A stretch of DNA of 64,000 nucleotides from Candidatus Poribacteria bacterium (GCA_964291315.2 OZ219752.1:1-64000); one strand, 5' to 3'; counted from the stretch's first letter, positions 1 to 64,000 are shown. Translations and numbers: made by a program. Notes: generated by a model from the letters alone, not told the origin.

Positions 1-2442
1 GACAATCCGCTCTCCGTAGTTTGGTGGGTCACACCGTGCAACCATCCATGCCTTTAACCGTTTCTCGCGTTTCGGCGGTGTAAACGGAATCATGTTCACG
101 AATTCTAAGGTATCCTCGCCCGGCAGTTTGAGCATAGCGTAGTACGGCATCATCTCCTGATCGGCTTCCGATGAGTAGTACGCCTCTTTCGGAATTAGCC
201 AGTGATCGCGTCGGTGGTAAAAATCGTCGGCACGCCTGTGATAGGCCCCATACATTTTGGCTTGAATCCGTGTGAGGTAGTCCGGATACCGGAGATGTGC
301 TTTCAACCCTTCGGGCATCTCCGATACGGATTTAAAGAGATCAGGGAACGCCTTCTGATAGGTACGCATCACAGCTTCATCTTTCTTGATGGCATAGAAA
401 CTAACAGCACCCGTGTAGGCGTTGACGACAGCGACTCCTGAGTTTCGGATGTAGTTAAACTTCTCGAAGTTAGGTTCCTCGTAGAGCTGGGTTTCTGCTA
501 ACCGCGCTGTGTCGTCAACATAGACTTGGGCGTTCGGATAGTAACGGCTCGTTACATAAAAGTCGATGATCCACCAGAGCTCACCGCCACTAATCACGAT
601 ATAAGGATCAGGATCATAGTTGAGGAAGGGAGCAATGTGTGCAACCCGATCCTTAATGAGTTGATCGCCGCGCCGAGTCCCGATTTTCCGGAGGAACATG
701 ACACGGCTTTCGGATGTCAACCGTTCGGAACGCAGGATCCGGAAGAAGTCGAACCGGAGGGCGAAACAAAGCCGTCGAAACCAACCTCCTAAGGGAACAC
801 CACCGTCCCCAGTATAGGCATGTCGTTCCCACGTTCCAGGGGTTTGCGGCAAGGCTACGGTACCTGAAGACTCATTAAGGTTGCGCTGTGTGTTGACAAT
901 CACATAGTTGTTCGTCATCTCTCCGTAATAAATCTGTGGACGTTGGACGCTGAGTTCTTTATATTTGCTTTGGATCGGGGTATCGCCGACCCAAAAGTTC
1001 GGAAACCCATCCTCGATAAACTCGTTTACCGGGGATACACAGACTCCGTAACCATGTGTGTATTGTAACTTCAAGGGTTCCCACCCGACGATATCTTCTT
1101 CTGGGCTCACTTCGCGCGCGGCGATTAGGACCTGCCGATACTCGTCTCCAACGCGATACCTATCAACATCTGTATACGGATGGAAATCGTAGTGCGTCTG
1201 AATCTGTGCCTCGCGGAGTGCTTCGTAAAGCACACGCCGATCCCAGATTTGAATGTTCTTTTTAATCTCTTCGTTTTCTTTGATCATGTCCAATGTAGCA
1301 AGCCCTTTCCCGCGCTTTTCTGTCAGAATCGTATCGAGTTCAAAGGCAAGACGTGTCTCCTCAATGTGTCGATGCAGATACGGTTCTTCTTTATCCAACA
1401 CGTTGATGCGGGCCTCCCAGAGGTGGAGTGCCAATGGATATACATGGATGAGGAATAGATAACTCAAGCCCCATACCCCGAGCGTTGCATACCATAGAAA
1501 CCGTTTCCGCCAAAACACGTTGAAGACGATCGCCGCGGCAATACTGATTAATACACCGCAATAGATATATGTCGCACCTTCGAGGTGGAAATCAACATAG
1601 AACAAGCCGTGGAGAGACGAAAGTTCTTGGGTCAACGGACGGGTGTAAACCTTGTTCCAGAGGTTGACATAGCTCCGCCACCCACCGACGAAAAGGAGGA
1701 GCAACCACAGCGCCGATCCATGGAAGATGATGTGTCGCTTCACACGCTGCATAGTGTGAGCATCTCGACGATAGTAAAAGTTATAGAGGAGTCCAACGAC
1801 TATGCACGTCACCCAAAGTGTTGCCTGCACCCAGAGGCTAACCCATCGGTGGAGTGGGAAACTGAAGAGATAGAAGTTTCGATCTTTGCCGAAATGATTA
1901 TCAGATGTTGGTTGCTGACTGCTGACTGCTGACTGCTGACTGCTGACTGCCGTTGGCTGATTCCGATACCTTAAATATATATCGTCCAATAGCAACATCG
2001 GTGTTGCAAGGAGGAGTGCTGCAATGAAGGTCAGACAGAACACTGCACGATGGAAAGAGAATGTCCGCATGTGTGTCCAACGACGAAACTCACGGGACTC
2101 TGGGCAGAGGACATTCGCCACAGCAGCATTGGCATTCATGAATCCAAGGGCAACAAGAAAGCAGACCCCGAAGATGCCCCACCGGATCTGTTGTAATCCC
2201 CAGAAAACATCAAGGTGTCCGAGACTCTCGAACCAGAGGTGTTCTGTGTAGAGGTACGCCAGCGGCATGAAGCTGCTCACTGCGATGAGTAAGGTGAGGA
2301 GCCAAAGCAGATATGCATGAATCTTGAACGCACCTCTCCGGCGCTGCTGACTCCGTCTGTACCGAAAAATGCCCCAGATTAAGGTAACCGTTCCGAGAAG
2401 CGCACTTAGAAGTAAGTACGCAATAGCGAGATTCGCTGTCAT
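1..2442 (-). CDS. UPF0182 family membrane protein (partial, runs off the left edge)
   Basis: Not in the ORF track. Manual minus-strand translation from ATG 2442 (GGAGG RBS upstream) gives MTANLAIAYLLLS..., YTEHLWFESLG..VFW, FGKDRNFYLFSFPL and KLQYTHGYGVCVSPVNE, all matching UPF0182 motifs. Confidence 0.85.
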   Translation of the reverse strand, partial: MTANLAIAYLLLSALLGTVTLIWGIFRYRRSQQRRRGAFKIHAYLLWLLTLLIAVSSFMPLAYLYTEHLWFESLGHLDVFWGLQQIRWGIFGVCFLVALGFMNANAAVANVLCPESREFRRWTHMRTFSFHRAVFCLTFIAALLLATPMLLLDDIYLRYRNQPTAVSSQQSAVSSQQPTSDNHFGKDRNFYLFSFPLHRWVSLWVQATLWVTCIVVGLLYNFYYRRDAHTMQRVKRHIIFHGSALWLLLLFVGGWRSYVNLWNKVYTRPLTQELSSLHGLFYVDFHLEGATYIYCGVLISIAAAIVFNVFWRKRFLWYATLGVWGLSYLFLIHVYPLALHLWEARINVLDKEEPYLHRHIEETRLAFELDTILTEKRGKGLATLDMIKENEEIKKNIQIWDRRVLYEALREAQIQTHYDFHPYTDVDRYRVGDEYRQVLIAAREVSPEEDIVGWEPLKLQYTHGYGVCVSPVNEFIEDGFPNFWVGDTPIQSKYKELSVQRPQIYYGEMTNNYVIVNTQRNLNESSGTVALPQTPGTWERHAYTGDGGVPLGGWFRRLCFALRFDFFRILRSERLTSESRVMFLRKIGTRRGDQLIKDRVAHIAPFLNYDPDPYIVISGGELWWIIDFYVTSRYYPNAQVYVDDTARLAETQLYEEPNFEKFNYIRNSGVAVVNAYTGAVSFYAIKKDEAVMRTYQKAFPDLFKSVSEMPEGLKAHLRYPDYLTRIQAKMYGAYHRRADDFYHRRDHWLIPKEAYYSSEADQEMMPYYAMLKLPGEDTLEFVNMIPFTPPKREKRLKAWMVARCDPPNYGERIV
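1914..1950. repeat. Heptamer tandem repeat (GCTGACT)x5 inside the UPF0182 gene
   Basis: Five exact copies at 1914-1948 plus GC; encodes AVSSQQSAVSSQQ in frame. Confidence 0.95.
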
Positions 2443-2668
2443 AGTTGTAAAGGCCTCCTGTGGGTCGTTTTTATCCAATCCCCCGCTACAAACCCGCGTT
2501 CCTCTGTGTCGGAGCTGTAGTGGCAGTTAATGATTTGTGTCAAGAATAAATTTGACAAACGCGAATGTATGATATATTTATCTCGTTGGCAAACATAATT
2601 AGTACTGTCTCCAGACAATATCTCTGCCACCCGCTCTTACGGTTTAAAGCGAGAAACGAGAAGCACCA

Positions 2669-3585
2669 TTGTATAGAACACTCCACAAACTATTTCGTGC
2701 GAAACGCAATCACAATTTGAAGCCATTGACGCGGATAGTACACGATATTTGGAACTACTTATTAGGCAGAAACGATCCGCGCATTCGATCGGCTTTCCGT
2801 ATATGTTTTATAATGACATGTCTCGTGAGTTCACGATATTGCGTAAATTGCCCTCTGAAGTGTTTGCACATTGGCATGAGTTGCACTCCTGGGCACACAC
2901 AATCTCCTCAAAAGGTTGCATTAAGGATATAAAAGTTTCTTCGCTGCTCTTGCTAAGCGGCCGCATCAATTCCGTTCCTAGTGAAAACCTTACTAGTTCA
3001 CCCTGTCCGCTATAGCTACAGCTTCTATGGTGATAAAGTTCGGATACACGATAAACGCTATCGCTTTAACCGAAGCCGACCTGTACTGGATCATATCAAA
3101 ATCATCATACTAAAGAAAGATGGTCTCGGAGGTCTCTATATGTTCGTTGTGATAGACTACATCGTTTCCGAAATGCTGTCTAAGATGGGCAAGCTGCTTC
3201 CGATTCGCCCTGTTCCGTTTTTGACTTCAGTATCAGAACAATGTTCACTTGTTCACACCGGAGACTATACATGTCTCCGGAATTCTATAAAACCTCTCTG
3301 AATGATCTTTCAGGGACACAACGCGAACATCCACGGAAAATCAAAGGAAGCAATAATCGGGAACGCACATGGAAAGATGTTGCCCGTGTTCCTCGTAAGA
3401 GACGTAAACGCTGCGATAAATATAATAAAGGTTGGAACATCCACCTTCGTCTTAGCTGGTATCAGACTTGCGATTGTGATCGACCCTTGCAGACTTCAAC
3501 CGATATCGGAATGCCACAATCCGCACCAAAAAGCGAGTATTCACTTTCAAAGATCCCCTGCGCTTTAGATAGCAGAGTCTATCAA
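2669..3585 (+). pseudogene. tnpB: Degraded IS200/IS605-family tnpB remnant with right-end-like sequence
   Basis: Fragments in different frames: HKLFRAKRNHNL..IWN, GDKVRIHDKRYRFNRSR..IKIIILKKDGLGGLY, and the C-terminal RDVNAAINI motif. Followed by GATCCCCTGCGCTTTAG...GAGTCTATCAA, resembling an IS605 right end. Multiple frameshifts; the central RuvC part appears deleted. Confidence 0.65.
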
Positions 3586-3719
3586 ATTATAGCATAAGTC
3601 GAGATAAGATGACTATAGGTTGTTGAATATTAGCACAGTTAAGGAGATGACGGTCAAAAAGGGTATTCCCTATTCTTTGGGTGAAAAGTATTTGACAACA
3701 GTTTAAGGTATAATGAAAC

Positions 3720-3950
3720 TTGCTAGCCTTCAGACATCAGGACGATGTCGGTACGCCCGGCTATCGCGCCGGAAGATCGCTACCTGTCTCGCTCTCGAGT
3801 TTTCGACCCGTTTGCCACGTCTTAAACGGACGTGTGGAGACTACTTGGATAACACAATTTGAGCTCGACAACGCAGGTTTCAATATCCTGCGCGGTGAGT
3901 GCAAGCGCACAATACACTCTTTTTTTGAAGAGAAGTGCCGTGGTTTGTAA
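3720..3950 (+). pseudogene. Relic fragment of a secreted Ig-like-domain protein
   Basis: DDVGTPGYRAGRSLPVSLSSFRPV...TWITQFELDNAGFNILR resembles the LPVxLxSF...W.T.SE.NNAGFNILR module of large secreted proteins; only about 60 codons, no signal peptide. Confidence 0.5.
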
Positions 3951-4103
3951 CTAAAAACACAAGTTGTCTATAGACAATGCGCATGATTTGTTTTGCTTTT
4001 CCGGCGTATAGCTGCTAAAATATATGAGGTATGCTTGCAAAATGTGCCTTGAAGGCAACAAAAAAAACGAAAATCTTTTGGAAAAGGTTAACTGTAATTT
4101 TCT

Positions 4104-5342
4104 ATGAATACCCTTCCTTTACGCGGACATTCTTTGAGTGCGATCGGTAAGTTCCTAAAACTTACTATTAGTGGTTTTGCTCCGTTTCTGCTAATCATAC
4201 AAATCGGTTTCCCTGTATCGATTTTGGCAGGAGAACCTCCAGCGGAAAATCCTACTATCAACACAGAAACGACACCGGAAGATCAAAACCCTTCCGAGCA
4301 AGTTTCTACATACAGACTGCAAATCGGTGACAGTTTTGTCGTTACCGTCGATGGTTACCCGGAATATAGTAAAGACAGAATTCCAGTACCAATTCAACAA
4401 GATGGTTATGTATCCTATCCACTCATTGGGCTGATCAAGGCGACCGGTCTCACCGTCCCAGAACTTCAAGCACAGATGCAGGCTGCTTTTTCAGCACAGC
4501 TTCCAACGGCGCGCGTGTTTGTGACACTTATGCAGCCGAAGCGTACGATTCTCGTTTTTGGGGCAGTTACGTCGCGCGGGCGGGGCAATCTGCATATTTT
4601 TGAAGTCGGACAGGTTTATCTTCTCCAAGCATTGGCATCAGCAGACATCATCTATGAAACCGCTGACCTCAGCAACATTTACATCTGGCGTGGTGGGAAA
4701 CTGTACAGAAAAGTTAATTATCTACAACTGCTCGACGATGGTGGTCCCGATGTTCCTTTAGAAGACCATGATATTATTTTTGTTCCGTCTATCTATCAAC
4801 AGCGCGCTGTACGCGCCATAGGGGCCGTAGCTTCCCCGGGCGTCTATCGTATAACAACCCCGGAAATACCCGCGATTCAGGTGTTGAAACTTGCTGGTGG
4901 TTCGAGATCAAATTTCGCAGACCTGCACAACGCAGAAGTTATCACTAGTGAAAAACGCACTTTAGTAGATCTATCCGCAGAAAATGCAAATGTTATGATG
5001 GCCCCGGGTGACACGTTGTACATCCCTCTCGCTGAGGCAAAAATAAGCGTGACGGGAGCAGTAGAGAAGCCGGGGCAATACGTGATTACTGAGCCGGTGC
5101 CTCTAAGAGAGGCTATCGTCATGGCAGGAGGATTTGATGAGAACAGAGCAAACCCTAAAAAATGTATCTTAACGCGAGCAGACGGGACAGAACAGGAAAT
5201 AAACTTCGATCTTGTGCAGGCGGATATTTATCTACATCCGAAAGATCAACTCCGAATTCGTGAACGGATACGTTTAGATTGGCGAATTATTACATCTGCT
5301 ATATCGTTTGTGAATCTGCTTTTCAATATCTTAGGGAGATAA
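4104..5342 (+). CDS. wza: Polysaccharide biosynthesis/export protein (Wza-like, Poly_export plus SLBB repeats)
   Basis: YRLQIGD..., DGYVSYPLIG..KATGLTV, repeated V.GAV.KPG.Y and A...AGG SLBB motifs; adjacent to wzc. Confidence 0.8.
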   Translation: MNTLPLRGHSLSAIGKFLKLTISGFAPFLLIIQIGFPVSILAGEPPAENPTINTETTPEDQNPSEQVSTYRLQIGDSFVVTVDGYPEYSKDRIPVPIQQDGYVSYPLIGLIKATGLTVPELQAQMQAAFSAQLPTARVFVTLMQPKRTILVFGAVTSRGRGNLHIFEVGQVYLLQALASADIIYETADLSNIYIWRGGKLYRKVNYLQLLDDGGPDVPLEDHDIIFVPSIYQQRAVRAIGAVASPGVYRITTPEIPAIQVLKLAGGSRSNFADLHNAEVITSEKRTLVDLSAENANVMMAPGDTLYIPLAEAKISVTGAVEKPGQYVITEPVPLREAIVMAGGFDENRANPKKCILTRADGTEQEINFDLVQADIYLHPKDQLRIRERIRLDWRIITSAISFVNLLFNILGR

Positions 5343-5362
5343 ATTAGAGGTTAAAGTAAGAT

Positions 5363-7717
5363 ATGCGCGAAACAACCGATAGATACTTTGAAGAAATTAG
5401 GGAAATTCGACTATCAGATTATTTTTGGATCCTCTTTCGGAACAAGTGGAGTATTCTTTTCATTTTCGTGTTTTCCGTTTTTGGCGCGTTTCTTGTGACT
5501 GATTTCACGGCGCCTGTTTATCAATCAGAAACAGTGCTGCGTATGGTAGACAAACAGCCAGCTTCTACACTGCTTTCGCAGCTACCGTTATCAGGATTAT
5601 TGAACGGGACTTCTTTAGGCGCCTACACTGCCCAATTACAGTCGCGGGACCTTGTCGTCGCGCCGGCAGTACAGCAACTCAAAGAAGAGGGACTGCTTGA
5701 ACCGTTACCTGTCTATCGAGCGCGCTCTGTAGAATGGCTTGCTAGCTTGCTAAATATTGAACTCGATCCAAATGCCACAGAACAAGGGGATCTTACGCCT
5801 ACTGAGTGGGAAGATTTCTTTATCAAGACCCTCATTGAAGAACAATTAAAGGTGGAAGAAGTACTCGATAGGAATGTGATCACTGTGACCGTGAAACAGC
5901 GGACCCCGGAACGCGCACAAAACTTGGTCAACAAGATCGCTGAGGTATTTCAGGCAGCCGTCGAAGCAGAAACCGCCGAAGAAATGGGTTGGTGGCAAAA
6001 ACCTTTCTCGCAAGAGCTCCTAAATCAGACCAAGGAAAACCTTACGAGAGCTGAGAACGAACTGTTTACCTTTCAGCAAGAACACCCAGAGATTACCTTA
6101 AACGCGGAAGGAGGCACACAAGCACAAATCATTTTGGCACTCCAAGTTAGGGAACACGAATTGATTAGCCTCCTAGCAAGTGCCGAATTGAAACTTGCTA
6201 CTTATCAAAAGGAACTGGAAAAGTTATCAGAAAATACTATCTCAGAAACAGTCGGACAGAACCCGTCACATGCTAAGCTGCGGGATAGTTTGAACCAGTA
6301 TGAAATTGACCGTGCTGCGCTTCTAGGGAAATATGATGAAACACACCCTGAGGTCACTTCTGTAGATGAACAAATTAGAGAAACAAAGACACGCCTCGAT
6401 AAAGAAGAAAAAAAAATAACAAGTACAACATCCTCCTACAATCCGCTCTACCAAGTTATCTCAGAAAAGGTAAACGAAACACAAGCAAACTCTACTAGTC
6501 TCAGACAACAGAAAGAAGAAGTTACCGCCCAAATAGCAGCACACTTCACCCAACTCCGAGAATGGTCGCCCGACCAACTGAAATTCTACCGGCTCAAACG
6601 AGATATTGAAATCTACAATGCACAAGTCGTAGCTTTAGAAACGCGGATGCGGGAATCCGAGATTTTCTCTCAATCACGAACAGAAAACATTAAGGTATTA
6701 GACGCAGCACGTGCACCAGAAGAACCCCTGAAACCGCGGTTAAAACTTAACCTCGCTTTAGGGGCATTTGTCGGAATGCTACTAGGCGTAACATTCGCTG
6801 TCGCCAAAAATTACTTCAAAGATACATATCTGCGATTAGAGGAGGCTGTGCGGCAACTAGATGCGATGCCTGAATCTCCAAGTTTTCTCGGTATTTTGCC
6901 TTCCATAAAAAAACGCAGAACTTACCGACTCCCACTTATTGTTCACGATGCACCTGAATCAGGATCAGCAGAAGCATTCCGGGTTCTACAAGCAAAATTG
7001 CCATTTTTGAACCCGGGGACACCTTTGCAAACAATCCTCGTCACGAGCGCGATGCGCGGCGAAGGCAAAAGCACTACTGCCTCTAATCTCGCTGTTGCAC
7101 TCGCACAAAGAGGAAATAAGGTCCTATTAATAGATGCGGATATGCGCAGGCCCACCCAACACAATATCTTTTCAACTGATGAACCTCTCGAATCTGAGCA
7201 TACGGGCAACCTGCCTCGTTCTGAATCCACTGCGCTGAGCGTCGATAGTCGTAAGCCGGGATTGAGCGAAGCTCTCATCCACTTGAACTCCGAAAACGCA
7301 GAAGACATACTGCACACAACGATTAAACCGACGGGTATTCCTAATTTGCATTTGGTACCGAGTGGAACCGTTCCACCTAACCCAATCGAACTTCTCAACT
7401 CAGAAATGATGACACATTGGTTGGAACTTTCAAAATCAGAATATGATGTGATAGTCATCGATTCGCCGCCAATCCGCGCTGTGGCGGATCCCATGATTCT
7501 GGCAAACATGGTTGATGTTATTGTTTATGTCTTTGACATCACGAAAACTCGACGGGCTGACATTCTCACCGGTATACGTGATCTAACGGAAGCATTTCCA
7601 ACGAAAGGAATCGGTGTGCTTTGCAATATGATTGATCCAAAACAGGCTAAATCCTACGGTTACTACAGTCGTCACCCTAACTGTGACGAACTCGTCAATG
7701 ATAGTGAGGAAGCCTAA
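5363..7717 (+). CDS. wzc: Polysaccharide co-polymerase / tyrosine autokinase (Wzc/GumC)
   Basis: N-terminal TM, coiled coil, second TM, AEAFR, Walker A GEGKST, IDADMRRP, VIDSPP, C-terminal SYGYY tyrosine cluster. Confidence 0.9.
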   Translation: MRETTDRYFEEIREIRLSDYFWILFRNKWSILFIFVFSVFGAFLVTDFTAPVYQSETVLRMVDKQPASTLLSQLPLSGLLNGTSLGAYTAQLQSRDLVVAPAVQQLKEEGLLEPLPVYRARSVEWLASLLNIELDPNATEQGDLTPTEWEDFFIKTLIEEQLKVEEVLDRNVITVTVKQRTPERAQNLVNKIAEVFQAAVEAETAEEMGWWQKPFSQELLNQTKENLTRAENELFTFQQEHPEITLNAEGGTQAQIILALQVREHELISLLASAELKLATYQKELEKLSENTISETVGQNPSHAKLRDSLNQYEIDRAALLGKYDETHPEVTSVDEQIRETKTRLDKEEKKITSTTSSYNPLYQVISEKVNETQANSTSLRQQKEEVTAQIAAHFTQLREWSPDQLKFYRLKRDIEIYNAQVVALETRMRESEIFSQSRTENIKVLDAARAPEEPLKPRLKLNLALGAFVGMLLGVTFAVAKNYFKDTYLRLEEAVRQLDAMPESPSFLGILPSIKKRRTYRLPLIVHDAPESGSAEAFRVLQAKLPFLNPGTPLQTILVTSAMRGEGKSTTASNLAVALAQRGNKVLLIDADMRRPTQHNIFSTDEPLESEHTGNLPRSESTALSVDSRKPGLSEALIHLNSENAEDILHTTIKPTGIPNLHLVPSGTVPPNPIELLNSEMMTHWLELSKSEYDVIVIDSPPIRAVADPMILANMVDVIVYVFDITKTRRADILTGIRDLTEAFPTKGIGVLCNMIDPKQAKSYGYYSRHPNCDELVNDSEEA

Positions 7718-7742
7718 CTTCTCGTAAGATGAAGCAAGAAGG

Positions 7743-8585
7743 TTATGCCCCGGGTTTTCCTAAGCTTGCAGGTGGACGTGATTTTCCGACAAATCCAGCG
7801 AGGACAATCATTGTTAAGATATAGGGCAAGCTATGGAGTAGCTGCACTGGTACATTCCATCGGTTTACGAACTCTAAAGCAGTTGTGAACCCAAAGAGGC
7901 AGCACGCTGCGATCCCGCTCAAAGGCCTCCAATTTCCGAAGATGACCGCTGCGATCGCGAGATAACCGCGCCCTGCAGTCATACCTTTGGTGAAATAGTG
8001 GACTTCTGATGCCAGAAAACAACCTCCAATCGCTGCTAAGATACCACTTATCAGAACGCCTAAGTATTGCCATTTTGCGCGGCTGAGACTCATCGATGCA
8101 AGTGCCGCAGTTGATTCACCTGCAGCCCGCAGCCGAAGCCCCCACGGTGTTTTAAAGAGGAAAATATGACTCACTACAGTCAGTACAGGTAACAGATAAA
8201 CTAGAAAACTATAGGAACCGACAAGTGGGAATTCCCATTGTGGAAGTCCGCCTACCTGCTCAGGTATAGGTATAAGGAACTCCGTAATTCCTAATGCTAA
8301 AATGTTAATTGCTATTCCAGTGACGATTTGTTCTGCCCGAAAAGTAATAGTCGCAACGGCATGCAATAAGGCGAACCCAAACCCAAACGCCATGCCTACA
8401 AGCAGTCCAAGCCATGTTGAATCAGAAGCTTGGGTTCCCACAACGTAGCCAAATGCCCCGATGAGCATCATCCCTTCAAGGGCAAGGTTGATTACCCCGG
8501 CGCGTTCCGAGTAAATCCCGCCGAGCGTGGCAAACCCTAATGGCGTTGCCATTCGCAAAGTGCTTGGGATCAATTCAAAAATCAT
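7743..8585 (-). CDS. ABC transporter permease (BMP/nucleoside-sugar family)
   Basis: SERAGVINLALEGMML, TPWGLRLRAAGE, GRGYLAIAAVIFGNW; start at MIFEL overlaps the upstream stop. Confidence 0.9.
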   Translation of the reverse strand: MIFELIPSTLRMATPLGFATLGGIYSERAGVINLALEGMMLIGAFGYVVGTQASDSTWLGLLVGMAFGFGFALLHAVATITFRAEQIVTGIAINILALGITEFLIPIPEQVGGLPQWEFPLVGSYSFLVYLLPVLTVVSHIFLFKTPWGLRLRAAGESTAALASMSLSRAKWQYLGVLISGILAAIGGCFLASEVHYFTKGMTAGRGYLAIAAVIFGNWRPLSGIAACCLFGFTTALEFVNRWNVPVQLLHSLPYILTMIVLAGFVGKSRPPASLGKPGA

Positions 8586-9670
8586 TTTTTCTTCCACGCA
8601 ATTCTCTCTGTGCAAATCAACCAGATAATTAATAGGCCTTGTCCGGAAAGAAATAGGCCGCGCCGAATCTCTAACAAAATTTCGATATCTAAGGCGACCT
8701 TATTCAATAATCCGAAGAGCACAGCTGCCACCAAAATACCGGAAGGATTATTTCTCCCTAAAAGGGCAACGGCAATCCCGGTGAAACCCCACCCCGATGA
8801 GAAATTATCCAGAAACCGATAACGATATCCTAACACCTCAGCCACTCCGGCTAACCCTGCAACTGCTCCACTTAATGCCATTACCCACACTGTCACGGTT
8901 CGCGGATTTATTCCACCATAAACGGCAACATCCGGGGCGTTTCCAAACAATCGAAGTTCGTATCCCCAACGAGTGTATTTTAAGAAGACATAGCAGAACA
9001 GGACACATCCACAAGCAAATAAAAAACTCACATTTAGAGGATTGCTGCTCGGCAGAATAGGGAACAGAGATGCTAATCGTGGAAGCCGCGCTGCTTCGTA
9101 AATCTCCGGAGTTTGGGGAATCATTTGTCCGGGTTCTTGGTACACAGCTGTAACAAGATAATTCATAAGGGCAAACGCGACGAAATTCATCATGATGGTA
9201 TTGATGACTTCATGCGCACCATATCTCGCTTTTAAGAGCCCCGGGACGGCACTCCATGCAGCACCAGCAACCATTGCACTTCCTATACAAAGAGGAATCA
9301 ACAAAAAAGCAGGAAGCGGCAGGTACATGCCTACCCAGGCGGAAGCAAACGCAGCAACGTAGAGCTGCCCCTCACAACCGATGTTAAACAATCCACTCTT
9401 ATAGGCAATAGCCACAGCGAGTCCTGTAAAGACAAGCGGGGTTGCGTTGAACAGCACATAACCAAAATCGTCAAGGCTTGAAAAAGCACTGACAAAGATG
9501 ATGCTGTAGAACTCAAAGGGATCCTTTCCGCGTATCTGGAGTACAAGCCCACACAAAAGAAAAAAAACAGAGAAAGCGAGAAGAGGAGGCATGCAGTAAT
9601 TAACAAACAGATTCTTGATTTGAGCCGTTCTATCCTGTAGCAGGGAAGCGAATGCTTTTGGGATATTCAA
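8582..9670 (-). CDS. ABC transporter permease (BMP/nucleoside-sugar family)
   Basis: ATPLVFTGLAVA..GLFNIGCEGQ, HEVINTIMMNF, GFTGIAVALLGRNNP. Confidence 0.9.
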   Translation of the reverse strand: MNIPKAFASLLQDRTAQIKNLFVNYCMPPLLAFSVFFLLCGLVLQIRGKDPFEFYSIIFVSAFSSLDDFGYVLFNATPLVFTGLAVAIAYKSGLFNIGCEGQLYVAAFASAWVGMYLPLPAFLLIPLCIGSAMVAGAAWSAVPGLLKARYGAHEVINTIMMNFVAFALMNYLVTAVYQEPGQMIPQTPEIYEAARLPRLASLFPILPSSNPLNVSFLFACGCVLFCYVFLKYTRWGYELRLFGNAPDVAVYGGINPRTVTVWVMALSGAVAGLAGVAEVLGYRYRFLDNFSSGWGFTGIAVALLGRNNPSGILVAAVLFGLLNKVALDIEILLEIRRGLFLSGQGLLIIWLICTERIAWKKK

Positions 9671-9693
9671 GATTTTTCAATTCTCTGTGAAAC

Positions 9694-10007
9694 TTAGGTT
9701 TCTCTGGGTTGTCTGCAAGCAGGCAGCACTTGGCGATCGCTCCTACTTCTACAATAAGGAGTCGGAATTCACGGTTTCCACCTTATTGAAATTTGACAAA
9801 AATCTTCAAGACATGTTATTATGCCTAATGTTGGATCTATCCACAATACAACTCTTAAGTATAACATAGGCGCCAGATTAAAAACACTTTACGATTCGAG
9901 AAATTTAAGTTTATTCAGCTTTAGGTTTCTCTGGGTTGTCTGCAAGCAGGCAGCACTTGGCGATCGCTCCTACTTCTACAATAAGGAGTCGGAATTCACA
10001 GTTTCCA
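9694..10007. repeat. 87-bp direct repeat pair (9694-9780 and 9921-10007) in a divergent intergenic region
   Basis: TTAGGTTTCTCTGGG...GGAATTCAC(G/A)GTTTCCA, one mismatch. Confidence 0.95.
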
Positions 10008-10065
10008 TTTTACAGAAGAACTGTATGAAACCGTAAAAAAAGATACCGGAGGAGACTCCATAGAG

Positions 10066-11472
10066 ATGCACAAAGAGAAATCGCCACATCTTAAGACTAG
10101 CCGAAGAGATATTCCCGCGATCTTAGGCGGACTACCTGTCTTTGAAACATCTTCTGAGGCCCCCTATCCGAAGTTAGACACATGGAAGCAAATCACAGAA
10201 GAAGAAGCCCAGATTGTTTATGACATGACTCTGCGGAACGAGCTTTCCGGCGCCTCTCCGACTGTTCACGAATTTGAACAAACCTGGCGTGAACGTCACC
10301 AAACTCGATTTGCTTTGAGCCTTACTAACGGCACAGCAGCATTACATAGTGCTATGTTTGGAGTCGGGGTTGGACCCGGAGATGAAGTCATCTGCCCGAC
10401 GTACACCTGGGTAGGTTCAATCACACCGGCGCTAGCGCTGATGGCAACACCCGTTTTCTGCGAAGTGGATCCGAAAACACTACTCATTGACGTTGCTGAT
10501 GTCCGGAGGCACATCACACCACGGACGAAAGCGATTGTGGCGGTCCATTTGTGGGGTAATGTGTGTGACATGGATGCCCTGATAGCACTCAGTCAGGAAA
10601 CCGGGATAGCAGTCATTGAGGACTGCTCCCACGCGCACGGTGCATCTTACAAAGGTAGACAGTGCGGAAGCATCGGCAAGGTAGGCGCTTGGAGTTTACA
10701 AGGTAACAAGCCTGTCAGTGGCGGTGAGGGCGGAATGCTTGCAACTAATGATGTATCAATTTTTGAACGTGCATGTCTACTCGGTCAGGTCAATCGTTCC
10801 TTTAGTGCCATAAGCGAAGCTAGAGATGATGAATTGCGCTATCCACATCTACCACCGATGGGCTTAGGTATTAAATTTCGGGCCCATCCTCTTGCTATCG
10901 GCATCGCTTCTGTTCAACTGAAGAAACTTGATGAGCTCAACGCGAATCGCCGCGCCTATATCCAAGAAATCTCGGACGGATTGCAAGAGATTCCGGGCGT
11001 TTCTGCTGTCGAAACTTATGAAGGCACCGAATCAGCAGGATTCTACGGTTTGCCTATCCGCTATCATGCAGAGGAGATGAACGGACTTCCGGCCCCGGCC
11101 TTCGCAGAAGGACTTCAAAAAGAAGGGGTCTTGGCAAACAATAATCCTTATCCGCTCCTTGTTGGAGACGGTAGGCCGCTGTTTTCAGGCAGTTTCCCGA
11201 CAAACAGCAATCCATGCCCACTTCTCCACACTTTACCTGTCTTCAGACACGGATTTGATATGTATATGCACAATCGCTGTCATCTCTGTACGGTTAATAT
11301 AGGGGAGCAGTTTAAAACTTATGCAGCAGGAGATTTACCGATCACTGAACGGGCTTGTTCTCAACTCATATTTTTACCCTTATTGACGAAGCCGGTGGCG
11401 GGTGCCACATCAGGGATCCTGCATGCTATTCGCAAAGTTTCCTTACATAGCCATTTGATAAGTAATATATAA
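10066..11472 (+). CDS. DegT/DnrJ/EryC1/StrS PLP-dependent aminotransferase
   Basis: NGTAALH, GPGDEVI, TPRTKAIVAVHLWG, IEDCSHAHG, SLQGNK(PLP lysine)..GEGG. Confidence 0.9.
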   Translation: MHKEKSPHLKTSRRDIPAILGGLPVFETSSEAPYPKLDTWKQITEEEAQIVYDMTLRNELSGASPTVHEFEQTWRERHQTRFALSLTNGTAALHSAMFGVGVGPGDEVICPTYTWVGSITPALALMATPVFCEVDPKTLLIDVADVRRHITPRTKAIVAVHLWGNVCDMDALIALSQETGIAVIEDCSHAHGASYKGRQCGSIGKVGAWSLQGNKPVSGGEGGMLATNDVSIFERACLLGQVNRSFSAISEARDDELRYPHLPPMGLGIKFRAHPLAIGIASVQLKKLDELNANRRAYIQEISDGLQEIPGVSAVETYEGTESAGFYGLPIRYHAEEMNGLPAPAFAEGLQKEGVLANNNPYPLLVGDGRPLFSGSFPTNSNPCPLLHTLPVFRHGFDMYMHNRCHLCTVNIGEQFKTYAAGDLPITERACSQLIFLPLLTKPVAGATSGILHAIRKVSLHSHLISNI

Positions 11473-11491
11473 CTGAAGTTAAGTACATAAA

Positions 11492-13186
11492 ATGCCAAAA
11501 GAATTTTCAGCTCAAACTCGATCCAATAATATTGAAACTCTCCAGACTGAACCACTAGATGTCTTGGTTATTGGGGGCGGTATCGTCGGCGCGGGTGTAA
11601 TTCGAGACCTTGCGCTGAATGGGAAAATCAGGGCAGGGTTAATTGAGAAAGGCGACTTTGCAAGTGGAACGAGCAGCGCGACATCGCAGCTTATCCACGG
11701 GGGGTTTCGCTACCTCTTGAAACGGGACATCGGTCTCGTTAGACAAGCCCGGAAAGAACGTGAGATCCTCCGGTACATCGCACCGAATCTTGTCAAGTCT
11801 ATCCCTTTAGCAGTTCTCTGTTACAAAGGCGATCCATATCCGTTAGTTGGTATGCAACTCGCCTCACACTATTACAATTACCTTTCTCAAACAGATAGTG
11901 TGGAGAAATCGACAGCAATTCGCGACGCGCAAAAGATCCAAGACTTGATCGGGCCTATTGCGACGAGCACATTAAAAGGCTGTGTCATTCTATGGGATAG
12001 TACTGTTGATGATGCAAGATTAACCCTTGCGACACTCAAAGATGCACATCGACATGGTGCTGTTATCGTGAACTACGTCCGGTTTCTCGATTTTGTCGAT
12101 CAACCGAGTCCCTCCAATAATGGAAAGCGTTTGTCCAAAATAATGGTTGAAGATGTTATTTCTAGGGAACGCTTCGAAATCTCTGCGCGAAAAATTGTAT
12201 CAGCGACAGGGCCTTGGAGTGATCACGTGTGGCGTAAAGACCCAAGTTACGACGGGATCCCACGCCTTGTAACAAAGAATGCAAAAGGCATTCATCTCGT
12301 CTTACCTAGATGCGGAAAAGTAGACGACTCGGGGATGTACGGCTTAGTAGCCTTTACAAGATCGGAAAGACAGCACGGTGGCAAATCTCGCGTCATTTTT
12401 ATTTTGCCCGGTGCTCACAATACCTCTATCGTCGGTACTACTGAAACGACACCAGAGGAAGGTTTACCGTCGGTCCGTCCATCAGCTGCTGAAGTAGCAT
12501 ACCTGCTTTCAGAGGTGCAGCGAATTTTTCCGGACAAAACACTCAATAACGACACTATCATCGCTGCTTATGCGGGCACACGTCCACTTGTTGCAGCGAA
12601 TCCGTACCGTCGAGATTTTGCAAAAACTGAGTTCATTTCACGGGGGCACCTCATTACAGAAAGCCCAAGCGGGGTGATGTATCTATATGGTGGCAAACTC
12701 ACTACACACAGACATATAGCAGAAGAAACAGTAAATCGACTTGCTCCAATTCTGAATGTTCCGCGACGTTGTAAAACCGCGACATCTCCGTTGCCCAATG
12801 CTGTAGGAGGCGTGTCAAGTTCAGGTCAGAATCGCGCGTTACCATCAAACCTTGACGCGGAACGCCTCATTAAACGATACGGAGAAGGGTATTTCGCCAT
12901 TCAAGACTTCATAAGTGAAGACGCAACGCTTACTGAACCAATAACACCCGCTCTTCCGTTCATAAAAGCAGAACTTGTTTATGCCTATTGGGGCGAGATG
13001 GCGATGACATTGGACGATCTTCTCTGGCGACGCACCCGAATCGGTTGGACACCAGGTCAAGGGCTCAACATCGCCCCTCAAATCTCACAATTCTTAGGGA
13101 AAAAAAATAGCTGGGATCAAGCAAGAATTAAGGCAGAAGTAGACACATACCGGGAACACATCCGTTGGCTAAATTTCAATCTATAG
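11492..13186 (+). CDS. glpD: FAD-dependent glycerol-3-phosphate dehydrogenase/oxidase
   Basis: DVLVIGGGIVGAG, DFASGTSS..SQLIHGGFRYL, DDARL, KGIHL, GTRPL, GGKLTT, DDLLWRRTR. Confidence 0.85.
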   Translation: MPKEFSAQTRSNNIETLQTEPLDVLVIGGGIVGAGVIRDLALNGKIRAGLIEKGDFASGTSSATSQLIHGGFRYLLKRDIGLVRQARKEREILRYIAPNLVKSIPLAVLCYKGDPYPLVGMQLASHYYNYLSQTDSVEKSTAIRDAQKIQDLIGPIATSTLKGCVILWDSTVDDARLTLATLKDAHRHGAVIVNYVRFLDFVDQPSPSNNGKRLSKIMVEDVISRERFEISARKIVSATGPWSDHVWRKDPSYDGIPRLVTKNAKGIHLVLPRCGKVDDSGMYGLVAFTRSERQHGGKSRVIFILPGAHNTSIVGTTETTPEEGLPSVRPSAAEVAYLLSEVQRIFPDKTLNNDTIIAAYAGTRPLVAANPYRRDFAKTEFISRGHLITESPSGVMYLYGGKLTTHRHIAEETVNRLAPILNVPRRCKTATSPLPNAVGGVSSSGQNRALPSNLDAERLIKRYGEGYFAIQDFISEDATLTEPITPALPFIKAELVYAYWGEMAMTLDDLLWRRTRIGWTPGQGLNIAPQISQFLGKKNSWDQARIKAEVDTYREHIRWLNFNL

Positions 13187-13269
13187 ACTCTCTGATTACG
13201 ACAATGTATTTAATGACTTAGGACTTATCAATAAAGACTATCCACGTTTTATGAGATAAACTATAGACA

Positions 13270-14286
13270 TTGCAAAAATACGAAGATACTATGGAAGTTT
13301 ACCGTTGGGAAGACAGGAAATTTGGAAAACTGGAACCTTTACGTTTTGGGGCAGAACGTGATTTTGAGGACCTGCTCGAAAAAGATGCAACACTGGTCCT
13401 CGGTGAACCGCTTTGCGTCATCAGTAGACAACCACCACTGAGCACTTCAAAACAAAAAATCGACCTATTGGCACTAGATCGGCAAGGTAATTGTGTAATT
13501 ATTGAGCTCAAACGAGGAAAACCGTCTCGAACAGCAATCACTCAGATTCTGGAATACGCAGCTGGAATTTCCCAGCTCTCCTACATAGAATTAGAGCAGC
13601 TCGCTTATCGATGGTGTCAACAACAGGGAAAAGAATTTTCTTCACTTACAGCCCTCCATAGTGAATTCTTTGAATGCGAATTGGGCAATATTCGGCGATC
13701 GGCATTCAATCAACACCAGCGATTAGTCCTCGTCTCGGAGGGGGTTGACACGCGGGTTTTGGAAGTCGCCGAATACCTACGAACGTTGGGAATTGATCTC
13801 ACCTATATTTCCTATTTTTCTTACCACGCGCCCGATGAAATTTTAATCGCTACCGAAACGGTATTAGGAGGAACGCTTGTCAAGGAAGAAGAACGGGTTT
13901 ATCGCACCACGGCACAGCAGTTCATGACTCTCTCGTTGTTCATTGAGACACTAGAAGGAAACGAGGCACTCTTACAGATTGTCCATGAATTTTTGGCGTA
14001 TGTAGATACATGCGGAGCAACGTTTCGACCGCGTATCGCCAAACTCCGAATGACTATTGGTGGACGCTGGTGGCTTGACACTTATCCATCAAAAAGAGCG
14101 ACTCATTTCCGCGTTGATGTTCATGGCGATTCTACGCCGCTCCAAATTGCTGAATGCAGAGCTAATTTGCCTAACGTGACAGTGAAGAATTTCGGTATCT
14201 CCTTCAATATTGCATCCAAGGCGGATCTTGTTTATGCCATCGAAATTTTTGAACGTGCTCGGAATTCTATCCTATCTTCCTCATAA
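13270..14286 (+). CDS. NucS/DUF91-like PD-(D/E)xK endonuclease domain protein
   Basis: E..FEDLL, IDLLALD..G..VIIELKR, AITQILEYA. Confidence 0.7.
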   Translation: MQKYEDTMEVYRWEDRKFGKLEPLRFGAERDFEDLLEKDATLVLGEPLCVISRQPPLSTSKQKIDLLALDRQGNCVIIELKRGKPSRTAITQILEYAAGISQLSYIELEQLAYRWCQQQGKEFSSLTALHSEFFECELGNIRRSAFNQHQRLVLVSEGVDTRVLEVAEYLRTLGIDLTYISYFSYHAPDEILIATETVLGGTLVKEEERVYRTTAQQFMTLSLFIETLEGNEALLQIVHEFLAYVDTCGATFRPRIAKLRMTIGGRWWLDTYPSKRATHFRVDVHGDSTPLQIAECRANLPNVTVKNFGISFNIASKADLVYAIEIFERARNSILSSS

Positions 14287-14443
14287 TAACAGCGGTAAAT
14301 TCAATATAAAAGCAGGGGTTCCCTGGATTCCATTTTTCAAAGCTGTTATCGTGGACGGCTTCAAAAACATAGATTAAGTCGAAATGCCCCAAAAACCACC
14401 GTGAAATTTAATAGAGCGGTGTTCAAAGAGAAATAGTTAACAA

Positions 14444-15478
14444 ATGAGCTGGCTCCGTTTTGGTCATCCAGAATTCCTCCATTTTCTATGGGCAGTCCCG
14501 TTTTTAACTCTATTTTTGCTCTTTGGACTATGCAAGAAACAGAAAGCGCTCCAGCGATTCTCCAGCGATGTCAACCCTGCGCCCTCACACCGCCATAAAG
14601 CTCAAGCGGGATTGCTCCTACTGAGTTATCTACTTGTAACACTCGCAATAGCGCGCCCACAATGGGGCTCGAAACCTGAACCCGTTGCGGAGAGATTGGA
14701 CATCATGCTTGGACTGGATATTTCAACAAGTATGCTGGCAGAAAGTGAAACATCTATTCGGCGATTGACTCAGGCTAAAGAGATCATTTTCTCGCTCCTA
14801 GATGAACTCAAGGGAGACCGATTTGGTCTACTCTACTTCGCTGAAGTCAGCTTCGTGGTATGCCCTTTAACAAGCGATACGACTACACTCATAGAATTTT
14901 TAGAGGCAATCACGCCGAAGACACTTGCCCATAGCGGTACGCGAATCAGCAATGCCATCGAAGTGGCAACCGAGCGACTTATGTCGGATCAAAACGATTC
15001 TACAGCAACAGATGCTGATTTCGGCGGACAGAAAGTTCTGATTCTATTTACGGATGGGGAGGATCACGGGGAAGAAGCTACCTCAGCAGCAAAAGAGGCG
15101 AGGCAAGGAGGTGTGCATGTTTATTGTGTCGGAGTGGGTAATCCTGTTCAATCTGTCCCGATTCCGCTTCCGCCGGGTACAGAGGTAGAAACAACACCCT
15201 ACAAACGCAATGCCAACGGACAACTTGTGCTAACAGTCTTAGATGAAACCTATCTCAAGGTAATTGCCAAAGCAGGGAATGGCAATTACTATCAGGCAAC
15301 TGCTGGGATTACCGAGCTACGGTCAGACTTAGCACACCTCAAAAGACAGAAATTTAAAATCCGCAGAGGCAGCAAATATCAAGAACAATTCCAATACTTT
15401 GTAGCGTGTGCGTTAATTCTACTCATCTGTGAGATCCTATACTTTGTTGTAGTATGGTCTCACAAATTTCGCAGTTGA
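14444..15478 (+). CDS. VWA domain membrane protein (BatB-like)
   Basis: RF.HP..L..LW, LAIARPQWG, MIDAS DISTSM, PLTSD, ILFTDGEDH, C-terminal E.FQYF plus TM. Confidence 0.85.
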   Translation: MSWLRFGHPEFLHFLWAVPFLTLFLLFGLCKKQKALQRFSSDVNPAPSHRHKAQAGLLLLSYLLVTLAIARPQWGSKPEPVAERLDIMLGLDISTSMLAESETSIRRLTQAKEIIFSLLDELKGDRFGLLYFAEVSFVVCPLTSDTTTLIEFLEAITPKTLAHSGTRISNAIEVATERLMSDQNDSTATDADFGGQKVLILFTDGEDHGEEATSAAKEARQGGVHVYCVGVGNPVQSVPIPLPPGTEVETTPYKRNANGQLVLTVLDETYLKVIAKAGNGNYYQATAGITELRSDLAHLKRQKFKIRRGSKYQEQFQYFVACALILLICEILYFVVVWSHKFRS

Positions 15479-15485
15479 TATTATA

Positions 15486-16484
15486 CTATACCTTTTTGGA
15501 CATTAAGCCCCCAGGACGAAAACGCATTAAGAGGATGAGGATAACTCCAAAAATAAGATAGCGGGCATTCCCAAATTGGTATGGGATAATGACCCCCGGT
15601 CTTAAAACTTCTCCCAAACATCCGAGAATCGCTGCACCTATCATCGCTCCTCTTATACTCCCCATACCACCGAGGACGACCATACAGAGAATCAGAATCG
15701 ATTCCCAAAATTCAAAGAATGGGGCACTAATGTTAACTTGGAATTGTGCAACGAAGCCGCCCCCTAACCCCCCGATTGCCGCACTGACTGCAAACGCTAG
15801 AGCTTTGTAACGACTCAGGTTGATGCCCATACTCTCCGCGGCTTGTTCGTCTTCACGAATCGCCACCCAGGCCCTACCGACGCGTGAATGCTGCAGACGG
15901 TATGTAATGAAGATAACCAAGATCAGCAGGATAAGAATGTGGTAGTAGTGATGCCAATTCTGATTGAACACTTGCCCAAAAATGACAGGGGATGGAATGT
16001 CCCGAACAAACCCGTTCGGCCCGCCAATCAACCACTGTTCGTTTTTCACAATACGGAAAAGCAATTCGGCGAATCCGAAGGTAACAATTGCGAAATAATC
16101 ACCTGTGAGTCGTAAAGTAGGTGCTCCACGTAACAGTCCCCATAATGCCCCGTTGACTACAGCGAGTGGCAAGGCAATCCAATAAGTCAACCCGAGTCTC
16201 GTCATCAACAGCCCGGCTGTATAGCCTCCGATAAGATAAAAACCGACATAGCCGAGATCAAGGAGTCCTGTAAATCCACACACGATATTCAGTCCGATAG
16301 CAAGAAGCATATAGAGATAGGCACGAGCAATAATCCGAAGCATATAATCTCCGCTGGGGAGACCTAGGTAAATATCCTGGTACGACAAAAAGAGGGTGAC
16401 GGCATCTAGGCCATACATTAACAGCGGTAAAAAGCAGACAAATAAGCCAAGGGTAATGTTTTTAGGAGTCAATTGATTCTTCAT
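15486..16484 (-). CDS. livM: Branched-chain amino acid ABC permease
   Basis: GLNIVCGFTGLLDLGYVGF, PTLRLTGDYFAIVT, SRVGRAWVAIREDE. Confidence 0.9.
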   Translation of the reverse strand: MKNQLTPKNITLGLFVCFLPLLMYGLDAVTLFLSYQDIYLGLPSGDYMLRIIARAYLYMLLAIGLNIVCGFTGLLDLGYVGFYLIGGYTAGLLMTRLGLTYWIALPLAVVNGALWGLLRGAPTLRLTGDYFAIVTFGFAELLFRIVKNEQWLIGGPNGFVRDIPSPVIFGQVFNQNWHHYYHILILLILVIFITYRLQHSRVGRAWVAIREDEQAAESMGINLSRYKALAFAVSAAIGGLGGGFVAQFQVNISAPFFEFWESILILCMVVLGGMGSIRGAMIGAAILGCLGEVLRPGVIIPYQFGNARYLIFGVILILLMRFRPGGLMSKKV

Positions 16485-16485
16485 G

Positions 16486-17382
16486 CTAAGCGCGATGTCC
16501 TGTTGATTTTCCAAACAGTCCGGAGGGACGGATAACAATTACCGCAATCATAATAATATAGGCAATTGCTAACCGATACCCTGAGGAGATGTATCCAGCC
16601 CCAAAAACTTCGGCTAACCCGATTATGATACCGCCGAGCATTGCCCCTGTGATGTTGCCTATACCACCCAGGACAGCTGCTGCAAAAGCAGCGACACCTT
16701 TATAGTAGCCCATTGTTGGTGTAACCACTTCACGTAAACCTACCATCACACCTGCAACCGCTCCTAAGGCGGAGCCGATAATAAATGTAATAGCGATAAC
16801 TCGGTTTGTCCTGATCCCCATGAGATTCGCTGCCACGGGATTTTGGGCACACGCTCGCATTGCTTTACCTATCTTGGTCAGATAAATTAATCTGTTCAGA
16901 GTTATCATCAAAACAAGAGCTAATAAGATAATGAATACATCCCGATAAGGTAAAGCTGCACCACCGGGGAGCCCAAGTGCATTCTCACTGAGAAAGATAG
17001 TGGGAAGAATCTCGGAAGGAAACTGACGGGGACGGGCTGACCAAATCATGCGCGCGAGGTTTTGTAATGCAAGCGACATGCCGATTGCTGTAATCAACGC
17101 AGATAAACGGGGCGCGTTCCGAAGCGGTCGGTATGCTACCAAATCGATCAGCATGCCTAACATGCCGCATAAAATCATACTCAGCGGCAACGCTATCCAA
17201 AAAGGTATACCGAAAAGGGTTATCAGCATAAGCGCTATATAAGCACCGAACATGAAGATTTCGCCGTGAGCGAAATTAATCAGCTGGATAATACCATAAA
17301 CCATGGTATAACCGACAGCGATGAGCGCGTAAATGCCGCCCAATACCAATCCATTAATAATCTGCTCCAAAAATTGCGCCAT
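16486..17382 (-). CDS. livH: Branched-chain amino acid ABC permease
   Basis: QIINGLVLGGIYALIAVGYTMVYGIIQLINFAHGE, AFAAAVLGGIG. Confidence 0.92.
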   Translation of the reverse strand: MAQFLEQIINGLVLGGIYALIAVGYTMVYGIIQLINFAHGEIFMFGAYIALMLITLFGIPFWIALPLSMILCGMLGMLIDLVAYRPLRNAPRLSALITAIGMSLALQNLARMIWSARPRQFPSEILPTIFLSENALGLPGGAALPYRDVFIILLALVLMITLNRLIYLTKIGKAMRACAQNPVAANLMGIRTNRVIAITFIIGSALGAVAGVMVGLREVVTPTMGYYKGVAAFAAAVLGGIGNITGAMLGGIIIGLAEVFGAGYISSGYRLAIAYIIMIAVIVIRPSGLFGKSTGHRA

Positions 17383-17470
17383 ATTTTCCTTCAGGTATTA
17401 ATTCTATAGAGAGATCTCAGTTGTCTAGTACCTTTACATTGCGATAAGCAGAAAACTCGTCTTCAGAAAG

Positions 17471-18667
17471 TTAATCTAACTCAAGTAGTTGTTGATCTGC
17501 TGCAACAAATTGCCCATTTTTGACAACTTTCACGTAAGCAGGTTTATTAACGGTATCTCCATTTATATCGAAATAGGTCAACCCTGTAACACCGGTGTAA
17601 CCTTCTTCAGGTGTGTCCAAGGATGCTAAATGGTCCCGGATTGCTTTGCGATTATCTGCAACGGATGCTTCTGGACTATAGGTCTTCTCAAGAGCGTCCG
17701 CAATCATTCCGACAGCGTCGTAGGTCAACGCAGCCCAGGTATCGGGCGGCACACCGTGAAGAGCCTCAAAGGCGGCTGCCATCCGTTGTGCTTTTTCGTC
17801 CGTTGGTCCGAACGTGAAAGGCGTTGTTAGGTAAGTCCCCTCTCCTGCAGGGCCGGCAATTGTCAGGAAGTCTGGGGAGTCGACACCATCCGCGCCGAAA
17901 AACTGTGCAGTGATACCAGTCTCGCGCGCTTGTTTGACAATTAACCCCGCTTCGCTATAGAGTCCAGAGATGAAGATTACCTCCGGATTCTTGGCTTTAA
18001 TACTAGTGAGCTGCGCCTTAAAATCGGTATTATCGCGATCGTAGGCTTCCGAAGCCACGAGATTCAGCCTTGTTTTTTTGGCTTCATCAACGAATGCGTC
18101 CCTTAAACCACGCCCATAATCATCATTCTCAAAAAAAACAGCAACAGATTGAATTTCTGTCATGACCTTATCAATATATTGTGCGATAAATTTCCCTTGG
18201 AAATCGTCTCGATACAGATTGCGGAAGGTCCAATCGCTGCCCTCACAAACATTTACATTCGTAGAACCGGGCGACAGCTCGACAATACCAGCGCGTTGGT
18301 AGATCGGTTTGCCAGCCAATGAACAGGAACTGTTGAAATGTCCAACGACGGCGAGGATCTGCAAGTTGTTGGCGATGCGCTCTGCGACGAGACTTGCCTC
18401 CGAATCTTTGCCAGCATCATCTTCAAAAAGCAGCGTCAAGGTCATGCCGTTGATTCCGCCAGTATCATTAATCTCTTTCCTTCGGAGTTCAGCGCCGCGT
18501 CTGATCATTTCGCCAAACGCCGCGTTACCACCAGTAAATGGAGCGGCAACAGCAACTTTTAATTCCTTGGTTTGAGGTTGACACCCCAAAGTGGGCATGA
18601 GTGCTATTACTAGTAACCCGAGAAGCCAATTTCGCATTTTAAGTATACTCCCTCTGTATTTGGGCAA
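17471..18667 (-). CDS. Branched-chain amino acid ABC substrate-binding lipoprotein (LivJ/K family)
   Basis: Lipobox TLGC, APFTG..A.FG, INDTGGING, VVGHFNSS, DDYGRGL; start probably MRNWLL. Confidence 0.88.
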   Translation of the reverse strand: MPKYRGSILKMRNWLLGLLVIALMPTLGCQPQTKELKVAVAAPFTGGNAAFGEMIRRGAELRRKEINDTGGINGMTLTLLFEDDAGKDSEASLVAERIANNLQILAVVGHFNSSCSLAGKPIYQRAGIVELSPGSTNVNVCEGSDWTFRNLYRDDFQGKFIAQYIDKVMTEIQSVAVFFENDDYGRGLRDAFVDEAKKTRLNLVASEAYDRDNTDFKAQLTSIKAKNPEVIFISGLYSEAGLIVKQARETGITAQFFGADGVDSPDFLTIAGPAGEGTYLTTPFTFGPTDEKAQRMAAAFEALHGVPPDTWAALTYDAVGMIADALEKTYSPEASVADNRKAIRDHLASLDTPEEGYTGVTGLTYFDINGDTVNKPAYVKVVKNGQFVAADQQLLELD

Positions 18668-18679
18668 TTCTGCACGCTA

Positions 18680-19483
18680 TCAATCCTCATCAAAGAATCG
18701 AGGGGATTCACCGTCCTGCTGCAGGATCTGCCTAAAATCAAGTTTAAATTCTAATCTATCCTCTTTACCGTCTGGATGGACTATCCGAACCCCAGGAACA
18801 ACGATTCTAATATCTGTAGCGTCCTTGGGAAGCCGGTCGAAAATTAAAAGCCCGCTTCGTTTGGCCCCGGAGAACAACTTAGCAGTTTTAAAAATGCTGT
18901 CCTCTATCACCATTCGTTCCCACTCTAATGCCTCCGTATCTACATAGGATTGGTAGTGCCGATAATAGGAGTGGTAATTCGCAGAAGTATAAGCGGAGGC
19001 TGCATGCCAAGGATCGGCGCCCGATACATCAACATCCTCGTAGAGTACAGCAAAGTAATCGCCTGATAGATTCGCATACTGCGTACTCTTTGCATCAATG
19101 AGGACTGCTCTATCATCAACCAACACACGACGGTTCTGCCGATTATGGACTGTGATTCCGAACACCGTGTAGATAGGTTCAACGGCACCATTTCTTTCGA
19201 CGATGAGATATGGATTCACTTTTGGGTCTTCAGTAAGAGCGAAGAGTTCTACCTCATCAAGTGGTTCGATCGTAACAGCAACCCCATTTTTCACGACGGT
19301 TGCAGTCCCAGTTTCTTGATCAATCTCTGCGTTAAAACGTTCTCCAATAGGTTCCATGTAGACATCAATCGAAGGGTGTGGTGCAGCAGCGCATCCAGCC
19401 GCGAGTACCCCGGTTAAGAATAGCAAAGCGATTCTAATCATATTCTGATATTGGAAATAGATTCTACCTTCTCTATGAATCAT
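18680..19483 (-). CDS. Hypothetical lipoprotein
   Basis: 267-aa ORF, MIRIALLFLTGVLAAGC lipobox, co-oriented with the liv genes. Confidence 0.7.
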   Translation of the reverse strand: MIHREGRIYFQYQNMIRIALLFLTGVLAAGCAAAPHPSIDVYMEPIGERFNAEIDQETGTATVVKNGVAVTIEPLDEVELFALTEDPKVNPYLIVERNGAVEPIYTVFGITVHNRQNRRVLVDDRAVLIDAKSTQYANLSGDYFAVLYEDVDVSGADPWHAASAYTSANYHSYYRHYQSYVDTEALEWERMVIEDSIFKTAKLFSGAKRSGLLIFDRLPKDATDIRIVVPGVRIVHPDGKEDRLEFKLDFRQILQQDGESPRFFDED

Positions 19484-19590
19484 GAGTCTTCTCCTCCTAT
19501 AGCAATTATATTCTATACATCATGAATTGTATTGTCAAGGTTTTTAGGCATAGCGCCACTTAATCGTCCCAGCTAACGGTTCTATGCGTA

Positions 19591-20199
19591 CTAAAATTCC
19601 CATTTTAGGAGCGTGCCCCGGTGGTGCCACACCAGCATTCCCATTGCAGTACCAATTGCTGCCCCAGCCACAACGTCTGATGTATAATGTCGTCCCAAAT
19701 AGATACGCGAGAAACCGACGAGTCCAGCGCCGATATAGAGGGGAATTCGCCATTTCGGATACTGATATCCCAAAATGGTTGCAACACTAAAAGTAATAGA
19801 AGCATGTCCTGACGGCATCGCCGGATTTCCCAAGGTTTCATCAAGCGGACGTTTCCTGCCTATTAATCTTTTCATGCCAAACGTTATGACTCCTGCTCCC
19901 ATATATGCTGAAGCTAAAAGTTTTCCGGTTTCTCGATGTGAGTCATTTCCATATGCCATGAGGAGAATCGAGGCACCCATAACACCTCTATAATCTCCAA
20001 GATCCGAGATACCCGTCATGATTGTCCACAGCGACTCTTGGCGCGGTGGTGCGTCATAAATCCGATCAAAGAGCGTTTGATCCCAACGTGACAAGAGGTC
20101 TTCAGCATTCGCTTCTAACCCCGCTGTAAAGCAGCAAAAGATCGAAATACATATAAGACAGGTTTTAAGATACCCATATTCTACACGCCAATGATCCAT
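19591..20199 (-). CDS. PAP2 family phosphatase
   Basis: K..IGRKRP, PSGH and SRIYLGRHYTSDV motifs. Confidence 0.9.
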   Translation of the reverse strand: MDHWRVEYGYLKTCLICISIFCCFTAGLEANAEDLLSRWDQTLFDRIYDAPPRQESLWTIMTGISDLGDYRGVMGASILLMAYGNDSHRETGKLLASAYMGAGVITFGMKRLIGRKRPLDETLGNPAMPSGHASITFSVATILGYQYPKWRIPLYIGAGLVGFSRIYLGRHYTSDVVAGAAIGTAMGMLVWHHRGTLLKWEF

Positions 20200-20250
20200 T
20201 AGAGAAAGTTTACCTCGCCAGAGCCCTAGACATGAATTTCACGTCAGGGG

Positions 20251-21747
20251 TTACCACGGTGCCTGACGTTCAGGAAGTGGATCCACCGTCCACGCCATCC
20301 GATCTATGAGTCTTCCCTGCATTTCCAATTTAATAGATGCATAATCGGGAGAATCCCAAAGATTATTTGTTTCTTGGGGATCCGAGTTGAGGTCGTAGAG
20401 TTCTCCGTCTCCAGTTCCGTGAGCAACGACAATCTTATGGTGCCGGCTTCTCACCATTGTCGCATGCGCTGCGGGTTCACGATGCCAACCCATTGCGTTG
20501 TAATACTCACAATAGACATCATCACGGTGTGTACTTAACTCTTTTTTCCCATTGAGAAGTGACAAGAGGCTCTGCCCCTGAATGCCGGGATATCGTTCCA
20601 TGTTACTCGCTTCAAGCAGGGTGGGTGCGATATCCACCAATTCCACGAATGCTTCTGAACGTGCCCCACTATTCAGTATTCCGGGGCCAGAGATAAGCAG
20701 CGGTACGCGGACAGCTGGATCATAGAAATAGGGCCCCTTGAGATAAATGCCGTGGTCACCGAGCATCTCGCCATGGTCGGACGTGAAAATAACAATAGTA
20801 TTTTCACGTTGTCCGATCTCTTCTAGGAAGTTTAGCAGTCGCCCCACCTGTGTGTCAATGACATCTATCATCGCCCAATATGCGGCGCGTATCCACCGAT
20901 GATCCGCATCGGTCATGTTTTTGTAAGGATAGCCGGACATTCCACCGTAGGCCCCAGCATGGTCGATCCGTTGCCATATCGGCTTATTTTCAAGCTCGCT
21001 GTCAACATAGTTTGGGAGTGGTATATCATCAAGCACATCACGGTAGCGCTCGAGTGCCTCGAGTGGCGGGTCAAATGCATGGTGTGGGTCGAACATATTG
21101 AGAGAAAAAAGCCACGGTCGTTCAAAACGTTTAGCACTTCTTATAAACGACATTGCCCGCTCGACACACCACGTCGTTTGGCTGTGTGCCTCTGATGGAA
21201 TCACTTGGACGTATTCGGATTCTTGAAAGGGTCTTGTATCTCTATGCAGGTTTTTATCGCGTAACCACTGTGTATAGCCGTGGGCGAACCAAGCGTCATT
21301 TGGATCGTGGGACCAGAAAAACTGGTCGTAGCCATCATCAGTACGTGGCTCTGTTCCCTTGCAGACGTGTGGGTTGCAGGGCGCGAGGTGTAGTTTACCG
21401 GCTAAACCACACACGTACCCTGCATCATGGAACAGTTTCGTTACGAGTACCTCATCAGATGGAATTGCTTGTCCATTTTGTCTGCATCGTGTAGTACGCG
21501 GGTAACGTCCGGTGAGGAAGCTAGCACGACTCGGTGTGCAAACTGGACTTTGGGAATAGGCGTGTTCAAAAAGAACACCCTCTTGTGCGAGGCTGTTTAA
21601 ATTCGGTGTATGGACAAAGCTGTTGCCATAACAACCTAAAGAATCAAAGCGTTGTTGGTCGCTACAAATCCAGAGGATATTCGGTTGGTTGCTCACGCCT
21701 TTTCCTTTTTCAGGTTTTGCCTCATTTGATAGACACACTGCTAGCAC
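20251..21747 (-). CDS. Sulfatase (Cys-type, formylglycine-dependent)
   Basis: PNILWICSDQ, CTPSRAS..TG, GKLHL, FTSDHG, ELYDL..DP.E..NL. Confidence 0.92.
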   Translation of the reverse strand: MLAVCLSNEAKPEKGKGVSNQPNILWICSDQQRFDSLGCYGNSFVHTPNLNSLAQEGVLFEHAYSQSPVCTPSRASFLTGRYPRTTRCRQNGQAIPSDEVLVTKLFHDAGYVCGLAGKLHLAPCNPHVCKGTEPRTDDGYDQFFWSHDPNDAWFAHGYTQWLRDKNLHRDTRPFQESEYVQVIPSEAHSQTTWCVERAMSFIRSAKRFERPWLFSLNMFDPHHAFDPPLEALERYRDVLDDIPLPNYVDSELENKPIWQRIDHAGAYGGMSGYPYKNMTDADHRWIRAAYWAMIDVIDTQVGRLLNFLEEIGQRENTIVIFTSDHGEMLGDHGIYLKGPYFYDPAVRVPLLISGPGILNSGARSEAFVELVDIAPTLLEASNMERYPGIQGQSLLSLLNGKKELSTHRDDVYCEYYNAMGWHREPAAHATMVRSRHHKIVVAHGTGDGELYDLNSDPQETNNLWDSPDYASIKLEMQGRLIDRMAWTVDPLPERQAPW

Positions 21748-21926
21748 TATTATACTGGGCGCCGACGTACCAAATGAGAGATCAATCCCATCTCTTTTGA
21801 TTTCATTTATTCTGCTTTATGGCAAATTTTAGAATTACCTGGATGCTCTGTCCCTGCACCCCTTTCCAGTAACGGATGGAGTCTGGTGCAGGGAACCATA
21901 TGTCTAAAGAGTTTGGGAATCCAGCT

Positions 21927-22814
21927 CTATTTTGATGCTTTGAGCCTACCCCAAGTTGTCGTTAGTTTGCCTTGTGCCTCAACAGCGAGAAAATCTTCAA
22001 GGCCATCGTTCATAATAGCATTGACTTCTTCCTCTGTTAAACCGCGCTTCCATATATTCAGATCATCCATCAGTCCAGTGAAGGGTCTTTGGTTATCAAT
22101 ATTATACCCTACGCGTGCCCCATTGTCCCAGTCTGGGGCAATCCCTGTACCGACGAGTGCTTTTTGGTCACCGACATTCACACCGTTGATATAAAGCACA
22201 GCTTGTCCTGCTTCTCGGCTGAACGTGCCAGCGTAATGTATCCACTCATTGGCTTTATTTTTCCCTGCGCGGATATCGAATATCGTTGCGCCGCCAGGGC
22301 TCCGATTGAGCCATCGATAGTTTCCCTCGCCGCGAGCCTCCGGGTGGACGAGCCATGTATCATCGCCAGCCCGAGCATTAAAAAGCGCCATGTCAGCGAT
22401 CGCTTCAACGTTAATCCATGCCACAATGCTCATTCCTTCGGTTGGGATATCTTCAGGCTTGATATTGGGTCCATCAAGATCAAGAAAACTGCCGGATACG
22501 AAATGGGCTGCCTTACCAAATTTCCCATCCTCAGATTGCGTGACTTTTCCATTAATGGCACCGTCATAACCACGTCCAGACTTTTCAACAACGGTGTCCC
22601 CATCAAAATCCTCATAATCGAAATACAGGACTAAATCCGGATCCATAACCTCGGCGGATGCAGACTGCACTTCAAATAGTGCCACTTCTGTCGTGTGCAG
22701 ACAAAAAGCACACACCAAGGCCATGTATACAAAGCAGGAACGTAGTTTATAAGGTAATGTTGCAAATCGGAAATGCCGTTTCATTTTCAAAATCTCCTTT
22801 ATACATATACACAT
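21927..22814 (-). CDS. Secreted LamG-like jellyroll protein
   Basis: LVLYFDYE, GKFGKA, WIHYAGT, LYING, FTGLMDDL; tail AVEAQGKLTTTWGRLK. Confidence 0.85.
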   Translation of the reverse strand: MCICIKEILKMKRHFRFATLPYKLRSCFVYMALVCAFCLHTTEVALFEVQSASAEVMDPDLVLYFDYEDFDGDTVVEKSGRGYDGAINGKVTQSEDGKFGKAAHFVSGSFLDLDGPNIKPEDIPTEGMSIVAWINVEAIADMALFNARAGDDTWLVHPEARGEGNYRWLNRSPGGATIFDIRAGKNKANEWIHYAGTFSREAGQAVLYINGVNVGDQKALVGTGIAPDWDNGARVGYNIDNQRPFTGLMDDLNIWKRGLTEEEVNAIMNDGLEDFLAVEAQGKLTTTWGRLKASK

Positions 22815-22976
22815 ATACGGGTTGTCAATTTATTTTTTTACAGAAATTAGTCTTCTGTGTTTTAAAGTCTACCACTTTTCTAGTCGCATCTGCAAACGGA
22901 AATGGAAAAATCTTGATTTTAACTCTCTTTTGCGTTAAACTAATTCAAGACTAGAAAAAGAAAGATAAAAAATAAC

Positions 22977-23729
22977 GTGTTCCGATGGAGCGTAAGATTG
23001 CAAAGCATAGGAATTATTCCGGCGCGTTACGCCTCAAGCCGTTTTGAGGGAAAGCTGTTGGCAAATCTGCTGGGGAAGCCGATGGTCCAACATGTCTACG
23101 AAAGCGCGTGTCGTGCTAAAAGACTGAATGAAGTTATTGTCGCTACAGACAACCAACAAATATACGATGTGGTAACCAAATTCGGCGGGAACGCCCAAAT
23201 GACGGGCCCGTGCGCCACTGGCACTGAGCGAGTTGCTGTTGTCACCGAACAATTAACATGTGATATTGTTGCTAACATCCAAGGTGATGAACCGCTGCTT
23301 GAACCTGTGCAGATTGACATAATGCTACAACCTTTCATTGACAGACCGGAAGTACAAGTCTGTACACTAAAACAGCGGATTGAAATAAGTAGAGACTACT
23401 CGGATGTTAACGTTGTTAAAGTTGTTACAAACCTCCAGGGCGACGCTCTATATTTTTCACGGGCATCTATGCCTGGAAGAATCGATGTAGAGGAAATACA
23501 CAAATTTCCGGTATATCGACATGTAGGTTTGTATGCCTACCGCCGAGAGCAACTGCTTGCATTCACAAAGTGGAACGCCACGCCTTATGAACTTGCCGAG
23601 GGCTTAGAACAACTCCGCTTCTTAGAACACGGTGTCAATATTCATGTCGTCGAGACTGACATGCCCCTTATTGGGGTTGATGTTCCGGCAGATCTTGAGC
23701 GGGTGAAACAAATTTTAGGAACAGGATAA
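22977..23729 (+). CDS. kdsB: 3-deoxy-manno-octulosonate cytidylyltransferase
   Basis: IIPARYASSRF.GK, NIQGDEP, ALYFSR, HVGLYAYR, EGLEQLRFL. Confidence 0.95.
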   Translation: MFRWSVRLQSIGIIPARYASSRFEGKLLANLLGKPMVQHVYESACRAKRLNEVIVATDNQQIYDVVTKFGGNAQMTGPCATGTERVAVVTEQLTCDIVANIQGDEPLLEPVQIDIMLQPFIDRPEVQVCTLKQRIEISRDYSDVNVVKVVTNLQGDALYFSRASMPGRIDVEEIHKFPVYRHVGLYAYRREQLLAFTKWNATPYELAEGLEQLRFLEHGVNIHVVETDMPLIGVDVPADLERVKQILGTG

Positions 23730-23801
23730 GGAGTAGACACCAAGGCAGGCAGAGAGGTAGGACGCTACATTGCAGACAGGAATTTGCGAACACTTTCCTA
23801 A

Positions 23802-25493
<1,692 letters not shown>

Positions 25494-25784
25494 AAAAGCA
25501 AAATTTATCCTAAGAGACTAGAACCATTAAGGGTACAAGATCCACATTTGAAACCCAAGACGAGTATTAGCCTGCTAAATCGAATGTGGATGCAAACCTC
25601 AAATTTGAAACTACCGATAACCATTAAATATAGTAAGGTTTAGCATTAATTGGACAGGCTGCATCGATGCTTTTCCCAGGAGGCACTTTCCTGCAAAGGG
25701 TGGAAACTCCGATATAGGAAACCTCGCCTACCGCTGGGCGAAAGCATCTATACTTTAGTATAAATTATAAAGCGGAGAACATTC

Positions 25785-27044
25785 ATGAATAACACCTTTA
25801 CAGTTCATTCCGGAGCATGGTATGGGGATAAAACGTTGAATTTGAACTTCCCAGGGAGCTGGGAGGTTGAGATATTGGGGCCGAAAGACGCACCTGCGCT
25901 CACTGATGCCCAAATCAAACAGGCTTTCGCCGAACCAATCGGCACCCTGCCAATTTCAGTACTCGCGAAAGGCAAGAAAAGCGCTGCTATTATTGTGGAT
26001 GATCTCAGTCGGCCGACTCCGGCGGCAACGATCATACCGTTCTTGCTACATGAGCTAACCGCAGCGGGGATCCCAAAATCTGAGACCCGATTCGTTGTTG
26101 GAGGCGGATCCCACAGACCTTTGACGAACGAAGAAATCGCTAAAAAAATTGGAGCCGACGTTGCCGCAGAATATGAAGCAACCAGCCACGATTTTATGAG
26201 CGGGGACCTGCGCGCATTAGGAAATCTTGATAACGGTATGCCGATCTACCTGAATCGCGTCGTTGTAGATGCGGATTTCAAAATCTGTCTGGGGGGCATT
26301 TACCCACACGGCTCTGTCGGATTCGGCGGCGGCGCGAAATTGATCGTCCCCGGCATCGCAGGTTTCGCAACAATGTTCTATTTCCACTCCTTCTCGCCAA
26401 GTCGTGGACATGCCGTTATTGAAAGAAGAGACAGTGAACCTGATCATCGCGATTTTTCTGAGGCCGTGGCACGGATACTCGGTCTTGATGTAATTGCCAA
26501 TGTTGTGCTTAACAAACGGCGTGACATCTGTGGTTTGTTTGTTGGTGATTTTGTGCAGGCGCATCGTAAAGGGGCACACTTCGCCTTGGAGACTTACGGC
26601 ACCGAAATACCGGAAACAAGTCGAAAAGAGACAGACCTCGTTGTGCTAAACTGCTATCCGCTTGATAGCGACCCGATCCAGACAGGCAAAGCGCTCTGGG
26701 CAGCGCGTTATTTTGACAAGGCGTATAAGATAGCGCTTAACCCGGCAAGCGACGGTATCTGCTATCACGGGCTGTTTGAACAAATCGATTATGCCCGTTT
26801 CATACAACAGCGGTCGGAGCAGACCGAATCTGAGCTTCCTTCACCAGAACTTGGATCGCAAGATCAGCTGCACGTCTGGTCTGAACACTTTTCCGTGGAT
26901 GATTTCTACAAGAAGCATCCAGGCGCACGCCTCTTCCGAGATCTCGATGAACTGATCAACCTGTTTGCTGAGAAACTTCCGCCAGACGCTAAGGTTGCTG
27001 TGCTGCCAGCGGCCGGAATTCAGGTTTTAGCGCAGGGACAATAG
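25785..27044 (+). CDS. LarA-like (lactate racemase N-domain, DUF2088) protein
   Basis: PIG..., IIVDDLSRPTP, GSHRP, PH..VGFGGGAKLIVPGIAG. Confidence 0.8.
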   Translation: MNNTFTVHSGAWYGDKTLNLNFPGSWEVEILGPKDAPALTDAQIKQAFAEPIGTLPISVLAKGKKSAAIIVDDLSRPTPAATIIPFLLHELTAAGIPKSETRFVVGGGSHRPLTNEEIAKKIGADVAAEYEATSHDFMSGDLRALGNLDNGMPIYLNRVVVDADFKICLGGIYPHGSVGFGGGAKLIVPGIAGFATMFYFHSFSPSRGHAVIERRDSEPDHRDFSEAVARILGLDVIANVVLNKRRDICGLFVGDFVQAHRKGAHFALETYGTEIPETSRKETDLVVLNCYPLDSDPIQTGKALWAARYFDKAYKIALNPASDGICYHGLFEQIDYARFIQQRSEQTESELPSPELGSQDQLHVWSEHFSVDDFYKKHPGARLFRDLDELINLFAEKLPPDAKVAVLPAAGIQVLAQGQ

Positions 27045-27048
27045 AATA

Positions 27049-27615
27049 ATGGACGATTTTTCGACAGTAAGCCCTAAGAATCAGCAAAACCCACGCAAAG
27101 ACATCTCCATCCTCCACAGTATCAACACCGCTCTCGGCAAAGTTGAGACGAGTTTGCTGTGCCTCATTGTGGCAATGATGCTTGCACTTGCAGTACTTAA
27201 AATCGTCTTGCGTTATGGGTTTCAAACAAGCCTGCTGTGGAGCGATATAATGCTTCAGCACATGACGCTCTGGTTGTGTTTTTTAGGTGCTGCGCTCGCT
27301 ACTTGTGAGAAACGACACATCAGGATTGATGTCCTCAACCGAATTCTTCCCGAAAACATCACACGTTGGAGTAATTTGGCTGTTGACTGCCTCGCTTTGA
27401 TTGTCGTTGGAATCTTGGCATACTATGGTTTTGATTTCCTCGGCGATGAACAGTCAAGTGAAGCTGTATTGATTGGCAACGTCCCGCTCTGGTGGGCAAA
27501 GAGCATTATCCCAGCTGGGTTTGTCCTTATCGGAATCCACTTAGCTCTTCAGATTTGCATCCGTTTAGCAAGTATTGAGCAGCCTCTAGATGTTAGCAAC
27601 GGAGGACCGGGCTAA
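27049..27615 (+). CDS. dctQ: TRAP transporter small permease
   Basis: Four TM segments, LW..FLGAALA....HIRIDV. Confidence 0.85.
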   Translation: MDDFSTVSPKNQQNPRKDISILHSINTALGKVETSLLCLIVAMMLALAVLKIVLRYGFQTSLLWSDIMLQHMTLWLCFLGAALATCEKRHIRIDVLNRILPENITRWSNLAVDCLALIVVGILAYYGFDFLGDEQSSEAVLIGNVPLWWAKSIIPAGFVLIGIHLALQICIRLASIEQPLDVSNGGPG

Positions 27616-28901
27616 TGGGGATAATAATCGGTATAGGATTGGTAGGCTTCGCGCTTTTCGGCGGCGCACTCTTCGCCCTATTAGCCGGGGCATCTATTAT
27701 CGGTTACCTTACAGCAGGCGAACCGATTTCAACGATCCTTATCGACCTCAATCGGCTCACAAGAAATTCGACGATCCTAATTATTCCGCTCTTCACATTT
27801 GCCGGATATGTAATTGCTGAAGGGAACGCCCCGCAGCGATTGATCGCGTTCGCGCGGGCAAGTGTCGGCTGGCTGCCCGGTGGGGTTGCCGTGGTTGTTC
27901 TGGGCACTTGCGCCTTCTTCACAACTTTCACAGGCGCGTCGGGTGTAACGATTATCGCCCTCGGAGGGTTGTTATATCCGATTTTGCGTCAGAGTTACCC
28001 TGAAAGGTTTTCGCTCGGTTTGGTAACCGCGTCTGGAAGTATCGGACTTCTGTTTCCGCCGTGTGTGCCGCTTATTCTTTACGCGATTATCGCCCAGGTT
28101 CCTATTGAGAGGATGTTCCTCGCAGGTATTATTCCCGGTCTGCTTATTCTCGGTGTTCTGAGCCTTTACTGTTGCGGGTGGAGCGTTATCAAACGGACTG
28201 AGACAACCCCGTTCAATAAGGCCGTTTTCACCCGAACGCTGTGGGCTGTGAAATGGGAATTGTTGTTACCGCTTCTAGTGCTAGGCGGAATCATCTCAGG
28301 AAAAGTGACACTTGACGAAGCAGCCGCGCTAACGGTTATCTACGCCTGTATCGTGGAAATTGGCATCCACCGTTCTGTTTCCGTAAAAATCCTTCCGCGC
28401 ATCGTCAAGGAGAGTATGCTGCTTGTGGGCGCAATTCTCATTATCCTCGGCACTGCGTTAGGATTAACAAACTATCTCATCACGCTCGATGTACCTACAA
28501 TTGTCCTCGACTGGATTCAAGCAATAACAGAAAATCGTGTTGTTACACTCATCGGGCTCAATATCTTTCTTCTGATTGTCGGATGTTTGATGGACATTTT
28601 TTCGGCGGTTATTATCGTTGTGCCGTTGCTGCTGCCGATTGCTGAACAATTTGGGATCGACAAAGCACACCTGGGCATCATCGTCCTGACGAACCTCGAA
28701 ATCGGTTACCTGACACCACCGGTCGGAATGAACCTATTCATCTCAAGTATGAAGTTTGAGCGGTCAATCGTTGTGCTCTACCGGTCAGTATTTCTGTTTA
28801 TTGTGTTGTTACTGATAGCGTTGGTGCTGGTGACCTACATTCCAGATTTGAGTCTCTGGCTGCCGCGGACTTTAGGAAAAATACCGGAACCGCTTCTTTA
28901 G
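27615..28901 (+). CDS. dctM: TRAP transporter large permease
   Basis: IPLFTFAG, GSIGLLFPP, EIGYLTPPVGMNLF. Confidence 0.9.
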   Translation: MGIIIGIGLVGFALFGGALFALLAGASIIGYLTAGEPISTILIDLNRLTRNSTILIIPLFTFAGYVIAEGNAPQRLIAFARASVGWLPGGVAVVVLGTCAFFTTFTGASGVTIIALGGLLYPILRQSYPERFSLGLVTASGSIGLLFPPCVPLILYAIIAQVPIERMFLAGIIPGLLILGVLSLYCCGWSVIKRTETTPFNKAVFTRTLWAVKWELLLPLLVLGGIISGKVTLDEAAALTVIYACIVEIGIHRSVSVKILPRIVKESMLLVGAILIILGTALGLTNYLITLDVPTIVLDWIQAITENRVVTLIGLNIFLLIVGCLMDIFSAVIIVVPLLLPIAEQFGIDKAHLGIIVLTNLEIGYLTPPVGMNLFISSMKFERSIVVLYRSVFLFIVLLLIALVLVTYIPDLSLWLPRTLGKIPEPLL

Positions 28902-29165
28902 AAGTGAATGTGGGGGTTTACAAAAGGCTAGAAGGACAAAAATAAAAAGTCTGATTCAATTGGTGTTAGCGTTGTTACCTGAAACCCCAAACGGATACTC
29001 GATGAACACGGGGGCGCGTTGAAATTGAAAACGTTCAGTGTGAAGGGACGACAGTTTTGATGTAGTTGCCGGTGCAGGGTTGAATGTTGGTATAAAGTTT
29101 GGTGCCTGTTTATGTTGTGCTACGGGCCCTCTCCTAAGTCGGACGTAGGAATTATAGTTCACACG

Positions 29166-29257
29166 CTTGGCATCTATTGTGCCGTCGGAAATCGGAGTTT
29201 CCTCCTGCAGGCAGTAGATAAGAGGGGCGTGGTAGCTGTCAGCAGAAGCCTACCTGC
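29166..29257. repeat. Cassette-flanking direct repeat R1 (copies R2 30322-30395, partial; R3 31465-31556)
   Basis: 92 bp, CTTGGCATCTATTGTG...CAGAAGCCTACCTGC; R1 and R3 differ at 2 positions; R2 lacks about 29 internal bp. Confidence 0.92.
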
Positions 29258-29312
29258 CCATCATGCCCTGAGAGTATATTTTTCACATATCAGATGTTAA
29301 CCAATAAAGGAT

Positions 29313-30176
29313 TCAAGGGGATACAGACCTCGCACAACGAAAACCGAGGAAGTCGTAGATCGCGAAGGACGGCGTAACGTAGTCGCGGCTGGCGACCCGC
29401 ACGACCTGCGCTGTATTGATCCAGGAGCCGCCACGCAACACGCGGGACGAATCAACACCTGTATATTTATCTAATAACCGCTTAATGTCGGGTGCACCTG
29501 ACAGCGGATTAGAGACTGGGGAAATAGTATAGAAGTTCCCATTATACACATCCAGACACCACTCCCAGACATTCCCCGCCATATCATAGAGACCATACCC
29601 ATTCGCTGGATACGCACCCACTGCAGTCGTCCCACCGACAATTCTGCCGTAGTTCGCCTGTGTGCTGCTAATCGTGTTTCCCCAGGGATACTTCAGCCCC
29701 GACCTGCCGCCGCGTGCGGCTTTCTCCCACTCCGCCTCTGTAGGCAGCCGTTTGCCTGCCCACTTCGCATATGCCACAGCAGCATACCAACCCACCTCAA
29801 CAGCAGGATGATTCGCCTTGCCCGCAGGGTAGTTGTTATCATCATCCCAATAATGTAGGTAGTACCCATTGTGTAAGTTGCGTGGAATCCGGCTCTTCTG
29901 CCACTGTGGGTTCGCCAACACAAACCGCTGGAAGTCCGCATTCGTCACTTCATGCGTGTCTATGTAGAAGGCATCCACATGGACGGTATGAATGGGCCGC
30001 TCATTCGTGTGAGAGTCTGCATCGTTGCTGCCCATCTCAAACTCGCCCGCAGGGATCAACACCATGCCCGCAGGAGCGGTGTCCTCCCGAGTTCCGTTAT
30101 CTGTCTCTTCCGCTTGGAGGCAGCTACAGAGAGCGACACTCAGTAAAGCAACAATCGTCAACTTCCATTTAGACAT
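29313..30176 (-). CDS. DGR target 1: lipoprotein with FGE-sulfatase (CLec-fold) domain
   Basis: Lipobox-like ALCSC, MVLIPAGEF.MGS, KRLPTEAEWEKAARGG, NGYGLYDMAGNVWEW, RGGSW...GFRC. Confidence 0.93.
   Translation of the reverse strand: MSKWKLTIVALLSVALCSCLQAEETDNGTREDTAPAGMVLIPAGEFEMGSNDADSHTNERPIHTVHVDAFYIDTHEVTNADFQRFVLANPQWQKSRIPRNLHNGYYLHYWDDDNNYPAGKANHPAVEVGWYAAVAYAKWAGKRLPTEAEWEKAARGGRSGLKYPWGNTISSTQANYGRIVGGTTAVGAYPANGYGLYDMAGNVWEWCLDVYNGNFYTISPVSNPLSGAPDIKRLLDKYTGVDSSRVLRGGSWINTAQVVRVASRDYVTPSFAIYDFLGFRCARSVSP
29326..29447 (-). repeat. Variable repeat VR1
   Basis: Matches TR with about 19 adenine substitutions, one G>C change and one extra NNC codon; identical to VR2. Confidence 0.92.
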
Positions 30177-30450
30177 GTTTCACCTCGTTTCATGCGTTGA
30201 TTGTTAGATTGTCCACACCTGACATAGCGGGAGTGGTGTAAAATAGAGTTAAGTTACACAACCCAGCAGGTTATGCAACAAGGCACTGCCGTCGCCTTAC
30301 CGTTATGATTATTATAGCAGACTTGGCATCTATGCAGGCAGCATGTCAGCAGTAGATAAGAGGGGCGTGGTAGCTGTCAGCAGAAGCCTACCTGCCCATC
30401 ATGCCCTGAGAGTATATTTTTCACATATCAGATGTTAACCAATAAAGGAT

Positions 30451-31320
30451 TCAAGGGGATACAGACCTCGCACAACGAAAACCGAGGAAGTCGTAGATCG
30501 CGAAGGACGGCGTAACGTAGTCGCGGCTGGCGACCCGCACGACCTGCGCTGTATTGATCCAGGAGCCGCCACGCAACACGCGGGACGAATCAACACCTGT
30601 ATATTTATCTAATAACCGCTTAATGTCGGGTGCACCTGACAGCGGATTAGAGACTGGGGAAATAGTATAGAAGTTCCCATTATACACATCCAGACACCAC
30701 TCCCAGACATTCCCCGCCATATCATAGAGACCATACCCATTCGCTGGATACGCACCCACTGCAGTCGTCCCACCGACAATTCTGCCGTAGTTCGCCTGTG
30801 TGCTGCTAATCGTGTTTCCCCAGGGATACTTCAGCCCCGACCTGCCGCCGCGTGCGGCTTTCTCCCACTCCGCCTCTGTAGGCAGCCGTTTGCCTGCCCA
30901 CTTCGCATACGCCACAGCAGCATACCAACTCACATTCACCACGGGATGGTTCGCCTTGCCCGCAGGATAGTTGTTATCATCATCCCAATCATATAGGTAG
31001 TACCCATTGTGTAAGTTGTCCGGAATCCGGCTCTTCTGCCACTGCGGGTTTGCCAACACAAAACGCTGGAAGTCCAAATTCGTCACTTCATGTGTGTCCA
31101 TATAAAACGCATCCACATAGACGGTATGAACCGGCTGCTCATCCGGGGCCGGGAAAGAATCCGCGTCGTTGCTGCCCATCTGAAACTCGCCCGCAGGGAT
31201 CAACACCATGCTCGCAGGAGCGGTGTCCTCCCGAGTTCCGTTATCTGTCTCTTTTGCTTGGAGGCAGCTACAGAGAGCGACACTCAGTAAAGCAACAATC
31301 GTCAATTTCCATTTAGACAT
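30451..31320 (-). CDS. DGR target 2: lipoprotein with FGE-sulfatase (CLec-fold) domain
   Basis: Tandem paralog of target 1 (1138-bp offset) with the same motifs. Confidence 0.93.
   Translation of the reverse strand: MSKWKLTIVALLSVALCSCLQAKETDNGTREDTAPASMVLIPAGEFQMGSNDADSFPAPDEQPVHTVYVDAFYMDTHEVTNLDFQRFVLANPQWQKSRIPDNLHNGYYLYDWDDDNNYPAGKANHPVVNVSWYAAVAYAKWAGKRLPTEAEWEKAARGGRSGLKYPWGNTISSTQANYGRIVGGTTAVGAYPANGYGLYDMAGNVWEWCLDVYNGNFYTISPVSNPLSGAPDIKRLLDKYTGVDSSRVLRGGSWINTAQVVRVASRDYVTPSFAIYDFLGFRCARSVSP
30464..30585 (-). repeat. Variable repeat VR2
   Basis: Encodes SRVLRGGSWINTAQVVRVASRDYVTPSFAIYDFLGFRCAR; aligned to TR by hand. Confidence 0.92.
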
Positions 31321-31519
31321 GTTTCACCTCATTTCATGCGTTGATTGTTAGGGTGCCCACACCTGCATAGCGGGAGTGGCGTAAAATGGAGTTAAGTTAC
31401 ACAACTCAGCAGGTTATGCTACAAGGCACTGCCGTCGCCCCACCGCTATGACTATTATAGCATACTTGGCATCTATTGTGCCGTCGGAAATCGGAGTTTC
31501 CTCCTGCAGGCAGTAGATA

Positions 31520-31730
31520 AGTGGGGCGTGATAGCTGTCAGCAGAAGCCTACCTGCTACCACGCCCCGGATTGTATCTTTGGCTCATCTCCACAAAACGG
31601 AGAGGAACACAGGGCCCAAGCCTTGGACTCTTCACGGGTGCACGCTTGATAGGACCCAGCTACATCCGAGGCCTATCAACTCTGGCAATCTGGTCCGAAC
31701 GACTTATCATCATCACAGACCTTTCAAAGG
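31520..31730 (-). ncRNA. Probable DGR RNA spacer downstream of TR
   Basis: No convincing ORF; inverted repeats TTGATAGG/CCTATCAA (31646-31679) and GGGGCGTGATAGC/GCTACCACGCCCC (31523-31567). Position matches the spacer needed for priming in the Bordetella BPP-1 DGR. Confidence 0.55.
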
Positions 31731-31849
31731 GTCTTCGCACAACGAAAACCGTTGTTGTTGTTCGTGTTCGTTGGCGTATTGTTGTTGCGGTTGGCGACCC
31801 GCACGTTCTGTGCTGTATTGTTCCAGGAGCCGCCACGCAACACGCGGGA
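31731..31849 (-). ncRNA. DGR template repeat (TR)
   Basis: Minus strand: TCC CGC GTG TTG CGT GGC GGC TCC TGG AAC AAT ACA GCA CAG AAC GTG CGG GTC GCC AAC CGC AAC AAC AAT ACG CCA ACG AAC ACG AAC AAC AAC AAC GGT TTT CGT TGT GCG AAG AC; 12 AAY codons; about 70 bp downstream of RT. Confidence 0.96.
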
Positions 31850-31920
31850 CGTTCGGCTTGAAACCTCGAGTGCCTCACGCCTAACAGGCGGGAAGCAACA
31901 CGGCTTTGAGAATAGGTATG

Positions 31921-32979
31921 TCAGGACCTCCGAAAAATAGTATCAGAGAAAAGAGAACGGCGCAGCCCATATGTGTCCGCATGCTGAACGTGCCCAAGCC
32001 AGCTCTGCACCGAGTGGTTGACATCCGCCCACGATATCTCCCCAGCACTATAGGCATCTCTCAAGCCGCACAACCGCCGCCGTGCACGTCTCACCGAAGA
32101 CGGGCGGAGCCGACGATGCGTCGGGAAAACCTGATACCCCAAAAAATCTGTCCCCGCTTTCACCGGAAACACTTGGCACTTGTGCTTATGGAGCTTCAAC
32201 CGCAGCTGAGACAGGTAGGCGGCCATCTCCGCTTTTACCCAATGGAGCCGCGCCTTGTCTCTATCAAGCACCACAAAATCGTCTACATAACGGATATAGT
32301 AGCGACACTTCAAGTCTTCTTTGACAAAATGGTCGAACCCGTTGAGATGGATATTCGCGAAAAACTGGCTCGTCAAGTTACCGATCGGGATGCCGCGGTT
32401 TCTATGGAGCGAGGTCAGCAGATCATCGCCTTCAAAGTATTCACGCACCGGCTCTTGCGGGTTGCTCCGGTCGACAATCAGATCCATCAACGCTAACACT
32501 TTTGGGTCCCGGATCTTTCGGCGGAAGCGCGACTTGAGGATGCCGTGGTCAATAGAGGGAAAATACTTCTTGATGTCGCACTTCAGCACATACGTATTCT
32601 TACGACTGAACGCAGTGAACCGGTCCACCGCCTTATGCGTTCCCTTGCCCTTTCGGCAGGCATAGGTATCGAAGATGAACGTCCGGTCGAAGAGCGGCTC
32701 GATCACATTACACAAGGCGTGATGCACCACCCTATCACGATACGGGGCAGCACTGATCTTGCGAGGTTTCGGCTCGTAGATAGAGAACTCCCGATATTCA
32801 CCGGGGCGATACGTCTGTGTTTGCAGCTCCTCTTGGAGCTGATACAGCTCTTTTTCCAAGTGGAAGTTGAAGCGGGCGATGTCCGCCCGAAAACGTTTGC
32901 CACGTTGCGCCTTCTGAGCCGCCTCGTAGAGGTTCAGATAAGAGCAGATTTTTTCAAAGAGTCGGTTGTGCGTTTTCAT
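31921..32979 (-). CDS. DGR reverse transcriptase
   Basis: [55 protein letters not shown] (DGR-type), [13 protein letters not shown]; 352 aa, no maturase or endonuclease domain. Confidence 0.97.
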
Positions 32980-33323
32980 GATGCAGTAGATTGGCTGCGT
33001 ATCCAGCCTCCTATCAGTTTGCCGACTTCATTGACCTCTTGAGAGATGTAGGCATACTGTTTTGTAGAGAGGAGATTGAAGTCATGAGATAAACGGATGA
33101 GATACCGGAGTTTCTCCAACTGCACGTTGGCTCTCTGAAGTAAATGTAACCGTTTTCGCGTATAGGTGGCTTCGATGAGCACGTCGAGGGTGTCCAAGGC
33201 GAGAGTGATGGTTCTATCGCCGAGGGTGAACTTTTGGGAGCGCGGAAATCTTTCGACGCGTCCGAGGAGCCACATAATCACATCGTAGAGTTTAGGGACG
33301 GCTTGAACTGTGGAAGCTGGCAT
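32976..33323 (-). CDS. avd: DGR accessory variability determinant Avd (four-helix bundle)
   Basis: 115 aa, basic; [32 protein letters not shown]; stop overlaps the RT start (ATGA). Confidence 0.92.
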
Positions 33324-33380
33324 TTTGAGAATCTATTCAATCGGTAATTATCAGTTAAGTAAAGTGTTGGTTTTGGGCCG

Positions 33381-33405
33381 CCCACGCCTGCATAGCAGGC
33401 GTGGG
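33381..33405 (-). promoter_or_regulatory. Perfect GC-rich hairpin/cruciform downstream of VR3 (probable DGR target-recognition element)
   Basis: CCCACGCCTGC-ATA-GCAGGCGTGGG, 11-bp stem, about 25 bp past the target 3 stop. Confidence 0.75.
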
Positions 33406-33430
33406 GTATAATATGTTAAGTAGTAAAGAC

Positions 33431-34822
33431 TCAGGGCGATACAGACCTCGCACAACGAAAACCGAGGAAGCTGTTCGCGCCCGCCGGCGAATAGCCGTTG
33501 CGGTAGGCGACCCGCACGGACTGAGCCGTAGCGCGCCAGGAGCCGCCACGCTCCACGCGGGATGACTTTATTTGTGTATAGTTATCTAATATCAGGTCTA
33601 CATTGGATAGCGTGTTCACGTCTGACAACGGATTGCGAGAAGGCGAACTAAAATAGTAGTCCTTGTTATACGCATCCAGACACCACTCCCAGACATTCCC
33701 CGCCATATCATACAGACCATACCCATTCGCAGCATACGCACCCACTGCCGTCGTATCATTGACATTTCCGCCGTAGTTCGCCTGTGTGCTGCTAATCGTG
33801 TTTCCCCACGGATACTTTAGCCCCGACTTGCCGCCGCGTGCAGCTTTCTCCCACTCCGCCTCCGTCGGCAGCCGTTTGCCCTTCCATTTCGCATACCCCA
33901 CCGCAGCATACCAACTCACATACACCACGGGATGGTTCGCCTTGCCCGCAGGATAGTTGTTGTCATCATCCCAACGAGATAGGTAGGTTCCATTGTGCAA
34001 GTTGTCCGGAATACGGCTCTTCTGCCACTGCGGGTTCGCCAACACAAAACGCTTGAAGTCCAAATTCGTCACTTCATGCATGTCCATATAAAACGCATCC
34101 ACGTAGACAGTATGAACGGGCTGCTCATCCGTGCCAGATTCCGCATCGTTGCTGCCCATCTGAAACTCACCCGCAGGGATCAATACCATGCCCTCGGGCG
34201 GAGGTGGATCCGGCGGAGTGACAATAGGCACAGTAGTGGTAGTAGGGGTAGTAGTAGGGGGAGGCGTACCATCAGAACCACCACCATTGCCAGCAACAGG
34301 CGGATCCACAACAGTGCCAGTGTCCGGCGCCTCCGGCACTGCAGATACCCAACTAGACGTGATAGTCACTACAGAACGACCCGGATACTTCATAAAACCA
34401 TCCTCGCGAACAAAACCAGCACGAGGACGATTCACATAACTCAAATCAGACAACTTCACAGCCGCACTCAGCTCATCCGAGACTATCATAAACGAACGAA
34501 GCGGATGAATCCAAAAATCAAACGTCAACGTGCCACTCTTCGGTTTTATCGCCTCACCCGAACGCGAGATATGGAAGTAGATGCTGTTATCTGACCACGA
34601 ATAAAACTTACGCGTCTCACCCGGCGACAGACGATAATACCCGCGCGTCCGAAACCCGCTCGGAATGCCCGCCTTCGCAGGCCGCCACGTCGAATGGATC
34701 ACATACAAACTCTCATTGGTCTGATTCGTTACAGGGTTCGCCTTCCATTGCGCCGCTGCTAACTGAGCAACCGAAAACATCAGCACCGCAACAGTTAACA
34801 GAACAAACATTGTCCTTCTCAT
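33431..34822 (-). CDS. DGR target 3: secreted protein with N-domain, Pro/Thr linker and FGE-sulfatase (CLec) domain
   Basis: Signal peptide ending AAAQ, linker GTPPPTTTPTTTTVPIVTPPDPPPP, FGE motifs as in targets 1 and 2. Confidence 0.93.
   Translation of the reverse strand: MRRTMFVLLTVAVLMFSVAQLAAAQWKANPVTNQTNESLYVIHSTWRPAKAGIPSGFRTRGYYRLSPGETRKFYSWSDNSIYFHISRSGEAIKPKSGTLTFDFWIHPLRSFMIVSDELSAAVKLSDLSYVNRPRAGFVREDGFMKYPGRSVVTITSSWVSAVPEAPDTGTVVDPPVAGNGGGSDGTPPPTTTPTTTTVPIVTPPDPPPPEGMVLIPAGEFQMGSNDAESGTDEQPVHTVYVDAFYMDMHEVTNLDFKRFVLANPQWQKSRIPDNLHNGTYLSRWDDDNNYPAGKANHPVVYVSWYAAVGYAKWKGKRLPTEAEWEKAARGGKSGLKYPWGNTISSTQANYGGNVNDTTAVGAYAANGYGLYDMAGNVWEWCLDAYNKDYYFSSPSRNPLSDVNTLSNVDLILDNYTQIKSSRVERGGSWRATAQSVRVAYRNGYSPAGANSFLGFRCARSVSP
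33444..33562 (-). repeat. Variable repeat VR3
   Basis: Same length as TR (119 bp); between TGG and GGT TTT all 23 mismatches are at TR adenines; one non-A codon difference (TTG/GAG) at the 5' edge. Confidence 0.96.
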
Positions 34823-34977
34823 TTCAATTCTCCTTTATTCTTTAGGTTTAATATACGGCACAACCTAACAGGGTAGGCTACAAGTAAATCCTTTGTGTGC
34901 TTGTAGCATAGACTGACAGTCTGTGCCTCTTTTTAATATGATACAATGCACAACCTAATAGGTTATGCTACAGCTGA

Positions 34978-35541
34978 TTACTTCACTATTAACATTTTAC
35001 GCGTCGCACGGAAAGAACCCGCCTCAAGCGTATAGAAATAGACACCGCTCGAAACCCGCTCGCCCGAATCGTTGCGACCGTCCCAATACACCGACCGAGA
35101 CTTGCTACGGTAAACACCGGGCACCTGATGCCCTAAGCCCAACGTCCGTACCAGGCTGCCATCCGTTGAATAGATGGATACACTGACCTCAGCAGCCTCG
35201 GACAGCTCATACGGAATCCACGTCTCTGGGTTGAACGGGTTCGGGTAGTTCGGCAGCAATGCTGATTGCCGCGGTGCCGCTATGTTTTTCTCAGACAGCA
35301 AACGCGCACTCCTTTCCAATGCGGCTTGTCTGGCGCGCACAACGGCGGGCTCCGATTCGCCCGGTTCAGTCGGCATCGCATCGGGTTCAATGATAAGCCG
35401 CAGGTCTACTTCTACTTGCAGTGTAGCCGAGGGGTTCTCAGCGGGCGATTGTGCCTTGCTCCAGGCGTGCAGGGCGTAGCCGCAGGCGCCGATAGCGAGC
35501 AGGGCAATCATCAGTTTCGGGATTGTCACATACGTTTTCAT
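34978..35541 (-). CDS. Small secreted protein with FlgD Ig-like / T9SS-type-like C-terminal domain
   Basis: AGGAG RBS before MKTYVTIP, signal-like N-terminus, LLPNYPNPFNPETWIPY...YWDGRN..GE.VSSGVYFY...ATRKMLIVK. Confidence 0.85.
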   Translation of the reverse strand: MKTYVTIPKLMIALLAIGACGYALHAWSKAQSPAENPSATLQVEVDLRLIIEPDAMPTEPGESEPAVVRARQAALERSARLLSEKNIAAPRQSALLPNYPNPFNPETWIPYELSEAAEVSVSIYSTDGSLVRTLGLGHQVPGVYRSKSRSVYWDGRNDSGERVSSGVYFYTLEAGSFRATRKMLIVK

Positions 35542-35751
35542 CGGAAAATACTCCTTTTTTGTATAGGCAGGGATGTTTGTCTGACTCAATTGCGGATGAC
35601 CGCAGATGTCCTGAAGCTCCCTGCCAGTAGCGGCATCAGGACAATACGTTTTGGTGCCCCCGGGTGAGGCGGATATAATCACATCCAACCGACATATCTA
35701 ATACCCGCTACATTCCCACTTGTATGGGCATGTTTTTTTATTCTCTTGGAA

Positions 35752-36297
35752 TCATACTAAAGGCCTTCGAGACCAAAAGCCGTTACGCCCCCGCGTGTCG
35801 ATATGGACATAAGTGGCATAGCGACCAATCCCGCCATTGAATTGAAATTCGCAACCGCCGTTATTTTCACGCTCGTTCAGAGGCATATATGGAACGTTAC
35901 CAGCTGGGACCTCAACTCGAGTGCGATTGCACTCAATAGCGACTGGAGATGTGAACCATTGACCTTGCCATTGTCTTAAAATCTCACATGTTCTTTCCGA
36001 GGAAACTCCCTCGGCGCAAAAGTCGGCAGCAGAAAATGCTTGATGCTGGCTACGGGGACGTCCTTTTTTTAGATGATTGTAAGCTGGAGCTCGGTACACT
36101 GAAGTCAGGTGAATCGGCACATCGAGATCGGCGCGCAGCCGATCCAGAATGAGAATCGTCGGAACAATATTTCCCCACATATTGCGTGGGGGAATTTCAT
36201 TCAGTTCTTCTCCAGTTCCGATTAGCAATTCATTTGCTTGAAAGTGCTGCAGTTCAAGCGTGGCAATAAAGTTATTAAAATCATTAAAATCATTCAT
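35752..36297 (-). CDS. Peptidase M15A-like D-Ala-D-Ala metallopeptidase
   Basis: TSVYR...YN, SQH...AAD, GGIGRY..YVHIDTRG. Confidence 0.8.
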   Translation of the reverse strand: MNDFNDFNNFIATLELQHFQANELLIGTGEELNEIPPRNMWGNIVPTILILDRLRADLDVPIHLTSVYRAPAYNHLKKGRPRSQHQAFSAADFCAEGVSSERTCEILRQWQGQWFTSPVAIECNRTRVEVPAGNVPYMPLNERENNGGCEFQFNGGIGRYATYVHIDTRGRNGFWSRRPLV

Positions 36298-36336
36298 AGA
36301 GAGGTATCATCCTGCTGTTATTTTTCTTAAGATTAA

Positions 36337-36981
36337 TTATTTGGCATCAGTAGATTCTCTGCCAATAGGTGTCTCATCACTGTTAATGTTGTCACCGCTG
36401 CTATTAGCGTTCTTTTTAGGCATAACACTGCCATTTCGTTGGGTCATCGTTTTCGTCAGGGTATCTAGGCTAAAATTGGCAGTGAAACTGAAAAAAATCC
36501 CGGGTCTTAGCTGCCCCACATTCCTGACAATCCCCCCTAAGGTGTAGGCTAATGTGTATTTCTCGGATCTAAAGAGGAGACTGGGCCCGATCGTCACTTG
36601 CAGGTTTTCGGTGAGATTTGGCCCGCTGAGCCCCACGCCGCCGCTCAGGGCGAAACCTGCCATAACGCCCTTGTTGCGGAGAAGGGGCCAGGTCAACAAC
36701 GGAACATGCGCCAATCCGCCGGGATACTGTACGTCATCCCATTTCTTGTCCTCATGCCGCACCTTACTGAGAAAAACACCTGTTGTGAATAGGATACCGC
36801 TTAATTCTGTTCCAGATATTTTTCCCGCCTCTGTTTTCTCATCGACCTTTTTCTCTTCCAGAGCGATAGCTCCGGGGTGAAAGTTCGGCAAACAACAGAC
36901 AATGCCTAATAGGATAACGATTTTCGCCGGAAGTTTCGTCATGTTATAACTCCTTCTAAGTTGTGAGACCAAGGACCTCAC
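36337..36981 (-). CDS. Hypothetical exported or membrane protein
   Basis: 214-aa ORF with a signal-like N-terminus (probable start MTKLP), co-oriented with neighbours. Confidence 0.55.
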   Translation of the reverse strand: MRSLVSQLRRSYNMTKLPAKIVILLGIVCCLPNFHPGAIALEEKKVDEKTEAGKISGTELSGILFTTGVFLSKVRHEDKKWDDVQYPGGLAHVPLLTWPLLRNKGVMAGFALSGGVGLSGPNLTENLQVTIGPSLLFRSEKYTLAYTLGGIVRNVGQLRPGIFFSFTANFSLDTLTKTMTQRNGSVMPKKNANSSGDNINSDETPIGRESTDAK

Positions 36982-37348
36982 TTGTAGCAGTATCGTAATG
37001 TCCTTGTCTTCAGGACCTGCTAAATCTGCGTAAGTCCCATTATTGATATGCTATTCACAGTTTGCATCTTACCTTAGATTTTGTGCATCTACCAGCAATC
37101 AACAAGAACGAGAAGGCTATGTCCAAATCATGCCCGGGATCCGGTAGTACATTATTCATTTCATACTCCTTATTTTTTACGGTTAACGATCACAGTGATT
37201 ATCCCGACGCAACAACAAAAATAGCCTGCAACGTGCAAGGCACGAGCAGGCGCAAAAAAACCACGACAGCAGCAAACGCCGACGCAGCTTGGTGAACAAA
37301 TATATAAACTAAAACACTTAACTTATGTAGATATGGGGGGGGTAAGTG

Positions 37349-37371
37349 AATGTTAACTCAAAGTTAACATT
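37349..37371. promoter_or_regulatory. Perfect operator-like palindrome
   Basis: AATGTTAACT-CAA-AGTTAACATT. Confidence 0.5.
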
Positions 37372-37524
37372 ACAACACAGATCAACGAAACGCACGCAGC
37401 ACACACGTCGCAGAAGAACAACCGACGCGCATCTACTCATGTCCATGTCTATATGAAAGCTTCCCATCGTTCCTACCCCTATATCAAATACCGAAATTAT
37501 TGATAAACCAATTACACAATATTA

Positions 37525-37553
37525 ATTATACACCTATTTCGATGTTCTGTCAA
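37525..37553 (-). promoter_or_regulatory. Consensus sigma70 promoter
   Basis: TTGACA-gaacatcgaaataggtg (17 nt)-TATAAT on the minus strand. Confidence 0.75.
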
Positions 37554-37561
37554 ATTAATTA

Positions 37562-37590
37562 ATTATACCCCTATTTCAGTCTTTTGTCAA
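37562..37590 (-). promoter_or_regulatory. Consensus sigma70 promoter (tandem)
   Basis: TTGACA-aaagactgaaatagggg (17 nt)-TATAAT on the minus strand. Confidence 0.75.
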
Positions 37591-37690
37591 CTTTTTTCAA
37601 AATAAATATCAAGTTTGCGTTCCATATGCGTTCCGTATATGATGATTTTCTAGTTTTTAGTTGCTTTATTTTAGCGACTGCCTCTGCCGG

Positions 37691-38098
37691 TTATGGTTGG
37701 ACGATCCGTTGTTGCTTGAGGGTCTCTATATCTGCTGCCAGTGCCTCAATCTGCTTTTCGAAGATACGTTCTTTTCTCATGCGCCACATCATGATCACCT
37801 GTGGCAGCCCTATGACAACCCCTATTATTACCATCAGCCACGTCATCATTTTTTCTATACCACCGATGCGCGCTTCTACACCGTCTATGCGTCCATTTAC
37901 AGCGTCTATGCGTCCATTGAGGGCAGCGACTTGAGTCTTTAGGGTCAAGATGTCGGCTCTTATCGGCTTCAGCTCCGCGTTGAGCTCCTCTTTGATGATC
38001 AACCGGATCTTATTCAGATCAGCATCCGTTAACTCACAGAACACAGGCGAGGCAAGCACAAAAAAGAACACACAGATTACAAATACCTTTTCCATCAC
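37691..38098 (-). CDS. Hypothetical coiled-coil membrane protein
   Basis: Signal-like start, ELTDADLNKIRLIIKEE, heptad repeats LNGRIDA/VNGRIDG/VEARIGG, TM helix; GGAG RBS. Confidence 0.75.
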   Translation of the reverse strand: MMEKVFVICVFFFVLASPVFCELTDADLNKIRLIIKEELNAELKPIRADILTLKTQVAALNGRIDAVNGRIDGVEARIGGIEKMMTWLMVIIGVVIGLPQVIMMWRMRKERIFEKQIEALAADIETLKQQRIVQP

Positions 38099-38235
38099 GC
38101 ACTCCTCCGGCGAATATTTTTGGTTATCTGTGCCTCTGAAACGCTTGCAATATAAGCCGTCCGACTATGCAAAAGCTCTCTATCCAACAAAGAACATATC
38201 AATAATTATCAAGCACACATTTTAATACAATATTA

Positions 38236-38264
38236 ATTATACATCTATTTCGATGTTCTGTCAA
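38236..38264 (-). promoter_or_regulatory. Consensus sigma70 promoter (near-copy of 37525-37553)
   Basis: TTGACA-gaacatcgaaatagatg (17 nt)-TATAAT. Confidence 0.75.
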
Positions 38265-38716
38265 CTTTTTTCAAAAAAAGTCGAACCGCCTATCGAGAGG
38301 ATAGCAAATATTATACTCGTAATTTGATTTGTGGAATGCTGCCACATCGGACCTGGGGGGTGTCCTCTCCGCAGAGGACATCCCTGGTGCGATGCGATAG
38401 ATTCTCTATCGCCCAATGTCCCATGTCGGCATCGGGGCGTTCTTGTAGGTATGCAGAGAAATTTGGAAATTAAATCAATTGCTTTTTTTTGCGTCTGCCG
38501 ACAGCGAATTCGCGGTTGCCTCAGTCGAAGTACTTTGCGTGGCTTCCTTAGTAATTGTAGCGTATTGCGGTCTCCTTTTAGAGGGCTGTGTTTGATGTAC
38601 CTTCGGTCGCGGTCGAAACTGCGGAATTCGGTTTGGCGGTTCATAAGCGCCGTGTATCGGGCGCTGTCCTACCGAATAATCAACGGTATCTCTTTCGGCT
38701 TCAACGGGTTGGACTT

Positions 38717-39247
38717 TCATAAAATCATATCTCCCATTTGCTGGTTCAGCTTGTCTTGGACTTTCCTGCGGTGTCGGTGCGTCAAAAGAAAATCGTCCTT
38801 TAGCATCTGCGAACCGACCAAATACCACTCGCGATACTGTTCAAATGTAATCTTGAAGGGTTCTAGTGGAAAATCTGGATTGACTTCCATTTCATAGATG
38901 AATCGTTCTAAATTGAGACGTAAACTCTTAAAATATTGCGCGTTGTGGCTCAAATCAGATATGCGATCCGAAATTTTAAGGATGACATGCAGCAGGCCTA
39001 AGAGTGCAGCGCATCCTGCTATAGCGAGCCACACCATTTTTCCAGTCGGTGATCCCCATAACATCCATCCGACCATAACTGAAGCAATTGTCGTGACAGT
39101 CACGATGTTTTTGATAAACCCGTCTATCGGTCTCCATTTGTGGAGTACGGAGGTCATAAGACTTTCAGCGTAAGCGATACGGTAGAAGGTTTCAAGTGTT
39201 GTCTGCCACAAGAGGTCTTTCTGATATTTTTCAACATTTCGATCCAT
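38717..39247 (-). CDS. Hypothetical two-TM protein (possibly SLATT-like)
   Basis: 176 aa, two adjacent TM helices flanked by helical soluble parts; AGGAG RBS. Confidence 0.6.
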   Translation of the reverse strand: MDRNVEKYQKDLLWQTTLETFYRIAYAESLMTSVLHKWRPIDGFIKNIVTVTTIASVMVGWMLWGSPTGKMVWLAIAGCAALLGLLHVILKISDRISDLSHNAQYFKSLRLNLERFIYEMEVNPDFPLEPFKITFEQYREWYLVGSQMLKDDFLLTHRHRRKVQDKLNQQMGDMIL

Positions 39248-39475
39248 AAGCGGAGCTCCTTACACGCCGGCATAGAAAGAAGGGCGTGAACTTTCGATTA
39301 GACTCTATTAAGATTCAAGTACCTTACATGAGAATCTAACGTAAGAATTGAAATTGAGTGACAAATTCTTTTCCGTGAAGGTATAGAATTTATAATTACG
39401 AATTACTTGATAAGGCCCCGGGAGTCTGTTACACGCGATGCAGCTTTAGGTTCAGCGTAGCAACTACAAAGATTA

Positions 39476-40156
39476 TCAACTCAACGTTTCAGTCCATTCG
39501 TTGACAACGCGTGCCATCTCTACAAAAACGTCTTCTGTAGATTTACGTGAGCGTTTGAGAATTTTGAACCCGTGGTCTGCTGTGTCCAATAGATGTAAGG
39601 TCGCTTTGCCGCTGAGTTTTTCGCAGACCGGCTTTAATAGATCAAGGACTGCCAATTTATCCCGAGTTCCTGACAGGAATAGCATCGGCACAGTAACATC
39701 GGTGAGGTGCTGCGCCCGTTCTGTGCCCTCTCTCCCGGCAGGACGCAACGGAAATGCAAAAAATACGAGCCCTTTGACGTGCTCAATCGGTGCCTGTGCC
39801 GCGGACATTGAGGACATACGTCCACTATAGGAATGTCCACCGATGAGGATAGATAAATCGCCAGCGGTTTTATGTGCAGCGGCAGCAGCAGATCGAACAG
39901 TTTGGAGTGCAACTGCCTCCGATTCCCTACCGCCGCCACCGCGCTCCATGTAGGGAAACTGGTAACGGAACGTTGCAATGCCTCTATCTGCTAATCGTTC
40001 TGCGATGGTTTGGAGGGTTAAGTGGCGCATGTTCGTGCTTGCGCCATGCCCGAGGACAAGCAGCCATTTCGCGTTATCGGGTCGCATCAATATGGCGGAA
40101 ACTTCTCCCTTTTCTGCGGTTGCGATGAATTTAGATTCGATCGTTTCGTAACTCAT
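39476..40156 (-). CDS. Alpha/beta hydrolase (KANL3/Tex30-like)
   Basis: LGHGA, RYQFPYM, nucleophile elbow GGHSYSGR, GTRD, ADHGF. Confidence 0.85.
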   Translation of the reverse strand: MSYETIESKFIATAEKGEVSAILMRPDNAKWLLVLGHGASTNMRHLTLQTIAERLADRGIATFRYQFPYMERGGGGRESEAVALQTVRSAAAAAHKTAGDLSILIGGHSYSGRMSSMSAAQAPIEHVKGLVFFAFPLRPAGREGTERAQHLTDVTVPMLFLSGTRDKLAVLDLLKPVCEKLSGKATLHLLDTADHGFKILKRSRKSTEDVFVEMARVVNEWTETLS

Positions 40157-40201
40157 TTTTTATACCTTTGTTTAAAATAATATTAACGGATCCATTGAGA
40201 T

Positions 40202-40834
40202 CTATTGCAGACACCGTTGCACGATGTTTCGATAGGTATCCAAGGCCGGTGTGTCCAATCCTTTCACTTTTGCCAGATCATCGCATTCCCGTAAAACAAG
40301 CCCGTCCTCAAAATAGGGAATCTGTTCAAACGCCTCTCGTTCTTCCTCTGTCATAGTACCCCCTTGAAGCTCAAGACTCTTTTTTGAAGCGTTGGATAGT
40401 CCATCCCAATAAGAAGGAACAGTTGTACACAGGTACCTTTTTGCTGGAACATGCAGTCGGATCGGGGTTGTGACGGATTCTGGGAAAAAGGGTTCCAAGT
40501 ACTTCGCGCCAACCTCTTCATGATTCAGGTCGGTATTTAAGAAGGTGCCACGTGCATTGTGTTCGTCTAAAATTATATGTCCGATGTCGTGAAGCAATGC
40601 CCCCGTAATCAGTGTAGGGCTTGCCTCTCTCTGCTGCACAAGGGCAGCACATTGGAGGGCATGCTCTAGTTGTGTCACTACCTCATCATAGAAAGAGTGT
40701 CCATGCTTTTCCATGTACATGAAGAGTGTGTCAACTTTTTGCTCCGCTGTCCCGTGCCTCATTCCTTGTGCAAGCCGTGGGTCAACGTACTTTCCGATGT
40801 CGCTTGAAATCTGAAATGTATCATCAAAAGTCAT
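40202..40834 (-). CDS. HD-domain diiron oxygenase, PhnZ/TmpB-like
   Basis: Y.E.VTQLEHALQCA, ALLHDIGH, HE..G, IRLHVPAKRYL, LS.AS..SL..QGG, DD.AK. Confidence 0.85.
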   Translation of the reverse strand: MTFDDTFQISSDIGKYVDPRLAQGMRHGTAEQKVDTLFMYMEKHGHSFYDEVVTQLEHALQCAALVQQREASPTLITGALLHDIGHIILDEHNARGTFLNTDLNHEEVGAKYLEPFFPESVTTPIRLHVPAKRYLCTTVPSYWDGLSNASKKSLELQGGTMTEEEREAFEQIPYFEDGLVLRECDDLAKVKGLDTPALDTYRNIVQRCLQ

Positions 40835-41612
40835 GGTTCACTACTTTTCCTTGAAAATGTGCTATTTTACTGATTTGTTTGTCTCGGTTTGAACTCTCTT
40901 TCGCGTATCCTGAAAAAGTCTGTCGCTTATCGGTGTAATACTGCTCCCGCCAGTCCCCTTGAGAACGGGCATTGTAAGTGAGATAGATAATGCGTCTGGG
41001 TTGGCATGAACAGTTTACTGAACTCTGGTGAGGCACATATGAACTGAATAGGAGGATGTCCCCCGGATCCGTTGGCACGGCGGTCCACGCCATTGCAGTG
41101 GCGACTTCAGGCGCGACGCAGCCCCTCTCATCCAAAGCAATGAATCCTTCCAGATGTCTACCAGATGAGAAATAGAGACACCCGCTTTCGGGAGTGGCTG
41201 CGTCTACAGAGATCAAACAGGTGATATGGTAGTTAACGAACTTGTAAGCAGGTGCGTCTTGATGGGCAGCGTAACCGCCTCCCCCCGGATATTTATAGTT
41301 AATCTTTTCTTTATAGAGGACAGCCGATTCACCCAGGAGTTCGGAAACCACATCTAGCACCTTACCTCTCGTCACGGTGGCTTTCATACCGGGGTGGTAT
41401 GGCACAAAATTTTCCGAACGGGAGAGCCGCGGTCCACTAGGTGTGGATTCATAATGATGCATCCACTTGTTATGTGTCGGTTTCCAACACGATATTTCAG
41501 ATACCCAAGCTAGCAAAGTACCCATCTCTTCCTCAGAGAAAAATCTTGGAATTTTCAGGTAGCCGTTCGTTTTCCAGTTTTGATGGAGCTTCGGATTGAG
41601 GTGCCCTGTCAT
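40824..41612 (-). CDS. PhyH-family Fe(II)/2OG dioxygenase, PhnY-like
   Basis: LYKEKINYKYPGGGGYAAHQD, PGDILLF...PH.S..N....RR; overlaps the HD gene. Confidence 0.82.
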   Translation of the reverse strand: MTGHLNPKLHQNWKTNGYLKIPRFFSEEEMGTLLAWVSEISCWKPTHNKWMHHYESTPSGPRLSRSENFVPYHPGMKATVTRGKVLDVVSELLGESAVLYKEKINYKYPGGGGYAAHQDAPAYKFVNYHITCLISVDAATPESGCLYFSSGRHLEGFIALDERGCVAPEVATAMAWTAVPTDPGDILLFSSYVPHQSSVNCSCQPRRIIYLTYNARSQGDWREQYYTDKRQTFSGYAKESSNRDKQISKIAHFQGKVVNHDF

Positions 41613-41972
41613 AGAAATTTCCTCACAGAAGGTCTTTTTGCGTGCCAATATAACGTATAGGGAATCATTTGTCAAGTTTTAACGGTATTGGTGTGGTGAA
41701 CTTGCAAGGCACATGAACCGATATCCTCATGAGTAGGTGTGCAGCACTCGGCGGCGCTGAGCCGTTTCCGGGACTCTAGAAAAGCGCTAACGTTCAAAAA
41801 CAACGAAAATAGGTGAGCAAATGCCCGGGATGCTGCGCAGAATGCGAAGGTTTGCGGAACGCAATTTACACAGGGGATCTACTTAAGAAAACCCTTTTTC
41901 CGATCAAACATGCCTGAGACACTTCATACAGAACTAAACACTATAGCCACAGAGAGCCAGTAGAGGCGAAAA

Positions 41973-42854
41973 TCATACCACTTCTTTTTCAGATTCTGGG
42001 AAAGGCAAAACATCACGATAGACAGGTTCCATCTTTTCTGAGTAGGCATCTCCGCGAACCCACATGACAGGGCGAACTTTGTGCGCCTTCTTATGAGGGA
42101 CACGCTCTGAATCTGCCAAGATATAATGGGCAACATTACACCTCCGAAAGCGCGCGCTGTGGTTATGAGTGCTCTTGTGAAGCAGTGCATTGTTGAAGAA
42201 TATTACAGTTCCCGGCGGCACCTCAACGGCCACCCCATCTTCGTCTTTAGCACTGCGTACAATTTTAAACTCGTTCTGTTGTGATCCTTCAAGGTCCTCA
42301 TGCTGTTGAACGCCATATTTATGGCTACCGGGGATGACGTATAGACATCCATTATCTACATCTGCAGCATCAATAGCAGTCCACGTGCCAACAGTCTTAG
42401 TAGATATATACTGATGGTTAAAATACCATCTATCTTGATGCCATGGAAACCCTAAACCGATTTTCGGTGCCTTCCAGATATACAAATTATTGAGCCCTAA
42501 GATATTTGGACCAATTAAGTCAACAATCGGATCGGTTAGGCGCGGATCACGAGTGCGCGCTAGAAACTCTGGAGAATAGTGGTTTATATGATGAATGCTG
42601 TGCATCGCTTTGGGGCCGGATGCTTCAGTTTTCCCATCTCTGACTAAGGCGTTTTGCTGAACATTTGCAGCCGGAAAAGGACGTTTTCCAGTGGCAATGT
42701 CATCAGGAATTTGAGCTAAAACATCGTTTTCTTCTTTGGTAAAAACCTCGTAACGGATGAAGTAACCGTTCTCATCCCACGATAATCGTTCTTCCGGAGT
42801 TAGCTTAAACTTCCGTTCTTCAAGTGTTGCGTGTGTGTCCATTAATGTCCTCAT
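41973..42854 (-). CDS. Phytanoyl-CoA dioxygenase (PhyH) family protein
   Basis: WDENGY, PWHQD, WTAIDAA...NGCL..IPGSH, LLH.S..N.S.RFRR. Confidence 0.9.
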   Translation of the reverse strand: MRTLMDTHATLEERKFKLTPEERLSWDENGYFIRYEVFTKEENDVLAQIPDDIATGKRPFPAANVQQNALVRDGKTEASGPKAMHSIHHINHYSPEFLARTRDPRLTDPIVDLIGPNILGLNNLYIWKAPKIGLGFPWHQDRWYFNHQYISTKTVGTWTAIDAADVDNGCLYVIPGSHKYGVQQHEDLEGSQQNEFKIVRSAKDEDGVAVEVPPGTVIFFNNALLHKSTHNHSARFRRCNVAHYILADSERVPHKKAHKVRPVMWVRGDAYSEKMEPVYRDVLPFPESEKEVV

Positions 42855-42863
42855 TGATAAGCT

Positions 42864-43078
42864 CTATTCGGGGTCTGTAATAGGCAAAACGTCCCTGTAG
42901 ACTTTCATCAGACAAAATTGGTTTTACCTCTAACCCACATGACAGGGCGTAATTTTGTGTTACCCTTTGTTGTAGACTTTCATCAGACAAAATTGGTTTT
43001 ACCTCTAACCCACATGACAGGGCGTAATTTTATGTTACCCTTTGTTGATGTGCGTTTCACTCTTGAACTCATGTAATG
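42864..43078 (-). pseudogene. 3'-end remnant of a paralogous PhyH gene with a 75-bp tandem duplication (42896-42970 / 42971-43045)
   Basis: Reads HYMSS...KLRPVMWVRG...VYRDVLPITDPE*, versus HYILA...KVRPVMWVRG...VYRDVLPFPE in the neighbouring gene. Confidence 0.75.
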
Positions 43079-43105
43079 TCAGGTACGGTATCCGCGTTCC
43101 GTTCA

Positions 43106-43969
43106 TTACCCCTTTTGCCCCAGCCGCCGCTTTACTTTTTGGAAATCAGATGAATCGCTCCGTAACCCTGACTTTGGAGTCAAACTGTTGATATGAGATT
43201 GTGCGTTCATAATCCGCTCACTATGCACTGGATGTGTTGAAATCAATTGTTCTAGAGCAGAAGGCTCTCTCTTCTCTAAGTCGCGTAAAGTCTGAAAGAA
43301 CTGAATTGCCCCCTCTGGCGAGATACCTGCATCATAGATATTCCGAATGCCGTAAAAATCCGACTCACGCTCATTGTCGCGACTGTACCTAAAAAGCAAA
43401 CCTGCAGCGAGAATTTCTGTAATTATCTTCTTAGTCTTACCAGAGTCTTTATCTAAAATTAGCTGTTTTATGATTTCAACGCCGTAAGCTTGTGTGAGGC
43501 GTTTCATGGAGTGCCGGCCAACAATATGCCCAATTTCGTGACCAAGTACGAACGCTAACTCGGCCTCGGTTTTTGCCATCCGGATGAGATCCAAGTGAAC
43601 GTATATAAAACCGCCGGGGACAGCGTAGGCGTTAACGCCGCTCTTATCCACTACCTTAAACGTGTAATGCATATCGCTCCGAGCACTGTATCGGACGAGC
43701 AACTGTCCAAGTGCGTTGATATAGTTCGTCACAACCGAATCAGTGTAAAGTTCTACCGTTTTTTCATGCTGCTCAACATAGGTCCTGCCAAATTGCACCT
43801 CCTCTGCATCCGTGAAGATGTTGACATTACTGAATGCTTCTATCAGCGCATTGCCCGTGCTTTCAAAGGTATTGCCGCCGGCACATCCCGTGTGAAAAAC
43901 AAGCACTGATAGAGCAATAGACAACAATGTTGATCTTGTAAAAAAATAAAAAAAAGTGGATTGGTTCAT
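43106..43969 (-). CDS. M48 family metallopeptidase (lipoprotein)
   Basis: VNAYAVPGG, ELAFVLGHEIGH, YSRDNERESD, STHP...RI. Confidence 0.92.
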   Translation of the reverse strand: MNQSTFFYFFTRSTLLSIALSVLVFHTGCAGGNTFESTGNALIEAFSNVNIFTDAEEVQFGRTYVEQHEKTVELYTDSVVTNYINALGQLLVRYSARSDMHYTFKVVDKSGVNAYAVPGGFIYVHLDLIRMAKTEAELAFVLGHEIGHIVGRHSMKRLTQAYGVEIIKQLILDKDSGKTKKIITEILAAGLLFRYSRDNERESDFYGIRNIYDAGISPEGAIQFFQTLRDLEKREPSALEQLISTHPVHSERIMNAQSHINSLTPKSGLRSDSSDFQKVKRRLGQKG

Positions 43970-44014
43970 AAGACAGTCTGTAGCTGCCAGCGGGCAACTA
44001 CAGACATTGATAGG

Positions 44015-44668
44015 TTACATCGAAAAATTGCCAACAAATACATTGTTCACTGCTTCACCTTGTTGCCATACAATAGGAAGGACGGAGTCTTTATACCGGT
44101 AGACTTCAGATTTGCCGACAATAGCGTTCTGAATTGCAGTCAGTGGCTTATACCAGATTTGATGTGGCTGTGTGCAATTCACGCACGGATAGCGGTTAGC
44201 AGATAAGGTGAGGACTTCACCGACTGTTACATCGTACTTGGTGCCCTCTTTCGAGAACTCAATGTCAGCGATTTGTGTCGCAACGACTTCACCCAAAACG
44301 TCGGCGTGTTTTATTCTCAGCAGTGCGCCCAGGGCAGTACGCTGTTCTATTGTTGTGCTTGGATCCATGTACAACACGCTCTTACGGGGCTCGGTATCAA
44401 TTGCCAGATTGCTTTTTGCACTGATGACAGCAACGACGGTTAAGCCGTCAAGCGAAACGTCGTTCCAACTTCCGTGCTGGATGTTCCAGACAAGGGTAGC
44501 CTCTTTGCCACCCTCCACGAATTCCGCACCGTAGTGGCATGCTCCAACATAAACGCTCGCGGATCTCGCTTCTATGTACTCACCTTGCACGATCCGGGTT
44601 TCAGTCGCAAAGGCGAAACCGGCTATCAAGATCAGTGTGAGTGCTGTAAAAACAGAGAAACCTCTCAT
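44015..44668 (-). CDS. DUF1326-like secreted protein
   Basis: G.YIEARSASVY.GACH...E, W.I..G.W..V.LDGL. Confidence 0.65.
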   Translation of the reverse strand: MRGFSVFTALTLILIAGFAFATETRIVQGEYIEARSASVYVGACHYGAEFVEGGKEATLVWNIQHGSWNDVSLDGLTVVAVISAKSNLAIDTEPRKSVLYMDPSTTIEQRTALGALLRIKHADVLGEVVATQIADIEFSKEGTKYDVTVGEVLTLSANRYPCVNCTQPHQIWYKPLTAIQNAIVGKSEVYRYKDSVLPIVWQQGEAVNNVFVGNFSM

Positions 44669-44839
44669 TTTTATATCTCCCTTTTATTTTCAGATTTGCC
44701 TTAATAGACGTAATTATAACACAATTATACCGTAAAGTGATAAAAAGAACAACCTTTTTAAGTTTTCAGCAGAGCCCTTTAGTTCTCGTGAACGAATTGC
44801 CCTATTACATGTCTGAAAATCCAAAGTATACCTACACCT

Positions 44840-45322
44840 CTATTGTTTCTTGTTGAATTCATTCTTTTCTCTCATCCGTCTCTTCGTGAACAGAAAAATT
44901 GAGAATGTTATAATACCGCAAAAAAGCAGAGCAAAGACAACACTAAAGCTTGGCAATAGATCTGCAATATTATTTTTTCGGTGCATCTTGAGTGCGACGA
45001 AATGAGCACCGCCGTTAACAATTGTAACGGGTTTACCGAGCCTGGTACTGTATCCGTCTTTGTAGATGCTGATCAGGTACCTCCCTTTGGGAATACCGGC
45101 GTGCTCAAACCATCCATTAGCGTCAGTTGTTGTTATAAATTCCGTACCGTCTGCGGCGCGTATTACGACTTTAACATCTTGAATTGGATTCGACATATCT
45201 GTTGTATCAGTAATTCGTCCACTAACAGTACCTCCGCGATTTGTCCAATTGTCTTGTGTAAAGACAATCCCGGCAGGTATAATTGTCCACATGACAAAAA
45301 TTAGCAAATTTAAACGGATCAT
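44840..45322 (-). CDS. Carboxypeptidase-regulatory-like domain membrane protein
   Basis: GTVSGRITD...PI..V.V, TTTDANG.F...IP.GRY......GY; C-terminal TM. Confidence 0.75.
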   Translation of the reverse strand: MIRLNLLIFVMWTIIPAGIVFTQDNWTNRGGTVSGRITDTTDMSNPIQDVKVVIRAADGTEFITTTDANGWFEHAGIPKGRYLISIYKDGYSTRLGKPVTIVNGGAHFVALKMHRKNNIADLLPSFSVVFALLFCGIITFSIFLFTKRRMREKNEFNKKQ

Positions 45323-45373
45323 TACTTTAGCTCTCCTCTCTTATATCTGGTGTGATTGGAGACTGAGGTGGGG

Positions 45374-46222
45374 CTATTTCCAAGCGTTGGATAGCAATCG
45401 CCGGAGGGTGCCACCTAAGATTTCTGCTTTGTCAGTTTCTGGAATAAACGGGCAGTGCGTCCGGAATACCTCAAGGGCATGCTGATACGTCATAAATTTA
45501 CGAACGACCGGATAGTCAGATCCCCAACAGAGACGACCGGGGCCGAAGTGTTCATAGAGAGCGCGCACAATCCAGTGTGTGTCGGAATGTGGATAGTCCC
45601 ACGGAATTTGTGAGACATAGGCGAAGCCTGACATCTTGATGTGAATATTCGGCACATCTGCAGAAGCAAGTACCTGTTTGAGATGTGGATACGGATGCGA
45701 TTCACCCGCACAAGCACCGCCCATGTGATGGCATAGAATAGGGACAGTTGGAAACTGTGCTGCGATTCTCCGGAGCGCCTCATGCTGATGACTCCCCATA
45801 GCAATACTAGCGATTAAACCGAGATCGGCAGTTGTTTGAAAGAAACGTTGCCCCTCCTCAGAAAAAAACCACGTTCCATCGTCCTCGCCTCTGAGGTAGT
45901 GCGTGTAACCTTTAAGCGTGTACGTTTCCGCAGCAATTTTTAGCCGATCCGCTGCGCCATCTGTGTGATATGTCTCTGTCCACGAGCAATCTACATCCGC
46001 AAATTGGATTAACCGATCCGGGTAACGCTTGACGCAGGCTGCGACGTAATCGTTGTTCTCTGGATTCCTGTCGATGCGGGCACAAATAAGCACTGCCTTA
46101 TCTACACCGTTCAGATCCATTTCGTGGAGAAGCTGTTCGACGTTACCTCGACTTTCATCATCTGGAACTGGAGGTTGATAGGGCCACCGGGGCCAGGCAT
46201 GTGTATGTGAGTCAATTATCAT
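45374..46222 (-). CDS. Amidohydrolase family protein
   Basis: IIDSHTH, HHMG, N.HIKMSG, FGP.RL.WGSDYP. Confidence 0.9.
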   Translation of the reverse strand: MIIDSHTHAWPRWPYQPPVPDDESRGNVEQLLHEMDLNGVDKAVLICARIDRNPENNDYVAACVKRYPDRLIQFADVDCSWTETYHTDGAADRLKIAAETYTLKGYTHYLRGEDDGTWFFSEEGQRFFQTTADLGLIASIAMGSHQHEALRRIAAQFPTVPILCHHMGGACAGESHPYPHLKQVLASADVPNIHIKMSGFAYVSQIPWDYPHSDTHWIVRALYEHFGPGRLCWGSDYPVVRKFMTYQHALEVFRTHCPFIPETDKAEILGGTLRRLLSNAWK

Positions 46223-46307
46223 TCTTTCCTCCTAAGCAGAGACAGATTGATTAGTGAAAAATGTCAAATCTCAATCCCAAAACGACTGATTGCGTTAGTT
46301 TTTATAT

Positions 46308-47864
46308 CTACCCTTCCAATCCGAGCATCAAAACGCCTAACTCTTGCTTGTTTGTCTCGCTTGGTTTCACAATACCGACAATTTTACCATCGTACATCAC
46401 CGCAATCCTGTCGCTAAGGCGGATCAGTTCATCTATTTCAGATGAAACCAATAAAACGGCTTTGCCTCGGTTGCGTGCATGCATCAGCCGCGAGTGGACA
46501 AATCTTGCTGCGTGAATATCCAAGCCACGTGTTGGATGCGCGGCGATAATAAGTTCAGGGGCGCTCTCCAATTCTCGGGCGACAACAACCTTTTGCTGAT
46601 TCCCCCCAGAGAGTGTTTTGATGGAATGCGCGATGTCTCCGGCCTGAATTTGATATGTATCCAGGGCGTTCAGCGTAGCCTGCCGAATAGACTTTCGCTG
46701 GAGGAAGCCATGGCGGCAGTAACGTCTATTTTTGTGATGACCGACAATGAAGTTATTGTCAATCCGGTCATTTAAGCTAATGCCGTGCCGGTGTCTATCA
46801 GCAGGTATGTGGGCGACCCGATCACCGTTTAAGGTAAGGCACCCGCTATGAACGTGTCGTAAACCGGTCAAAACTTCAACAAGTTCAGTCTGTCCATTTC
46901 CTTCGATCCCCGCTATCCCAACGATCTCACCGGGGAACACTTCAAGATCGATCGCATTGAGGAGGGGCTTGTTCAACTGACCTGGATTCGGCGAGCGTGT
47001 TTTGCGGGCCCACCCGTTGAAAAATTGCGCAAATTCCGTTTTAGTATCTGAATCTGCAGAAAGTGTAACTTTTTCTAAACGGAGCATCGGTGTCGTCTTT
47101 TTGATCTGCTCCCGCTTTAGAATGTTTGACAAGGCAGGTTCACCGAGCATCATTTCTGCTAAAGCTGTGGGGTTGGTATCCGAAATAGGAGACGTAGAGA
47201 CAGAACGCCCGCGCCGCATTACTGTCACCGTGTCTGCTATCGCCATCACTTCATCGAGTTTGTGGGTTATAATAATAAGACTGTTTCCCTTATTTTTTAG
47301 GATGCGCATGCAGTTAAAAAGCCCCTCGATTTCTTGTGGCGCAAGCACGGCTGTCGGTTCATCCATAATTAGGATATCCGCGCCGTGGTAGAGGACTTTC
47401 AGGATTTCGGTGTGTTGTTGCGCCCCAATAGGCAAAGATTCGACAGGCGTGCTCAGAGGCACATCAAAACCGAGCTGCATTGTGAGTGCTGTTATCTGTT
47501 CTCTCGCTTGCTGGTAATCGAGCAACGCGCCGAATTTACGAGGTTCTTTAGCAAGGACAACGTTTTGAAGTGCGGTGAAAATAGGGATCAGGGTGAAGTG
47601 TTGCTGCACCATTCCGAGGCCGAGTCGCATGGCTCGCCGTGGAGAGGAAATGGTCACAGAACGGGCATCAACGAAAATCTCACCTGCATCAGGTTGATAC
47701 AAACCGTAGAGAATCTTCATCAAGGTAGATTTACCGGCCCCGTTCTCACCGACAATGGCATGAATTTCACCCCGTCGGAGCGTGAAATTCACATCGACAT
47801 TCGCCTGTACTTTTCCAAACCGCTTATTGATGCCTTGCATCTCAATAATAGGTGGATGTACCAT
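46308..47864 (-). CDS. ABC transporter ATP-binding protein (nucleoside/sugar, two ABC domains)
   Basis: GENGAGKST, DEPTAVL, GIEGNGQ, LSGGNQQK, PTRGLD. Confidence 0.92.
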   Translation of the reverse strand: MVHPPIIEMQGINKRFGKVQANVDVNFTLRRGEIHAIVGENGAGKSTLMKILYGLYQPDAGEIFVDARSVTISSPRRAMRLGLGMVQQHFTLIPIFTALQNVVLAKEPRKFGALLDYQQAREQITALTMQLGFDVPLSTPVESLPIGAQQHTEILKVLYHGADILIMDEPTAVLAPQEIEGLFNCMRILKNKGNSLIIITHKLDEVMAIADTVTVMRRGRSVSTSPISDTNPTALAEMMLGEPALSNILKREQIKKTTPMLRLEKVTLSADSDTKTEFAQFFNGWARKTRSPNPGQLNKPLLNAIDLEVFPGEIVGIAGIEGNGQTELVEVLTGLRHVHSGCLTLNGDRVAHIPADRHRHGISLNDRIDNNFIVGHHKNRRYCRHGFLQRKSIRQATLNALDTYQIQAGDIAHSIKTLSGGNQQKVVVARELESAPELIIAAHPTRGLDIHAARFVHSRLMHARNRGKAVLLVSSEIDELIRLSDRIAVMYDGKIVGIVKPSETNKQELGVLMLGLEG

Positions 47865-47866
47865 AT

Positions 47867-48844
47867 CTACTGCAGCTCGTGTGGGACGACGATGTCGCCC
47901 GCTATAATTTTCGCTTTAAATGCTTCAACTTGTTCCAGAATTTTGTCCGGGAGCAGCGAACGATTAACGTCATCGATGATATATTCAACACCGCCCTCTT
48001 TAAGTCCGTAATCTTTTAGACCGCCCGAAAAATTACCTGCTTGGACGCTCTTTATGGTCTCATAGACCGATATTTCCACACCTTTGATGACGCTCGTGAG
48101 AACCAAACCGGGTGCAAGGTTGTTCCCATTAGAATCAACCCAAATAATAAATTTCTGCGCTGTTTTTGCGGCTTCAAGGACACCTAGACCACTGGCACCA
48201 GCGGCAGCAAGGATAATATCCACACCGCGGTTATACTGTGCCAATGCGATTTCTTTGCCCCTTGTGGGATCGTTGAACGCTTGCGGGGTAACACCGATGT
48301 AGTCTGCCACAAATTCAACCTCCGGGTTTGTCGCTTTAATACCAGCCCGGTAGCCAACCTCAAAAGCCTCAACGAGCGGCACCTTCATTCCACCGACAAA
48401 ACCGATCCGCCTTGTTTCTGTTTTCAACGCTGCAATGACACCAGCCAAGAACATCCCCTCATGTGCTCGGTAAGTAAGAGATGCAACATTAGGTTGCTCT
48501 ATGATTGCGTCAATAAGTGCGAACTTGACATCCAGAAAATCACCGGCTACGCGTTTCATCGGCTCTTGAAAAAGAAAACCCACCCCTATGATAAGGTCGT
48601 ATTTAAGTTTTGCAAGCCTGCGGAGGGTCAATTCGGTATCTGTACTCTGACTTGGCGTAACCTCTGTGAGCTTGAACCCCCATTCGTCTTTCGCTTTTTT
48701 GGCCCCGGCGTAGGCAGCGTCACAAAATGAGAGATCCCCACGTCCCGTCACATCATAGATAAGCCCCACTTTTATCGATGCAAATGCTGTCTCTATTCTG
48801 ATAAAACACGCTATAAAGAGCAGGATTAAAATTCGTATGTGCAC
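47867..48844 (-). CDS. BMP family ABC substrate-binding protein
   Basis: GRGDLSF, LIIGVGF, IGFVGGM, F.DP..GKE.A, AAG.SG.GV. Confidence 0.9.
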   Translation of the reverse strand: MHIRILILLFIACFIRIETAFASIKVGLIYDVTGRGDLSFCDAAYAGAKKAKDEWGFKLTEVTPSQSTDTELTLRRLAKLKYDLIIGVGFLFQEPMKRVAGDFLDVKFALIDAIIEQPNVASLTYRAHEGMFLAGVIAALKTETRRIGFVGGMKVPLVEAFEVGYRAGIKATNPEVEFVADYIGVTPQAFNDPTRGKEIALAQYNRGVDIILAAAGASGLGVLEAAKTAQKFIIWVDSNGNNLAPGLVLTSVIKGVEISVYETIKSVQAGNFSGGLKDYGLKEGGVEYIIDDVNRSLLPDKILEQVEAFKAKIIAGDIVVPHELQ

Positions 48845-49186
48845 AATATTTTCCTTTCGATTTCATCATTTTTGCGTAAATAGAGATCAAGCGTTCCAAC
48901 ACTATTATCATACGCGATTGTGTGTTTAAAAGCAAGTAGTATTTGACTACTAGTGGCCAGCAGTTAGTGGTTAGTGATCAACTTATTAGGAGATGCTTCC
49001 TAAAACGAGCATCCTGATTCAGAGATCCTTCTTACCGAAGATCCCAATCTTCCTATATCTTAAGAGAAAAATATTGCTTTTTTTCTTCTTTAACGTTATT
49101 CTAATGTATAGTCTCTTCGCTATTGTCGTAATAGCGAGGTATATTAACAATATCTAAACTATCTTGACGAAAAATGGAGGAGAATT

Positions 49187-49870
49187 ATGAAAATAGCTAT
49201 GAGATCACTGAAACCAACCACTTTGGGTTTTATTCTGTTTTTTGGTACGGTAATTTCATTATCCGCATTCGCCGGCACGCAATTGTGGGAATTTGAGGAA
49301 AAAGACGATGATTGGGAAGTTGCGAATGGAAATTGGGCAATTAAAGACGGTATCTACCAACTCGAAAAAGGTGGAAAAGCAGAACATGCTCTTGTTGGTG
49401 AAGAGGAATGGGGTGATTACACCGTTGAGGCGAAGATTCGGATAGATGAAGGCAGCTGGGCGGGTTTGATCTTCCGGGCACAAAGCGAGATGGAATACTA
49501 CGTCTACTATCTCAACACTCAAAACAACAAATCCGAGCTTTGGCGGCACAGCAAGGGGGCATGGGATACGCGGAATGCCGTTAACAGCGATATTCCAGCC
49601 ACCAAAGAGGTAAAGATAGGAAATGAAGAATGGTATGATGTCAAAGTTACCGTTGAAGGCGATATCTTCAAACTTCATATCAACGGTGAACTTCAAAGTG
49701 AAGAGTCAGACGGCACCTATAAAACAGGCATGATCGGCGTGTGGGGATGGGAAACAGGAGCAAGCTTTGATGATGTCATGATTACCGGTGATAATGTCAT
49801 AGATACGCTCGACGTTGAACCGAATCAGAAGCTTGCAACAACATGGGGGCGCCTCAAACGGGCCTTTTAG
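49187..49870 (+). CDS. Secreted DUF1080 / concanavalin-like domain protein
   Basis: W....G.W...DG, W.DYTVE, AGLIFR, G.IG...SFDDV; tail VEPNQKLATTWGRLK. Confidence 0.75.
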   Translation: MKIAMRSLKPTTLGFILFFGTVISLSAFAGTQLWEFEEKDDDWEVANGNWAIKDGIYQLEKGGKAEHALVGEEEWGDYTVEAKIRIDEGSWAGLIFRAQSEMEYYVYYLNTQNNKSELWRHSKGAWDTRNAVNSDIPATKEVKIGNEEWYDVKVTVEGDIFKLHINGELQSEESDGTYKTGMIGVWGWETGASFDDVMITGDNVIDTLDVEPNQKLATTWGRLKRAF

Positions 49871-49906
49871 GTAGGACCCCTATCCTATTATACGGACAAA
49901 TAGCAA

Positions 49907-51772
49907 GTGGTGCAGAAATTTCCTTATTACACAGTTGCAACGGTAGCACTCGTATCGTGCTACCTCACCGTTTGGCAGGCTCCAGATGGATACTGCCAGG
50001 AAGTTGGCGATGCAGACATTAGCAAACAGATTCGCACCTATAAGGCAGCACTAGCTACTGGCAGTTTCCAGATTCAGACTCAACTGCATCTGGCAAAGGC
50101 TTACCTCCAGATTGAGGCTTACAAGGAAGCCATTGAGGTGTGTCAACAGGCGATAACAACCTTAGACGAGGTTAGGGAACGCACAAATATCGTTAACGCC
50201 TCTGGAATGCTAGCAGAGGCTTATTACGGTTTGGGGCTTGCATATACCGGGCTTGAGAGGTTTGAAGATGCTATGTCTGCATATCAGCGCTCAATTGCAT
50301 ATGAACCTGATTCGGCGTATAGCCACGCGGCTTTGGCGAGTGTCTACACGAATACATATCGTTACACCGAAGCCCTTGATGTTTACAAGACTGCGGTTAA
50401 ACTGGAACCGACCGATGAAATGATTCAGCACCAACTTGGGAATGTCTACAGTAAACGCGGAGATAACGCTGCAGCGATGCACCATCAAAAATCTGCGCTT
50501 GCTGTCGCCCCCGAATTCGCAGACGCTCACTATCAGCTCGGAATTCTCTATGCCCGAGAAAAGCGGTGGACTGAGGCTATTGCGTCATATCAGACGGCAT
50601 ATTCACACGATGCGACACTAGTTGAGGCACTTTATAACCTTGCACAAGCCTATTTTCGTACTGGAGATATGGTAGCCGCACGCGAGCAGATGGCACTTTT
50701 TGAGAAACGGAAAGCGGCATTGACTCCGCTGTACCAGTTACGCGGGGCCTTGCAACGGACCCAGAACACAAAAAATCGAGCTCAGATCCTTGCTAATATC
50801 GGTAGACTCTATCTGAAAAACGGACTCTATGAAAAAGCCGTTTGGGAATACGAGAAGGCAGTCGGAATGGACGCAGAACTCGCACCTGCGTACAATGGTC
50901 TCGGTATTGCCTATACAATGCTTCAGAGATACGCTAAAGCGGTGGCAGCACAACAAAAAGCCTTGAAACTTCAACCAGATTTTGTGGAGGCGCATGCAGG
51001 AATCGGCTTGGTATATTTCATGCAGAATAAGGCAGCACTTGCACTAGAGCATTACCAGCACGCAGTTGCAATGGATCCAGAATTTTTAGAGGCACACCTG
51101 AAGATTGGGATTATTCTGCTGAATCAGAAACGCTATGCAGCAGCGGCCGATACCTATAAAACAGCCTTAGTGATAGCACCCGGCAATGCTGAAATATATC
51201 ATAACCTGGGTTTGTGTTATGCCCAGCAAACAAAAACGGCTAAAGACGACACCGAACAACTACTGGAGACTCCATCCACTATGGATCTGACGACTGCGGC
51301 ATTAGCGGCACTTGAAAAAGCGGTCGAACTTTCGTTAGCGGGTACGGATGCTCCGGAGCAAGCCGACCTATCCTCGGGACACCCGCCGTTTTTGACAGAA
51401 ACCTACTACCTTATTGGTGACATTCAAGCAAAAAAAGGGGATTTCAAGGCAGCGAAGGCAGCTTACCTTGCATCCGGTTTATCAAAGGCATATCACGCCC
51501 TGGCACGCCTAAGTGCGAAACGCGCAATAGCAACTAAAAAAAACAACGAACAAAGGGTTACATTGGAAGCAGCTCAACATTATGCACACGAGGCCACACG
51601 GTTAGATCCAAACGTAGCGAGTTATTACAATACGCTTGCCCTTATCGAGTTTCGAAGTGGAGATTATCTACAGGCAGAGCAGGCAATCCGAAAGGCGTTG
51701 GAACTTGATCCTGAAAACTCTAATTATCGACAAGGCCTCAAGCAGATTTCTAGTAAATTGGGCAGTGAGTAA
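49907..51772 (+). CDS. Tetratricopeptide repeat protein
   Basis: Many TPRs (AYYGLG, AHYQLG, AYNGLG, KALELDP). Confidence 0.9.
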   Translation: MVQKFPYYTVATVALVSCYLTVWQAPDGYCQEVGDADISKQIRTYKAALATGSFQIQTQLHLAKAYLQIEAYKEAIEVCQQAITTLDEVRERTNIVNASGMLAEAYYGLGLAYTGLERFEDAMSAYQRSIAYEPDSAYSHAALASVYTNTYRYTEALDVYKTAVKLEPTDEMIQHQLGNVYSKRGDNAAAMHHQKSALAVAPEFADAHYQLGILYAREKRWTEAIASYQTAYSHDATLVEALYNLAQAYFRTGDMVAAREQMALFEKRKAALTPLYQLRGALQRTQNTKNRAQILANIGRLYLKNGLYEKAVWEYEKAVGMDAELAPAYNGLGIAYTMLQRYAKAVAAQQKALKLQPDFVEAHAGIGLVYFMQNKAALALEHYQHAVAMDPEFLEAHLKIGIILLNQKRYAAAADTYKTALVIAPGNAEIYHNLGLCYAQQTKTAKDDTEQLLETPSTMDLTTAALAALEKAVELSLAGTDAPEQADLSSGHPPFLTETYYLIGDIQAKKGDFKAAKAAYLASGLSKAYHALARLSAKRAIATKKNNEQRVTLEAAQHYAHEATRLDPNVASYYNTLALIEFRSGDYLQAEQAIRKALELDPENSNYRQGLKQISSKLGSE

Positions 51773-51828
51773 ATACGTATTTATAAAAAACAGAAGCATT
51801 TACAAAAAACAGAATGGAAAGGATTAGC

Positions 51829-53274
51829 ATGGCATACGCAAGCCTTGAAGAGTTTGTGAAAGTCTTGAACCGGGCAGGCGAACTCAAACGCATTAAAACG
51901 CCTGTATCTCCGGACTTAGAAATTAGTGAAATCACCGACCGCGTGAGTAAAGCGGGCGGCCCTGCCCTTCTATTTGAAAACGTTGAAGGCAGCCGGATGC
52001 CGCTACTCATCAACACCTACGGTTCGGCTGACCGGATGGCGCTGGCATTTGGTGTTGATAACCTTTCGCAGATTGCCTCCGAAATTGAGGCGCTGCTTAA
52101 ACTAGAAGCTCCGGATTCGCTGCTTGATAAGGTAAGAATTCTCCGATTCGTGTCCCAATTGGCGAATTTCCCGCCAAAAACCGTTAAACGCGGCGCGTCT
52201 CAAGAGATCGTCTTGACGGATGAAGACGCATCTTTGGATGCCTTGCCGCTCATCAAATGCTGGCCTCTTGATGCAGACAAATATATCACCTTACCGCAAG
52301 TTTTCACGCATAGCTTAAAGACCGGCCAACGAAATGTCGGTACGTATCGTTTACAGAAAATAACCCCGTACACCTTAGCGATGCATTGGCAAATCCACCA
52401 TGACGGTGCTGCACATTATCGGGAGTATCAACAGGTCGGCCAACAGATGCCTGTTGCGATTGCACTTGGCGGGGATCCAGTCATGTCTTATATTGGCACC
52501 GCCCCCCTCCCTTCCGGGATTGATGAATTGCTCTTTGCCGGTTTTCTTCGAAAATCGAACGTACAGATGGTGCCAGCTAAGACGGTTGATATGCTCGTGC
52601 CCGCGGATGCAGACATTGTGATTGAAGGTTACATTGAGCCGGGTGAGACTTGCATAGAGGGGCCCTTCGGAGACCATACGGGCTTCTATTCGTTGGCGGA
52701 TGAATACCCGTTGCTCCACATCACAGCAATCACACACCGTAAAAATCCGATCTACCAGACAATCATCGTCGGTAAACCACCGATGGAAGACTGCTATATG
52801 GGAAAGGCGACTGAACGCATCTTCATGCCGCTAATTAAAACGCAGCTCCCTGAACTAGTGGATATGAACCTGCCTTTGTTCGGGGTATTCCACAATTTTG
52901 CCCTGATTTCTATTGATAAACGATATCCGTATCACGCGAAAAAGATGATGCACAGCTTGTGGGGACTTGGACAGCTGATGTTTAGTAAGATGATCATCGT
53001 TGTCGATAAGGAGGTTGATGTCCAAAACGTAGAAGAGGTGCTTTTCTATGTCGGGAGCAATGTAGATCCGAAACGAGATGTAACAATCGTTGAAGGTCCT
53101 GTCGATGTGTTGGATCACGCCGCACCGCTTATGGGTGCTGGTTCAAAAATGGGCATTGATGCAACAACGAAATGGCCCGAAGAAGGATATCAACGCGAAT
53201 GGCCCGAGGAGATTCGAATGTCTGATGAGGTAATTGCGTTGGTAAGTAAAAAGTGGAAAAAATACGGATTTTGA
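51829..53274 (+). CDS. UbiD-family decarboxylase (menaquinone/futalosine-pathway type)
   Basis: GGPALLFENV, RNVGTYRLQ, HWQIHHDG, EGPFGDHTGFY, KMGIDAT.K. Confidence 0.9.
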   Translation: MAYASLEEFVKVLNRAGELKRIKTPVSPDLEISEITDRVSKAGGPALLFENVEGSRMPLLINTYGSADRMALAFGVDNLSQIASEIEALLKLEAPDSLLDKVRILRFVSQLANFPPKTVKRGASQEIVLTDEDASLDALPLIKCWPLDADKYITLPQVFTHSLKTGQRNVGTYRLQKITPYTLAMHWQIHHDGAAHYREYQQVGQQMPVAIALGGDPVMSYIGTAPLPSGIDELLFAGFLRKSNVQMVPAKTVDMLVPADADIVIEGYIEPGETCIEGPFGDHTGFYSLADEYPLLHITAITHRKNPIYQTIIVGKPPMEDCYMGKATERIFMPLIKTQLPELVDMNLPLFGVFHNFALISIDKRYPYHAKKMMHSLWGLGQLMFSKMIIVVDKEVDVQNVEEVLFYVGSNVDPKRDVTIVEGPVDVLDHAAPLMGAGSKMGIDATTKWPEEGYQREWPEEIRMSDEVIALVSKKWKKYGF

Positions 53275-53292
53275 GAGATTAGGAGAAAAACG

Positions 53293-54366
53293 ATGACAAA
53301 CGCGATTTACGATGTTGCAGTAATCGGCGCAGGACCCGCAGGGGCACAAGCAGCTGTTTCGGCGAGCCATCAGATGCGACATGTTTTGGTGATTCATTCT
53401 GGAAAGGTCAGCTTTAGCCGCGGGCGGGCTTATTGGTCCAAGTCAGTGGAGATCGAAGATGCCCCAGTGTTCCCCGGTATCATCGGCCCCAATTTTTCAA
53501 AAGAACTCATGCGGTGGATGCAGAGCAGACCGGTTATCGACTTCATGATCGGTGATGAAAAGCGCAAAACCGGTATCGACATCCGCGATGGGTTAGTCAT
53601 GAAACTCAAAAAAACGCACGACGGCTTGTTTGAAATCGAAGCATCCACGAAAACACGCAAGCGCGGCACGGATTTAGAGGTAGAGCACTTTAAAGCCCGG
53701 ACAGTTGTCGTCGCTGCTGGGTTTGATGATAAGTGGCCCGATATCGAGGTTGACCCAGGCACAGAACGGCTATATAAACAATACGCTACCGTCTTCCGTT
53801 ATGCAGGCAACCGCAAAGGATGGCACGTCTGCATCCGTTGTGATGGACATTTGCACGTCAACGAACCCCTTGCTCTCCTCGGGGTTGGTGACTACATCTA
53901 TGAGGCAGCAATCGGCGCACAGGATTTTACCGATAAAATTACAATCCTAACGAACGGCAGACCCCACGGTATGTCGCCACCTGTGTTGGAACAGATCCGA
54001 GAACGTAAAATCAACATCGTTGAAACAAAAATCAGACGACACATCGGTGAAAAAACAGACCTTTTGGGATTTGAAATGAGTGACGGTACCGAATTGTTCT
54101 TCCACGGATTCCTCGTCGATGAAGGATTAATTCCGAACACAAAATTTCTTGAAGAGTGGGATTATCAGAAAGACGAGGAAGGTTTGATTGTCGCAAACGA
54201 GGACATGCAAATGCTGGATAGCAAAGGAAAACCCATCCCAGGACTCTTCGCGGCAGGCGACATTATATCCGGCTCACGAAACCTTATCGCAACCGCATTT
54301 GCCCTCGGACAAGAGGCTGGCTTGTCAGCCTCGGACTCTTTGCGTCGATGGCATTTCCCGGGTTAG
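53293..54366 (+). CDS. FAD/NAD(P)-dependent oxidoreductase, thioredoxin-reductase-like
   Basis: YDVAVIGAGPAG, CIRCDG (CxxC), PGLFAAGD. Confidence 0.8.
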   Translation: MTNAIYDVAVIGAGPAGAQAAVSASHQMRHVLVIHSGKVSFSRGRAYWSKSVEIEDAPVFPGIIGPNFSKELMRWMQSRPVIDFMIGDEKRKTGIDIRDGLVMKLKKTHDGLFEIEASTKTRKRGTDLEVEHFKARTVVVAAGFDDKWPDIEVDPGTERLYKQYATVFRYAGNRKGWHVCIRCDGHLHVNEPLALLGVGDYIYEAAIGAQDFTDKITILTNGRPHGMSPPVLEQIRERKINIVETKIRRHIGEKTDLLGFEMSDGTELFFHGFLVDEGLIPNTKFLEEWDYQKDEEGLIVANEDMQMLDSKGKPIPGLFAAGDIISGSRNLIATAFALGQEAGLSASDSLRRWHFPG

Positions 54367-54382
54367 GAGGAAAATGGGTTAA

Positions 54383-57277
54383 ATGCAAGACAAAAAAAAA
54401 GAAACGTTCTATATTATTGATACACATGCCGAGATATTCCGAGCGTATTACGCCATCCGCAGCGGGTTAACGAGTAGCATCACTGGCGAAGCAACACACG
54501 CTGTATTCGGTTTCACCGGAACGTTGATCAGAATTTTATCGCAACTTAAGCCGAAATACCTCGTCGCTGCGATAGATACCCCAGGGAAAACGTTTCGCAA
54601 TAACCTTTATGCAGAATATAAAGCAAACCGCTCCACCCCACCTAATGACCTCGTGACACAGATTCACCGCATTTTACAATTGCTTGACGCATTCGGGATA
54701 TTAACACTAGGTGCGCCAGACCTAGAAGCAGACGACATTATAGCCTCTGTTATAGAGACAGTACTCAGAAACCCAGAGACAGACAACGTAGATGTCACTA
54801 TTGTCTCCAGAGATAAGGACCTAGAGCAACTTCTCTGTGAACAGGTAGCGATGTTAGATATTCAGAAGGATAAGATTATAGACGTTAGAGCGTTGTGGGA
54901 CGCGAAAGGTATAAAACCGTCTCAAGTTGTTGATGTGCTTGCATTGATGGGAGACACTTCCGATAACGTCCCCGGTGTTGAAAAAATAGGTTTGAAAACA
55001 GCAGCTCGATTGATTAATGAGTACGGTTCCATTGACGGCATTTTTGAAAATATTAATAAAATAAGAGGGAAACGTCGTGAGAATCTGGAGAAGGCACGTT
55101 CACAAATTGCCATCGCCCAACAACTTGTGACATTGAAGCGCGACGCAAGTCTAGATTTCTCACTAGAGAAGGCTCGTGTCAAACCACTTGATCTCCAGAA
55201 AATTCTCCCACTTTTCGAGGAACTAGAGCTTAAACGTTATCAACAGATCGTAGCAGAGCTCGCTAGCGGTGATGCTGAGTCGGAGGGTTCGACAATCTCT
55301 CAACCTACAACGCGCAAGGAACGTGTTGCGGCTTTAGCGCGAAAGACAGATGCTATTCTGAATAAAGGCGACTACGATACCGCAGAAACCGGAGACTATT
55401 CGACAATTGTTACACACACCCAATTGAAAGAACTTGTTGAGACGCTCTCGGCACAAGAAATGATCAGTTTTGATACTGAAACAGACGGCTTAGAGCGTGA
55501 GTCAACACTTTGCGGTCTGAGTTTTTCGTGGAAACCAAAGCACGGGGTCTATGTTCCTATTCGTTCACCTCAGCCTGAAAGTCATCTTACTGCCGATATT
55601 GTGCTTTCTAAACTCAAGCCTGTTTTGGAAGATCCGGACCTTGCTAAATGTGGACATAATCTAAAATTCGACGCAGGTATCCTCATCCGAAACGGGATTA
55701 AGCTTCAAGGCGCTGTCTTCGATACGCTGTTGGCGAGCCAATTGGTTGATGCCCGGATCCCTTCACATAATCTCGATACGTTGGCGCTCCTTTATTTAAA
55801 TCACAAAATGATCTCTTTTAAAGAGTTAATAGCGGTTGGAAACGATGCACTCCCTGACAAAAACAGCGACGGAATGAACGCGTTAGGAGCCGCCTTTGAA
55901 GCAGATGCAGAATCACATAGATCCATTGATGAGATCTCGTTAGAGAAAGCGACAATCTACGCCGCAGAAGACGCAGACATCGCACTAAGACTTTATCATT
56001 TCCTAACCCCCAAATTAGCAGAGATGGACATTACTGCCCTGGTGCAAGATATAGAATCCCCGCTCGCTCCCGTTCTTGCTGAGATGGAATATAACGGTAT
56101 CTTCTGTGATACAGAGGAGCTCAAACATCAAAGCAATGTGATTAGCAAACTTGTTGATGATCGGCAAACAGAAATTCATGAAATCGTCGGATATCGGTGT
56201 AATATAGATTCTCCGAAGCAGCTGGCGCAGGTGTTGTTTGAAAATCTCGGTTTCAAACCGGTAAAACGGACACCGGGTGGCAAAGTTTCGACGGATGTGA
56301 CGGTTTTAGAGAAGCTCTCTCTGAGAGAAGATATCAACGATCTGAAAACGAGCGTACCGCGCTTAATCATCGAATACCGTCAATTCCGCAAGTTACAGAG
56401 CACCTATTTAGCGCAGCTTCAGGCGGCAGTCGACCCGAAAACCCGCCGTATTCACACACATCTCTATCAATTAACAACAGCCACAGGGCGTTTGAATTCC
56501 GATCGCCCGAACTTACAGAACATTCCGGTCCGCACAGAAATTGGACGCCAGCTGCGGCGCGCTTTTAGATCGCCTGAAGGACACAAATTAATCTGTGCCG
56601 ATTATTCGCAGATTGAGCTCCGCATTCTTGCACACTTTAGCGAAGATGAGAGACTCATTGAAACATTCACCCGGGACTTAGATATTCACACAGCAGTCGC
56701 CTCGCAAGTGTTTGGGGTGCCGGATGCAACAGTTACGCGGGAGCTGCGGGATAAGGCAAAGACTATCAATTTTGGTATTATCTACGGAGTTTCCGCGACC
56801 GGGCTCTCGCGCCGCATTAGAGGGATGAGTGTAAAGGAGGCAGCAGAACTCATAGCCGACTATAAGGCACGTTTTCCCGGGATAGAGCGTTTTCTGCGGC
56901 AGTGTATTCAGCAAGCATCCGATCATGGGTATGTTAGGACGCTCACAGGCAGGCGCCGCGCTATTCCTGAAATTTATGCCTCTAACCAAAGACAGCGGAG
57001 TCTCGGCGAACGGTTGGCAATCAATACGGTGGTTCAAGGTTCAGCTGCAGACCTGATGAAGGCAGCGATGGTCCGCGTCCAGCGCCGAATCGATAGCGAT
57101 AAGTTGCAGCTGAAAATGCTCTTACAGATTCATGATGAGTTGGTGCTTGAAACACCAGATGCGCTTGCAGAAGTACATGCGGAGATCGTCTGTGAGGAAA
57201 TGGAAAACGCTATGTCTATTCGCGTACCGCTTCGGACAGAGGTAAGTATTGGCGATAATTGGCTGACAGCGAAATGA
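54383..57277 (+). CDS. polA: DNA polymerase I
   Basis: 5'-3' exonuclease (YKANR, EADD, GDTSDNVPGV), FDTET, PNLQNIP, ADYSQIELR, KTINFGIIYG, LQIHDEL. Confidence 0.97.
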   Translation: MQDKKKETFYIIDTHAEIFRAYYAIRSGLTSSITGEATHAVFGFTGTLIRILSQLKPKYLVAAIDTPGKTFRNNLYAEYKANRSTPPNDLVTQIHRILQLLDAFGILTLGAPDLEADDIIASVIETVLRNPETDNVDVTIVSRDKDLEQLLCEQVAMLDIQKDKIIDVRALWDAKGIKPSQVVDVLALMGDTSDNVPGVEKIGLKTAARLINEYGSIDGIFENINKIRGKRRENLEKARSQIAIAQQLVTLKRDASLDFSLEKARVKPLDLQKILPLFEELELKRYQQIVAELASGDAESEGSTISQPTTRKERVAALARKTDAILNKGDYDTAETGDYSTIVTHTQLKELVETLSAQEMISFDTETDGLERESTLCGLSFSWKPKHGVYVPIRSPQPESHLTADIVLSKLKPVLEDPDLAKCGHNLKFDAGILIRNGIKLQGAVFDTLLASQLVDARIPSHNLDTLALLYLNHKMISFKELIAVGNDALPDKNSDGMNALGAAFEADAESHRSIDEISLEKATIYAAEDADIALRLYHFLTPKLAEMDITALVQDIESPLAPVLAEMEYNGIFCDTEELKHQSNVISKLVDDRQTEIHEIVGYRCNIDSPKQLAQVLFENLGFKPVKRTPGGKVSTDVTVLEKLSLREDINDLKTSVPRLIIEYRQFRKLQSTYLAQLQAAVDPKTRRIHTHLYQLTTATGRLNSDRPNLQNIPVRTEIGRQLRRAFRSPEGHKLICADYSQIELRILAHFSEDERLIETFTRDLDIHTAVASQVFGVPDATVTRELRDKAKTINFGIIYGVSATGLSRRIRGMSVKEAAELIADYKARFPGIERFLRQCIQQASDHGYVRTLTGRRRAIPEIYASNQRQRSLGERLAINTVVQGSAADLMKAAMVRVQRRIDSDKLQLKMLLQIHDELVLETPDALAEVHAEIVCEEMENAMSIRVPLRTEVSIGDNWLTAK

Positions 57278-57303
57278 TAATTCCTACAATTAAATTATTA
57301 AAC

Positions 57304-57332
57304 TTGACAAAGCAAAGTAATTATGATATAAT
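57304..57332 (+). promoter_or_regulatory. Consensus sigma70 promoter with extended -10
   Basis: TTGACA-aagcaaagtaattatga (17 nt)-TATAAT. Confidence 0.8.
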
Positions 57333-57672
57333 TTAACTTAACGTAAATTTAAGGGAAATGTGATAGTGTCCGCTGGCAAATTTACGAGTAGTGTTTTGAC
57401 AGTTTTACGATTTGGAACCGGAAGCATTCTCATTATGCAATGTGTCGGGACTCCAACAAGAGATTGATAAGAGTTACTTTTTGCCAATCTTTCCTACGCT
57501 TGCTGCCAAATTTCTGCCTTTGAAAATGCTGACAGTGCTCAGTTTTCTCATTTTCCCGTACTTTCACCCCTTTTGGGTCTTTATGAAAGATGGCTGTGGA
57601 GGCGTGTAGATGCCCCAGCCGTGTACATAATACCAAATTAGGGTACATATAATTTCTACAAGGAGAAACGAG

Positions 57673-57954
57673 ATGAATATCTACGTTGGCAACGTGCCTT
57701 ATACGGCGACGGAAGAGGACCTCGAAGGACTCTTTAGAGAGTATGGTCCGGTTGCTACGGCTACAATTATCCGGGACCGGTACGATGGTCGTTCCAAGGG
57801 ATTTGGCTTCGTTGAAATGGAAAACCAAGAAGATGGTCAACGAGCGATAGAAGCGTTGGATGGTCAAGATATGATGGGACGTCCATTGAAAGTTAACCCG
57901 GCACGTCCTCGCGAGCAACGCCGTGAGCGTCAGTATAACGACACGGGGATGTAA
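57673..57954 (+). CDS. RRM (RNP-1) RNA-binding protein
   Basis: IYVGNV (RNP2), RSKGFGFVEM (RNP1), GRPLKVN.ARPR; AGGAG RBS. Confidence 0.95.
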   Translation: MNIYVGNVPYTATEEDLEGLFREYGPVATATIIRDRYDGRSKGFGFVEMENQEDGQRAIEALDGQDMMGRPLKVNPARPREQRRERQYNDTGM

Positions 57955-58019
57955 TCCCCGTCGCAATGTCTTCTTTGTGAAGACACCTTTTGCTTGCTGC
58001 AGTGCAGCTTGCAAATTTC

Positions 58020-58074
58020 TGCCCTAGTTTGAGATCTGTTTAGCTTTACACAGATCCCAAACTAGGGCATTTTT
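58020..58074 (+). terminator. Rho-independent terminator
   Basis: TGCCCTAGTTTG-AGATCTG...CAGATCC-CAAACTAGGGCA followed by TTTTT, between convergent genes. Confidence 0.8.
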
Positions 58075-58149
58075 GTTGTGCTAAAAGAGGGCTATTAGGA
58101 AATCAGTAAGAAAACAACCTACCCTCTCAGCTTTTCTGCCCGGATCCGA

Positions 58150-58923
58150 TTAATCTTGCTGCTTAAGCATTCCCCAGGCGACAGCGATCTTCCCCGCAGG
58201 TTCTACTGCGACACCGAACACCTGTAAGCCATTATTCATAATGTCAGCAATATCGTCATCCGACAAAGGTGCATGGAAAAGACCGACTTCGTCGATCGCG
58301 CCAGTGAACCAATTGCCAGTAGCATCCCAAATACCACAGCCTCCAATATTCACGTTGAAGTCAGATCTACCGTGATCCGACCAGCTGCCGTTTTGCATCG
58401 TGGCCTCTCCGTCCACGTAGACCTTGGTATATTCTCCGGTAGCAACAGCAGCAACATGGTGCCACTCACCCGCCGGATGCGGATATGGATTCTCAGTGCC
58501 GCCAGCACTTGGAGTCCACAACATGATCGTGTTGGGATTAATAAAACCGAATTCGGGTGAGTCGTTTTGTCCTATAATTCCGACGCGATTCTCGGTAATG
58601 TTCCCTGGCTTCACCCAAGCAACGACAGTGAACTCACGTCGACCATTAAGAAGCTGCTGCCCTGTACTGACACAGTTGCCTCCACCATCAAAAGCCAAAG
58701 CACCACCGAAACGCCCATCAACCCAAACTGGAGCATTGGCAATCGTCCCGTGATTCTCATTACCTGACGAATCCATCGCCATGCCACCTGTCCCATCATC
58801 AAACAACCAAATACCTACAACACTACCAGGATCAATCGCGGCACTACTGCTGTTGACAGCAAAGAGACTGACAACCATCAGTCCGAGACTAAACAGAATA
58901 ACTGTTAAAGTATTAAATTTCAC
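58150..58923 (-). CDS. Secreted LamG-like jellyroll protein
   Basis: GIWLFDDG.G..A.DSSGN.NHG, WHHVAAV, YVDG, FTGAIDEV; tail AVEPAGKIAVAWGMLK. Confidence 0.88.
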   Translation of the reverse strand: MKFNTLTVILFSLGLMVVSLFAVNSSSAAIDPGSVVGIWLFDDGTGGMAMDSSGNENHGTIANAPVWVDGRFGGALAFDGGGNCVSTGQQLLNGRREFTVVAWVKPGNITENRVGIIGQNDSPEFGFINPNTIMLWTPSAGGTENPYPHPAGEWHHVAAVATGEYTKVYVDGEATMQNGSWSDHGRSDFNVNIGGCGIWDATGNWFTGAIDEVGLFHAPLSDDDIADIMNNGLQVFGVAVEPAGKIAVAWGMLKQQD

Positions 58924-59292
58924 TTGAATTCCTCTCGCTTTCTTTAAAGATTTACCGCCCCAAGAGGCAGGTTTGTTTTTTTTTGCCTATTCCGCTGTTT
59001 CTGAAGTCCTCGGAACACGTTGAACATTTGACACTTTTCGCAGCGTTACCAGAAATAGCAGATTAAATATATTTTGACACATTTTACATTAAAATGCAAG
59101 TTTTTTCTCAATCACTCTTTTATTCAGATAACGTGAGCTTCAAAAAAGAGGGGTCAGCACTTTTATACCATCATGCAAGCAACTTGTACCATAGACTGAT
59201 AGCGTTGCCTCCATAGCACAATTTCCCCGTTCGAAGGGATAGCCTTTTTTCAGCTGCAATAACTTATCTGGCCCAACCTCCGAAAAACAGTG

Positions 59293-59321
59293 TTGAAGGT
59301 TATTAAGAAATTGTGTATAAT
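59293..59321 (+). promoter_or_regulatory. Probable sigma70 promoter of the methyltransferase gene
   Basis: TTGAAG-17 nt-TATAAT, about 30 bp upstream of ATG 59354. Confidence 0.55.
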
Positions 59322-59353
59322 GTGTGAAAACCAACGAATAGGAAAAAACGTCC

Positions 59354-62300
59354 ATGCTTCATCGAGAACGAATCCTTGAATATCTCAGAGCCGCTAACTT
59401 TAGCGCCCTCTTCACCCAAGCACTCGGGTGGGAGCACTACACACAAGCACTAAATATCAGCGTAGACGCTACCGAGTGGCACCTCTCCGCAGTCGCAGAG
59501 AAACGCGGCATGATCGTCTTTGAATGCCACGCAACAGACGCAGATGGACAACTCCCCGATTATGCGCTGCGCCGGAAGATCCAGCAGCAAGTCGCGCGCT
59601 CCGCCCATGAGCATATTATCATCTACACCGATGCCGAGAGGACAACGCATCTCTGGCAGTGGGTCAGAAGGGAGCCGGGCAAGCCGGATGCCTGCCGAGA
59701 GCACAGGTATCACACGGCGCAATCGGGGGAGTCGCTGATACAAAAGTTAGAGCCGATCGCCTTCAGTCTTGACGAAGAAGCCGAACTGACACTCTCTGAC
59801 GTGACAGGGCGCGTCGGGAGCGCGTTCTATGCGGAGCGGGTGACCAAGAAGTTTTACGATCGCTTCAAGCGAGAGCAGACGGCGTTCCTGACCTTCCTCA
59901 CGGGCATCCCGGACGCCGAGGTGCAGCGCGCATATGTCTCTATCCTGCTGAATCGGCTGATGTTCATCTACTTCATTCAGAAGAAGGGGTTCCTCAACAA
60001 TGACCTAGACTATCTGCGGCACACGTTGACGGAGACGCAAAAGAGTGGCAGCGACCGGTACTATAGAGCGTTTCTCTGTCCGCTGTTCTTTGAAGGGTTC
60101 GCAAAGCCGGAGGCAGAGCGGAGCAGAACCGTGGTCGGGCTCCTCGGGGATGTGCCGTATCTCAACGGCGGCATCTTTGAGCAGCACGCCATAGAGACGC
60201 ATCACGGGGAGCATATTGAGATCCCGGATGCGGCGTTTGAACAGCTCTTCGGGTTCTTTGATGCGTATCAGTGGCATTTGGACGATCGCCCGTTGAAAAA
60301 TGACACGGAGATCAACCCGGATGTGCTGGGATATATCTTTGAGAAATACATCAATCAGAAGCAGATGGGTGCTTATTATACGAAGGAAGACATCACCGAA
60401 TATATCAGCAAAAACACGATTATTCCGTTTCTCTTTGATGCGGCACGGCGGTCGTGTGAGATAGCGTTTGCGGCGGATGGTACGGTGTGGCAGTTGCTGC
60501 GAGATGCCCCGGAGCGCTATATCTACCCGGCTGTGAGCAAAGGGACTGAATTAGAGTTGCCGCCCCATATCGCTGCGGGGGTTGCGGATGTCTCTAAGCG
60601 CACAGATTGGAACACCGTTGCGCCTTCCGAGTATGCCTTGCCGACAGAGATATGGCGGGAAGTCGTTGCGAGACGACAGCGCTACGAGACGCTGCGTGCG
60701 AAGCTGGTCAACGGAGACGTCGCCAGCATCAACGATCTGATTACCTACAATCTAGATGTCCGCCAGTTCGCACAGGACGTAATCGCGGGATGTGAGGGCC
60801 CCGAGCTGCTGCGTGCGTTTTGGCAGGCGATCAGACACATCAGCATCCTGGATCCGACGTGTGGCTCGGGAGCGTTCCTCTTCGCCGCTGTGAATATCCT
60901 CGTGCCGCTCTATGAGGCGTGTCTCGACCGAATGCAAGCCTTCCTCGACGATGCTGACGCACGCCCTGGAACAGGTGGCCGGCGCTATGCTGACTTCCGA
61001 GAGACGCTTAAGCGTATAGAGCAGCATCCGAACAGAGCCTATTTTATTCTCAAGTCTATTGTGATAAATAACCTCTACGGTGTGGACATCATGGCGGAGG
61101 CAGTTGAAATCTGTAAGCTCCGGCTCTTCCTGAAGATGGTCTCACAGATTGAAGATGTGCGGCAGATAGAGCCGTTGCCAGACATCGACTTCAACATCCA
61201 GTCGGGGAATAGTCTCGTCGGGTTCTCAACGTATGATGCGGTAGAGCGTGCGGTGACGGGCAAGCTGGACTTTGACGACACGATGCGGCGGCTTCGGGAG
61301 AAGGCAGAGGATGTGGATGCGTTGTTCCAAGCGTTTCGCAGGCAACAGACGGCGTTAGGCGGGGTCGTGACGCGTGCGGATAAGCAGGCATTGCGGGAGA
61401 GACTGGGTGTCTTAGAAGATGAGTTGAACCTTTACCTTGCGGGTGAGTATGGCGTGAACACTTCACATAATATAAGCGGGGGGGGTAATCACCGATTACC
61501 ACAAATGGCTTGCCACGCATAAGCCCTTCCACTGGTTCATCGCTTTCTACAGCATCCTCAAAGAAGGCGGATTTGATGTCATCATCGGAAACCCACCCTA
61601 CATAGAATATAGCAAAGTCAAAAAGGATTATACAGTAAAAGGATACGAAACCGAAACGTGCGGCAACCTATATGCGATGTCCGTTGAAAGAGCATTTCGG
61701 CTAAGCAAGGGACCCATCGGAATGATCGTGCAACTCCCTTTAGTCTGTACCAAGCGCATGATACCCGCACAATCACTTTTCAAGTCTTCAAATCGGAAAA
61801 GTTGGTTCGCTAATTTTGATGATAGCCCAGGGAAACTTTTTGACGACCTACCTCATATACGTGCTACTATCTTTCTCACTACGGAAGAAAAAGCTTTGGA
61901 AATGGAATCCACCTTATATTCCACGCGGTATAATAGATGGTTCACGGAAGTGCGATCCATCTTGTTTGAAGGTATGGTTTATGAAGACATTACAGACATT
62001 TGTGTTGAAGGTTCATTTCCAAAAATCGCGGATTCTGTGGGGAAGAGTCTCGCAAGAAAACTCATGAACTTTAAAAAACCTATTTTGAACTTTAAAACAG
62101 GAAAGCATGTGTGCTATTTTCACAATTCGCCTCACCATTGGATGCGGGCAATGAACTTTGTCCCTTACTTTTGGAACGAGCGAGACGGTGAGAAAATCTC
62201 AACTCAGATGAAACCGCTGCACTTTAGAACCCAATTAGACGCTTATGTCGCCGCCGCAAGCTTGAACAGCTCGCTTTTCTACTGGTGGTTTGTTGTGCTT

Positions 62301-62624
62301 TCCGATTGCCGGCACGTCAATTTGCGTGAAATTAGAAGTTTTCCGATTGGGATAGATGATATGGAGCGGCAAACCAAGCAGAGCCTTTCCCAGCTGTGCA
62401 AGGACTTGATGGTAGATCTCAAGCATCACGCACAACGCAAGAAAGCGTCCTATAAGACCACTGGACAGGTCATCTACGATGAGTTTTATCCGCGACATTC
62501 CAAGCACATCATAGACGAAATAGACCGCGTCCTCGCAAAGCACTACGGCTTCAGCGATGAGGAATTAGACTTCATCATCAACTACGACATCAAATACCGG
62601 ATGGGGCGGTCTGGAAGCTCCTAA
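59354..62624 (+). pseudogene. Eco57I-like (type IIG-like) N6-adenine DNA methyltransferase, frameshifted at G8 (61478-61485)
   Basis: ORF1 has PYLNGG.F, LGYIFE, GAYYT, ILDPTCGSGAFL (motif I) and LYGVDI. PFHWF..F...GGFDVIIGNPPY (motif IV) lies in the frame of ORF 61677-62624, which is open from the G tract onward. Confidence 0.85.
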
Positions 62625-62693
62625 TGTGTTTGCTATTTAAATAGGAATTTGATACGATGCTAAGCGTAAGATTAGCAACCAGTAAGGAGAAAT

Positions 62694-63320
62694 GTGATGA
62701 AAATCTTAACTATTGTCGCTATCTCTATTTTGATGCTATCGGGCTGCACAAGTGTGCAATATCAAAAGATGCAGGCGGAACGCGATCAGCTCCGCAAAAA
62801 TTATGAAGTGCTCCGCGACGAACACAGCGAGCTCAAAGTCAAAGAAGGTATAACCGACCCACTCCTCGGAAGGTGGAAATTTCTAAATCTTGAGGTTGCG
62901 GAGAGTGCAGCTACCGAAAATGTTAAAGAAACCAAAGCCGCGCTTCGATCCCATTATTTGAAAGGTCTCACACTTGATTTTTTTGAAGAAAAAGGGAGCC
63001 ACTATTACCGAGGTAAAAAGGGGAACACGGAGATTTTCGGCCAATTTAGGATCTTCACCATTCGTTACGGCGATGAACCCTTCCCATTTATCCGATTCCT
63101 CAGACGTTCTGGCCCTGAAATCTCAGAATTCCTTTTCGCCGCAAGAGCGAGCAGCTCTGGACTAGCAGACCCGCAAGGGCTCGCAACGGCAAAAGAAATT
63201 GGTATTTCAGTTACGGAGGACCGGTTGTATCTCACGATGCCGGGTAAGATGCAGTTAGGTCCCACTGGTTGGGTAAAAAACGGGGACGTGCATTGCTACT
63301 TCCGGAGGGTTGAGGAGTGA
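62694..63320 (+). CDS. Hypothetical lipoprotein
   Basis: Lipobox LSGC, LLGRWKF motif; AGGAG RBS. Confidence 0.75.
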   Translation: MMKILTIVAISILMLSGCTSVQYQKMQAERDQLRKNYEVLRDEHSELKVKEGITDPLLGRWKFLNLEVAESAATENVKETKAALRSHYLKGLTLDFFEEKGSHYYRGKKGNTEIFGQFRIFTIRYGDEPFPFIRFLRRSGPEISEFLFAARASSSGLADPQGLATAKEIGISVTEDRLYLTMPGKMQLGPTGWVKNGDVHCYFRRVEE

Positions 63321-63527
63321 AAATACGAACTCACTTTAGGTTGAATTCTGTTTTTTTTATCTAATTCTCGCTTGTTGTACCAGTGTCTGATACCAAGACG
63401 TTCAAAACGAACGCGAAGGGTTGTGTGCAGCACAAGCGGATGCCCGTAGGAAAATCGATTCGAGCCCCATGAGAGTAGATTTAACCAAGAAGCTGCTAGA
63501 CAAATGGCATTTTGAGGAAAATAGACA

Positions 63528-64000
63528 ATGAAAATGTTAACAATATTCGGCATTATAGCAATGGTGTTTGCTAGTTGTGCGGTGCTAACGCCGCAAGAAA
63601 CGCAACAGCGGCGGCATCGCCTGCTTGAAGCTTATAATGAAGCACGCGCAAAACACGATCCGGAGAAAATTAAAGAGACAGTGAGGAATCTCCTCGTCGG
63701 CAAATGGCAATATGTCGGGTTAGAGGTTGAAGAAGGTAATGTTACCACAAAGCAAGCACAATCGGCGGGCCAGCAGCGGATAAACTCGCCGAACGTTTTG
63801 ACAGAACCGCTCTCTAAGGGCGCTACAAACCAACAAGCAACATCCAACATCCGTAAGCAGACGACTTCGCCAGACCCTCGGAATCCCAAAGCAGACGAAC
63901 ATACCTCGGCAGAAAATGCACCTCGTTTACCGCGTATTGAAGTAACCAACGAAAGGTCGAGTCAACAGATACTTGGTGCAAAAGCCGCACTTGTCGCATC
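63528..64000 (+). CDS. Hypothetical lipoprotein (partial), probable paralog of 62694-63320
   Basis: MKMLTIFGIIAMVFASC...LLVGKWQYVGLEV versus LLGRWKFLNLEV; open to the window end. Confidence 0.7.
   Translation, partial: MKMLTIFGIIAMVFASCAVLTPQETQQRRHRLLEAYNEARAKHDPEKIKETVRNLLVGKWQYVGLEVEEGNVTTKQAQSAGQQRINSPNVLTEPLSKGATNQQATSNIRKQTTSPDPRNPKADEHTSAENAPRLPRIEVTNERSSQQILGAKAALVA

Follow-up and report, generated by a model that had tools for sequence, protein, structure and literature searches.

The window, a 64,000-nucleotide stretch of DNA from a Candidatus Poribacteria bacterium, contains a reverse transcriptase (RT) gene, an avd accessory gene, a template repeat (TR) and three target genes that end in variable repeats (VRs), together with the following associated features:

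29166..29257, no strand assigned: boundary element of a 1138-1144-nt tandem duplication unit (repeat families D5, D1, D2, D4, D7)
29313..30176, minus strand: target1, 287 aa, tandem duplicate of target2 (Pfam FGE-sulfatase, 1.4e-66)
29330..29449, minus strand: VR1, identical to VR2, compared with the TR and with VR2
30451..31320, minus strand: target2, 289 aa, signal-like N-terminus and FGE/CLec domain (Pfam FGE-sulfatase, 8.7e-66)
30468..30587, minus strand: VR2, 120 nt, identical to VR1, 19 adenine mismatches against the TR
31577..31734, minus strand: Sp-like structured RNA, a short hairpin at the end of the TR, then a 4-helix element of 114 positions
31735..31851, minus strand: TR core, 117 nt, non-coding as placed, 33 adenines, 12 AAY codons
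31921..32979, minus strand: RT of DGR type, 352 aa (Pfam RVT_1, 2.3e-21), overlapping avd by ATGA
32976..33323, minus strand: avd accessory gene, 115 aa (NCBIfam DivGenRetAVD equivalog; Pfam bAvd, 2.2e-21)
33381..33405, minus strand: hairpin after target3, perfect 11-bp G+C-rich stem, 3-nt loop
33431..34822, minus strand: target3, 463 aa (Pfam FGE-sulfatase, 4.9e-62, residues 210-459)
33448..33564, minus strand: VR3, 3' end of target3, 23 TR-adenine mismatches
34978..35688, minus strand: upstream gene with a T9SS-type C-terminal sorting domain (Pfam FlgD_ig, 4.6e-9; Por_Secre_tail, 9e-6)

Along the minus strand the order is target3-avd-RT-TR-Sp-like RNA, followed by target2 and target1, and further copies of the boundary element of the tandem duplication lie at 30304-30395 and 31465-31556. 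The open reading frames at 32976-33323 and 31921-32979 confirmed the ATGA overlap of avd and RT reported in the original prediction. Target3 consists of a signal-like N-terminus, an N-domain of about 140 aa, a Pro/Thr linker and the FGE/CLec-fold domain; the signal-like N-termini of the targets were judged by eye from the sequence, and the N-domain gave no Pfam match at E ≤ 10, DUF1036 being an Atlas lead only. The upstream gene scored 30.5 bits against NCBIfam Por_Secre_tail (cut-off 23), and its 3' 586 nt fall in a block that is duplicated at a second locus of the genome.

The RT contains both a YVDD motif and the sequence IGNLTSQ, which we take to be the signature of RTs from diversity-generating retroelements (DGRs). 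Its closest solved structure was the Bordetella phage bRT (8ub7_A, 5.2e-62, 213 bits), and the next best match, the best group II RT structure, reached only 1.9e-22 and 83 bits. In the alignment to 8ub7_A, whose numbering agrees with that of the bRT residues named in bioRxiv 10.1101/2023.10.23.563531, the RT keeps the equivalents of K29, F66, R74, I76, I181, G182 and Q187, which the same work names as template/dNTP contact residues. The best structure match and these conserved contacts indicate that the RT belongs to the DGR clade. Avd scored above the equivalog cut-off of NCBIfam NF033474 DivGenRetAVD (112 bits against 80) as well as above that of Pfam bAvd (76.8 bits, cut-off 40). As identities for the RT, a group II intron (TIGR04416, 146.5 bits, cut-off 300) and a retron (NF038233, 45.5 bits, cut-off 235) were both rejected, and an Rfam scan of 29000-35800 yielded no match at E ≤ 1, group II intron and retron RNAs included.

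Comparison of the TR with the VRs established directly that their differences are concentrated at template adenines. The TR had been described as 119 bp with 32 adenines, which was essentially right, the values obtained here being 117 nt and 33 adenines, 32 of which lie inside the mutable span; the count of 12 AAY codons stood. This span comprises 17 variable codons, none of them mutable to a stop. VR3 shows no non-adenine mismatch within the 72-nt adenine-bearing span (hypergeometric p = 7e-12 for the adenine bias), so that the earlier statement of 23 differences, all at adenines, holds for that span but not for the 5' edge, where three non-adenine mismatches occur at core positions 2, 12 and 13, all 5' of the first TR adenine. 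When VR1 and VR2 are aligned with the unaltered TR, there is one G>C change besides their 19 adenine mismatches, and the (AAC)4 run is longer by 3 nt, which corresponds to one added NNC codon; against a template with five AAC they show 21 adenine mismatches and the G>C change, a fit that requires one extra AAC. Passages of PMC5758913 provide DGR precedents for indels beside AAC repeats, for 5' boundaries that vary and for remote targets.

Ordinary divergence within the FGE family, next to an unrelated RT of group II or retron type and with the adenine bias arising from selection on variable codons, could be invoked given the at least 63 FGE-fold domain copies in the genome and the distant paralogues, which change slightly more often at TR-adenine positions (p = 0.01-0.15), possibly through site heterogeneity. 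It does not account for a bias that reaches p = 7e-12 with 0 non-adenine changes, for a non-coding, adenine-rich copy immediately 3' of an RT whose partner is an Avd equivalog, for RT scores of 146 bits against 300 (group II) and 45 against 235 (retron), or for the empty Rfam scan. We regard this explanation as refuted for practical purposes, with a probability close to nil. With RT, Avd, the adenine pattern and FGE/CLec targets with C-terminal VRs all present, we identify the locus as a genuine DGR in a Poribacteria chromosome, one that illustrates well a type of system already known; a complete multi-target element had been predicted originally, and its assignment to the BPP-1/TvpA type is supported by the adenine-specific mismatches and by the proximity of the RT to the bRT structure.

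The TR and the VRs have GGTTTTCGTTGTGCGA in common and then part at the same base. Past this segment the TR continues as AGACCCTTTG, whereas the VRs with at most one core non-adenine mismatch all continue as (G/A)G(T/A)C(T/C)GTATC, a pattern that fits a putative IMH of the VRs and a divergent, equally putative IMH* of the TR. The TR is 83-97% conserved across 7 Poribacteria loci, with 31-34 adenines kept. Among the Poribacteria loci of relatives, 6 have a VR upstream of avd, and when each of these VRs is compared with the TR of its own locus, all 6 show 14-21 adenine mismatches and none at other bases of the core.

Conservation of the RNA element was likewise observed directly, as the Sp-like RNA is kept in 8 of 8 Poribacteria loci. 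A covariance model matched it at 31577-31696 (110 bits) and also matched 12 of 73 more distant DGR loci, 11 of these 12 matches lying on the RT strand and no more than about 300 nt 3' of the RT. Compensatory change was found in 27 of 33 pairs, and 92% of cells were paired compared with 33-50% when the 3' partners were slid by one to three columns, counts that lean towards the modelled structure because the alignment was fitted to the model. By sequence, the element could not be matched to any Rfam family. This structured RNA 3' of the TR corresponds to the Sp of a DGR, with, by analogy, a putative role in RT-Avd binding and priming.

The hairpin at 33381-33405 lies about 25 nt past the target3 stop codon and has a DNA fold z-score of -3.2, with 1 of 200 shuffles equally good. 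It recurs after VR3b, the paralogue of VR3 at the second locus (100% identical), and after the remote VR at C3:227105 (90% over 30 nt), the strong hairpin being confined to VR3-type sites, with none after VR1 or VR2. It is a candidate target-recognition hairpin or cruciform, or else a terminator stem.

The three predicted FGE-fold genes ending in VRs all matched Pfam FGE-sulfatase (1e-62 to 1e-66), and in each the VR encodes the last 38-39 residues ahead of a C-terminal RSVSP tail. The targets share the fold of formylglycine-generating enzymes (FGEs; PF03781, e.g. 6s07), and the best PDB matches of target1 were true FGEs (1.8e-37), TvpA (2y3c) scoring 1.1e-13. The VR spans exactly the stretch matching the FGE segment FLCHESYC, whose cysteines we take to be the catalytic pair, ...LCHxSYC... 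being presumably the C-terminal active-site motif. Whereas the enzymes carry this segment, target1 in alignment to 6s07 has a 3-residue deletion and no cysteine there, and on this basis a catalytic FGE was rejected for the targets; none of the genome's 63 FGE-domain copies fitted a regular expression for the catalytic motif. Since a target without the FGE cysteines carries its VR over that very stretch, the targets would represent a binding scaffold rather than an enzyme, and they may be exported and bind ligands.

We also scored 40 VR-like FGE C-termini genome-wide against the TR. Core non-adenine mismatches numbered 0 in 7, at most 1 in 11 and at most 3 in 16 of the 40 sites, which form a decay gradient reaching 18 such mismatches. 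The 11 sites with at most one (adenine-bias p from 7e-12 to 5e-5) are spread over three contigs and separated by hundreds of kb, a distribution suggestive of a single template that feeds many remote targets. Within the 3' segment common to TR and VRs, some of the better-fitting remote VRs deviate at 1-3 positions, and some targets bear 2-5 CLec domains in a single protein. The first 128 nt past the TR occur once in the genome, and in the assembled genome (about 5% is unassembled) no TR and Sp-like RNA are intact apart from those of the window. About ten target sites across the genome are apparently supplied by this DGR, and, judged by sequence fit, one template most likely serves the three local VRs and, in trans, about seven remote ones.

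Many DGRs are phage-borne, and a Peptidase_M15_3 gene lies close by (35752-36297), as would suit a prophage-borne element that varies a phage receptor-binding protein, as in BPP-1. Against this, a scan of 41 neighbouring ORFs brought up no domain of a phage structural protein, integrase or terminase; they are genes of housekeeping or transport, including those for CTP synthase, Pol I, UbiD, TRAP and ABC transporters and a sulfatase, in agreement with the non-phage context proposed earlier. The same locus order was found in 7 Poribacteria species, the candidate targets are dispersed over distant parts of three contigs, and a passage of PMC5758913 reports remote targets for non-phage DGRs only. 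A prophage origin is very improbable. PyrG is 85% identical to that of a Poribacteria chromosome, which supports the host originally suggested.

A second avd-RT cassette is located on contig C4, with an RT 99.4% identical to that of the window. The two loci are 97% identical over 3829 nt, and between them the RT genes diverge by 0.8%, the avd genes by 1.5% and the target bodies by 2.7%, compared with 24.8% for the VRs. VR3 and VR3b differ at 30 positions, 26 of them TR adenines and the other 4 at the 5' edge, so that homing occurred after the duplication, an order of events established directly by this comparison. Both RT copies and both avd copies are open reading frames. The TR position of the second locus is occupied by a TR/VR hybrid that matches TR1 for 59 nt and then differs from it at 13 sites, every one a TR1 adenine; its 3' flank is of VR type, it continues into a target ORF, and this cassette is devoid of the downstream RNA element. 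Its template was apparently lost by recombination between TR and VR. The original prediction had not included this additional cassette, the remote targets or the sequence identity between VR1 and VR2.

The identity of VR1 and VR2 extends over 300 nt, against just 94-97% for the rest of target1 and target2, which indicates that a recent duplication or gene conversion has not been followed by rewriting of either VR; possibly the identity is instead an assembly artefact. VR populations were compared on assembled contigs of three runs, fragmented at the locus. One VR2-region contig of run X1 showed 15 differences, comprising 13 at TR adenines, one in the extra codon and one that restores the G of the TR, but it is not securely VR2 because the contigs are fragmented and about 40 paralogous VR-like sites may cross-map.

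A silent DGR, in which the parts are intact but the VR patterns are relics and nothing is diversified now, would fit the shared VR1/VR2 sequence, the extra AAC and the G>C mismatch that these two require, the decay gradient among the VR-like sites and the cassette without its template. It is harder to reconcile with RT and avd copies that are all open and differ by just 0.8-1.5%, with the retention of all TR adenines and an Sp-like RNA as conserved as in related species, with the split of VR3 and VR3b at 26 adenine sites after duplication while flanking genes remained 97-99% identical, and with the variant VR contig in a sibling sample. We consider it improbable, though with an appreciable residual chance, and current activity of the DGR is at most suggested. 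Collectively, the best explanation of the data, to which we assign a probability of about 0.9, is a chromosomal Poribacteria DGR in which one template most likely serves three local and about seven remote VRs and the second cassette is template-less.

In the working of such a DGR, the TR and the structured RNA 3' of it would be transcribed together and bound by an RT-Avd complex, which by analogy with phage BPP-1 would then self-prime. Copying of the TR into cDNA would place random nucleotides opposite template adenines, and the cDNA would replace the homologous VR at the 3' end of the FGE/CLec-fold genes. Up to 17 codons might thereby be re-randomised (about 10^17 peptides), in the pocket that holds the catalytic cysteines of true FGEs.

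The mechanistic prototype is the DGR of Bordetella phage BPP-1 (mtd-avd-TR-Sp-brt), with which the present locus shares bRT as best RT match with its contact residues kept, Avd, adenine-specific mismatches, a structured RNA directly 3' of the TR, the parting of TR and VR just past the shared 3' segment and a G+C hairpin after the VR (here VR3). Unlike BPP-1, it is chromosomal, has the TR 3' rather than 5' of the RT, serves many targets and uses the FGE-subtype instead of the Mtd type of target fold. In passages of PMC5758913, the Treponema denticola DGR is described as serving TvpA and seven remote targets scattered over the chromosome from one TR, and it resembles the present one in being cellular and non-phage, with FGE-subtype CLec targets and a C-terminal VR. 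It differs in that the order here is target-avd-RT-TR-Sp and then more targets, the targets are nearer to true FGEs than to TvpA, a template-less second avd-RT cassette and targets with 2-5 CLec domains are present, and the phylum is another. Loci duplicated within a genome are also described for Thiohalocapsa PB-PSB1 in passages of PMC10907252, with one complete DGR locus per class and 'degenerate' loci that miss parts; their VRs match a TR elsewhere at all non-adenine sites and are read there as served in trans, a precedent for such supply. According to these passages, its targets are STAND/NACHT-type conflict-system sensors and its degradation is transposon-driven, in contrast to the secreted-type FGE/CLec proteins and the template loss by apparent TR x VR crossover found here.

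A more far-reaching proposal, which we hold tentatively and judge somewhat likelier to be wrong than right, is that one TR/Sp-like template, backed by a redundant pair of RT-Avd cassettes, alone writes at least 10 VRs in about 9 genes on three contigs. If true, this would be among the largest single-template target sets described, and it would include proteins with several CLec domains. The FGE-fold domains, at least 63 in number and all lacking the catalytic motif, would then form a DGR-fed repertoire of binding proteins and not sulfatase-maturation enzymes, which would change the reading of 'FGE/sulfatase-modifying factor' genes in Poribacteria.

We identified on the minus strand an avd gene and a reverse transcriptase (RT) gene overlapping by ATGA, an adenine-rich template repeat (TR) and three genes of the formylglycine-generating enzyme (FGE) fold that end in variable repeats (VR1, VR2 and VR3 in target1, target2 and target3, respectively), which are all the parts named in the original prediction. 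The features of the locus are as follows.

Features of the diversity-generating retroelement (DGR) locus, in window positions
33431-34822, minus strand, ORF of target3
32976-33323, minus strand, ORF of avd
31921-32979, minus strand, ORF of the RT, with the ATGA overlap with avd
30451-31320, minus strand, ORF of target2
29313-30176, minus strand, ORF of target1
29333-29447, 30471-30585, 31735-31849 and 33448-33562, four copies of a 115-nt repeat family (repeat search)
29166, 30304 and 31465, recurrences of a boundary element of the target1/target2 duplication unit (repeat search)

The repeat copy at 31735-31851, which lies outside every target gene, is the adenine-rich one, with 33 adenines per 117 nt. 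It contains 12 AAY codons and 17 codons able to vary, none of which can reach a stop by mutation, and the computed repertoire is about 10^17 peptides. Comparison of TR with VR3 revealed 23 mismatches at adenines and three others, which all lie on the 5' side of the first TR adenine. The hypergeometric p of this bias is 7e-12 for the adenine-bearing span of the repeat core (72 nt). The lengths and counts predicted earlier (119 bp, 32 adenines and 23 adenine sites) were essentially right.

VR1 and VR2 are the same in sequence and belong to a stretch of 300 nt that is 100% identical between 29211-29510 and 30349-30648, while target1 and target2 are 94-97% identical outside it; the two genes are a tandem duplicate pair, the repeating unit being 1138-1144 nt long. 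Compared to TR, three extra bases are inserted in the (AAC)4 run of VR1 and VR2, which also show a G>C change. With five NNC codons replacing four AAC codons, they have 21 adenine mismatches and a single non-adenine one. According to an excerpt of Wu et al. (PMC5758913), DGR indels adjoin AAC repeats in 74% of cases, which is put down there to RT slippage, and DGR 5' boundaries are variable.

Avd scored 112 bits against the NCBIfam equivalog model DivGenRetAVD (cut-off 80), and it gave no phmmer match in PDB at E<=0.01, though both Pfam and NCBIfam models recognise it. The best PDB match of the RT was 8ub7_A (5.2e-62), compared to 1.9e-22 for the best group II RT. The former entry was identified through its residue numbering, which fits residues K29, F66, R74, I76, I181, G182 and Q187 of bRT, the RT of phage BPP-1, as named in an excerpt of bioRxiv 10.1101/2023.10.23.563531; in the alignment to 8ub7_A, all seven are conserved in the window RT. 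Assignments to group II or retron RTs were rejected, with NCBIfam scores far below the cut-offs (146 versus 300 bits, and 45 versus 235 bits, respectively). Between 29000 and 35800, no Rfam family was found at E<=1.

The 41 neighbouring ORFs are of housekeeping and transport type and include no phage protein, in agreement with the non-phage context proposed earlier. The nearest RTs (78-83% identity) were found in MAGs titled Candidatus Poribacteria, two of their contigs being classed in the same genus as the genome of the window, and three Poribacteria chromosomes encode a CTP synthase 85, 76 and 73% identical to that of the window, against 52% for Anabaena, which bears out the predicted Poribacteria chromosome. 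Of 176 genomes of the phylum, 12 carry the RT at E<=1e-60, and so do 6 of the 65 from the genus when the window's own is counted; both values are lower bounds because many of the MAGs are fragmented. All six relatives with a VR upstream of avd showed 14-21 adenine mismatches and no core non-adenine mismatch to their own TR. Collectively, the window contains a genuine DGR of the Treponema variable protein (TvpA)/FGE type, complete and multi-target, in a Poribacteria chromosome, as originally predicted. Elsewhere in the window, a 722-aa ORF (59354-61522, plus strand) weakly matches an MmeI-type DNA methyltransferase domain (8.9e-8) and could possibly encode a type IIL/IIG restriction-modification enzyme.

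A second avd-RT pair, whose RT is 99.4% identical (tblastn), was detected at 494812-496214 of another contig of the same genome, C4. The window locus, on contig C3, and this second locus are 97% identical across 3829 nt (C3:35563-31735 versus C4:492578-496400). The differences are unevenly distributed: 0.8% in the RT, 1.5% in avd, 2.7% in the target body and 24.8% (30 of 121 nt) in the VR. TR adenines account for 26 of the 30 differences between VR3 and its C4 paralogue, VR3b, and therefore adenine mutagenesis has rewritten at least one of the two since the duplication; the other four are at core positions 2, 11, 12 and 13, all of them 5' of the first TR adenine. This divergence is the strongest evidence in our analysis for real, fairly recent DGR activity.

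At the TR position of the second locus (C4:496284-496400), the first 59 nt are those of the window TR and the next 13 differences all fall at adenines of that TR. The resulting TR/VR hybrid is followed by a 3' flank of VR type and reads on into an ORF of 540 aa that contains two further FGE domains. In the second-locus region (C4:492578-497914, outside the window) the structured element that follows the window TR (31577-31734, termed here Sp-like RNA) is absent, and the 128 nt following the window TR occur only once in the genome. The simplest reading of the hybrid would be that the TR recombined by crossing over with a VR downstream of it, with loss of the TR's 3' half, of the Sp-like RNA and of a portion of one target; an assembly chimera is possible. 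The hybrid was also considered as an alternative template and rejected, since VRs differ at its non-adenine positions (e.g., core positions 59-60), besides its VR-type flank and missing Sp-like RNA. The template-less C4 locus is comparable to the 'degenerate' DGR loci served in trans that are described in an excerpt on Thiohalocapsa (PMC10907252).

A search of the genome with the TR retrieved 40 other VR-like FGE C-termini, which we graded by their non-adenine mismatches within the adenine-bearing span. Seven of the 40, hybrid included, had none, 11 had at most one and 16 had at most three, the remainder reaching up to 18; a five-AAC template was assumed in the counts for VR1, VR2 and C4:497778. 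Real VRs with no more than one such mismatch number 10 and are distributed over nine ORFs on contigs C1, C3 and C4, among them one at C4:1233674 and another at C3:227105, roughly 195 kb away from the RT. In all 10, (G/A)G(T/A)C(T/C)GTATC follows a shared GGTTTTCGTTGTGCGA, and at the less TR-like sites the flanks after this position have mostly diverged. Targets with several C-type lectin-like (CLec) domains comprise proteins of 1612 aa (five domains), 1177 aa (three) and 565 aa (two). From their fit to the TR, we infer that the remote VRs are probable targets of the window template. Remote targeting has a known precedent in the seven remote targets of Treponema denticola reported in an excerpt of PMC5758913.

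Target1, target2 and target3 matched Pfam FGE-sulfatase with E-values of 1e-62 to 1e-66 and, in PDB, true FGEs (1.8e-37) as well as the Treponema variable protein 2y3c (1.1e-13). Where FGE 6s07 carries the segment FLCHESYC, whose cysteines we take to be the catalytic ones, the aligned target1 has a 3-residue deletion and no cysteine, and this stretch is exactly what the VR covers. At least 63 FGE-fold domain copies were present in the genome (tblastn HSPs of 150 aa or more, e.g., at C4:2728444-2733282 and C4:330277-333810), and none of them fitted a regular expression for the cysteine pair, presumably the FGE catalytic motif. The many 'FGE-sulfatase' genes of this lineage are devoid of the catalytic motif and probably encode variable binding proteins. 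A sulfatase gene is present in the window (20251-21747). Some proteins of the genome contain 3 to 5 CLec domains, each with a VR-like segment at its end.

The N-terminal domain of target3 (residues 24-165; window 34328-34753, minus strand), of about 140 aa and with the motif AEWQxNxVTNxT..., occurs once or twice in at least seven paralogous FGE/CLec proteins. A suggested assignment to DUF1036 (Atlas score 0.91) is not borne out by Pfam, which found nothing at E<=10. Upstream of target3, a T9SS-sorting-domain protein (34978-35688, minus strand) has the N-terminus KKEYFPMKTY..IPKLMIA.LAIGAC, which also starts a 310-aa FGE/CLec protein at C4:1231203-1232135; this common N-terminus suggests domain shuffling among DGR-associated genes.

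The order target-avd-RT-TR is common to seven Poribacteria loci, and the TR plus about 110 nt beyond it is strongly conserved in all eight loci when the window is included. A covariance model of the Sp-like RNA (114 positions, 33 pairs), trained on eight sequences, was run over 85 sources. It found matches at E<=1 in 12 of 73 more distant DGR loci, 11 of them on the strand of the RT and at most about 300 nt 3' of it, and the twelfth (L032) 5' of the RT. It also found a second, strong copy in a Poribacteria relative (L012, 3565-3679; 85 bits). In the genome of the window itself, it gave a weak, partial match (L010, 414-522, i.e. C4:499404-499512; 23.9 bits), located upstream of a target gene with two domains. 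In the model-fitted alignment, which itself leans towards the modelled structure, 92.4% of cells paired, compared to 33-50% with partners slid, and 27 of the 33 pairs showed two-sided changes. The element fits the stem-loops that, in the published excerpt, lie just 3' of the TR in 207 of 278 Avd-type DGRs.

Folding of the RNA at 31570-31925 paired CAAGCC, which directly adjoins the TR on its 5' side, with GGCUUG of the Sp-like element, thereby enclosing the TR (31852-31925 with 31620-31640, minus strand); both sides are invariant in the eight Poribacteria loci. This predicted duplex may correspond to the 'stop' duplex between upstream and downstream sequence that is reported for BPP-1. About 25 nt past the target3 stop codon there is a G+C-rich hairpin with a perfect 11-bp stem (33381-33405; z-score -3.2), an element that also follows VR3b and, at C3:227105, the remote VR. 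The sequences behind VR1 and VR2 gave z-scores of -0.6 and +0.3 on folding, no better than those of shuffles. Each of the three target starts is preceded, at about 30-120 nt, by a 43-nt repeat (30249-30291, 31392-31434, 34851-34893 and 34941-34983), which has two copies before target3 and may be a shared promoter or operator. Scans for promoter and terminator consensus were uninformative (7 and 10 sites, versus 5.7 +/- 2.5 and 5.7 +/- 2.3 in shuffles).

The stretch is covered by three runs of a single study, all of them assembled contigs and none RNA; across 29000-35700 they are in short pieces around the repeats, from which depth, strand and rare variants are not readable. In run X1, the sole contig across VR2 showed 15 differences, 13 of them at TR adenines, one within the extra codon and one restoring the G of TR, and its best paralogue match in the genome was at most 90.6%. 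With about 40 sites open to cross-mapping, this contig is suggestive of a VR2 variant allele, not decisive. The exact 24-nt 3' flank of VR3 had no match in metagenome contigs.

The Poribacteria DGR belongs to an already known type of system, and what is notable here is the duplicated enzyme cassette with its lost template, the large set of candidate targets and the clean record of adenine-specific rewriting. Our search of full-text literature found no description of a DGR in Poribacteria or a sponge symbiont, and supplementary tables of large surveys may list some. To our knowledge, cellular DGRs have been demonstrated experimentally in very few organisms. Our results caution against reading the 'FGE-sulfatase' annotations of this lineage as enzymes. 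Duplicated loci that are near-identical save at the template adenines of their VRs constitute a clean natural experiment inside one genome. Together with the loss of the C4 template, they open to direct testing the action in trans, the loss of a template by TR-VR recombination and the roles of both the Sp-like RNA and the hairpin after the VR.
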